The notes under the pieces: model-generated
Seen by the model: the letters and a program-made list of their open reading frames with translations, nothing else
What the model was told of the DNA's origin: nothing
Databases searched by the model: none
From: a virus
Taxonomy: Duplodnaviria > Heunggongvirae > Uroviricota > Caudoviricetes
DNA length: 37,030 nucleotides
Reading direction: 5' to 3' (one strand)
Virus record (IMG/VR): IMGVR_UViG_2861069343_000007
Location: 1 to 37,030 of that record
In this document: one piece after another, positions 1 through 37,030 of the stretch
Position numbering within the stretch: the stretch's first letter is position 1
Layout: each line of letters starts with the position of its first letter
Made by a program: the position numbers and the translations under genes

Positions 1-258
1 ATGCAAACCGTTATTTTTGGTCGTTCGGGTTGCCCTTACTGTGTGCGTGCAAAAGATCTGGCTGAGAAATTGAGCAATGAACGCGATGATTTTCAGTATC
101 AGTATGTAGATATTCGTGCGGAAGGGATCACTAAAGAAGATCTACAACAAAAGGCAGGTAAACCCGTAGAAACCGTGCCGCAGATTTTTGTCGATCAGCA
201 ACATATCGGCGGCTATACCGATTTTGCTGCATGGGTGAAAGAAAATCTGGACGCCTGA
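1..258 (+). CDS. grxA: Glutaredoxin 1
   Basis: 85 aa; CPYC redox active site (GCPYCVRAKDLA); translation recognised as E. coli glutaredoxin 1. Confidence 0.93.
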   Translation: MQTVIFGRSGCPYCVRAKDLAEKLSNERDDFQYQYVDIRAEGITKEDLQQKAGKPVETVPQIFVDQQHIGGYTDFAAWVKENLDA

Positions 259-287
259 TCGTCTGACAAGCCCTCGCGTTGAGGGCT

Positions 288-665
288 TTACTGATTTTTT
301 CTGTGCTGTGGTTTAAACAAACTACTGATAAATAAGAAACACAGTGCCCCCAGCGCACACCAGAACACCGCGCTTAGTAACCATGCCAGCTCTTGCCAGA
401 ATGAGCGCGTCGGTGAAAAAAACAGCCGCATAATGAGCATCGAACAGGGTGCCGCCAGCATTGCGCCAAACAGAGGTTTCAGGACTTCTCTACGCTGTGA
501 AAAGAAGCTGGCGACTGCTCCAGGAAGAATGAAAAATAGCAAGCCGATTTCAGGATGCCCGGCAGCCCGAAAAGCGCCTTTCATGTGCGTCGCCAGAAAA
601 AGGCACACCACAATGAAGAGGACAAAACAGCAGATTGCCCCCGCCCAACGTTGTTTATGTTTCAC
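288..665 (-). CDS. ybjM: Inner membrane protein YbjM
   Basis: 125 aa, strongly hydrophobic with several predicted TM segments; position between grxA and ybjL matches the E. coli K-12 gene order. Confidence 0.8.
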   Translation of the reverse strand: MKHKQRWAGAICCFVLFIVVCLFLATHMKGAFRAAGHPEIGLLFFILPGAVASFFSQRREVLKPLFGAMLAAPCSMLIMRLFFSPTRSFWQELAWLLSAVFWCALGALCFLFISSLFKPQHRKNQ

Positions 666-934
666 TCGTTCCTCCTGACACTGCGTCTATCGAACACATT
701 TTTCGCCAGTGTGGCGTTCAGTAAGATAAAGCCGCTTCGCATTCCATGCTAATATAGGCCAACGCAATTCATATAGCCGTTGATACCTAATGTGATTACA
801 CTAGTAAAATATATTGTTACTTTACTATCGTTTAGGTGCGCTGAATGAATCTGCGCCCTGAATTCTGGTAAAAAACATTATCGTAAATTACCATTTCTTT
901 CAACAGCTTACTAGTAAACAAGAAGTTAGCCTCC

Positions 935-2620
935 GTGAATATAAACGTCGCCGAATTGTTAAATGGGAATTACATTCTGTTATTATTTGTGGTCCTCGCG
1001 CTTGGGCTATGTCTCGGAAAGTTACGACTTGGTTCGATCCAACTGGGTAATTCCATTGGCGTTTTAGTCGTATCGCTGTTATTAGGCCAACAACATTTCA
1101 GCATTAACACCGATGCGCTTAATCTTGGCTTTATGCTGTTTATTTTCTGCGTCGGGGTCGAAGCCGGACCGAACTTTTTTTCCATTTTTTTTCGCGATGG
1201 GAAAAATTACCTAATGTTAGCACTGGTGATGGTTGGCAGTGCGCTGGTGATCGCCTTAGGGTTAGGTAAGCTGTTTGGCTGGGATATTGGCCTGACGGCC
1301 GGTATGTTAGCAGGCTCTATGACGTCGACACCGGTTCTGGTCGGTGCTGGCGATACACTGCGTCATTCCGGCATGGAAAGCAGGCAGCTCTCACTGGCAC
1401 TGGATAATCTGAGCCTCGGGTATGCCTTAACCTATTTAATCGGTCTGGTGAGTTTGATTGTTGGTGCGCGTTACTTGCCGAAATTGCAGCATCAGGACTT
1501 ACAGACCAGCGCCCAGCAAATCGCCCGCGAACGTGGCCTGGACACTGATGCCAACCGTAAGGTTTATTTACCGGTGATCCGCGCCTATCGCGTCGGCCCG
1601 GAACTGGTGGCCTGGACCGACGGCAAAAATCTGCGTGAACTGGGTATTTATCGACAAACCGGCTGCTACATTGAACGTATTCGACGTAACGGGATTCTGG
1701 CAAATCCAGACGGTGATGCCGTGCTACAAATGGGCGATGAAATAGCGTTGGTAGGCTATCCCGACGCCCATGCCCGACTCGATCCCAGCTTCCGTAACGG
1801 TAAAGAAGTTTTCGATCGTGACCTTCTCGACATGCGTATCGTCACTGAAGAAGTGGTCGTTAAAAACCATAACGCTGTAGGTAAACGTCTCGCACAACTG
1901 AAGTTGACCGATCACGGTTGCTTCCTTAACCGCGTCATTCGTAGCCAGATTGAGATGCCGATAGATGACAACGTCGTGCTTAACAAAGGTGACGTTTTAC
2001 AAGTCAGCGGCGATGCCCGCCGCGTAAAAACCATCGCCGATCGCATCGGCTTTATCTCGATTCACAGCCAGGTCACTGACCTGCTGGCATTCTGCGCCTT
2101 CTTTGTTATTGGGCTGATGATCGGGATGATCACCTTCCAGTTCAGCACATTCAGTTTCGGCATGGGGAACGCTGCCGGGTTGTTATTCGCCGGAATTATG
2201 CTGGGCTTTATGCGTGCTAACCACCCGACCTTCGGTTACATTCCGCAAGGTGCATTAAGCATGGTGAAAGAGTTCGGCTTGATGGTGTTTATGGCAGGCG
2301 TTGGTCTGAGCGCCGGTAGCGGTATTAATAACGGCCTGGGCGCGATTGGCGGTCAGATGTTGATTGCCGGATTAATTGTCAGTCTTGTGCCCGTGGTTAT
2401 CTGTTTCTTGTTCGGTGCTTATGTATTGCGAATGAACCGCGCACTGTTGTTCGGCGCAATGATGGGCGCACGCACCTGCGCGCCGGCAATGGAGATCATC
2501 AGTGATACAGCTCGCAGTAACATCCCTGCGCTGGGCTATGCGGGCACCTACGCAATCGCCAACGTCCTGCTGACGCTGGCAGGGACAATCATCGTCATGG
2601 TATGGCCAGGATTAGGATAA
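935..2620 (+). CDS. ybjL: Putative transporter YbjL (AAE family, duplicated membrane domains with central TrkA-C-like region)
   Basis: 561 aa; hydrophobic N- and C-terminal halves around a soluble middle; recognised as E. coli YbjL. Confidence 0.9.
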
Positions 2621-2732
2621 AACTGAAGTTGCCCTGAAAATGAAATTTTTTTGCACAACCGCAGAACTTTTCCGCAGGGCATCAGTCTTAATTAGTGCCA
2701 CTGCTTTTCTTTGATGTCCCCATTTTGTGGAG

Positions 2733-2776
2733 CCCATCAACCCCGCCATTTCGGTTCAAGGTTGATGGGTTTTTTG
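2733..2776 (+). terminator. Rho-independent terminator-like hairpin downstream of ybjL
   Basis: 10-bp stem cccatcaacc / ggttgatggg (2733..2742, 2760..2769) followed by tttttt (2770..2775). Confidence 0.5.
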
Positions 2777-2855
2777 TTGCCTGAAATTTAAGCTATTTAA
2801 AATCATGATGTTAGAAACACTGTTTTTTAACGATGGCGACAAAATGGCGGCAGCG

Positions 2856-3074
2856 TCAAAGAGAGAGCGCCACCTGTCCTGATTTCATTGGATGCGGCTG
2901 AACCGGATTTGACTCTTTTGGCGTTGCAATCGAACGAACAAAAGTTTCATGGGTAACAAAAGTATGGCTGCAGTTAATGTTCTGGCACTGGTTGTAACGC
3001 TCTTTGGTCAATGAAGATACCTGAAAACTGCTGCGAGTATGGGCGGCACTTCCACACAGTGGGCAAATCATCAT
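2856..3074 (-). CDS. ogr: Ogr/Delta-family zinc-finger late-gene activator (P2 Ogr / 186 B)
   Basis: CPLCGSAAH...CQNINCSHTF zinc-finger pattern typical of Ogr; start likely at the internal MM (3074 or 3071) rather than ORF-track 3107. Confidence 0.85.
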   Translation of the reverse strand: MMICPLCGSAAHTRSSFQVSSLTKERYNQCQNINCSHTFVTHETFVRSIATPKESNPVQPHPMKSGQVALSL

Positions 3075-3164
3075 TTTTCGAGCTCTCCCCATTTTTGCTA
3101 AATTCACAATAATGATACCGCATTATTCTATTTTTCAAACTTAAAAGTTCTCCATTGCGAAGAA

Positions 3165-4265
3165 TCATTCCATTTCGAAATCATCAATCCTCACTTCAAG
3201 CTCCAGACTGGTCGTAAAACCGTTATCCGGGCTGACGGTATGCGTCAGAGTCGTAATGGTCCATTCCGCATCATCTATCGGCTGTTTAAAGCCACTGACT
3301 TTCACTGGCATTTCCGTGTAGAGATCTGCCCGCCCTTCCGCCAGTTGTAGCGAGAATGACGCAACGCCGCGTTGCAGGCGTTCCCACTGCATTTTCGCTG
3401 CCCGTTCGGCGTTACTCCGATTAGCATAGGTGCGATTAAGTACCAGCACGTTTTCATCCGTACCCACCAGGTAATCGCCCTGCTTCGCTTCCGGCTCTTT
3501 CTTCTGCTTCTTAGTCCTGCGCTTACGCTTCACCGTGGTGCTTTCTTTCTTCGCGGGTTCGCGGGTATGCAACCAGCTGGCAATTATGCCCGTATAGGCT
3601 CCGCGATCTGCCAGGGTAAAGCGGTGACTGTCGCCGTCCTTACGTGTGATAGTGATCACCGGCAGTGGTTTACCGCTGGCACTTTTGCCCTGTCCCTGCC
3701 GGATGAATAACAGATTGCCATTTTTCACCGACGCAATAGCACCGTACTGGCGCGCCAGCCGCATCAGAAAACTACCGTCACTCTCATTAGTCTGGTCTAT
3801 ATGCTCCACGAGCTTATCCGACAGGTCTTTACCCAGTACCATCTTCAGCTTGTGCCGCGCGGCTATCTCCTTCACCACTTCCCCAATGGTGGTCTTGTGC
3901 CACGATTTTTCACGGCGGGTATTCAGCGTTTCCCGAAAATCAGCACTTCGCGCCCGGATAGTCAGGCGGTCCGGTGCGCCAGTGTGTTCAATCTCGTCCA
4001 CTGTGAATGCCCCTTTCGGGAAAAGCGGCTGCCCCTTCCAGCCCAGCGCCAGCGTAATGACCGCACCACGGCGCGGCAGCACGATTTTTCCGTCAGCGTC
4101 ATCCAACTCCAGATCAAGCTGGTCCGCTTCAAAGCCCCGGTTATCCGTCAGCGTCAAACTCATCAGGCGGTTATCCAGCACAGTGGTGATATCCCTGCCC
4201 TCAATACTGATGCTGAATGCGGGAGTTTTGTTGCCTTTGTTAAGCAGTTCTGAGCTGAAATTCAC
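3165..4265 (-). CDS. D: Tail protein gpD (late control D)
   Basis: 366 aa; position and similarity to P2 gpD; 4-nt overlap with gpU. Confidence 0.85.
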   Translation of the reverse strand: MNFSSELLNKGNKTPAFSISIEGRDITTVLDNRLMSLTLTDNRGFEADQLDLELDDADGKIVLPRRGAVITLALGWKGQPLFPKGAFTVDEIEHTGAPDRLTIRARSADFRETLNTRREKSWHKTTIGEVVKEIAARHKLKMVLGKDLSDKLVEHIDQTNESDGSFLMRLARQYGAIASVKNGNLLFIRQGQGKSASGKPLPVITITRKDGDSHRFTLADRGAYTGIIASWLHTREPAKKESTTVKRKRRTKKQKKEPEAKQGDYLVGTDENVLVLNRTYANRSNAERAAKMQWERLQRGVASFSLQLAEGRADLYTEMPVKVSGFKQPIDDAEWTITTLTHTVSPDNGFTTSLELEVRIDDFEME

Positions 4266-4747
4266 GACAGCAGCCCTCCCACCGTTTTACTGATATCGCT
4301 TAAGGCAGATGTTGCCGTTTCCTGCAGATTATTCAGTTGCGCACTGAGATCACCGAACATATCGGACAGGGATTCATCCACCCGTTTGAGCGACAGGGTG
4401 AACTCAATCCGGCGCGGCATACCGTCGCGGAAAAACTCCGTTTTAGTCTGATTCAGTCCCTCAATCACATACATGCCATAAATCGTGCCGCTGCCTTCAA
4501 TCAGGGGCCATGCTTTCCCCTGTTCTGCCATCTGCTCCAGTGCCAGCAACGACAGCCTGCCACCTGTTATCTCCGGCATAAGAACACCAGAAAGCGTCAG
4601 CATGTCGTTGTCCGGTCCCAGAAACTGCGTGGACGGACGTCGGTTTACCCGGCTGTTTGCCGCATGTCGCCAGCTGCGTTGATACTGCAGCTCCTGATAC
4701 GGCACGGTGCGCAGCATAAACACGTACAATCCCAGCACCATCATCAT
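4262..4747 (-). CDS. U: Tail protein gpU
   Basis: 161 aa; P2 gpU-like; overlapping stop/start with T and D. Confidence 0.85.
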   Translation of the reverse strand: MMMVLGLYVFMLRTVPYQELQYQRSWRHAANSRVNRRPSTQFLGPDNDMLTLSGVLMPEITGGRLSLLALEQMAEQGKAWPLIEGSGTIYGMYVIEGLNQTKTEFFRDGMPRRIEFTLSLKRVDESLSDMFGDLSAQLNNLQETATSALSDISKTVGGLLS

Positions 4748-7700
4748 GCGTCGTATCCCCCCTGATCGCTGTAGTTACTCCTGGCTTTTGCCTTCAGCCT
4801 GCGTTCACGTTCATCAAGCTGGCGGGCCACCTCCCGCGCAATATCCTGCGCACTTTGTCCTGGCTGCGTCTGGATGATGATCTGCGTCGGTGCCTCAATC
4901 CGGTGAACGGGCGGTACAGTGGCTGCACGACTCACCATCGCTTCGCCGCCTTTCGCGGGAAGTGCCAAAGGATGCAACGGTGGAAGCTCTGCAGGCGCGG
5001 CAGCAACGCCCATCATTCCGGCAACAACGGCAGCCAGTGCAGCTGTATTTCTCCGGCTGGTCACATTTGCCGGGCCGTTAACAATTTCCGGCCCGTTTTC
5101 ACCGACGATGCCAAACTGCCCGCGCGGGATATAGCCGCCGCTGTCATACATCCCCGCAAAGCCATATCCCCATGACGGAAAACCACCCGATGGCATCATC
5201 ACTTTACCGTCTGCATTCACCGTCGCAGGTTGCTGACGCGTCACTCTTTCCGGCAGTTTCGCCTTTGCAGCCTCTTTACTGACAATGCCGAGTTTCTCCA
5301 GCAACCAGGAAACGCCGGATTTCAGGGAGTCCAGCGGATGCATGACCATATTCAGCCCTTCCGCCAGTGCCTCCCCGAATCGTCGCCCCATTGCCGCTGC
5401 GCTCTGCAGTTCGGCAGAGGTCGACTTAACGGGCGTCAGCAGATCAGTAAACCAGCCCCACAACGCCTGCACTTTGTCGCCAATCCACTGAAACACAGGC
5501 TTAAGTGGTTCGAATGCTGCACTGATGGGACCTGCCGCCGCTTTGAATCCTTCCACCACACCAGCGAGAAATGCGGTGATGGGTTGCCAGTATTTCCAGA
5601 CAACCAGCGCCACGCCCGCCAGTGCAGTAACCACAAGACCTATCGGACTGAGCAGAGCACCTAACAGACCAGATATGGCATACAGGGCAACGCGCAGCAT
5701 CGCCAGCGGACCGGATGCCAGTACTCGCAGCACCGCGCCTGCGGCAGCCAGTCCACCGCGTAGTGCTGCCAGTGGATTCATAAACATCACAGCAACAGCA
5801 CGTAAACCGGATAATCCAGACCGCAAAAGTGCAACCGGCGCACCTGCTACAGTTTTCAGGACATTTCCCGTCAGTGATGCCGTGCGGCGCAAAGACGACA
5901 ACGGCGCAGTAAGTAAACCTGCGGCGTTGCCCGATGAAGCAAGCCCGCGTCGCAGCAGTGCCAGTGGTGCGCCAGCCATCCAGAACAACGCGTTGCTGGT
6001 TCGGGTTACTGCTGCCGTAACGGAAGGTAACGTTTTGATACCCAGCACAGAGAATCCCAGACGGATGACTGCCAGCGGCCCCAGCACTGCAGCCAACGCC
6101 ACCGCTAAGGTGCCGAGGCCTACGGTAACCGCAGCCACAACAGCGGCTACTTTCATCAATGTGCCCGTCAGTTCCGGGTTAGCTTCCACCCAGCGACGCA
6201 ACGCTCCCGTAACGCTTTTCACCGTGTACAGAATATCCATCAGCGGCTGGCGCAGCGTTTCGCCCAGGCTGCTGAAGGTGTTCTGCGCTCCGGTTTTGAC
6301 CAGCAACCACTGAGCAGAAAGTGAGTCTTTGTTGATGTCGGATTCTTTCTGCATGGAACCGAGCGCATCATTGCCCGCTGTCAGTTTTAGCTGGCGCTGC
6401 AGTTCCGGAAGGTTGTTTGCCAGTTTCGCCGCGTCATCGCCAAACTCTTTACCAAACAACATGGTCATGGCAGACAGACGCTTATCCTGCGGCAGTGCGT
6501 TTACCTTCTCCAGCACACGCTGGATAGTTCCCATCGCATCCTTCGTCATCTGCTTTTCAATCACTTCAGGATTGAGTTTCAGCAGATTCATCCCTTCAAA
6601 GAAACTCTTGCTCTGCATGGTGGCAATAGACAATTCTCGCACCATCGCGTTTGCTGCACTGGCTGCAACCTCCGGCGCAGCGCCCAGTGTCAGGAAGGTG
6701 GAACCCAGCGCCGCCGCTTTACGATAATCCAGACGGTCAGCCACCCCGCCCAGACGTTGCATCACATCAATGATGTCCGCCCCTTTCGACATGGCGTTAT
6801 CATCCAGATAGTTCAGCGCATCGCCGAGCTGTTCAATATTGCGGGTAGGTATTTTGTAGAGCTGGGCGATTTTCCCCAGACTTTCTGACAGTTCATCCGC
6901 TGGCAGCTCAAAGGCTGTTGCCGCCTTTGCTGCCGTACTGGCGAAGGCCAGCAGGTCACGCTTCTGGTCTTCCCAGCTGTCGTCAGGGTTTGCGACGTTC
7001 ATGCGCGCCCCACCTTCAACCAGTGCGGCGAAGTCCACAGCACCGTTTTCCATCGGCAACTGTTCGCTGGCAGCCTTGATGGCACCCTGCATTTCGTAAA
7101 AACGCGCGGTGCGGTTGCCATTATCGTCACGCAGACCACTGACCTGCTTTGCCACACCTTTCATGGCATCTTCCATGCTGGTATAGCTTTTTACTGCCGC
7201 CATCACTGGCGCGCCCATTGCCAGCCCTGCCGCCGTGGTGGTGGCTCCGGCACCTGCAATACGATCACGTACCTCCAGCGAACGGGCATAACTGGCACGC
7301 GCCGCATTCATCCTGCGCTGAGCTTCCCCCAGTCGCTTCAGCCGCGCCTCCTGTTTCGACAATTCCTGGTTATAACGGGATGTTTCACGGGCTAAACGGG
7401 CAGTTGCTCCCGCATCATCTTTCGCAGAAATTCCCGCCCGGTACAGTTCTGCACGCACAAGCGCCGTTTGCTTCTGCAAATATTTTTGTTGTTCTTCCAG
7501 GCGTTGGACTGCCAGCGTTTGCCGACCTAAAGCCACAAGGTGCCGTTGTGATGGTTGTTCCATCGCCTCCAGCTCAGAGCTAAGCAATTTAGCCTTCTGT
7601 CTGGCATAGTTCAGCCTGTCGCCTAACTTCTTGTTATCGGCCTGCAGCTTGCGAAATTTTTCCAGGCTGTTACCCGCCTGATTGAGTTGCTTTAATGCGT

Positions 7701-7821
7701 CACGGGAGTTTCTGATTGCGCCAGCCAGCTCTTTCGAACTGGCCTGTGCAGCACGGAATGGGCGGGTGAGTTTGTCAACCGCATTAAGAATGACCTGCAG
7801 GCGCAGGTTATTATCACTCAT
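4744..7821 (-). CDS. T: Tail tape measure protein gpT
   Basis: 1025 aa; coiled-coil N-terminal part, Ala/Gly-rich hydrophobic middle, typical tape measure. Confidence 0.9.
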   Translation of the reverse strand: MSDNNLRLQVILNAVDKLTRPFRAAQASSKELAGAIRNSRDALKQLNQAGNSLEKFRKLQADNKKLGDRLNYARQKAKLLSSELEAMEQPSQRHLVALGRQTLAVQRLEEQQKYLQKQTALVRAELYRAGISAKDDAGATARLARETSRYNQELSKQEARLKRLGEAQRRMNAARASYARSLEVRDRIAGAGATTTAAGLAMGAPVMAAVKSYTSMEDAMKGVAKQVSGLRDDNGNRTARFYEMQGAIKAASEQLPMENGAVDFAALVEGGARMNVANPDDSWEDQKRDLLAFASTAAKAATAFELPADELSESLGKIAQLYKIPTRNIEQLGDALNYLDDNAMSKGADIIDVMQRLGGVADRLDYRKAAALGSTFLTLGAAPEVAASAANAMVRELSIATMQSKSFFEGMNLLKLNPEVIEKQMTKDAMGTIQRVLEKVNALPQDKRLSAMTMLFGKEFGDDAAKLANNLPELQRQLKLTAGNDALGSMQKESDINKDSLSAQWLLVKTGAQNTFSSLGETLRQPLMDILYTVKSVTGALRRWVEANPELTGTLMKVAAVVAAVTVGLGTLAVALAAVLGPLAVIRLGFSVLGIKTLPSVTAAVTRTSNALFWMAGAPLALLRRGLASSGNAAGLLTAPLSSLRRTASLTGNVLKTVAGAPVALLRSGLSGLRAVAVMFMNPLAALRGGLAAAGAVLRVLASGPLAMLRVALYAISGLLGALLSPIGLVVTALAGVALVVWKYWQPITAFLAGVVEGFKAAAGPISAAFEPLKPVFQWIGDKVQALWGWFTDLLTPVKSTSAELQSAAAMGRRFGEALAEGLNMVMHPLDSLKSGVSWLLEKLGIVSKEAAKAKLPERVTRQQPATVNADGKVMMPSGGFPSWGYGFAGMYDSGGYIPRGQFGIVGENGPEIVNGPANVTSRRNTAALAAVVAGMMGVAAAPAELPPLHPLALPAKGGEAMVSRAATVPPVHRIEAPTQIIIQTQPGQSAQDIAREVARQLDERERRLKAKARSNYSDQGGYDA

Positions 7822-8250
7822 CGTTGGCCCCGCTTCTCTGAATCGCTTTATACCGCCATTCCAGCACTTCGGTCAGCGGCATAACGTCAGTAACGGATGG
7901 CGGCCAGTGAAAGATGGTGGCGATATCAGCCACCAGATCGTCAACCGTCAGGCTGTCGGTAAACCGGCAAGCACCGACTTCTTCAACAAAAAAGTGACAA
8001 CCTCAACCGACATGGCAGTGAGATCTGCCGGGTCCATCTCTGCAATTTCCTGTGCAGTCAGTGCCGGACTGGAGATGCGGGGGATCACGGTCATCATCGC
8101 GTTCACATCCATATCCATAATGGCCTGCAGGCGTGTACCGCGCAGCGCACCGGACTGCGGTTTACGCAGCACAATTTCGGTAATTTCTGTTTTACCGCGC
8201 TTGATAGGGGTATCCAGTTGAATGGTCTTTTCAGTCTGCTTATCGCTCAT
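7814..8250 (-). CDS. E': gpE+E' fusion made by programmed -1 frameshift
   Basis: Hand translation of the -1 frame after TTTTTTG (plus-strand 7987..7993) gives an open extension VEEVGACRFTDSLTVDDLVADIATIFHWPPSVTDVMPLTEVLEWRYKAIQRSGANDE ending at TGA overlapping the T start (ATGAGTGA). Confidence 0.7.
7948..8250 (-). CDS. E: Tail assembly chaperone gpE
   Basis: 100 aa; ends ...VTFLLKKSVLAGLPTA; contains slippery heptamer TTTTTTG near the 3' end. Confidence 0.85.
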   Translation of the reverse strand: MSDKQTEKTIQLDTPIKRGKTEITEIVLRKPQSGALRGTRLQAIMDMDVNAMMTVIPRISSPALTAQEIAEMDPADLTAMSVEVVTFLLKKSVLAGLPTA

Positions 8251-8304
8251 TTTGTTGTCCTGTAAATTGGGTTCTGGCGCGGAATCCCGCGCCGTTCAGA
8301 TACA

Positions 8305-8820
8305 TCAGAGGCCGAGGGCGTTGCGGTGCGCTTCCATCAGGTCCACACCGTCCACAATTTCCACCATGTTGATAAGGTCCACTTCATAGAGCACCTCACC
8401 ATTGATGGTCAGCTTCGCGTAGCTGTTGGTACTGGTCACTTTGGTGGTGTTGCTTTCGCCCGTCTTCCACTCACCGGAATCCACTTCTTTGTGACGTCCA
8501 CGCACCACAAGCTCCACGGCCTGCACTTCCCCGGTATCGTCACGCTGGATAGAGCCGGTAAAGCGCAACTGGATGCCATCCACCGTGGATTTGCCCATCT
8601 GCTTAAACAGCAGCAGTTCGGTACCACCAATGGAAAATTCTGTGTCCAGCGCACTATCATCCAGCCCCAGATCCACATCCACTGCACCCGGCATTCCGCC
8701 ACCGCGATACTTCTCATATTTGCGGGTGAATTTCGGCAGCGTCAGCGACTCAACGATCCCCTGCCAGTTGTTCCCGTCGTTAAACAGGTTCAGGTGTTTT
8801 AATTTGCGTGGTAAAGCCAT
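8305..8820 (-). CDS. FII: Tail tube protein gpFII
   Basis: 171 aa; P2 FII-like; follows the sheath gene. Confidence 0.85.
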   Translation of the reverse strand: MALPRKLKHLNLFNDGNNWQGIVESLTLPKFTRKYEKYRGGGMPGAVDVDLGLDDSALDTEFSIGGTELLLFKQMGKSTVDGIQLRFTGSIQRDDTGEVQAVELVVRGRHKEVDSGEWKTGESNTTKVTSTNSYAKLTINGEVLYEVDLINMVEIVDGVDLMEAHRNALGL

Positions 8821-8829
8821 GTTGTCCCC

Positions 8830-10002
8830 TTACGCGCTGACCTGGCTGGAGAAATTCACCAGGTACTGATCGGTGATGCGCTGACGCAGCATCAGGTTTT
8901 CAAGTGGCGGCACTGGTGTGTAGTCGTAGTCGATGGTGAGTTTTCCAGCTTTCAGAGTGTCTTTATCGTTCACCGACTCATCCAGCCAGCAATCGCCACC
9001 AATGAGATAGCCCTGACTGATCAGGCTGCGCATTTTGGCGCGGATACCTTCGATAATGTCGCGGGCCAGCGACGGATTCAGCGGTTTGTCGACCGCCCAC
9101 ATTGGCGCTTCTGCCATCGTGTCCATCAGCACCTGCGCCGTGCGGGTGTAGTTTTCGAAGGCAAAGAGTGGGTCATCACTCAGGCAGCGGGAACCCCAGA
9201 AGCGGAAACCGTCTTTGCGGATAAGCGTGGTAACGTCGTTCTGGTTAAGCAGACCTGCATCGGTTGCCGGGTCCTGCAGATCCCAGAACACATCTGCAGA
9301 AATTCCGGTGACACCGTTCACGCCCACGTTGGACAGGCTTTTGTGCCACCCGGTTTGCTCATCAATTTTGGCACGCAGACCAAGCGCACGGGCGGTGGCA
9401 TATGCCGTTGCGTCGGCATTCAGCACCGTGTCCCAGCCAGTAAAGTCGGGCCAGATCAGCATCCCTTCACGCTGGCTGAAGTTTTTACGGTAAGTGATTG
9501 CTTCCTGCACCGTCTTGCAACCATACGCTGACAGGTAAGCAAACCCACGCAGGCTTTGCGCCACGCCCAGCAACTCAGTAGCAACGGCTTTGTTATCGTG
9601 CCCCGGCACGCCGAGAATGCGCGGTTTAACACCGAGCTGTGACTGGGCAGATAACAGGGCTTTCATACCAGTTTTTTTACCTTCAGCAGTCACTGCGCCG
9701 ATGATATTGGTCGTGGTTTCTTCTTCCGTTTCACCCTGCGGCACACGCACAACAACGGTCACGGGTTTTGCCTGGTCAGCGATGGCATCCAGCGAACGGG
9801 CCAGCGTACCTGACTCACCCGCTTTACCGCTGGCAGTAAGCACATCAGTGATCAGCACGGGTTTATTAAGAGGGAACATTTTTGCATCGGCATCATCGCC
9901 CGTGCAGACCATGCCCACGATGGCGGTGCTCACCGTAGTAATGGATCGAGTGCCTTCGTTGACTTCAACAACGCGCACTCCGTGGTGGTAATCCTGAGCC
10001 AT
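8830..10002 (-). CDS. FI: Contractile tail sheath protein gpFI
   Basis: 390 aa; P2 FI-like. Confidence 0.9.
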
Positions 10003-10078
10003 AGTGGCGAACCTCCTGATTGGATTAGGCTTCGCCCTATGTTGAAGTGATTGTGTCTGACAAGCAGCTAAGCGCAGT

Positions 10079-10096
10079 TGTACCGTTATTCACACA
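10079..10096 (-). promoter_or_regulatory. Ogr-type late promoter activator site (TGT-N12-ACA) upstream of FI
   Basis: tgtaccgttattcacaca, in the G/FI intergenic region about 80 bp upstream of the FI start. Confidence 0.55.
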
Positions 10097-10108
10097 AAAT
10101 GACGGTAT

Positions 10109-10522
10109 TTATCTGCTTGCAGGGAAAACAGGCCAAATGATATCAGGTGCGGTGCTGGTATCTGTTGCCGTCACAGCCTCGATATAATCCAGCACAACGT
10201 TAAGTCGGGTAGTTTCTTCTTGCGTCAGTTTGCGCCCGGCCTGCAGCTTTAACTGAATCACGCTGATATTGGCCATTGCTGCGTCTATCAGCGACTGTTT
10301 TTTCTGTTCAGCGTCAGCTACCAGTTCATTATGAGAACGTTCCGGAGGGAGCGGCGCAGTAAATACCCCGTCTGAATACCCCCAGCCAATTCCGGGATGC
10401 TCACTGATATCAGAAATATCAATGAGCTGCTGATTATCCGGCACTGTGAATTCAGCCTCGCCATCCCAGACAATGACATTCACAACCATCCCATTTTCAA
10501 TAACTGCATATGACGCATTCAT
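10109..10522 (-). CDS. G: Tail fiber assembly protein (gpG/Tfa family)
   Basis: Directly downstream of H; start at MNASYAVIENG where its ATG overlaps the H stop (TAATG). Confidence 0.8.
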   Translation of the reverse strand: MNASYAVIENGMVVNVIVWDGEAEFTVPDNQQLIDISDISEHPGIGWGYSDGVFTAPLPPERSHNELVADAEQKKQSLIDAAMANISVIQLKLQAGRKLTQEETTRLNVVLDYIEAVTATDTSTAPDIIWPVFPASR

Positions 10523-12837
10523 TATGCAAACTCCTCGATAATACAAATCCCTGCAGCGCCTTTCCCGCCCGTCATACTGGTTCCGCTATAACCGGCATCG
10601 TATGCACCACCTCCGCCTGAACCATATGCCTTACCACTAACACCACCGCCAGCGCCTGCGCGTCCACCGCCGCCCCAGTGCGATGTTCCGCCTTCACCGC
10701 TGACGCTGATATTTCCGGACTGACCGTCGCCTCCATCTCCACCAGTGATGCGGATATCGCCAGTACTCGGCACACCTCCGTTACCGCCGTTTGTGTTTGT
10801 AACACCCACTTTCCCGCCGCCTGCGCCACCAGGAGCAATTAACGATGCGAATACGCTATTCCCGCCCCTGGTGCCGTTCGTCGCACTAACACCACCGGCC
10901 CCACCTGCGCCGATAGTGACTGGATAACTATTCTGTGTCGGGGTCATTATTGAAATTATTGTTCCACCGGCCCCACCGCCAGCACCGAAAAACGTTTCAT
11001 TATTGGATGTAGCCTTGCAGCCGCCCCCTCCGCCACCGCCGCCCGTTATTGTGACCCTGAGCCGTTTTGTTCCTGGCGTCGGGATGTACGTACCTGATGA
11101 CGTGAAAACCCTAGTGCTTATCAGGCGCCCAACGTATCCACTTTCATCGCTCAAGCCAAGGTCAGTAGTAGTAGGTTTATTTTTAGTGTTATACGCTCTG
11201 CGCCATCCAGGTGAATAACTTGTGCTGCCAGACACGTTAAACACATAGATAAACTCCGCATTAGTGAGTGCACCAGAGACACTTGTCGTCGTGGCTGTTG
11301 TTATTCGAATAGTGTAATTGTCGGTATTATTGCTGAATACTTCTATCACAGCACCCGTCAGTGGAATAATGCCACAACCAGTTTCACTGTCTGGTATGGA
11401 TGCACTAGTTGCATACGACCATGCACAACGAGCGAACCATGCTTTCGTATTGAATGCCCCATTATTTTGCAACAAAGTAACTAACTGAGCTGTCGTTATT
11501 GACTCACCGTTATTACCTGTTTTTAACCAACCAGTAGGAGATGCCGGGCAACCAATATACTGAATAACCTCCTGTGTGCTTGTTTTAGCCAGAATATCCC
11601 GTCCAACATTAGTCAGTGTTGTCAAGCTGGCTGTATCATTCCCCGTAAAATACGGTAGTTTGTCTGCCGCAGTGGCAAGGCCTGCCAGTGCGGTCAGTGT
11701 GGCGTCGGCAGGTTGTTTTCCATTGGCAAGGTCATATACAGCCTTCACGGCTTTTGGTGTGGCAGCCTGCGTTTCTGACGTGCTGTTAGTGGCGCTGCTG
11801 AGTTGCACGGTGCCTTTTACCGTCAGTGAAGCTGCAGGCACATCCGTTATCTGGCTCCACGGGTGCGTGTGACTGACAGGTGCCTTACCTGCTGCAAGGT
11901 CATATGCCGCCTTCACTGCCTTTGGTGTGGCAGCCTGCGTTTCTGACGTGCTGTTAGTGGCACTGCTGAGTTGCACGGTGCCTTTTACCGTCAGTGAAGC
12001 TACAGGCACATCCGTTATCTGATTCCACGGGTGTGTGTGACTGACAGGTGCCTTACCTGCTGCAAGGTCATATGCCGCCTTCACTGCCTTTGGAGTGGCG
12101 GCCTGCGTTTCTGATGTGCTGTTAGTGGCGCTGCTGAGTTGCACAGTGCCTTTTACCGTCAGCGAGGCTGCAGGTACACCTGTTATCTGATTCCACGGGT
12201 GTGTGTGACTGGCGGATGCTTTACCTGCTGCAAGATCATATGCAGCCTTCACAGCCTTCGGTGTTGCGGCCAGTATTTCGGATTCACTGTTGGTCGCACT
12301 GCTTAACTGAGTAAAACCTTTTGCGGTCAGCGAGGCGTCCGGGTGACGTCGTGACTGTTCGTGCTCTGATATTTTGTCATCCACATACTTGCGAGTTGCC
12401 AGTACTACAGCAGGGTCGATTTTCAGGGTGATATTGTCCGTACTGCTGGTAATCAGCACCATGCGCACGGTCTGGGTGCGCCCGCTGCCTTCAGCCAGTT
12501 GCGGTTTATAGCTTTCCGGGCAGTTCCCCACGGCAATCAATGCCCCTGACTCATCAAACAGGCCCACTTCACGTATCCACCAACCGCCCTCGTTTTCAGG
12601 GATCACCTGTTCAGCAATAATCTGGCTGCTGTTCTGCGGGTCGATATAGAGCATATTCAGTGCAGCCCGGCGTTTCTCATTTACCAGTGCAGTCTGCTTT
12701 GCGTCCGGCGTCGGCAATGCTCCGCCGCCATCGCCCACCGCCATATGGGTAATTTTTAGCGGCACACCAAGCGCGGCGGCGCTGGCAAGTTTCGCCGCGC
12801 CAATATCCGTCAGCAGGGTATAAAATTTTGTGCTCAT
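10522..12837 (-). CDS. H: Tail fiber protein gpH with four tandem fiber repeats and glycine-rich C-terminal domain
   Basis: 771 aa; P2 H-like N-terminus; four ~57-aa repeats (SLTVKGTVQLSSATNSTSETQAATPKAVKAAYDLAAGKAPVSHTHPW); C-terminal ~200 aa rich in GGxGG. Confidence 0.9.
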   Translation of the reverse strand: MSTKFYTLLTDIGAAKLASAAALGVPLKITHMAVGDGGGALPTPDAKQTALVNEKRRAALNMLYIDPQNSSQIIAEQVIPENEGGWWIREVGLFDESGALIAVGNCPESYKPQLAEGSGRTQTVRMVLITSSTDNITLKIDPAVVLATRKYVDDKISEHEQSRRHPDASLTAKGFTQLSSATNSESEILAATPKAVKAAYDLAAGKASASHTHPWNQITGVPAASLTVKGTVQLSSATNSTSETQAATPKAVKAAYDLAAGKAPVSHTHPWNQITDVPVASLTVKGTVQLSSATNSTSETQAATPKAVKAAYDLAAGKAPVSHTHPWSQITDVPAASLTVKGTVQLSSATNSTSETQAATPKAVKAVYDLANGKQPADATLTALAGLATAADKLPYFTGNDTASLTTLTNVGRDILAKTSTQEVIQYIGCPASPTGWLKTGNNGESITTAQLVTLLQNNGAFNTKAWFARCAWSYATSASIPDSETGCGIIPLTGAVIEVFSNNTDNYTIRITTATTTSVSGALTNAEFIYVFNVSGSTSYSPGWRRAYNTKNKPTTTDLGLSDESGYVGRLISTRVFTSSGTYIPTPGTKRLRVTITGGGGGGGGCKATSNNETFFGAGGGAGGTIISIMTPTQNSYPVTIGAGGAGGVSATNGTRGGNSVFASLIAPGGAGGGKVGVTNTNGGNGGVPSTGDIRITGGDGGDGQSGNISVSGEGGTSHWGGGGRAGAGGGVSGKAYGSGGGGAYDAGYSGTSMTGGKGAAGICIIEEFA
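11700..12350 (-). repeat. About four tandem ~171-bp coding repeats inside the tail fiber gene
   Basis: Near-identical DNA units beginning gcaaggtcatat... recur at ~11726, ~11897, ~12068 and (diverged) ~12232. Confidence 0.8.
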
Positions 12838-13439
12838 GGATTCACTCTCATTGTGTCAATAACATGGACCGCCCCGCCTTCATGCGCGGTGCCGCCGGAA
12901 ATAATTGTTTCGTTGATATACGGATAGATCGTGATTTCTTCGCCAAGATAGCTGGCGGCTCCCACCCAATGCGGGCCGCTGGTCTGCAGGTTGATGGACA
13001 TGCCGCTCATGTGACGGCTACATGGTTTGGCATCGCTTATCAGTCGCTCAAGTTCCAGATAGGTATCTTCAGTGATGCCCTGGTCCTGCACGCCGATATC
13101 CAGACGAAACGTGCCCGGTGCCTCTCCGGTCTGCCACCACTCAATAATGCGGATCAGAAAGCCGAACGGCTCCACCACCCGCCGCACGGCACTGGTGGTC
13201 CCTTTATGCTGATGAATATAAAAAGCATCCTTCACCACCTGGCGCTTGACGCTTTCTGTCCAGCCCTCGTCCCAGCGATCCACAGAGAACGCCCAGGCGA
13301 GATAAGGCAGGAAACTGACCGGACAGGTAGCCGGATTCCACAAGTCACGCAGCGGCACCTGCAAATCAGAAATCCCGCTACAGGTTTGCGCCAGTCGGCG
13401 CTCCAGTGAAGTTGAACCCGGTGGCAGCAGACTATTCAT
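12834..13439 (-). CDS. I: Baseplate assembly protein gpI
   Basis: 201 aa; position between J and H; overlapping stop/start. Confidence 0.8.
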   Translation of the reverse strand: MNSLLPPGSTSLERRLAQTCSGISDLQVPLRDLWNPATCPVSFLPYLAWAFSVDRWDEGWTESVKRQVVKDAFYIHQHKGTTSAVRRVVEPFGFLIRIIEWWQTGEAPGTFRLDIGVQDQGITEDTYLELERLISDAKPCSRHMSGMSINLQTSGPHWVGAASYLGEEITIYPYINETIISGGTAHEGGAVHVIDTMRVNP

Positions 13440-14340
13440 CCGTTCCTCCGTTGGTTACGCTCCACTGCGTACATGATGCCGCCTGTGTTTTGTTCAGGAC
13501 CACATCCGCCAGCGGAGAAGCCAGTTCCACACGTTGAACACCCTCAACATGCAGAGCAGCAAAGATGGCGCTACGGCGAATATCCCGACCAAGCCTCGTC
13601 TGGCTGGCAATGTACTTCTGCAGACTGGCTTTTGCCGCTGCCATTACCGGCTCTGCTTCCGGTCCCGGATAGAGAAAAATGGTGGCTTCCACGCGATACG
13701 GAATGATTTCTGCGCTGCGAACCGTAAGACGGTCAGCCACCGGGCGGACGTTCTCACTGTTCAGGGCTTTCTCCACCACATCCAGCAAGTCTTTTTCTGC
13801 TGTTCCGTCGCCTTCACGACTCAGGACAGTCAGTACCACCTCTGCAGGTGCCGGACTGGTTGCACTGGCATCCGCCACCCGACCGTCGGCGCTTCGGGCA
13901 TGAAATTCATAAGCGGCAGTTGGCCCCGCAACAGAAAGCCCTTCAAAGGCTGCGGGCACACGCAGGCGTAACGCTTCATCGCTTTCCATCACAGCCGCAA
14001 CGGGTGGCACAGCGTCATTATCAGCAGGCGTCACCGTCAGGCGTTTCACGTTGTAGTTGGCAGCGAGCTGGTCAAGATCGCCGCCCATCGCGTAAGCCAC
14101 CATCACAGCCTGCGCGGCTTCGTTAATGCGCTGGCGCAGAAGCAACTCACGGTAAGCGTTCTCCTGCAGCAATTTGGTGACGGGTTCAGATTCCAGTTCC
14201 AGCGTGCGGATCACGGCTTCCTGCTCATCTTTCGGATGAAGCGCAACAAATTCGGCCTTGCGTTCGGCAAGCAGCGTCTCAAAGTCCGGCACATCGACAA
14301 TCTGCGGCGCAGGCAACTGCGAAAGGTCAATCACTGCCAT
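13432..14340 (-). CDS. J: Baseplate protein gpJ
   Basis: Start placed at MAVIDLSQLPAP (aligns with the P2 J N-terminus), not ORF-track 14379. Confidence 0.85.
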   Translation of the reverse strand: MAVIDLSQLPAPQIVDVPDFETLLAERKAEFVALHPKDEQEAVIRTLELESEPVTKLLQENAYRELLLRQRINEAAQAVMVAYAMGGDLDQLAANYNVKRLTVTPADNDAVPPVAAVMESDEALRLRVPAAFEGLSVAGPTAAYEFHARSADGRVADASATSPAPAEVVLTVLSREGDGTAEKDLLDVVEKALNSENVRPVADRLTVRSAEIIPYRVEATIFLYPGPEAEPVMAAAKASLQKYIASQTRLGRDIRRSAIFAALHVEGVQRVELASPLADVVLNKTQAASCTQWSVTNGGTDE

Positions 14341-14686
14341 TCTCTGCTCCTGTTGATACGGAAAGGGAAACAGGCACACCGTTATTACGCCGCCCGGTCA
14401 GCCCCACCACCATTGAACCGTCAAAATTGCTTTTAATGGTGATGGAATCCAGCGTCAGCCGTGGCTCCCAGCGACTCAGCGCCACATACACTGCCGACAT
14501 GACCTGCAGGCGTAATGCCGGATTTTGTGGCTGGTCTATCAGTGTCGACAGCAGGGAACCATATTCACGACGGGCAATGCGGCTACCCTGCGGTGTCAGT
14601 AGAATGTCCCGCACCGACTGACGCAGATGGTCAATATCAGTAATGGCTTTACCGCTGGTATTGTTCATCCCGATATAAAGCGTCAT
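14327..14686 (-). CDS. W: Baseplate wedge protein gpW
   Basis: 119 aa; position between V and J. Confidence 0.8.
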   Translation of the reverse strand: MTLYIGMNNTSGKAITDIDHLRQSVRDILLTPQGSRIARREYGSLLSTLIDQPQNPALRLQVMSAVYVALSRWEPRLTLDSITIKSNFDGSMVVGLTGRRNNGVPVSLSVSTGAENGSD

Positions 14687-15261
14687 ACCGGACCTCCGGT
14701 TGTATCGCCGCCTTTCAGGACGCCAGTATGCTGATGCGCATCAACCACGATCCCGTTAGAACTCATCGCTCCGCCGCCCTGGGTAACGCCACCATTGATC
14801 ACCACTTCGCTGTTAATGCGCGTGCGGTCAGCCTCCAGTACAAACTCACTGGTTTTCATGGTGATGTTGTCAGCGGCCTCAATGACCATTGATTTGATGC
14901 CCCTGACATACCAGCGCCCGGTGGCGGGTTCGTATTCAAACCAGCCGCCGTCCGGGTATTCCGTCACGTTGCCGTCCTCAGAGCCTGAAGGTGGCGGAAA
15001 CTGGTTTGAGTAGACCGCAGGCAGGGCAAACGAGGTTTCCAGATTGCCGCCAAGGCTGAACAGCACAACCTGCTCACCCACAGACGGTTTCCACCAGGTG
15101 CGCGATTTGCCCGCGCGCAGTGTCAGCCAGTTAATCCAGTTGGTTTCGAGGTCGCCAGTTTTCACCCGACACAGCCAGTTTGCCCTGTCCACTTCGGTGA
15201 CTACACCTGTGCGGATCAGGTTGGTGATAAGGCGCATGATTTCGGTTAATTGTGCGTTCAT
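14683..15261 (-). CDS. V: Baseplate hub/spike protein gpV
   Basis: 192 aa; P2 V-like (…RAGKSRTWWKPSVGEQV…). Confidence 0.85.
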   Translation of the reverse strand: MNAQLTEIMRLITNLIRTGVVTEVDRANWLCRVKTGDLETNWINWLTLRAGKSRTWWKPSVGEQVVLFSLGGNLETSFALPAVYSNQFPPPSGSEDGNVTEYPDGGWFEYEPATGRWYVRGIKSMVIEAADNITMKTSEFVLEADRTRINSEVVINGGVTQGGGAMSSNGIVVDAHQHTGVLKGGDTTGGPV

Positions 15262-15307
15262 AGGGAAAGGTTGCCATCAGGGGAAGAAAGGCGGCAGTGC
15301 TGCAACT

Positions 15308-15325
15308 TGTATCAGTGCTGATACA
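15308..15325 (-). promoter_or_regulatory. Ogr-type late promoter activator site (TGT-N12-ACA) upstream of V
   Basis: tgtatcagtgctgataca in the S/V intergenic region. Confidence 0.5.
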
Positions 15326-15329
15326 AAGA

Positions 15330-15776
15330 TCACCCCGCCAGCCATTGCAGAATCATGTCGCGGGTCATTGCCTCAACATCATCATTTACACCCAGAAGGC
15401 GGCGTTCTGCGTAACGGACCTCAGGTCCTTTGCTACTGACGCGATCGCGCAAGCCGTAATGGTGAACACGGGCAATGCGCTGCACCTTACCTTCAAACTG
15501 CACGCTGGCAGAGTCGGCGCTGGCGGCAGTTTTCAGGTATTTTGTGGTGCGAAGTTTTGTAAACATCTGCCGTTTGATGCGGCCTTTTTTACTGCGTGCT
15601 GTTACCCGTCGCGGTTCATAGCTGCTGCCGTCAGGGTTGCGCTGCATCTTGATGTTCTGCTGCTGTGTCCGGCGCAGTTCCTGCGCCAGCTGGCGCATCA
15701 TGCGGCTTCTGGCGGCTGGCTCCAGATTCGCCAGCAAGGCACTCAGCCAGTCGTCCACTTTCTGCAGTTCAGCCAC
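15330..15776 (-). CDS. S: Tail completion protein gpS
   Basis: 148 aa; position. Confidence 0.8.
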   Translation of the reverse strand: MAELQKVDDWLSALLANLEPAARSRMMRQLAQELRRTQQQNIKMQRNPDGSSYEPRRVTARSKKGRIKRQMFTKLRTTKYLKTAASADSASVQFEGKVQRIARVHHYGLRDRVSSKGPEVRYAERRLLGVNDDVEAMTRDMILQWLAG

Positions 15777-16221
15777 GTTTCACCGTCCACATTTCTTCAG
15801 GTTCATCAGGTTCCGCTACAGCTTCAACACTCGACACACTGCCGTCAGTGCTGACCAGCACACGCTCCGTCAGTTGCAGGTTCAGGCTGATATCACAGAC
15901 ATCGTTGCGCAGAATATCCACCTCAAAGGTGAATAGTTTTTCCCGTAACGCCGGGTTATTGATGGCATCGGGCTGGTTATCCCTCAGCCACAGCAAAACC
16001 GGGGCCATCAGCAGATTCTGGTCGCCGCTGAAATCCTCAATCACCGCGTTCAGGGTGTAACGGTACTCCCACGACATGGAGCTGGCCCCCGTGGCAACCA
16101 GCGAACCGTTATCCACAAACAGATGCAGTTTGTCCGGGTTATTGCGGACATAAGGCACCGCTTTATTGAGGGCGTGGCGCAGGGATTGTGGTTTGTTCAC
16201 TGTTTCGCTCCTGACACGCAA
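15769..16221 (-). CDS. R: Tail completion protein gpR
   Basis: 150 aa; position. Confidence 0.8.
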   Translation of the reverse strand: MRVRSETVNKPQSLRHALNKAVPYVRNNPDKLHLFVDNGSLVATGASSMSWEYRYTLNAVIEDFSGDQNLLMAPVLLWLRDNQPDAINNPALREKLFTFEVDILRNDVCDISLNLQLTERVLVSTDGSVSSVEAVAEPDEPEEMWTVKRG

Positions 16222-16453
16222 TAATCATGTCCACTTTGTCTGCACAGACCGCCCAGGCAGTCTCCGTTTCATCCAGCAACGCGTTCAGATCACCATTAGT
16301 GCGCGGCGTTGCCTGATCCAGCCGACACGGCGTCACTCGCGGACAACCACTGACGGTAAGCCGTACCTCCGGTGAGTGCCGGACGTTCCCGCAGCCGGAT
16401 AATGTCAGCAGGCAAAGGAGTATCAGCCCAGCGGCGTAAATCCTCGTTCTCAC
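16163..16453 (-). CDS. lysC: LysC (Rz1-like outer-membrane lipoprotein spanin), embedded out of frame in lysB
   Basis: Signal peptide with lipobox LLTLSGC; overlaps the 3' end of lysB in another frame. Confidence 0.7.
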   Translation of the reverse strand: MRTRIYAAGLILLCLLTLSGCGNVRHSPEVRLTVSGCPRVTPCRLDQATPRTNGDLNALLDETETAWAVCADKVDMIIACQERNSEQTTIPAPRPQ

Positions 16454-16724
16454 GTTTCAGTTCCTCGATCCGGTGTTGTCGTTGTCTCAGCAGCGCGCTG
16501 GTCTGTTCTGCTTCGGCATAGAGCCGCGCCTGCTCCCGGTTATTGGTTTCAGTCAGAATGGACAGGCTGATAAGCTGGCTGTTGCTCTTTGCCAGTGCCT
16601 GGCTTTTGCTCTGCAGCTCGTCTGCCTGCGTGCTGATGGTCTGGCTGGCATCAGCCAGCCGCCACGTCTGCCAGCCCAGCGCCGCCAGTAATAACGCCAG
16701 CACAACCAGCAGCAACCGGTTCAT
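16296..16724 (-). CDS. lysB: LysB (Rz-like inner-membrane spanin)
   Basis: 142 aa; N-terminal TM segment then coiled-coil; position after lysA. Confidence 0.8.
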   Translation of the reverse strand: MNRLLLVVLALLLAALGWQTWRLADASQTISTQADELQSKSQALAKSNSQLISLSILTETNNREQARLYAEAEQTSALLRQRQHRIEELKRENEDLRRWADTPLPADIIRLRERPALTGGTAYRQWLSASDAVSAGSGNAAH

Positions 16725-17098
16725 GCTGATACCTGTTGCGCCATCTGATTACGGGTCATCCAGAAGGCAATAACGGTCAGCAGATAAAAGACCAGGGTAA
16801 TAACCCACCCCGTCCAGGCGAGACTTACGACAATCAGCAATCGCATCACCCAGCTGATAAATACGTTTTCTTTTCGGGTAATTGTCTTCAGCAAAGATGC
16901 CCTCAACTCCTGCCAGAGCGGGCCATTCTTAATTAACGCAGCCAGTGCTACCGGAATTACCGCCCATGTCAGCAAACAGGCTACCCAAACGCCGGACGCT
17001 GACAGTACCGGAAAAATCCCCTGCGGATACACCATTGCTTCGATTAACAGCGCCATCCATAACATCAGAAACAGCCCGCTGATTAATTTCTTTTTCAT
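16721..17098 (-). CDS. lysA: LysA (membrane protein, lysis timing)
   Basis: Start at MKKKLISG (ATG overlaps endolysin stop); several TM segments. Confidence 0.7.
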   Translation of the reverse strand: MKKKLISGLFLMLWMALLIEAMVYPQGIFPVLSASGVWVACLLTWAVIPVALAALIKNGPLWQELRASLLKTITRKENVFISWVMRLLIVVSLAWTGWVITLVFYLLTVIAFWMTRNQMAQQVSA

Positions 17099-17099
17099 T

Positions 17100-17612
17100 T
17101 CAGTTTGCTCCCTGTAAGCACCAGGCCATCTCCCGCGCACGGCGGTTATCCAGCCCCTGATTAAACACACCTTTTACATAAACCCAGCGCGGCAACTGTC
17201 GGCATGCATCCTCCCAGCGCCGCTGATTAAGTAATTTCACCAGTGTGGAACTGCAGGCACTGCCCGTTCCCACGTTGAAGGCAAACGACACCGTAGCGTC
17301 ATATACCTTCTGCGGCGGCTGTTGCTTCACACACCTTTCCAGCGCCCGCTCCACACGTAGCACGTTGGAGATCAGCCCTTCCGCTGCCTGTCGTTCCGTA
17401 ATGGTTTTGCCCGGGATGACGCCCGATGTATTACCAATGCCGTCGGTCCAGACACCCGCACTGCACTGATACGGCTGCAGACGACAGCCTTCGTAATCAG
17501 CAATCAGTTTCAGCCCCTCCACGGAGGTGTGAAGCTGCTGAAAACCCGGCAGCGTGGCAGCAATAGCCAGCACGGTCCCGACAAGGCAGCGTTTAACGAT
17601 TGATGGATTCAT
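17100..17612 (-). CDS. K: SAR endolysin (phage lysozyme, gpK position)
   Basis: 170 aa; N-terminal weakly hydrophobic signal-anchor-release segment then lysozyme-like body. Confidence 0.8.
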   Translation of the reverse strand: MNPSIVKRCLVGTVLAIAATLPGFQQLHTSVEGLKLIADYEGCRLQPYQCSAGVWTDGIGNTSGVIPGKTITERQAAEGLISNVLRVERALERCVKQQPPQKVYDATVSFAFNVGTGSACSSTLVKLLNQRRWEDACRQLPRWVYVKGVFNQGLDNRRAREMAWCLQGAN

Positions 17613-17808
17613 AGTCCTCCCGCGAGATCTGCCCGTCGCGCAGAAGCTGGTAGGCTTTGTGTTTGTAGTACCAGTTGATAGCCAGCATCAGCACACCAAT
17701 CATCAGGCCGCCCAGCGTTGAGGCATCCTTGATGGACAAATCGCCCAGCCAGGCCAGCACAACGGCGATGCAGTACGTGATAAAGGCGCTGATTCGCTCA
17801 AGCGTCAT
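17593..17808 (-). CDS. Y: Holin (pinholin-like, two TM segments)
   Basis: 71 aa; two hydrophobic helices and charged C-terminus; immediately upstream of the endolysin. Confidence 0.75.
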   Translation of the reverse strand: MTLERISAFITYCIAVVLAWLGDLSIKDASTLGGLMIGVLMLAINWYYKHKAYQLLRDGQISREDYESINR

Positions 17809-17811
17809 AAT

Positions 17812-18015
17812 TCAGTCCCATAGCTGGACGGTCTGCACGGTGGTGGTGGTCGGAATGTCCGGCAACTCCACCTGCAGCCCGTGAGGTAAAAAGGGGCCGT
17901 ATTCGGCAAGCCCCGGATTTGCCTTCAGTACCTGCTCCGTGACACCCTGCGTGCGCCCGTAATGACGCCAGCAAAGCGCGTCCACCGTGTCATACTGATG
18001 CGCACGCACTTTCAT
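17812..18015 (-). CDS. X: Tail protein gpX
   Basis: 67 aa; P2 X-like (…YGRTQGVTEQVLKANPGLAE…). Confidence 0.85.
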   Translation of the reverse strand: MKVRAHQYDTVDALCWRHYGRTQGVTEQVLKANPGLAEYGPFLPHGLQVELPDIPTTTTVQTVQLWD

Positions 18016-18362
18016 CAGATAAGCTCCACTGTGCAGTGCGGCGCATCCTGCACCCGGCTGATGGCCCAGCGGGCGTCACGCCACAAATCACCGCTTGCTT
18101 CCGCCAGTTCCTCGCCCCGCTTCACACCGGACGCCGTGGCGTCATAGTCCTGGTAACGTTCGTTGAGCATGGCGCGTGCCCAGCAGTAAACCGCGTTGAA
18201 ATAGTGCTGAATGCGCTCACTTTTGCCGTCCAGCTGTTCCGCCGGAACCTCTGCCAGCGACGCATACCCCAGCATCTGCTGGCGTCTGCGAAACTCATAC
18301 AGCTCTGCGTTGACCTCCGAAATTGCCGACAGCGCAACCTGCTTTAAACGCGGCTGCGTCAC
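18015..18362 (-). pseudogene. L: Head completion protein gpL, N-terminally truncated (C-terminal ~2/3 only)
   Basis: 115 aa aligning with the C-terminal part of P2 gpL (…NAELYEF…DLWRDARWAISRVQ…); GTG start abuts the stop of the N fragment. Confidence 0.65.
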
Positions 18363-18715
18363 AGGTCCAGCTTCGCGTAGGTCAGCACCGTGTCAAAGTT
18401 GGTCTGCTCGCATTTATATTCCACATCGACCATCAGCGTCGGATCGACAGGTTCACGCTCTTTCGCGGTGGTGTCAGTGGTTCCGGCAATGGTGCTGCCA
18501 ACTCCCAGCCCCAGCAGCTGACCGGACTGCTCAGTCACTGGCGTGACGTTAATCAGCGTCAGGAAAGCGGCGGACTGCTGGATCTGGTCTTCCAGCGTCT
18601 GCTGCACAGACGGCTCCACGGTGAACTTGCTGGACAGTTCTTCAACTGCCACACCGTTCAGACGCGCCAGCTGCTGCAGGTAAGCGTTAAAAGCAAAGCG
18701 GGTATTCTTCTTCAT
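18359..18715 (-). pseudogene. N: Major capsid protein gpN, N-terminal fragment (118 aa of an expected ~350 aa)
   Basis: MKKNTRFAFNAYLQQLARLNG…FTVEPSV… matches the P2 gpN N-terminus; stop at the position where gpN normally continues. Confidence 0.65.
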
Positions 18716-18731
18716 CGGGTTTTGTGCTCCA

Positions 18732-19565
18732 TCAGCAATTGGTCAGAGTGTCAGCGGGGGCGTTACCGCCTGTTGCACGCTGGCGGTAGTCCTGGCGACT
18801 GTCTTCATGACTCAGCTTGTCCACCAGTTCGTTAAAGGCGGTTTGCTGTGCCTGCAGGGCAGTCTCCAGCTCAGACAGGCGTTCTTCCTGCTCAGACAGG
18901 GATTTTTCGGTGCGTGCGCTCAGGTTCTGCTGCTCAGTGGCGACCAGCTCCACGGCCTTATGCACATCAGAGAACCGGGCGTCATCGGACTGCTCTTTTT
19001 TGGTAAACAGCGCCGTGACGCGGGCAAACAGGGACGGTTTGTCGTCCTGGATTTCTTCCAGTTCGATCACCGTTTCCTCTGCAGCGGTAAAGAGATTGGC
19101 AGGATTCTGCTTGCGGTTTGCCAGCGGGTTATGGGCTGCACTGGCGCTGAATGTCAGCATTTCCGTACCCAGACTGGCAGGGTCATCAGTGGCAGCCAGG
19201 CCGACCAGATAGGCTTTGCCCGTATCAGCGAACTTCGGGCTGACTTCCATAGAGGTGAATAATTTCTGGCCTTTTTTCACCAGTTCCACCAGGGACTCCG
19301 TTGGCTCAACGTCGGCATACAGCGCCATCTTGCCTGCCAGCGGACCTTCCGTGATTTCTTCAGCAAACAGCGCCGTCACCTTGCCGTAGCGGTTAAAGGT
19401 GCTGTCCGGCAGATAAGACTTGATGTGCTCAAGGTTAATCAGCGCGGTATACACCGCCGGGTTGTAGCTGGCTGCCATCTGTTCCAGCCATTCACGCTGG
19501 ATTTCGCGTCCGTCGGTGGTGGCACCTTCCACCCCGATGCGAAAACGCTTTGCTTTCACTGTCAT
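18732..19565 (-). CDS. O: Capsid scaffolding protein gpO
   Basis: 277 aa; P2 gpO-like (…FRIGVEGATTDGREI…LVGLAATDDPASLGTE…). Confidence 0.85.
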   Translation of the reverse strand: MTVKAKRFRIGVEGATTDGREIQREWLEQMAASYNPAVYTALINLEHIKSYLPDSTFNRYGKVTALFAEEITEGPLAGKMALYADVEPTESLVELVKKGQKLFTSMEVSPKFADTGKAYLVGLAATDDPASLGTEMLTFSASAAHNPLANRKQNPANLFTAAEETVIELEEIQDDKPSLFARVTALFTKKEQSDDARFSDVHKAVELVATEQQNLSARTEKSLSEQEERLSELETALQAQQTAFNELVDKLSHEDSRQDYRQRATGGNAPADTLTNC

Positions 19566-19643
19566 GAGCCGTGCTCCGTTAGAAATAACTTACTGGAGCC
19601 TTATGGTTGCGGTGATGGGGGCAGTGAAACAATGCGCGGTATT

Positions 19644-19661
19644 TGTACCGACAACCACACA
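19644..19661. promoter_or_regulatory. Ogr-type activator site (TGT-N12-ACA) in the divergent O/P late promoter region
   Basis: tgtaccgacaaccacaca; near-identical half-sites to the FI site (TGTACCG…CACACA). Confidence 0.55.
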
Positions 19662-19707
19662 AACCGCAGGCGGGGAAAGCCTTCATTCAAGGCTGTAGGT
19701 TTGTGCC

Positions 19708-21474
19708 ATGAACACCACACTGACACCCGCAGATCTCGATCCCCGTCGGCAGGCCATGCTGCTGTACTTTCAGGGATACCGCGTAGCCCGCATTGCTGAA
19801 ATGCTGGGCGAGAAAGTTGCAACCGTTCACAGCTGGAAAAAACGCGACAAGTGGGGTGACTATGGGCCGCTGGATCAGATGCAGCTCACCACCGCCGCCC
19901 GCTACTGCCAGCTCATTATGAAGGAGCACAAAGAAGGGAAAGATTTCAAAGAAATTGACCTGCTGGCGCGCCAGTCGGAGCGCCACGCGCGGATCGGCAA
20001 GTTTAACAATGGCGGCAACGAAGCCGACTTAAACCCTAACGTCGCCAACCGCAACAAAGGGCCGCGCCGTCAGCCGGAAAAGAATGTTTTCACCGATGAA
20101 CAGATTGAGAAGCTGGAAGAAATCTTCCATTCCTCCATGTTCAACTACCAGCGCCACTGGTGGGAAGCAGGAAAAACCAACCGCATCCGTAATCTGCTGA
20201 AGTCACGCCAGATCGGCGCGACCTTTTACTTTGCCCGTGAAGCCCTGATTGACGCCCTGCTTACCGGACGTAACCAGATTTTCCTTTCTGCCAGTAAGGC
20301 ACAGGCTCACGTCTTTAAGCAGTACATCATCGACTTCGCCAAAGAAGTCGAGGTGGAGCTGAAAGGCGATCCGATGGTGCTTCCTAACGGGGCCACACTT
20401 TACTTCCTCGGCACCAATGCCCGCACGGCTCAGAGTTACCACGGCAACCTGTATCTGGATGAATATTTCTGGATACCGAAATTCCAGGAGCTGCGCAAAG
20501 TGGCTTCCGGTATGGCTATTCACAAAAAATGGCGACAAACCTATTTTTCTACGCCATCCAGCCTGACACACAGTGCTTATCCGTTCTGGTCCGGTGCGCT
20601 GTTCAACCGTGGGCGCAACAAAGCCGACAAGGTGGACATCGACCTGTCCCACAGCAATCTGGCCCCCGGCCTGCTGTGCGCAGACGGGCAATACCGCCAG
20701 ATAGTCACCGTGGAAGATGCAGTGCGCGGCGGCTGTAACCTGTTCGACCTTGACCAGTTGCGCATGGAGTACAGCCCGGACGAATACCAGAACCTGCTGA
20801 TGTGCGAGTTTGTGGACGATCTCGCGTCCGTGTTCCCGCTCAGCGAGCTGCAGGCGTGCATGGTGGACAGCTGGGAAGTCTGGACCGACTTTCATGCACT
20901 GGCGCTGCGCCCATTTGGCTGGCGCGAAGTGTGGATCGGTTATGACCCGGCAAAAGGTACGCAGAACGGCGACAGTGCCGGATGCGTGGTGCTGGCACCG
21001 CCAGCCGTGCCGGGCGGTAAGTTTCGCATTCTTGAGCGTCACCAGTGGCGCGGGATGGACTTTCGCGCCCAGGCTGACGCCATCAAAAAACTGACCGAAC
21101 AGTACAACGTGACCTATATCGGCATCGACTCAACCGGCGTTGGTCACGGGGTTTACGAGAACGTGAAAGCGTTTTTTCCTGCCGTCCGGGAGTTTGTCTA
21201 CAACCCCAACGTTAAAAACGCCCTGGTACTCAAGGCTTACGACATTATCAGCCACCGCCGTCTTGAGTTTGACGCCGGACACACCGACATTGCGCAGTCA
21301 TTTATGGCAATCCGTCGCGCCACCACCGCCAGCGGCAACCGCCCGACCTATGAAGCCAGCCGCAGCGAAGAAGCCAGCCACGCCGATCTGGCGTGGGCAA
21401 CCATGCACGCACTGTTTAACGAACCGCTGCAGGGCGAGTCCGCCAATACCAGCAATATTGTGGAGATTTTTTGA
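19708..21474 (+). CDS. P: Terminase large (ATPase) subunit gpP
   Basis: 588 aa; P2 gpP-like; divergent from O. Confidence 0.9.
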   Translation: MNTTLTPADLDPRRQAMLLYFQGYRVARIAEMLGEKVATVHSWKKRDKWGDYGPLDQMQLTTAARYCQLIMKEHKEGKDFKEIDLLARQSERHARIGKFNNGGNEADLNPNVANRNKGPRRQPEKNVFTDEQIEKLEEIFHSSMFNYQRHWWEAGKTNRIRNLLKSRQIGATFYFAREALIDALLTGRNQIFLSASKAQAHVFKQYIIDFAKEVEVELKGDPMVLPNGATLYFLGTNARTAQSYHGNLYLDEYFWIPKFQELRKVASGMAIHKKWRQTYFSTPSSLTHSAYPFWSGALFNRGRNKADKVDIDLSHSNLAPGLLCADGQYRQIVTVEDAVRGGCNLFDLDQLRMEYSPDEYQNLLMCEFVDDLASVFPLSELQACMVDSWEVWTDFHALALRPFGWREVWIGYDPAKGTQNGDSAGCVVLAPPAVPGGKFRILERHQWRGMDFRAQADAIKKLTEQYNVTYIGIDSTGVGHGVYENVKAFFPAVREFVYNPNVKNALVLKAYDIISHRRLEFDAGHTDIAQSFMAIRRATTASGNRPTYEASRSEEASHADLAWATMHALFNEPLQGESANTSNIVEIF

Positions 21475-22499
21475 TGGGAAAGAGTAAGAAAAACCGCGCT
21501 GCGGCGACGAATCAGATCCAGCATAAAAACCAAACTTCAGTCGAAGCATTCAGCTTCGGTGATCCCGTTCCTGTTCTGGACCGCCGCGAACTGCTGGACT
21601 ATGTGGAATGCGTACAGACAGATCGTTGGTATGAGCCGCCAGTGAGTTTCGACGGGCTGGCGCGCACCTTTCGCGCCGCCGTGCATCACAGCTCACCGAT
21701 TGCAGTAAAGTGCAACATTCTGACCAGCACCTACATCCCTCACCCGCTGCTCAGCCAGCAGGCTTTTTCACGTTTTGTGCAGGACTATCTGGTATTTGGT
21801 AACGCCTACCTGGAGAAACGCACGAACCGCTTCGGTGAAGTTATCGCCCTTGAGCCTGCTCTGGCAAAATACACCCGACGCGGGTTAGACCTGGATACCT
21901 ACTGGTTTGTGCAATACGGTATGACAACCCAGCCGTATCAGTTCACGAAAGGCAGCATTTTTCACCTGATGGAACCGGATATCAACCAGGAGATCTACGG
22001 CCTGCCCGGTTATCTTTCTGCCATTCCGTCAGCCCTGCTCAACGAGTCCGCCACGCTGTTCCGCCGCAAGTATTACATTAACGGCAGTCATGCAGGCTTC
22101 ATCATGTACATGACCGATGCCGCGCAAAACCAGGAGGATGTGAACAACCTCCGCAACGCAATGAAAAGCGCCAAAGGACCGGGTAACTTCCGCAACCTGT
22201 TTATGTACTCGCCTAACGGCAAAAAGGATGGGCTTCAGATCATTCCTCTGTCAGAAGTCGCGGCGAAGGATGAGTTTCTGAATATCAAGAACGTGAGCCG
22301 GGACGACATGATGGCGGCGCACCGCGTACCGCCGCAAATGATGGGGATTATGCCTAGCAATGTCGGGGGGTTTGGGGATGTGGAGAAGGCTAGTAAGGTA
22401 TTCGTAAGAAACGAATTGATGCCCCTGCAGAAACGATTGCAGGAACTAAATAACTGGTTGGACGAAGAAGTGCTCAATTTTTCAACCTATGAGCTTTAG
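21471..22499 (+). CDS. Q: Portal protein gpQ
   Basis: 342 aa; P2 gpQ-like; start overlaps P stop. Confidence 0.9.
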   Translation: MMGKSKKNRAAATNQIQHKNQTSVEAFSFGDPVPVLDRRELLDYVECVQTDRWYEPPVSFDGLARTFRAAVHHSSPIAVKCNILTSTYIPHPLLSQQAFSRFVQDYLVFGNAYLEKRTNRFGEVIALEPALAKYTRRGLDLDTYWFVQYGMTTQPYQFTKGSIFHLMEPDINQEIYGLPGYLSAIPSALLNESATLFRRKYYINGSHAGFIMYMTDAAQNQEDVNNLRNAMKSAKGPGNFRNLFMYSPNGKKDGLQIIPLSEVAAKDEFLNIKNVSRDDMMAAHRVPPQMMGIMPSNVGGFGDVEKASKVFVRNELMPLQKRLQELNNWLDEEVLNFSTYEL

Positions 22500-22535
22500 T
22501 TTTAAAACGAAGACCATTAGGTCTTCGCTTTATTT
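22500..22535. terminator. Bidirectional terminator between convergent Q and retron RT
   Basis: 8-bp stem cgaagacc / ggtcttcg (loop atta), flanked by ttttaaaa upstream and ctttattt downstream; RT stop codon lies in the loop. Confidence 0.55.
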
Positions 22536-23479
22536 AAAGGGTTCTTTCCATATTTTTTTTCTAATTTGCTAATATAAGCTATTAATCTTCTATGGCTTTT
22601 TGAATCCACACTTAAAATAAATGACAACCATCCCCTAACGTGTTCTATCTCAGAAGATTTACCGCAAAATATATGATGTATCTTTGCTCTAATTTCTTTA
22701 TATTTTTCTCTACCTATCCCAACTTTCTCTTGTGAAATAACTAAACCTGTAACTTTCCTCTGACTACGAGGCCCACTAATACAAGTTTTTTTTGAGTTAA
22801 TAACCAATCCTTCACTTGGGATTATAGAAAATAAAAAATCACGTGCTTTAACAACCTTTTTCATAGACTGTGCAGATAAGGTGAGATCATCGGCATATCT
22901 CGTATATATCAAGCCCCGACTACCTGCATAGCCCTGAATACGATAATCAAGTTTTGAACATATTAGATTAGCTAATTTAGGTGATGATGGAGCACCTTGT
23001 GGTAGCAGATTTTTATAACAACATATTTTTGTCAAAACTGAAGATATTAGTCGATTATAACCAAGAGAATGGAACACTCCAAAAACTTTGTTAGCAGTTA
23101 AACTTGGGAAAAAATCCTCCAAATCAATATTCAGTATAAAGTTTGCCCCAATATGCGGGGTAGCATTATTCAAAATAGATTGGTGCTTTTCAAATCCAAT
23201 AGAAAAAGGAGATGACGACAGTTTATCTAAAATGTTACGTAGAACCCATCCTTGTAAGGCTTTAAGTTCTCGAGAAGGTTGGTAAATGGTTCTCATTCTC
23301 TTCTCTGGGCCTTTCTTTTCTACAGTGTAGATCCTATAGCGAAAATCAGCTGTATAGATTAACAACCGAAGTGTTTCAACAGATATGCGAGTCGCCTTAG
23401 ACATGTCATGCAAATTGTTCATGACAGGTAGGCCGAGATTTCTCAATCTAAAAGTGTTCAAATATTCAGCGGATTTCAT
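22517..23479 (-). CDS. ret: Retron reverse transcriptase (Retron-Eco1 / Ec86 RT)
   Basis: 320 aa; RT motifs including YADD (YTRYADDLTL); start codon 7 nt downstream of the a2 repeat of msr-msd. Confidence 0.93.
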   Translation of the reverse strand: MKSAEYLNTFRLRNLGLPVMNNLHDMSKATRISVETLRLLIYTADFRYRIYTVEKKGPEKRMRTIYQPSRELKALQGWVLRNILDKLSSSPFSIGFEKHQSILNNATPHIGANFILNIDLEDFFPSLTANKVFGVFHSLGYNRLISSVLTKICCYKNLLPQGAPSSPKLANLICSKLDYRIQGYAGSRGLIYTRYADDLTLSAQSMKKVVKARDFLFSIIPSEGLVINSKKTCISGPRSQRKVTGLVISQEKVGIGREKYKEIRAKIHHIFCGKSSEIEHVRGWLSFILSVDSKSHRRLIAYISKLEKKYGKNPLNKAKT

Positions 23480-23485
23480 GAAAGT

Positions 23486-23654
23486 TGCGCACCCTTACGT
23501 CAGAAAAAACGGGTTTCCTGGTTGGCTCGGAGAGCATCAGGCGATGCTCTCCGTTCCAACAAGGAAAACAGACAGTAACTCAGATTCAATGCAGGATGCC
23601 GAAACAACATCCAGAGGTTGACCTTAATGATAAACCTCTCGCTAAGGGTGCGCA
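23486..23654 (-). ncRNA. msr-msd: Retron msr-msd non-coding RNA (Ec86 msDNA template)
   Basis: Plus strand 23499..23585 reads gtcagaaaaaacgggtttcctggttggctcggagagcatcaggcgatgctctccgttccaacaaggaaaacagacagtaactcaga, recognised as Ec86 msd; flanking inverted repeats a1/a2 TGCGCACCCTTA at 23643..23654 and 23486..23497. Confidence 0.9.
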
Positions 23655-24565
23655 TACGGAATCTTATCATAGTTAAATGTTGATTTTCTACGGTTTTCAA
23701 AATTCATAATCTCAAGCCGCAATCGGTCAAGTGTCTTTCTATCAAAGACGCTCCTAACATAGCTAGCCCCCAAAGCAGTGACCTGATAACCATCAGTCAT
23801 TTGAAGTATTTTTCGTTCATTTATTAGACGAGAAACAACGGATCTAACAATAATTTTAGATAAAACATCATCTTGCTTTATCGCTTTAAAAGCTAGTTCA
23901 CACAGTGTGCGGTAGTTGACACTATCCAGTAAATAGATACAAGGCAATAGAAACCGCTCTGCGTATAATATATTTCCAATATCTTTTGATACTTTATTTT
24001 CTTTCCTAACCTGCTTAATAGATGCCATTAATTTTTTATATAATCGTAATTTTCTGGCAACATCAATAGATGAATCACACATTTCTTTTAGTTCATTTGA
24101 ACTACAACGCAAAACAGATTTTGAATTAAACTTACGCAACAGGCGAACAGGACCATAGTTAATAAAGCTACGTTTTGATTTAAATTTTGCATCTTGAATG
24201 CAAATCAACTTTCTCCTTAAGTTTTCATTATTAGAGAACGCACCAAGCTCTGTGAAAGACCCCGGACTTTCAGGAAATAAAATTATTACATCGACAGCTT
24301 CAGCCAGAATATTTTCTAAACTTAAAAGGCTATGCTGCCCTTGACCAGCCAAAAGATCATCAAATAGATCTTCTGGATAAAATATATCAACATCACTGAA
24401 CTTTGCTAAAAATTGTGATAATTGATGACGCCAAGATTGATGATTAGCAACGTCACCACCACATAGAAAAATGGTTATTTTAATATTAGCTCCTCGATAG
24501 AAGCCTTTCTTTGTGAGATGTCCTATAAGCTGTTGTTGCTGCTCATCGGTAAATTTTTTATTCAT
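23642..24565 (-). CDS. Retron-Eco1 accessory effector (nucleoside deoxyribosyltransferase-like domain protein)
   Basis: Immediately upstream of msr; start assigned to MNKKFTDEQ (ATG 24565..24563, GGAG 4 nt upstream) though in-frame ATGs exist upstream (24595, 24754); stop overlaps a1. Confidence 0.75.
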   Translation of the reverse strand: MNKKFTDEQQQQLIGHLTKKGFYRGANIKITIFLCGGDVANHQSWRHQLSQFLAKFSDVDIFYPEDLFDDLLAGQGQHSLLSLENILAEAVDVIILFPESPGSFTELGAFSNNENLRRKLICIQDAKFKSKRSFINYGPVRLLRKFNSKSVLRCSSNELKEMCDSSIDVARKLRLYKKLMASIKQVRKENKVSKDIGNILYAERFLLPCIYLLDSVNYRTLCELAFKAIKQDDVLSKIIVRSVVSRLINERKILQMTDGYQVTALGASYVRSVFDRKTLDRLRLEIMNFENRRKSTFNYDKIPYAHP

Positions 24566-24637
24566 AATCTCCCCGCTTTTTTCTACTTTATACATCAAGT
24601 TATGAATAGATCCAATCTCCATACCCCATGGCGCGCG

Positions 24638-24656
24638 CTCGTATCCCCGCCACGCC
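24638..24656. other. Candidate cos site (cohesive end)
   Basis: Minus strand reads GGCGTGGCGGGGATACGAG, resembling the P2 cohesive end GGCGAGGCGGGGAAAGCAC as recalled; inside a short GC-rich patch between two AT-rich islands. Confidence 0.4.
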
Positions 24657-24697
24657 TGCCCGCTTTGTGTAGTGGTTTTCATGCACCTGCATGACAT

Positions 24698-24722
24698 AAG
24701 TAAAAGCCCGCCAGAACTGGCG
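24698..24722 (-). terminator. Hairpin with U-tract on the minus strand in the cos-proximal region
   Basis: cccgccag..ctggcggg stem (24706..24722) followed on the minus strand by a T-run. Confidence 0.35.
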
Positions 24723-24874
24723 GGACTGAGCAAAAACGATCCTTTTGCGATCATTCATTTTCATGCGCTATAGTCATGCAACAAACGCATACGAACCATA
24801 TGGTTAGATTACTCATCAAGTCAGATGGATTTTCAGGCAGATTGCCACAGCAATTGTAAAGGAGCGAGATTGAA

Positions 24875-25876
24875 ATGGGTGGAGAGACTTCGGCTATACA
24901 ACGAGTCGCGGGTAAGATTTCTGATGATATTTTCTCAGTGTTCAAATGGGATCGTGCCGCTAGAGCGGACATGAATTGGGATTGTTGCCAAGAGGCTCAT
25001 TCCAAGAAAACACATCCAAGCGATGTTGTATTTTTCTACATAGATCCATATGAGGAGGAAATGGTCTATCTCAACACAGACCTCAAAAGCTATGCAGAAG
25101 GTACTATTGGGAAAAAAATAGTCGAGGGAGCTTTAACATCGCTTGCTTTAGCTACCGAATGTGCAAATGTCAGTGAAGAATGGCGATTGAAATATGTTCA
25201 TGATGATTCTTTAGGTTATAACGTAAGAGGGTTATTATTCTTATATAACCATGATAATTTATATGATAAAGACTTCTATGAGAATATTACAAAAAAATTA
25301 GATCACTCATCTATAAATTGCCCTCCAAACATCAAACTACATTTGCTTGACCCTTATAAAATATCAGATTTGATAAACATATCTTCTGACATAACTAAGT
25401 TAATTGGTTCAGGCAAACTTCCTCAACCTGATAAGTTCACATATTATTATCCAGATCTTTCCCTAACAAGAATAAAGCACCCTATTAATCAGACAACACC
25501 TGCAACAATTGAATTATTAACATCACCATACATTATAATAAAGCATGAGGCTTTCAGTTGGCTCAGGGATAAAAACCCTGAGGGATATGTTGTTTATTAC
25601 AATCAACCGGGGGATTCAGTAGACGAATTCGTTTACTTCTTTGATATGTTATCAACTTATCAGATATTAACCGAAGGTAAACCAATCGTATTACGCCATT
25701 GTCACATTCACCCAAATGAAAATGCCATTCATCATTTTGAAAGAGCGAAAAAGAAATACAGCACAGACTGGCTCTTAGGCGAGGATGAAAGACTTTTTCT
25801 TAAAATTGACTTCGACAAGACAGACAAAATTGTTGTTGAATATAATCTTGAACAAATCGGCATGGAGCAACGATAA
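24875..25876 (+). CDS. Hypothetical protein, first gene of three-gene cargo operon
   Basis: 333 aa; AGGAG upstream; AT-rich codon usage unlike the phage backbone; no family recognised by eye; possible PD-(D/E)xK-like pattern VVFFYID…NTDLK (speculative). Confidence 0.7.
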   Translation: MGGETSAIQRVAGKISDDIFSVFKWDRAARADMNWDCCQEAHSKKTHPSDVVFFYIDPYEEEMVYLNTDLKSYAEGTIGKKIVEGALTSLALATECANVSEEWRLKYVHDDSLGYNVRGLLFLYNHDNLYDKDFYENITKKLDHSSINCPPNIKLHLLDPYKISDLINISSDITKLIGSGKLPQPDKFTYYYPDLSLTRIKHPINQTTPATIELLTSPYIIIKHEAFSWLRDKNPEGYVVYYNQPGDSVDEFVYFFDMLSTYQILTEGKPIVLRHCHIHPNENAIHHFERAKKKYSTDWLLGEDERLFLKIDFDKTDKIVVEYNLEQIGMEQR

Positions 25877-26955
25877 TGGCTAAAAAACTATATTTCGCAA
25901 CTGATAAAAATATTTATGATGCATTACATCATAAAAGGATAACCGCTGCAAAGTTGCATGAATTATTGTTGAATCGAGGTGTGTTTTTATCACCAGAACT
26001 CGACAAGGAAATACTAATCGAGGAAATATCCAAACTTCCTCACGGATTTAATGAATTAGAACACATAAAAAAACTGGTCAAAACATATGACCCAAGGGAA
26101 AGCACTACTAGTGTGAGCTTCCAAACCTCAACAAATCAGGCCGAATTAAAAAGTGCTGCTGAAGCACTAAAAAAAACATGCTCCCCTAGTAAAGGTCAAA
26201 GCCTGAATATTGTAGCTAAAAAAGATGGCTCGCTTACAGTAGAATACAAATATGAAGAAATAGACCTGTCTAAAACTGCATTACGTCAGATCGACAAGCG
26301 GAATGTTATAATAGAACTTCGCCCTGGAGCTGACAAAGTTGAAGTACGTATGCCTCAAAACCCCGAGGCAAAAAAAGTTATTGAGAGCTTGCAAAACGAG
26401 CTATCTAAAATCAAGTCCGAACCTATCGAGCGCTTCGAAATATCATTACTAGCAATAACTGATCCTACATTGCGAAGTCAGTTTTTTCAGGAATTAATGA
26501 ATGGTCTACGCGGTTATGAGACTGATGACGTAACAAAAGTCGAATTAAATCGCAGTACTGATGCTAGTGAGGATGAAGACAAGGAAGAAACTATTGATAC
26601 CGGATTTGTTAAGAAAGCTGTCCTTAATGGTGAAGGGGTAAATAGTTCAGCTATATTTTCTCAACTACATGAGAAAGGTTATTATATCGGGCGTATTGCA
26701 TGGTCTTCAAAGCCGACAAGTGGAATTGGAGACAGAATCAACGTCGAAGCATTTTTCAAAGACTCAGAAAAATGCTGTGACTTTGCCTATCAAATTAAAG
26801 GTATAAACAATCAAAAAGAAGACGGTTTCAATGTAACCATTCGCGCGGCAACAGCACAAGAGAAAAAACATATTAGTGAATTAATTGAGTCCGCCGCTGA
26901 AAATGCCTATAATATAATAATAGGATCAGAGGTGAACGAAGATGAAAAAGGTTAA
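25876..26955 (+). CDS. Hypothetical protein, second gene of three-gene cargo operon
   Basis: 359 aa; start overlaps upstream stop (TAATG); charged and Lys/Glu-rich; no recognisable motif. Confidence 0.7.
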   Translation: MAKKLYFATDKNIYDALHHKRITAAKLHELLLNRGVFLSPELDKEILIEEISKLPHGFNELEHIKKLVKTYDPRESTTSVSFQTSTNQAELKSAAEALKKTCSPSKGQSLNIVAKKDGSLTVEYKYEEIDLSKTALRQIDKRNVIIELRPGADKVEVRMPQNPEAKKVIESLQNELSKIKSEPIERFEISLLAITDPTLRSQFFQELMNGLRGYETDDVTKVELNRSTDASEDEDKEETIDTGFVKKAVLNGEGVNSSAIFSQLHEKGYYIGRIAWSSKPTSGIGDRINVEAFFKDSEKCCDFAYQIKGINNQKEDGFNVTIRAATAQEKKHISELIESAAENAYNIIIGSEVNEDEKG

Positions 26956-27625
26956 ATGGCTTAAGTTAAACATACGGCTTGAGTTTGAAACAGCCGTTAG
27001 ACGTCTTTCTCTTGATTCTTTTACAGAGGATAAAGGGAAAGGGTTCATTTTTGATAAAATACGCCATGATTTTGCAAATGGTCGCTTTGTCGAGCGTATT
27101 GTTTATCATGATAAAATATTAAGCTTTGACGGAAGCGAAACTACCGTTGAAAGAATCGAATATCGCACCACAAATTTTAGCGTGGCTTTAGACTCTCTTC
27201 CTGTAATGCAGATTACTAACCCACCCAGAACTTTAAAGCCTTTTTCGCAGGCTTTGGTAAAAAATCTTGGCTTAGGTGTTAGTTTGGAAGAAATTGACAT
27301 AAACCCTATAGACTGGCTTAATGAAATATCTTCAAGTGTAAATATCAATTTAACACAACTTGATATTTCAAGGGTTAGAGTTTCTGATTACGCCACAGCT
27401 AAAATGCAAATAATTGGCAGCAATGATCTTAGGAAGTATTATAAAGAAGAATTAGAGGGTAAAAAAATAAGAATTGACAGGCTTGTTTGCTCTGTTAATT
27501 CATTAGAATATTCCGGTAAGCTCAAGATCACCAATAGCGGCCTTGCTTATATTGATGTTAGAAATGAGAATGAGTTTACGAAAATCGTTTTTGATACGTT
27601 AAAAAAAGTCACCCTTCAATCATAG
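26942..27625 (+). CDS. Hypothetical protein, third gene of three-gene cargo operon
   Basis: 227 aa; 14-nt overlap with upstream gene; no recognisable motif. Confidence 0.7.
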   Translation: MKKVKWLKLNIRLEFETAVRRLSLDSFTEDKGKGFIFDKIRHDFANGRFVERIVYHDKILSFDGSETTVERIEYRTTNFSVALDSLPVMQITNPPRTLKPFSQALVKNLGLGVSLEEIDINPIDWLNEISSSVNINLTQLDISRVRVSDYATAKMQIIGSNDLRKYYKEELEGKKIRIDRLVCSVNSLEYSGKLKITNSGLAYIDVRNENEFTKIVFDTLKKVTLQS

Positions 27626-27681
27626 ATGGCTTATAAGGAGTTACTTCACCTAACGCCTCGCCTTACTCGTTGTTCAACCTC

Positions 27682-27712
27682 GTAGGCGTCAGAATCAAGT
27701 TCTGACGCCTAC
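27682..27712 (+). terminator. Strong stem-loop between convergent cargo operon and dinI-like gene
   Basis: Perfect 13-bp stem gtaggcgtcagaa / ttctgacgcctac with 5-nt loop. Confidence 0.5.
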
Positions 27713-27720
27713 AATGTTTC

Positions 27721-27954
27721 TTAATGCAGCCAGCTATCGTCCTCCCACACCTTCTGCATAATTTTCATCACTTGTTTTCTTTCTTCGTCCAGTTGCAGTC
27801 CGGTCAGTTCCACACCGTTAGAGCTACCTTTGCGGATACGAATTACCGTTTTGGGATACAGGGGGCGCAGATTGCGGTAAAGCTCGGATTCAAGGGCGTC
27901 CAGGGTAGACTGGCTAATTTTCTGCTCTTTATCGATCATTATTTCAATGCGCAT
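27721..27954 (-). CDS. DinI-family protein (Tum C-terminal-domain-like)
   Basis: 77 aa from MRIEIMIDK; resembles DinI (MRIE…, conserved acidic C-terminus …WEDDSWLH); GAGGTGA Shine-Dalgarno. Confidence 0.75.
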   Translation of the reverse strand: MRIEIMIDKEQKISQSTLDALESELYRNLRPLYPKTVIRIRKGSSNGVELTGLQLDEERKQVMKIMQKVWEDDSWLH

Positions 27955-27964
27955 AAAAGTCACC

Positions 27965-28153
27965 TCAGCTGATGACATCCATTGAGCGGTTGTATTCGTG
28001 GCTTCTGATTTTTGCCATGAGTTCATCAGTCAATTCAGAAACCCACTGCAGAGCCAGCCCCTTCTCTTCATCACTACACTCACTAGCCGCTACAAGCTTA
28101 AGAAAAAAATCAATGCGCTGGAGCTTCAAAGACTCCAAAAAATAGTCCTGCAT
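27965..28153 (-). CDS. Small hypothetical protein co-transcribed with the dinI-like gene (possible Tum N-terminal part)
   Basis: 62 aa from MQDYFLESL; strong AGGAGG Shine-Dalgarno; sits 44 bp downstream of a LexA box. Confidence 0.55.
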   Translation of the reverse strand: MQDYFLESLKLQRIDFFLKLVAASECSDEEKGLALQWVSELTDELMAKIRSHEYNRSMDVIS

Positions 28154-28196
28154 TTTTCCTCCTATGATACCACAAGCAATACTGTACACATAACCA

Positions 28197-28212
28197 CTGT
28201 TTATATTTACAG
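28197..28212. promoter_or_regulatory. LexA (SOS) box
   Basis: CTGTTTATATTTACAG fits CTGT-N8-ACAG; upstream of the tum/dinI-like operon. Confidence 0.7.
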
Positions 28213-28306
28213 TATATAATAATCTTACTGATGTAAAACGTTTTTTTACGTTCATCAGCCTGATATGCCTGGTATTATTAAGAGCACGAATTGTTAACCC
28301 GCGTAA

Positions 28307-30721
28307 TTAATACAGATCCCGCCACTTATCATCTTCCTGCAAACGCTGGTTCCGATAGAAGATACGCAGGCCTGCTCCTGACGGAATACTGCCGCCGCGA
28401 AGGAGTAAATCGACCTCTTTCTCGCTGCCATCAAATCCTCTGGACTTCAGTTCATAGACGAGCTGCTGTCGTTGATGGTCTGTAATTCGCTGTTTGTAGT
28501 CTCTACGCCGTTTCGGTTTCACCAGGCGTAACCTTGCAGCCAGTTCCCGGCGTTCTTTTTTGTTCATACTGTGCAGGTAATCGTGCAACTCCTTGTCATC
28601 CATACGGGTGATATCCGTTCTGGTATCCCCATCAGCTGATTTGTCTTTCCCTTGTTGGTACAAATTTTCAGCAAGGGGACAGTTATTGCCACGAGTCCAA
28701 GGGGCGCAAGCGCCCTGGTCGGCTACCGCCTCCTGAACGTCAACGGCCTTACGAACCATTTTCCACTTCACTGCATGAGTGCAGATCTTGCCCTCTGAAA
28801 TGGGTGACCAGATGCCATAAATACGAATACCGTGATCGCCATAGGCGGTCGGCTCTTCGTTAATTTCATAAGCGGTTCTGATAAGGTGATATTTGCGGGG
28901 AACCAGTACGCCGCCCTGCTTCATGATGTAGGTGGCAAAACAACCAGCATCAGCAGCAGCCAGGATGGCATCAAGACGCGGGTCATCCAGTACCGGCGCA
29001 CCTGCTTTTTTGTCACCCGGTTGCCTTGCCGCCTGACCAGCCAGCAAGCGAAGTTCACGGTAAGCCTGACGCCCCGGAATGCCAAAGAAGCGGAATTGCT
29101 GAACACGATGCAGAGACGCCCAGGCATTAACGTATTCAGCGTTATCACGCAGGGATTTACCCGTTTCCTTGCTGATCTCGCCAGCCAGACCACGCCCGTC
29201 AATGTTCTTACTGATGTATTTCGCGATGTAGCTTGTTGGCGTACCTTTGCGCGGGTTTATCAGCTCAGACTTAAAGCGTGGTCCCGTGTTATTACCCAGC
29301 TCCTCGCGGTCTTCACGAATGGCAAACTTACGCAACAAAGCAGTAATGGTGCGGCGATCTTTTTTGCGCATAAAACACAACAGGTGCCAGTGAACTGTAC
29401 CGTCATGATGCGGCTCAGCCACCCGCACGCCATACCAGCGCAATCCGGCTTTGTGCATCGCCTTACGAAATGCAGCAAACATGCCGACCAGATAATCACT
29501 GCTTTGTCTTACCGTCGTATTTGTCCAGGTCGGGTTGGGCCTGCCGTTATTTAGCGTGGAATGGAAACGTGACGGACAGGTGATGGTGTAGAAAACGGCG
29601 CAGTCACCGCGCATTTCCGCGATAAGCTCCAGACCTTTAACACAGGCCATCATCTCATTGCGGCGATGCGCAGGGTTGCTGCTGCTGGCGTTTACCACAT
29701 CCTCCATGTCCAGCGTGTCGCCGTCTTCGTTCACCAGTTCATGAGAACGGAAAAACTCCAGCGACTTACGGCGCTGCTCACGTTTATGCATCACGGCTTC
29801 ATAGCTGACATAGGGAGATGCTTTTTTGCTGACCAGGCAAACAGCACGCAACTGCTCTTCCCGCCATTCGCAACGCATCTTCCATAATTTCCGGTACCAC
29901 CAGTCGGCGCACAACATACGCGCCAGCGAACCCGGAATGAGTTCATAGGGCACGGGTTTACGGCGGTTTCTTTTCCGGCGGAGTTGCTCAAACGCAGGCG
30001 GTATGACATCCAGTCGCAGGGTTTCCGCAGCCACCTTTTCCCATGTCTTGCGGATTTCTTCTGGCTTAACATCATCGGTGGCGTACAAATCACCACAAGC
30101 GGCATCAAGACACATGCTCATATGCGCAGCGACAAGAGTAGACAGGCGTTTCACCTGATCCTGACTCATTTCAGGCAAGTTCAGCAGGCCGTCCAGCCCT
30201 TCATGGCTTGCCATAAAGCGAAAAGAAGTGGATAGCTGACTCTCGCGTACATGCTCCAGTCGTTCCAGACATGGCTTAATCGTCTCACGCAAATAGCGGG
30301 AATAAGCCTTTGGCCTGCCCAGGCTGCTGAAGTATTCAATACGTTGCATCAGCGGCTTGCTGATATGGGAAGGCTGGGCGTTAACGTCCGCCAGTATGAC
30401 CATGTCCGGATTAAAACGCTGCTGCTCATGCGCCAGCTTTGCCCGGCTAATGAGCTTATCCTGCTCCATTTCGCGTTGGACAGGATCACGGGATTCATTA
30501 AAGAAATAACGCTCCCAGACCTGATCACTCAGTACCTCGAGGCGCAGTTGTTCCTGCTCGTTATCGGCAGCGTACAGAGTGATCAGGTTTGAAAGCGCAG
30601 AAACCGGCGCAACTTCCGCCGGGTCCAGATAAGGGTTAATAGCCTTTTTCGGGCTGTTCCATGAGAATGCTGCGGCGGCCTCGTTAAAGCCGCTGCAGTT
30701 GTTCATATCAGCATGGCTCAT
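28307..30721 (-). CDS. A: Replication initiation protein gpA (rolling-circle nickase)
   Basis: 804 aa; P2/186 A-like. Confidence 0.9.
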
Positions 30722-31575
30722 GCACGCACTCCGTACACGGCAGAACTATCCACGCCACGCGAAGGATCAAATCCCACCCAGCAGCGCACCCCAGAAACAG
30801 CGATGATTTCTGCTGCAAATTTACTCTCACCAGCTGCTACGCCGATGCTGCGTTTTGCCTTGATGTAGTGGTGAGTAAAATTGCGATACAGCGAACGGAT
30901 CAGGGATGTGTCACTGTTAGAAACAATGACCGGATGTCCTTCTGATGACCGATGTTCAAGAACGGATGCCAGGTGATACTGGTCATCTTCAGTGAAGCCG
31001 TCAGTGTGATAACCGGAAAACGTGCCGTCATACGGCGGATCGCAATACACCACATCCCCCGCCTTCAACATCGCCAGCGTTTCATCAAAGCTGGCGCAGA
31101 TAAACGTTGCCCGCTGAGCTTTTTCTGCAAATGCGCGAATTTCTTTTTCAGGGAAATACGGATTTTTATAATTACCGTAGGGAATGTTGAAATGCCCGCT
31201 CTTGTTATAGCGACATAAACCACGGTAACCGTGACGATTGAGATACAGGAAATATACCGCTTTCATGAAATCAGTAATTTCAGTGGAGTAATTAAACTCC
31301 TGCCTTATGTTGTAATAAGCCACCTCCCTGTTTGCTTCCTCAAACAAAATTCTGGCGCTAGATATAAACGCCTCACAATCAGCAGCAACCTTTTTATAGA
31401 GGTTGATTAAATCAGGATTAATATCCGCAACCAGATAGCTGGGATAATCCGTCTCCATCATCACTGCACAGGAACCCGCGAAAGGTTCAACCAGTCGCGG
31501 GCCAGCAGGAAGATGTTTTTTCAGTTCGGACATAATGGCGGTTTTATTTCCCGCCCATTTCAGGATGGTGCTCAT
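30718..31575 (-). CDS. dam: DNA adenine methyltransferase (orphan Dam-like MTase)
   Basis: 285 aa; DPPY catalytic motif ([12 protein letters not shown]) and N-terminal SAM-binding region; overlaps A start. Confidence 0.85.
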
Positions 31576-31799
31576 ACAGCACCTCCGTTGTAATGTTTAC
31601 CTTTCAGCTCTGCGATTTCCTGACAGGTAATGCAAAGCTGCACACCCGGAATGGCGCGGCGGCGTGCTGGCGGAATTGGCGCTTCACACTCAATGCAAAG
31701 CACGCGGGACACGCCCGGTGTTTTAGCACGGGCAGCACAGATATGGCGCTGGCGTTCTTCTTCAACGCGCTGCTGTACGAGATCCATTGCATCAGCCAT
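31572..31799 (-). CDS. TraR/DksA-family C4 zinc-finger protein
   Basis: 75 aa; CIECEAPIP…CITCQ four-cysteine motif. Confidence 0.75.
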   Translation of the reverse strand: MADAMDLVQQRVEEERQRHICAARAKTPGVSRVLCIECEAPIPPARRRAIPGVQLCITCQEIAELKGKHYNGGAV

Positions 31800-32038
31800 T
31801 AGTGGATCTCCTGCGCTTCGTTCTGGATTGCTTCAGCAGTCACACGCAGCAGTTCTGCCGCTTCGACGTGGTTTAGCTGGCGGGATGTGATATGACACGC
31901 CAGGCTATCAAGGCGAGCTGCCATTGCTTCAGCCCTTGCCCGGCGTTCTTCCAGACGAGCCTCTGTCAGTAAAATATTAAGCCCTGCGTCATCCGGTCCG
32001 GTTTTAGTCGTGAGGGTTTCAATATTACGCATAATCAA
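31799..32038 (-). CDS. Hypothetical phage early protein
   Basis: 79 aa; in the early operon upstream of the TraR-like gene. Confidence 0.5.
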   Translation of the reverse strand: MIMRNIETLTTKTGPDDAGLNILLTEARLEERRARAEAMAARLDSLACHITSRQLNHVEAAELLRVTAEAIQNEAQEIH

Positions 32039-32099
32039 TTCTCCTGAATTTAGATAAAGGGATGCCCGGCGGGTTTACGCCATTAATTTCATTAGTTGG

Positions 32100-32441
32100 T
32101 TAATTCGGCATGGTTAGCCGTCTGGGAAATAAGCTCACCACTGCACGAAAATGATTCATTGCTTTAATCAGCTCCCGCTTTTCGTCAGTAGTCAGCTCAT
32201 TAATGCTGATGCTATGACGTTCAGCTGGAATTTTTGCCATAAAGAATATAGCAGCCAGTGCCCGTTTATTTTGTTCATTATTGATATCCCGTGGGTCACG
32301 CATATCTTTAATAAACCGCTCAAGCTCTGACTCAATATTCAGGCCAAAAACTTTCGCCCTTAATTCCGCTATGTGATTAAGTCCATTCAGGCGTTCGCCG
32401 GGGCTTAATGGAACAGTCGCCGCAGCGCCATTAATTGCCAT
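32100..32441 (-). CDS. Hypothetical phage early protein
   Basis: 113 aa; early operon between cII and A. Confidence 0.5.
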   Translation of the reverse strand: MAINGAAATVPLSPGERLNGLNHIAELRAKVFGLNIESELERFIKDMRDPRDINNEQNKRALAAIFFMAKIPAERHSISINELTTDEKRELIKAMNHFRAVVSLFPRRLTMPN

Positions 32442-32463
32442 AATTCATATCCCCAAAACGCAA

Positions 32464-32688
32464 CTATCGTTCTTTGTTCTTACGGTAACGCTCAAGGGGA
32501 GATACATTTTTTCGTACCGTCTCTTTAACCTGCTCTCCCCGTAAAAACGTCCCATCCTTTAACGTGAAAAAGTAACTGCCATCGCCCGACAACGACGGAT
32601 AACAACAGAGCAAATCATCTTCAGGTACTGAATAACTATCCCCTCTGTAACGAAACTGATAAACCACTTCACTTTCTGCCGCATACAT
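32464..32688 (-). CDS. Hypothetical small protein (frame ambiguous with the overlapping ORF)
   Basis: 74 aa; overlaps 32559..32852 in another frame. Confidence 0.3.
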   Translation of the reverse strand: MYAAESEVVYQFRYRGDSYSVPEDDLLCCYPSLSGDGSYFFTLKDGTFLRGEQVKETVRKNVSPLERYRKNKER

Positions 32689-32852
32689 TTGGACTTTCTC
32701 CGTTTCCTCGTGGTCACTTCAGACAGCAATTCATCTTGTGAATAACATGGATGCCAGCGTTTACCATCCTCACCCATGATCCAGCCGTGACCGTAGTGCA
32801 TTGCCGGGCTTTGTTTTACCAGCAGCGATGCAAATGATGGTTCTTTCGTAAG
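32559..32852 (-). CDS. Hypothetical small protein directly downstream of cII (frame ambiguous)
   Basis: Start taken at MLTKEPSF, just after the cII stop; position of 186 fil/dhr-type early genes. Confidence 0.3.
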   Translation of the reverse strand, partial: LTKEPSFASLLVKQSPAMHYGHGWIMGEDGKRWHPCYSQDELLSEVTTRKRRKSKCMRQKVKWFISFVTEGIVIQYLKMICSVVIRRCRAMAVTFSR

Positions 32853-32862
32853 CATAAGCACC

Positions 32863-33381
32863 TCACAGCAAACCGAATGAAGCACCGAGGCCAGTCACGG
32901 TATCAACTGCACTCGCCATCGCAGGATTAGCCTGTAAACGGGCCTGCAATGAAACAGCAGCCAACGCCATCAGTCGTGTTACAGAGTTAATGCTGCTGAT
33001 CGCATCACGACGACCTGTGCTGGTTTTCACATCACCAGATACCGCACCAGCAGCAACACGCCCAATCTCTGCGGTTGCACTCATGACGTAATGCGGCAGT
33101 TTCTCTTTTGCTACCTCATTAATCGGTACGCATGGCAGGCAGTGAATCTGAGCCAGAAAACCATCTACCAGCGTTGAATCTTCAGTCAGATCGGTAAGCA
33201 GCCAGATTTCTGGTGCGGTTAATAAATGAGGTTGAGCAGGGTTCAACTTGTTTCGCAGAATCTGCACATTCATTCCTGCACGTCCTGCCAGCTGCACCAG
33301 GTTGTGGCGCAGTGCGAATGCACGACAGGCTTCATCAAAATGTGGATGTTTGGAAACTTGGTAATCAAACATGGTTTTCAA
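32863..33381 (-). CDS. cII: CII-like lysogeny establishment activator (186 type)
   Basis: 172 aa; strong resemblance to 186 CII (…[19 protein letters not shown]…[29 protein letters not shown]…). Confidence 0.85.
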
Positions 33382-33436
33382 TTCCGAACTTATCGCAAAA
33401 TCGAACTCAGCGTCTTATTGCGAAAATAGACGTCTA

Positions 33437-33640
33437 TTAAGCAGACAAAGCATCAACAGTCAGAGCAGCCAGGTTAATCATTACCTTTTCACGTTTTTTG
33501 TCTTTACGAAGACGATGACGAGGTAGTCGGCCATCAGCCAACATATCGTTAATCGTATCAATAGAAAGGCCAGTCAGTTCGCTATAACGTTCGATTGTGA
33601 CATGTGGTGTATTCAGAGTAATTGAAATGTTAGGTGTCAT
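33437..33640 (-). CDS. apl: Apl/Cox-like excisionase-repressor (HTH)
   Basis: 67 aa; HTH-like segment; first gene of the lytic transcript, opposing cI. Confidence 0.65.
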
Positions 33641-33785
33641 AAGGCAACATTCCTTCTAGATATGGCTTGTGGCGAGCCGTTGTTTGTCGTGATTAGTAGT
33701 GAAGACTCCAAAAGAAGACTTCTGGTTCAACTTTAAGATCGCTTTTGGAATCTGTCAACGAATTTTGGATTTCTTTGGAGGATTT
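33641..33785. promoter_or_regulatory. Genetic switch region with expected face-to-face pR/pL promoters
   Basis: Intergenic region between divergently placed apl and cI; arrangement inferred from phage 186, elements not mapped. Confidence 0.4.
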
Positions 33786-34355
33786 GTGGATTTCAATAGC
33801 GGCGGTAAGAAAACCATAGAACGTTTGGTTGAAGCATACGGGTTCGGTACCCGTCAGGCTCTCTGTGATCATTTAGGTGTTTCTAAGAGCACCATGGCAA
33901 CGCGTTATATGCGTGATATTTTTCCGGCAGATTGGGTAATCCAGTGCGCCCTTGAAACGGGTACCTCGCTTAATTGGCTAACAACAGGGCATGGTTCAAA
34001 GCAAGCATCAGCAAATACAAATACTATAGAAGTAGTAAAATATTTATTGTCTGATGGAGCATTGCAGGAAGACGGTTTTTATATTTTTGATAAGGGATTT
34101 CTACCCTCTACGTTTAAAAAACCTTTTGTCATCACAGATAACAATTCTGAATTTATTTGTGATAAAGAATTTGATGATATACGTGATGGTAAATGGGTAA
34201 TAAGTATTGATGGCGAAATAACAATCCGCGACATCACTCGTTTACCCGGTGGAAGAATTTTCGTTGAAGGTGGAAACAGAGCCTTCGAGTGCAAGATAGA
34301 AGATGTTGAAATAATTGGAAAAATTATAAGCTTAACAGTTAAGTATGTTAGATAA
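33786..34355 (+). CDS. cI: CI immunity repressor (186 type)
   Basis: Resembles 186 CI (…EAYGF…CALETG…NWLTTGHG…); start placed at GTG 33786 with GGAGG 6 nt upstream (ORF-track ATG 33699 would add 29 aa). Confidence 0.8.
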   Translation: MDFNSGGKKTIERLVEAYGFGTRQALCDHLGVSKSTMATRYMRDIFPADWVIQCALETGTSLNWLTTGHGSKQASANTNTIEVVKYLLSDGALQEDGFYIFDKGFLPSTFKKPFVITDNNSEFICDKEFDDIRDGKWVISIDGEITIRDITRLPGGRIFVEGGNRAFECKIEDVEIIGKIISLTVKYVR

Positions 34356-34370
34356 TACCTGGAGGAAACT

Positions 34371-34553
34371 ATGCTTGGTAAGTTTTTTTTTGTGGTTTTA
34401 TCATGCTCTTTGCTATTAAACCCACTAACTACCTATGCTAAAAATTATCCTTGTTCTGGGAAAAAGGGAGGTGTCTCTCACTGTACCTCTGATGGAAAAT
34501 TTGTTTGCAATGATGGAACCATCAGTAAATCCAAAAAAACATGCATCAAATAA
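34371..34553 (+). CDS. Small secreted cysteine-containing protein
   Basis: 60 aa; N-terminal signal peptide, four Cys in mature part; GGAGG Shine-Dalgarno; AT-rich. Confidence 0.55.
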
Positions 34554-34566
34554 TAAGGAAATATGA

Positions 34567-35898
34567 ATGAGCACAGATATAACTTTCGATATACGTGATG
34601 AATATAAAAGAAAAGCCATTGCAGAAAAAATAATAAGTTTGCTAGAGTCTAATATTCCTGTTTCACCTATGGTCATAGATGGGGACTGGGGGACTGGAAA
34701 AACAGAGTTTTCAAAAAAGTTAGCATCCTTAATTGAAATAAACTCGACCAATCATAAAGTAATTTATATAGATGCTTTTACTGAAGATCACAACGATGCT
34801 CCCATACTTACAATAATGGCCGCAATTGCAGCTCTATATAATAGCGATGAAAAAAAGGAATTAATATCTAAGGCATTGCCAGCCCTCAGATTCGGACTTA
34901 AGACTGTACTCAAAGCTGGTGCTGGTTGGGTATTAAAACAAAATGCGGATGAAATTAATAAGGAATTTGAAGAGGTTATCAAAGACGCTGCAAATTCAGC
35001 TATCGATGGAACCATCGAGGCTCTGTTAGAAGATCATATCGAGGCACAAAAGAACGTTCTTGCTCTAAAAGAAGTACTAACCAAATTAGCTGGAGAAAGT
35101 AAACTAACAATAATTATAGATGAGTTAGACAGATGTAAGCCTAGTTTTGCCATTTCTATTATTGAAAATATAAAACATGTTTTTGATATAAAAAACATTA
35201 ACTTTTTATTAATTGCAAACACAACTCAACTAAAAGCATCCATAAATCATATCTATGGCTCTTCTGTAGACTCCAACCGTTATCTTGACAAATTTATAAA
35301 ATTTACATACAGCCTTCCTGTTACCTTTAAGGAAGATAATTATAATGATACTTTAACTTCCAAAAATCATTGGATGATGCTATGTGAGCAATCTGAAAGG
35401 CTGACCGCTGCAGTAGAAGCCAGCGAAGATATTTTCTTACAGTTCATTGAAAGTAGAAAATTATCATTACGTGAGGTTGAAACACTTGCTAGATATGTTG
35501 AAATATACCAACTACTATCAGGCGACAAAATTAGCAACAAATATATTTATGGATATTGTTATTACAGGACTCTAGCGATAATAATCTACACTTTTAACCG
35601 AGAGTTAGCTCTCAACTTTCTTGAAGATAAAGTTGATGCTCAATCAATCATGAAATTGTTTGGTTTATCTAAATTTTCATATCAAACAAGTGAATATAAT
35701 GTAGATAATTATGAATATGCTATATTTGGAATAGTTTACAAATACTTATCTGAAAACTCATCTCTTTTACCTGCTGAGGAAAATATAAAAAGACAATGGG
35801 CAGAAATGAGTGAATACCATTTTTTAAAAGGTGGTGGCGGTATTGGTGAACCAACAAATATTGTGAAAGATGCTTTAAAAGTTTTTTTACTTCAGTGA
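34567..35898 (+). CDS. KAP-family P-loop NTPase
   Basis: 443 aa; Walker A GDWGTGKTEF and Walker B IIIDELDRCKP in KAP NTPase arrangement; AT-rich; between cI and int. Confidence 0.8.
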   Translation: MSTDITFDIRDEYKRKAIAEKIISLLESNIPVSPMVIDGDWGTGKTEFSKKLASLIEINSTNHKVIYIDAFTEDHNDAPILTIMAAIAALYNSDEKKELISKALPALRFGLKTVLKAGAGWVLKQNADEINKEFEEVIKDAANSAIDGTIEALLEDHIEAQKNVLALKEVLTKLAGESKLTIIIDELDRCKPSFAISIIENIKHVFDIKNINFLLIANTTQLKASINHIYGSSVDSNRYLDKFIKFTYSLPVTFKEDNYNDTLTSKNHWMMLCEQSERLTAAVEASEDIFLQFIESRKLSLREVETLARYVEIYQLLSGDKISNKYIYGYCYYRTLAIIIYTFNRELALNFLEDKVDAQSIMKLFGLSKFSYQTSEYNVDNYEYAIFGIVYKYLSENSSLLPAEENIKRQWAEMSEYHFLKGGGGIGEPTNIVKDALKVFLLQ

Positions 35899-35977
35899 TA
35901 TGTATGGCTATACAAATTCATACATTGACACTGGTTATACATACAGTAAAAATGCTCTCCACTGGAGGGCATTTTTT

Positions 35978-37030
35978 ATGGCAGTACGAAAACTCACCAC
36001 AGGAAAATGGCTTTGCGAATGTTACCCCGCCGGACGTAGTGGACGTCGTGTGCGTAAACAATTCGCCACCAAAGGCGAAGCTCTGGCTTTTGAGCGTCAC
36101 ACGATGGAAGAAACCGAAGCAAAGCCCTGGCTGGGTGAATCAGTGGATCGTCGAACACTGAAAGACGTGGTTGAACTATGGTTCAAACTACATGGTAAAT
36201 CTCTGACTGCTGGGCAGCATGTCTATGACAAATTGCTGCTGATGGCTGACGCTCTGGGCAATCCCCTTGCAACCGATCTCACATCTAAAATGTTTGCCCA
36301 TTATCGAGATAAACGACTGACAGGTGAGATCTACTTCAGCGAGAAATGGAAGAAAGGAGCCAGCCCGGTCACCATTAACCTGGAGCAAAGCTATCTAAGT
36401 AGTGTTTTTAGCGAACTATCCCGTCTGGGCGAATGGTCGTATCCGAACCCACTGGAGAACATGCGAAAATTCACCATCGCAGAAAAAGAGATGGCATGGC
36501 TTACCCATGAGCAGATTGTTGAATTACTGGCTGATTGCAAACGTCAGGACCCAATTCTGGCACTGGTAGTTAAGATATGCTTAAGCACAGGCGCACGCTG
36601 GCGAGAAGCCGTAAATCTTACTCGTTCACAGGTGACCAAATACCGAATTACCTTTGTCAGAACGAAGGGGAAGAAAAACAGAAGCATCCCTATCAGTAAA
36701 GAGCTTTACGAAGAGATCATGGCGCTTGATGGGTTCAATTTCTTCACAGACTGCTATTTTCAATTTTTATCCGTGATGGAAAAAACGTCTATCGTGCTCC
36801 CTCGCGGTCAACTGACACACGTTCTGCGCCATACGTTTGCGGCGCACTTCATGATGTCGGGTGGAAACATCCTGGCCTTACAAAAAATTCTCGGACACCA
36901 CGATATAAAAATGACTATGCGTTACGCACATCTGGCACCGGATCATCTGGAAACGGCGCTCCGTTTCAATCCTCTGGCAACATTGCCAAGTGGCGACAAA
37001 GTGGCGGCAGCGGTTGGCATTACCCCGTAA
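35978..37030 (+). CDS. int: Tyrosine integrase (P2/186 family)
   Basis: Start at MAVRKLTTGKWLCECYP (GGAGGG upstream); C-terminal catalytic region …HVLRHTFA…MTMRYAHLAPDHL…; stop at window end. Confidence 0.9.
   Translation: MAVRKLTTGKWLCECYPAGRSGRRVRKQFATKGEALAFERHTMEETEAKPWLGESVDRRTLKDVVELWFKLHGKSLTAGQHVYDKLLLMADALGNPLATDLTSKMFAHYRDKRLTGEIYFSEKWKKGASPVTINLEQSYLSSVFSELSRLGEWSYPNPLENMRKFTIAEKEMAWLTHEQIVELLADCKRQDPILALVVKICLSTGARWREAVNLTRSQVTKYRITFVRTKGKKNRSIPISKELYEEIMALDGFNFFTDCYFQFLSVMEKTSIVLPRGQLTHVLRHTFAAHFMMSGGNILALQKILGHHDIKMTMRYAHLAPDHLETALRFNPLATLPSGDKVAAAVGITP

Follow-up and report, generated by a model that had tools for sequence, protein, structure and literature searches.

A split tum operon behind a predicted double LexA operator in a P2/186-family prophage of the Fels-2/DuoHS type

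[quoted passage not shown] In phage 186, Tum is an anti-CI factor expressed from the LexA-regulated promoter p95 (PMC7708051). Binding to CI and the block of its operator binding were described for 186 Tum only, by Shearwin et al. 1998 as summarised in PMC3121763 and PMC7708051. The protein is one fused polypeptide of 146 aa, and the GenBank record of 186 gives the function 'inhibits CI DNA binding' to full-length Tum only, while the N-terminally truncated, DinI-only products are labelled 'modulates SOS induction'. The tum genes of Fels-2 (Salmonella Typhimurium LT2) and PSP3 are split by a stop codon, for which Lemire et al. cite Bunny et al. 2002 and a personal communication, and the upstream gene of the split PSP3 tum is described as the antirepressor (PMC3121763). 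In the PSP3 record (NP_958094, NP_958095), tumA is annotated as 'similar to 5' end 186 tum; UV induction of prophage' and tumB as 'similar to dinI and 3' end of 186 tum'. [quoted passage not shown] At colicin promoters, two LexA dimers bind a double operator, which results in tighter repression and later induction (PMC2994835).

The window, that is, the whole stretch of 37,030 nt analysed here, was a prophage of the P2/186 family and carried an immunity region of the 186 type. Fil, DksA-like, Dam and gene A were annotated in the 186 order in near-identical E. coli records, and a CII (CP76) homologue was found in the window. The same records annotated a gpA-like replication endonuclease of 804 aa at 28307..30721 (minus strand), and a two-gene operon was located directly downstream of it, in the position that tum occupies in 186, PSP3, Fels-2 and DuoHS. 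RybB, a host sRNA, was the sole Rfam match in the window at gathering thresholds; a retron RNA was not detected, and no tRNA gene was found either. Both proteins of the operon were 100% identical to their DuoHS counterparts (ECHS_RS04495 and ECHS_RS04500), the promoter, the -35 hexamer and both LexA boxes were the same except for a few spacer bases, and the chromosomal site next to ybjL and rybB appeared to be shared. The two prophages differed in CI (86% identical), in the cargo 3' of tumB and in a KAP NTPase insertion present only in the window. We are confident that the two genes form the SOS operon of a Fels-2/DuoHS-type prophage, in which the tum gene of 186 is split into tumA, encoding the antirepressor of CI, and tumB, encoding an accessory protein.

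Because the identical gene has been tested genetically and the split is annotated in PSP3, the split tumA/tumB SOS operon is already known. The initial annotation had implied that two small genes in place of one were a novelty; this did not hold, since the tumA/tumB pair of PSP3 is annotated, Fels-2 and PSP3 are both treated in PMC3121763, and the split proved to be the common form in E. coli. When 5,426 complete E. coli genomes were searched, the split type of the window had a match in 1,124 genomes (1,073 covering at least 80% of the query) and the PSP3-type split in 81 (37 at that coverage). The fused 186 type was matched in 42 genomes, with only 5 covering at least 80% of the query. A split tum is thus the rule in E. 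coli, and the fused form of 186 is the exception.

The first gene, tumA (tum), encodes 62 aa and occupies 27965..28153 on the minus strand, with its ATG at 28153 and a TGA stop codon at 27967..27965. Its Shine-Dalgarno sequence AGGAGG (28158..28163, minus strand) ends 4 nt before the ATG and was kept as AGGAGG(G) in relatives. TumA, also catalogued as WP_001154431.1 for its DuoHS form, was 96.8% identical to STM2728 of Fels-2. It matched no Pfam family and no PDB sequence. The family was widespread in Enterobacterales, with 484 clusters at 90% identity and 67 at 50%, so the lack of conservation of the 62-aa ORF in related prophages, named beforehand as a possible refutation, was not borne out. 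Among 24 species-level relatives, tumA differences fell on the three codon positions in the ratio 188:79:525, and 445 of the differing codons were synonymous vs 198 non-synonymous; the 62-aa ORF is under protein-level selection. AlphaFold2, run with the family alignment, predicted a helical hairpin with helices at residues 2-23 and 28-61 (pLDDT 87). In most genome annotations, tumA appeared as a 'hypothetical protein', as it does in the Fels-2 record, or as a 96-aa ORF extended through its own promoter. Recognition of tumA in annotations would improve predictions of prophage inducibility.

The second gene, tumB (27721..27954, minus strand), encodes a 77-aa protein of the DinI family (Pfam DinI, PF06183) that matched positions 1-63 of the 63 in the profile (E=6.6e-23, 81.3 bits against a cut-off of 24.2). 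It aligned over its whole length with the DinI protein of E. coli (PDB 1GHH; residues 1-75, E=2.7e-6), and the likeness to DinI (1GHH, 7YWA) included the C-terminal W-E-D-x-x-W region; unlike DinI, TumB is phage-borne and predicted to be co-transcribed with an antirepressor. TumB was 100% identical to STM2726.1 of Fels-2 and 78% identical to PSP3 TumB. A ribosome-binding site, GAGGTG (27961..27966, minus strand), was read from the sequence where it overlaps the tumA stop codon. The gap between the genes was 10 nt, from which tumA and tumB would form one bicistronic unit.

The relation of the two ORFs to 186 Tum was examined separately for each. Pairwise BLASTP found no similarity of TumA to 186 Tum or to PSP3 TumA, so the link between TumA and 186 Tum rests on a profile, built from 31 diverse family members drawn from the representatives of the 50% clusters. 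This profile HMM matched residues 6-48 of 186 Tum (E=2e-10, 35.8 bits), and the best decoy among 630 six-frame ORFs reached E=0.4. The shared pattern, ..ERIdLiARLvA...C...DkElAL.WiAEL, was visible by eye. The same profile was not significant against PSP3 TumA (E=1.3). TumB aligned with residues 71-145 of 186 Tum at 41% identity (E=3e-24). By the profile match and the TumB alignment, the first ORF is the counterpart of the N-terminal half of 186 Tum and the second that of the C-terminal half. The initial annotation had described a 62-aa ORF with a strong AGGAGG about 45 bp from an SOS box, a 77-aa DinI-family gene behind it and an equivalence of the pair to LexA-controlled 186 Tum, to be checked by alignment; all of this was sustained by the features above, the homologies to Tum and a 186-type CI in the window. 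The 186 record also lists an internal GTG start behind AAGGAGG for a DinI-only product of 77 aa, and this start is consistent with an origin of 186 Tum by fusion of a tumA-tumB pair.

Beyond DuoHS, the known operons resembled that of the window to different degrees. Fels-2 shared an identical box 1, and its second LexA box was also present, but it differed in host and in downstream cargo. In PSP3, a LexA box, a 60-aa gene and a 77-aa DinI-like gene likewise followed gene A, but its TumA was only about 20% identical to that of the window, its single LexA box lay 20 nt from the start codon, and its cI was annotated as longer (861 nt). Phage 186 shared the LexA-repressed p95 after gene A, with an annotated LexA site that supplies the -10 hexamer TACTGT, and a CI of the same family; it differed in its fused Tum, in its single LexA box and in the additional gene orf97 of its operon.

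The presumed target of TumA is the 189-aa immunity repressor of the 186 type encoded by cI at 33786..34355 (plus strand), which matched Phage_CI_repr and Phage_CI_C. In the Pfam search of this CI, no Peptidase_S24 match was found, and induction would therefore need an antirepressor route. The repressor was 33% identical to 186 CI and 86% identical to DuoHS CI; at the latter figure, the action of TumA on the window's own CI can only be extrapolated from DuoHS. By analogy with 186 Tum, TumA may bind CI directly.

The DinI-like TumB could instead be the effector of induction, for example via RecA, with the 62-aa ORF serving as an accessory or a leader peptide. TumB is the only part of the operon with a recognisable domain, it is better conserved than TumA between the window phage and PSP3 (78% vs about 20%), and the 10-nt gap couples the genes so tightly that a deletion of tumA could alter the expression of tumB. 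The in-frame deletion of ECHS_RS04495, however, keeps the ribosome-binding site of tumB, and yet induction was lost (PMC12055606). The distribution of tumB also speaks against such a role. In a survey that used a five-sequence alignment and reached relatives at least 71% identical, tumB was full in 16 of 32 species-level loci, truncated in 2 and absent from 14, and these 14 kept the LexA box and tumA. ESSI-2 and YenM06.16-2 likewise had a LexA box and a tumA-like gene without tumB. Since the LexA box and tumA persist without it, tumB is an optional part of the module and tumA its constant one. In addition, the 186 record assigns CI inhibition to full-length Tum and not to the DinI-only products, and deletions of the Gifsy dinI homologues had no significant effect on induction (PMC3121763). 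We regard TumB as a very improbable effector.

The preferred reading, with TumA as the antirepressor, was also weighed against the name 'levan regulatory (domain) protein', carried by close homologues of the window's TumA in UniRef and by one Klebsiella phage record, according to which the 62-aa protein would regulate host genes. No Pfam family supports this name. In every locus examined, tumA stood behind a LexA box and either after gene A or, where gene A was left unchecked, in a prophage-type cI/int context. The protein is homologous to the N-terminal domain of Tum, and deletion of the identical gene blocks induction (PMC12055606). The name looks like a propagated annotation, and a host-regulator function appears even less probable than the TumB alternative.

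Upstream of tumA, a promoter equivalent to 186 p95 was assigned by analogy and by conservation. Its -35 hexamer TTTACA (28232..28237, minus strand) is separated by 17 nt from TACTGT (28209..28214, minus strand), which is the probable -10 hexamer by analogy with the annotated -10 of p95; the annotated p95 has the same geometry, with TTCACA, 18 nt and TACTGT. An alternative -10, TATACT with a 15-nt spacer, lies at 28211..28216 (minus strand). A generic sigma-70 scan of the window did not call the tum promoter because only 8 of 12 positions match.

The TACTGT hexamer is also the first half-site of LexA box 1, TACTGTAAATATAAACAGTG (28195..28214, minus strand), so the LexA operator overlaps the operon promoter. 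Box 1 has 3 mismatches to the consensus 20-mer TACTGTATATATATACAGTA and scored about 23 bits with a matrix compiled from known LexA sites of E. coli, inside the range of those sites. Its 16-mer core, CTGTTTATATTTACAG (28197..28212), is the sole CTGT-N8-ACAG within the 37-kb window, and 43 nt separate it from the tumA ATG. Box 1 was identical in DuoHS and Fels-2, and a LexA box was also found upstream of tum(A) in 186, PSP3, YenM06.16-2 and ESSI-2. With a threshold of 15 bits, all but one of the 32 species-level loci (31) had a LexA box in front of their tumA homologue; the exception was a 1.2-kb contig (L011) that begins inside box 1. Since 37 of 100 shuffles contained at least one CTGT-N8-ACAG, the bare 16-mer is weak evidence, but the least probable of the alternatives, a chance AT-rich palindrome in front of an operon outside SOS control, hardly fits a 20-mer match equalled in 0 of 100 shuffles, a box position kept in every phage locus examined as well as in 31 of 32 species-level loci while the flanks diverge, and a prophage with an identical operator that was not induced in a lexA(Ind-) host (PMC12055606).

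Box 1 is followed by a second LexA-like match, box 2, CAGTGGTTATGTGTACAGTA (28180..28199, minus strand), which overlaps it at an offset of 15 nt. The near-consensus SOS box of the initial annotation thus had correct coordinates, held up as the full 20-mer against both the shuffles and a LexA scoring matrix, and was incomplete in that the overlapping box at 28199..28180 had been missed; the SOS dependence that a reporter fusion was to settle was answered by the published experiment on the identical gene (PMC12055606). The distance from the box to the ATG is unusually long because box 2 lies between them. Over box 2 and its 3' flank, 23 of 23 positions agreed with the second of the two SOS boxes in the promoters of colicin R and pesticin. 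The 35-nt double-box unit, TACTGTAAATATAAACAGTGGTTATGTGTACAGTA, has the architecture of a colicin promoter, with two LexA boxes offset by 15 nt (PMC2994835). Judged by its sequence, the tum operator is double and of the colicin type, with two overlapping LexA boxes, and LexA would be expected to occupy both. Two differences from the colicin and pesticin promoters were seen: there, both boxes appear to lie 3' of a separate -10, whereas here box 1 supplies the -10, and the product there is a toxin, whereas an antirepressor is regulated here. A 47-nt double-operator query matched 911 plasmid records, mostly of small mobilizable plasmids. When the literal double-box sequences were searched for in papers, no match was obtained.

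A second box of at least 15 bits was present at +15 in 20 of the 32 species-level loci; at the same threshold, it was absent from 186, PSP3 and most Pantoea/Erwinia loci (L030-L036). In 26 distinct promoter sequences, information was 1.8 bits per column in the -35 hexamer, 0.84 in the spacer, 1.67 in box 1, 1.58 in the rest of box 2 and 0.51 over the 25 nt that follow. Phylogenetic footprints cover the -35 hexamer, box 1 and box 2.

Taken together with the described systems, the locus suggests the following course of induction. In the lysogen, LexA on the two overlapping operators would cover the -10 and the start region, and the operon would be silent. After DNA damage, active RecA would promote self-cleavage of LexA, and the promoter would then fire to give a bicistronic mRNA. 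TumA would bind the 186-type CI, which appears to have no self-cleavage domain, so that the lytic promoter would no longer be held and lytic growth would follow. TumB, made from the same message, would probably act on RecA filaments and tune the SOS signal as an accessory protein. To our knowledge, binding to RecA filaments and modulation of the co-protease are known for E. coli DinI only; a modulation of RecA by TumB is suggested by analogy with that protein.

To compare TumA with its presumed target, the relatives of the Fels-2-like clade were examined. TumA was 82-94% identical among relatives whose CI proteins were only 40-45% identical; by domain, the same CI comparisons gave 56-75% for the N-terminal and 24-42% for the C-terminal part. 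TumA distances tracked those of gpA (Spearman 0.73) and not those of CI (Spearman -0.02). Co-variation of TumA and CI, as in a model of cognate specificity, was rejected within this clade, and its absence is unexpected for a strictly cognate binder. A generalist TumA would probably recognise the better conserved N-terminal domain of CI.

A second predicted promoter with a LexA box was observed before int, with TTGACA at 35925..35930 and the box CACTGGTTATACATACAGTA at 35929..35948 (about 23 bits). It continues with AAAAAT and GGAGGG to the int ATG at 35978. A LexA-like box lay about 30 nt upstream of int in 6 of 6 loci with the integrase type of the window, and no box of at least 15 bits was found upstream of int in loci with an integrase type about 53% identical.

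It is possible, though we put it forward only tentatively, that the Fels-2/DuoHS lineage wires SOS induction unlike 186, by means of the double tum operator, the LexA-boxed int promoter and a generalist TumA. If so, the double LexA operator on tum would make derepression threshold-like and late, the LexA-boxed int promoter would let the SOS response itself supply the excision enzyme, and a generalist TumA would allow cross-induction of heteroimmune P2-family prophages. None of the three was found in the literature searched, which did not include Bunny et al. 2002. The operon itself holds nothing biologically new; the double operator, the int box and the decoupling of TumA from CI are modest, testable additions to the 186 paradigm. 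The module would decide when a prophage type present in about one-fifth of complete E. coli genomes exits the chromosome and kills its host, and by timing this exit it would also govern how the defence cargo spreads, which in the window comprises a retron, a PADLOC system of three genes and a KAP NTPase.

Between tumB and the convergent Hp3 gene, a 14-bp G+C-rich hairpin (27682..27712, no strand assigned) was found with a folding energy of -27.5 kcal/mol (z=-5.3 vs shuffles). It is a probable terminator and was scored as terminator-like on the plus strand by the scan. On the tumB strand it has no T-run, so that the tum transcript can only be supposed to end there. The sequence is homologous to DuoHS and Fels-2 only as far as the stop codon of tumB, and the hairpin therefore belongs to the variable cargo. 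At this point lies the border of the gpA-gpQ defence hotspot, which has been described for P2-like phages (PMC9122126). The cargo of the hotspot in the window consisted of PADLOC Hp1/Hp2/Hp3 and a type II-A retron reverse transcriptase with an NDT partner, and the KAP NTPase gene was inserted elsewhere, between cI and int.

The tum operon was preceded by a predicted double LexA box (28180..28214, minus strand), with two overlapping boxes offset by 15 nt. From its sequence, this operator is predicted to be a double operator of the colicin type. Box 2 and its flank matched the promoters of colicin R and pesticin at 23 of 23 positions, and 20 of 32 species-level relatives carried a second box of at least 15 bits, the threshold used with the LexA matrix, at +15. 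No second box of this strength was detected at +15 in the related phages 186 and PSP3.

Besides that of tum, a second SOS-type promoter is predicted in the window, directly 5' of int (35925..35980, plus strand). It comprises TTGACA, the LexA box CACTGGTTATACATACAGTA, AAAAAT and GGAGGG, followed by the int start ATG at 35978, and the predicted box was equal in strength to the tum box. A LexA-like box was found at the same pre-int position in all six loci with the integrase type of the window (E. coli HS, L009, L015, L037, L040 and the window itself); none of at least 15 bits preceded int in the loci with the approximately 53% identical int type. No description of this promoter was found in the papers searched, and its nearest known analogue is the LexA control of the integron gene intI.

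Mechanical ORF calling yielded a 96-aa version (27965..28255, minus strand) of the 62-aa antirepressor gene tumA (27965..28153, minus strand) and a 101-aa version (27721..28026, minus strand) of the 77-aa DinI-family gene tumB (27721..27954, minus strand). The 96-aa TumA was rejected as an over-extension because it would start 5' of the promoter and read across both LexA boxes. TumA appears in many database entries in forms of 84-101 aa, and in some it is labeled 'levan regulatory protein', a name that looks like propagated annotation.

TumA was compared with its presumed target, the CI repressor (33786..34355, plus strand), across related loci (L009-L040). Prophages in which TumA retained 82-94% identity shared only 40-45% identity in CI. 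Across these loci, the divergence of TumA followed that of gpA, the replication endonuclease (Spearman 0.73), and did not follow that of CI (Spearman -0.02). TumA was identical in DuoHS, the related prophage of E. coli HS, and the window, while CI was just 86% identical. Because TumA is kept while CI diverges, the sequence data suggest that either TumA may be a generalist antirepressor or its target surface on CI may be conserved. tumB is optional in the tum operon: among the 32 species-level loci, 16 had a full-length copy, 2 had a truncated one and 14 had none, and phages ESSI-2 and YenM06.16-2 (L005 and L006) kept the LexA box and tumA in its absence.

Within 27700..27725, nucleotide homology of DuoHS and Fels-2 to the window stopped exactly at the tumB stop codon. 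On the gpA side, this boundary marks where the variable defence hotspot between gpA and gpQ, described in P2-like phages (PMC9122126), begins. PADLOC matched three genes end to end, Hp1, Hp2 and Hp3 (24875..27625, plus strand; E=1e-239 to 2e-157), all in the same direction and convergent with tumB; no Pfam domain was found in their products. Together they correspond to 'Rst_3HP', a system of three hypothetical proteins known from P2 hotspots. The minus strand also carried a retron pair of type II-A (22517..24754): a reverse transcriptase (22517..23479; PADLOC RT_II-A, E=8e-128; Pfam RVT_1) was paired with an effector resembling NDT (23642..24754; PADLOC NDT_II-A, E=5.5e-94), and Rfam at gathering thresholds detected no msr/msd RNA. 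The interval from the cI operon to int held an inserted gene for a KAP-family P-loop NTPase (34567..35898, plus strand; PADLOC PDC-S20, E=7e-171); DuoHS lacks such a gene at this position.

In the host flank (935..2778, plus strand), the RybB sRNA (2700..2778; 105 bits) adjoined a 561-aa ORF, a candidate ybjL by its position. The prophage end therefore appears to lie at the same chromosomal site as that of DuoHS in E. coli HS.

Follow-up and report, generated by a model that had tools for sequence, protein, structure and literature searches.

KAP NTPases and cargo sites of P2-like phages

Several anti-phage proteins of the KAP NTPase family have been described. PifA of the F plasmid, encoded by a single gene on a mobile element, contains a KAP NTPase core and excludes phage T7 by abortive infection. 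It has none of the membrane helices usually seen in KAP proteins, and its action depolarises the membrane and makes nucleotides leak out (PMC13001434). In the RADAR system, the ring-forming KAP-type ATPase RdrA, of about 800-900 aa, has the adenosine deaminase RdrB as its partner. Reve, a single-gene KAP protein carried by P4, provides strong protection against Drexlerviridae (bioRxiv 10.64898/2026.02.27.708500). EF_KAP of Enterococcus is a single anti-phage gene, dependent on its Walker B motif and reported to be non-abortive (PMC12632615). As for the sites in which defence genes are carried, the gpA-portal interval and the tail region are published hotspots of P2-like phages in E. coli (Rousset 2022; Vassallo 2022; a 2026 preprint). 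The 2026 preprint also assigns 8% of systems to the integrase-primase interval, a minor P2 hotspot, and lists KAP_NTPase among the unannotated cargo domains of P2. In K139-like Vibrio phages, a hotspot between cI and int has already been reported (Rousset 2022); in K139 itself the order is cI-orf2-glo-int, and Glo is a periplasmic exclusion protein.

Here we describe the cI-int interval of a defective P2/186-like prophage, a cargo slot in which a KAP-family NTPase is most likely a single-gene immune protein. PDC-S20, the family of this NTPase, is already a candidate in the PADLOC collection, and P2 hotspots and KAP defence proteins are known as outlined above; what appears to be new is a cI-int slot with a YdcA-family gene as its default occupant and a conserved element in front of int. 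Our literature search found no description of this exact slot of E. coli 186-like phages, of its YdcA-like default occupant or of the pre-int element.

The prophage and its cI-int interval

The window, that is, the whole 37,030-nt stretch of DNA analysed, was 100% identical to E. coli FDAARGOS_433 and extended from grxA to the stop codon of the prophage integrase gene, with rcdA adjoining. The prophage is of the P2/186 type and carries ogr, genes for tail, baseplate, lysis, portal and terminase, gpA, cII, an apl/cox-like gene, cI and int. The RefSeq annotation marks its major capsid and head-completion genes as truncated pseudogenes, and the prophage is thus defective. The starts of cI and int (Table 1) were taken from the RefSeq annotation of the identical FDAARGOS_433 locus. 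The cI product matched the Pfam families Phage_CI_repr (6.8e-31) and Phage_CI_C (1.6e-28), and the integrase matched Int_N (2.8e-32) and Phage_integrase (1.1e-21). The integrase gene showed 96-97% nucleotide identity to integrase genes of P2-like phages from Klebsiella and E. coli with different cargo, and a search for near-identical DNA in isolated phage genomes matched the integrase alone.

In phage 186, cI and int share one boundary base, and in Fels-2 they are separated by 3 nt. Therefore, the DNA between the two genes in the present prophage is extra. The preliminary description had proposed that cI and int are adjacent in phage 186 and that two accessory ORFs, each with its own Shine-Dalgarno sequence and a short spacer, lie here in AT-rich DNA within the cI-int operon; all of this was borne out by the coordinates, the gene assignments and the base composition. 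The GC content was 0.344 for the 60-aa ORF and 0.325 for the KAP ORF, against 0.483 for int and 0.495 for the window, and the low GC content starts earlier, in the C-terminal half of cI (0.33). Upstream of the small ORF, GGAGG (34361-34365) lies 5 nt before the ATG in a 15-nt spacer that follows the cI stop codon; upstream of the KAP ORF, AAGGA (34555-34559) lies 7 nt before the ATG in a 13-nt spacer.

Table 1. Features of the cI-int region (positions counted from the first nucleotide of the window)
Feature	Position	Strand	Basis or remark
cI repressor, first gene of the lysogenic operon	33786..34355	+	RefSeq start; longest ORF from GTG 33699
YdcA-family small protein (60 aa), predicted secreted	34371..34553	+	NCBIfam NF007463, phrog_6000, N-terminus and Cys pattern
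KAP cassette, 1350 nt	34540..35889	+	blastn breakpoints against locus L085 and 16 similar loci, junction sequences, BL21 comparison
Soluble KAP-family P-loop NTPase (443 aa), PADLOC PDC-S20	34567..35898	+	Pfam and PADLOC
Walker A, GDWGTGKT	34681-34704	+	KAP residues 39-46
Walker B, IIIDELDRC	35110-35136	+	KAP residues 182-190
Conserved pre-int element, right-hand boundary of the slot	about 35899..35977, 78 nt	+	kept whatever the cargo
Tyrosine integrase, last gene of the window	35978..37030	+	RefSeq start

Exchangeable cargo between cI and int

The interval was surveyed in 80 IMG/VR contigs, all with an integrase of 99% or higher identity to that of the window (Table 2). At least nine configurations were found among these contigs, with constant flanks and exchangeable cargo, and the cargo includes the experimentally validated systems Old and PD-Lambda-1. 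The GC content was 0.31-0.36 in all the cargo examples examined. Three cargo types, present in seven contigs, received no assignment. The isolated phages KP12, vB_EcoM-813R9 and 4LV2017 showed the same pattern as the contigs. Each cargo except KAP was tied to its own cI allele, suggesting that the immunity region and its cargo usually move together. These comparisons indicate that the cI-int slot is a real diversity and defence hotspot, and it resembles the published hotspots of P2-type phages and K139 in its conserved flanks, its AT-rich exchangeable cargo and its validated systems. An exclusion or defence-type locus had been proposed for this junction, which agrees with the occurrence of Old and PD-Lambda-1 in the same slot elsewhere.

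Table 2. Content of the cI-int interval in 80 IMG/VR contigs
Content	Contigs	Defence model
YdcA-like gene alone	49	not a defence model
PD-Lambda-1	11	PADLOC E 7e-120
Old (PDLC02358)	5	PADLOC E 9e-235
Coiled-coil membrane protein of 324 or 355 aa	4	no PADLOC match
505-aa KAP, another PDC-S20 subfamily (PDLC04959)	3	PADLOC E 6e-78
Pair of 349 and 201 aa (membrane)	3	no PADLOC match
YdcA-like gene and KAP of the 443-aa type	2	PDC-S20
PDC-M18A/B	2	PADLOC E 2e-36 (A), 5e-24 (B)
int without a recognised upstream cI	1	

A YdcA-family gene as the default resident

The 60-aa protein belongs to the YdcA family according to the NCBIfam equivalog model NF007463 (108.8 bits, cut-off 93) and also matched phrog_6000 (2e-32); PF27300 is assigned to nearly all of its homologues in precomputed annotation. 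Its N-terminus, of the form MLGK-hydrophobic-TYA|K, is a predicted signal peptide (residues 1-23, 34371-34439), with the peptide and its cleavage site judged heuristically by eye. The mature part of 37 aa is lysine-rich and contains four cysteines. The product is thus predicted to be a small periplasmic protein of the disulphide type. The same NCBIfam family includes YdcA of E. coli K-12, a small periplasmic protein whose chromosomal gene has about 75% nucleotide identity to the prophage copy; the latter differs in being prophage-borne and located directly after cI in the lysogenic operon. Functional studies of YdcA were not found in our literature search.

A YdcA-like homologue, unannotated, was also found directly after cI in Haemophilus phage HP2, where the order is cI, the 60-aa gene, orf1 for a secreted protein of 254 aa, and int. 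The signal-like N-terminus and the four cysteines are kept in the copies of HP2 and of BL21, and YdcA-like genes without KAP occur in phages of Haemophilus, Moraxella, Acinetobacter and Pseudomonas. It is possible, though a guess by analogy with Glo of phage K139, that the YdcA-like protein acts in exclusion at the level of the cell envelope.

KAP as a separate cassette

The whole 1.6-kb interval was found in 43 of 5426 complete E. coli genomes and was 99% conserved, while the YdcA-like gene and the pre-int spacer without KAP were found in hundreds more. In BL21, the order is cI, a YdcA-like gene of 63 aa and int. Comparison with relatives whose cI is at least 95% identical revealed a defined indel, in which a 1350-nt cassette takes the place of 123 nt in the KAP-less loci. 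The borders of the indel are at 34539/34540, at an A-run, and at 35889/35890, where a 9-nt identity (CTTCAGTGA) is present; apart from these 9 nt (CTTCAGTGA), the 123-nt segment had no similarity to KAP or other cargo that could point to its source. The cassette comprises the 3'-terminal codons of the YdcA-like gene, the Shine-Dalgarno sequence of KAP and nearly all of the KAP gene. Its left end lies 14 nt upstream of the point where the YdcA-like gene ends, and the backbone already carried that gene. The same cI allele (at least 95% amino acid identity) was accompanied by KAP in two contigs and the window and was without KAP in 17.

The YdcA-like gene without KAP, KAP without the YdcA-like gene and the defined indel together argue for separate histories. 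By these distributions, the YdcA-like gene is the default resident of the slot, with a history separate from that of KAP, and the slot holds two independently acquired accessory genes. The view that the two genes form one insert, put forward in the preliminary description, was therefore abandoned. The same description had named conservation of both genes as core genes between cI and int as an argument against its proposal; this applies in part to the YdcA-like gene, which is semi-conserved in a sub-lineage, but not to KAP, which is rare.

A soluble KAP-family NTPase

The assignment of the 443-aa protein to the KAP family, made earlier from the sequence, was upheld by the Pfam profile KAP_NTPase (PF07693; E = 4.7e-53, 180.8 bits, cut-off 20), which aligned over positions 1-291 of 293 with residues 15-316. 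Walker A (GxxxxGK[ST]) and the KAP-type Walker B (hhhhD[DE]xDRC) are intact. In an alignment of 43 homologues with 39-71% identity to the protein, G39, W41, G42, G44, K45, D185, E186, L187, D188, R189 and C190 were invariant, and the family keeps a length of 440-450 aa down to 39% identity. The PADLOC model of PDC-S20 (PDLC04956) matched residues 1-441 over positions 1-447 of 450 with an E-value of 6.9e-171. The protein has the same length and single-gene organisation as PDC-S20 and no sequence-level difference from it, and is a member of this family. PADLOC entries named "PDC" are candidates defined by association. Neither the name PDC-S20 nor any published test of the family was found in our literature search. 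KAP NTPases had been introduced in the preliminary description as functionally poorly understood; the family is already a recognised one, with an existing PADLOC candidate and published KAP defence proteins.

Transmembrane helices are typical of most prokaryotic KAP proteins but are not universal. No membrane segment was found in the 443-aa protein, whose highest Kyte-Doolittle mean over 19 residues was 0.93. A classical membrane-embedded KAP was therefore rejected. The region where the helices are usually inserted, between Walker A and Walker B, is occupied by a conserved helical insert (residues ~93-175) predicted with low confidence. The AlphaFold2 model (pLDDT 81, pTM 0.76) consisted of a P-loop core, this poorly predicted insert and a helical C-terminal part. 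The nearest solved folds were those of the defence ATPases RdrA and BrxC, the sequence identity to RdrA being 11-13%; ORC/Cdc6/DnaA-like folds were also among the structural neighbours. A PDB sequence search with the protein found no relative. Searching the C-terminal 127 residues and the helical insert for an effector domain gave nothing meaningful in Pfam at E-values up to 1; with no Pfam match in the C-terminal residues, neither a killing nor a blocking activity can be assigned.

We compared the protein with the known systems. Besides PDC-S20, PADLOC gave only weak matches, to PifA, QatA and mad8, and other known defence families were rejected on this basis. The PifA profile matched only residues 11-252, over positions 17-255 of 720 (E = 4.7e-16); the large C-terminal region of PifA is absent from the 443-aa protein, so the homology does not extend over the whole protein, although both are single genes on mobile elements with a KAP NTPase core. 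The NCBIfam model of QatA scored 41 bits against a cut-off of 600, and the neighbouring genes are cI, the YdcA-like gene and int rather than those of QatABCD. No RdrB-like gene, as would be expected for RADAR, was found near KAP. For the comparison with Reve, we used a sequence of 586 aa translated from the construct in the supplement of the preprint. Only the Walker A and B motifs aligned (BLASTP E = 0.007, 14 residues); identity with Reve was rejected, and the 443-aa protein does not belong to the Reve family. The two membrane helices and the 322-aa effector region of EF_KAP are both missing from the 443-aa protein. Reve and EF_KAP share with it the organisation of single-gene KAP NTPases on mobile elements. 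By sequence, the validated KAP defence proteins are relatives only at the level of the superfamily.

KAP in other genomic contexts

Nine contexts from eight genera were compared, and KAP was the sole gene common to them, with no conserved partner. Every context examined was either a cargo site of a mobile element or a defence island. The order is cI, a gene for 160 aa, KAP and int in Yersinia, and cI, KAP and int in Serratia, where the YdcA-like gene is missing. Lambdoid prophages of E. coli, Cronobacter, Citrobacter and Klebsiella carry KAP between the antiterminator gene Q and the holin gene on the opposite strand. In Vibrio, KAP adjoins type I restriction-modification genes, and in Photobacterium it adjoins DUF4238 and IS66, with a 223-aa ORF overlapping its end. 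KAP is present as a single gene also in prophage regions that look intact. A tblastn search of phage records with KAP gave five distant matches only.

Expression and the pre-int element

The right border of the slot lies at the same conserved pre-int element in five aligned phages. The element contains an inverted repeat (ATGTATG..CATACAT) and a promoter-like sequence (TTGACA-17-AAAAAT, 35925-35953), the hexamers of which are recognisable in the relatives from Yersinia and Serratia. A hairpin at 35948-35976 includes the Shine-Dalgarno sequence of int in its 3' arm; next come a U-run and the ATG of int. Its RNA folding z-scores were -5.1 and -4.4, and the stem is maintained by compensatory changes in the relatives from Klebsiella and Yersinia.

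No strong or convincing terminator was found between cI and KAP; within the KAP ORF itself, one weak terminator-like match was seen (35600-35613). Promoter-like matches that could serve KAP were not above chance (9 found, 10.2 expected). Given the spacers of 13-15 nt with Shine-Dalgarno sequences, the lack of a strong terminator and the lack of a promoter excess, it is reasonable to infer that the YdcA-like gene and KAP are co-transcribed with cI from pL.

Putative function of KAP

The reading that we favour is that KAP is a single-gene anti-phage protein of the lysogenic operon, a role that it probably has in view of its family, contexts and position. Precedents are the anti-phage KAP proteins EF_KAP, Reve and PifA and the exclusion gene glo between cI and int of K139; the lack of a recognisable effector domain, the relationship to these KAP proteins at the superfamily level only, the weak terminator-like match within KAP and the defective state of the prophage speak against it. 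Encoded downstream of cI on the repressor transcript, KAP would be made continuously in lysogens and would protect them against unrelated phages. The helical insert, the C-terminal helical domain or both may recognise a phage product, upon which the NTPase would oligomerise or cycle like its ring-forming relative RdrA. The outcome might be a PifA-like arrest of the infected cell through a membrane or nucleotide lesion or a drain of ATP, or else the direct disabling of a phage complex; any single one of these modes of action is, taken by itself, at best a tentative proposal.

Because a membrane anchor, an effector domain and a partner gene are all absent, KAP may also be regarded as a self-sufficient minimal immune protein in which the NTPase is both sensor and effector, and the slot as a socket for expression. 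This combined reading is speculative. In it, KAP would respond with triggered runaway NTP hydrolysis or with the NTP-driven dismantling or sequestration of a phage assembly. The cargo would be transcribed with the repressor, the pre-int hairpin would hide the ribosome-binding site of int and so insulate it, and int would be served by its own promoter.

Other explanations were weighed against an anti-phage role. The YdcA-like protein and KAP might be one co-inserted two-gene system, with the NTPase in the cytoplasm and the small protein as sensor or effector in the periplasm, as their adjacency across 13 nt, their similar GC content and the 99% conservation of the pair in 43 E. coli genomes could suggest. 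We rejected such a system on distribution and consider it extremely improbable: the YdcA-like gene stands alone in 49 of the 80 contigs and in BL21 and is found without KAP in the phages of the four other genera named above, KAP occurs without it in the same slot, in lambdoid prophages and in islands, and the indel entered a backbone that already had the YdcA-like gene. Hardly more credible is that both ORFs serve no function at present and are hitch-hiking or decaying DNA. Since the prophage is defective, its cargo could be decaying, and the interval is AT-rich and foreign-looking; yet the ORF of 443 codons is intact with all catalytic motifs conserved, this ORF shows 99% identity among 43 genomes from diverse sources, the family maintains its length down to 39% identity, and the four cysteines of the YdcA-like protein are conserved between E. 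coli and Haemophilus.

In many NTPase defence proteins, activation brings toxicity. A selfish toxic or addiction-type module that stabilises the grounded prophage would account for an intact KAP ORF in a prophage whose capsid and terminase functions are gone, and the membrane lesions caused by PifA are in keeping with toxicity. However, no antitoxin-like partner is conserved across contexts and KAP is a single gene in intact-looking prophage regions too, which makes such a module improbable. Somewhat less remote, but still unlikely, is a non-defence cargo, such as a lysogenic conversion gene of benefit to the host or a gene that controls how the prophage is maintained, induced or excised. The position in the cI-int operon would suit a function in lysogeny, the literature search found no defence phenotype for PDC-S20, and the protein combines the lack of an effector domain with ORC/Cdc6/DnaA-like folds among its structural neighbours. 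Against this, KAP is also located between Q and the holin gene in lambdoid phages and in islands beside restriction genes or DUF4238; because it occurs outside P2-type phages, a P2-specific role in lysogeny would not explain its distribution. In addition, most of the close phage relatives do without KAP, and the other identifiable cargo of the slot is defence.

If defence by KAP were shown, PDC-S20, which is distributed in Enterobacterales and Vibrionaceae, would turn from a candidate into a validated system. The protein would then be the smallest known KAP-type immune ATPase and a model for how KAP and RdrA-like proteins sense and stop phages without an attached effector. It is also possible that the YdcA family, unexplained so far in E. 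coli K-12, has its origin in genes of prophage lysogeny operons. The slot itself represents a third, well-delimited cargo site of E. coli P2/186-like phages, and its three unassigned cargo types are further candidates.

Cargo between cI and int in related phages

The accessory genes in the cI-int interval of the prophage, a 60-aa YdcA-like secreted protein and the 443-aa KAP NTPase, have a parallel in Haemophilus phage HP2. There, an ORF left without annotation encodes a 60-aa YdcA-like protein, and downstream of it lie the secreted 254-aa orf1 (Pfam tRNA_anti-like, E 3e-13) and then int. The gene order of HP2, cI - small secreted protein - cargo - int, is the layout seen in the window. In six IMG/VR contigs of sister phages with at least 99% identical integrases, the interval is occupied either by a 349+201 aa (multi-pass membrane) gene pair or by coiled-coil proteins of 324 or 355 aa, which carry membrane helices at their C-terminal end. 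A PADLOC search of the slot cargo of these six contigs gave no match. The 349+201 aa pair and the 324-/355-aa proteins are candidates for new exclusion or defence genes.

The C-terminal half of cI (window 34071-34355) is as AT-rich as the cargo, with a GC content of 0.33, and every cargo type except KAP is tied to its own cI allele. Both observations suggest that cargo and immunity region are swapped together, as a single module.

Other neighbours of cI or KAP were found in further genomes. The slot may have a second occupant that recurs between phages: the gene after cI is orf2, with a BRCT domain, in K139, and in Yersinia it is a 160-aa gene with a weak BRCT match under the cut-off. In Photobacterium, a 223-aa ORF adjoins the KAP homologue; a Pfam search of this ORF returned no match. 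Possibly, the ORF encodes a partner of KAP in the non-prophage version of the KAP (PDC-S20) family.

Features of the prophage window and of compared sequences
Feature	Sequence	Coordinates	Strand	Remark
Retron RT (type II-A)	window	22517-23404	-	
Retron NDT effector (type II-A)	window	23642-24622	-	
Hp1/Hp2/Hp3 (3HP), three genes	window	24875-27625	+	full-length PADLOC matches, E 1e-239, 3e-248, 2e-157
78-nt pre-int element	window	35899-35977		directly 5' of int
YdcA-like ORF	HP2 (L005, NC_003315.1)	2486-2668	-	start overlaps cI stop
160-aa gene	Yersinia (L011)	5494-5976		between cI and KAP; weak BRCT match, E 0.016, under cut-off
orf2	K139 (L108)	2194-3099		BRCT domain; same place after cI as the 160-aa gene
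223-aa ORF	Photobacterium (L016)	7347-8018		4-nt overlap with stop of KAP homologue

A conserved element upstream of int

The pre-int element is conserved irrespective of the cargo in front of it. An inverted repeat is combined in it with a promoter-like TTGACA-17-AAAAAT and with a hairpin that is strong by RNA fold (z -4.4 to -5.1). The 3' arm of the hairpin is the int Shine-Dalgarno site and is followed by a U-run. In Klebsiella KP12 and Yersinia, the stem is maintained by differing sequences. The hairpin may terminate the pL transcript, which begins with cI, or mask the int ribosome-binding site on it. A transcript from a local promoter in the element would start within the hairpin and so leave this site exposed.

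Defence and candidate defence loci of the prophage

According to RefSeq, the head-completion, major capsid and tail-fibre assembly genes are truncated pseudogenes (window ~18015-18715 and 14380-14725), and the prophage appears to be grounded. Despite these truncations, the cargo genes are intact. The classical P2 hotspot, the portal-gpA interval (window 22517-27625), holds two further systems, the retron and 3HP. The number of defence loci or candidates for such loci in the prophage is therefore at least three.
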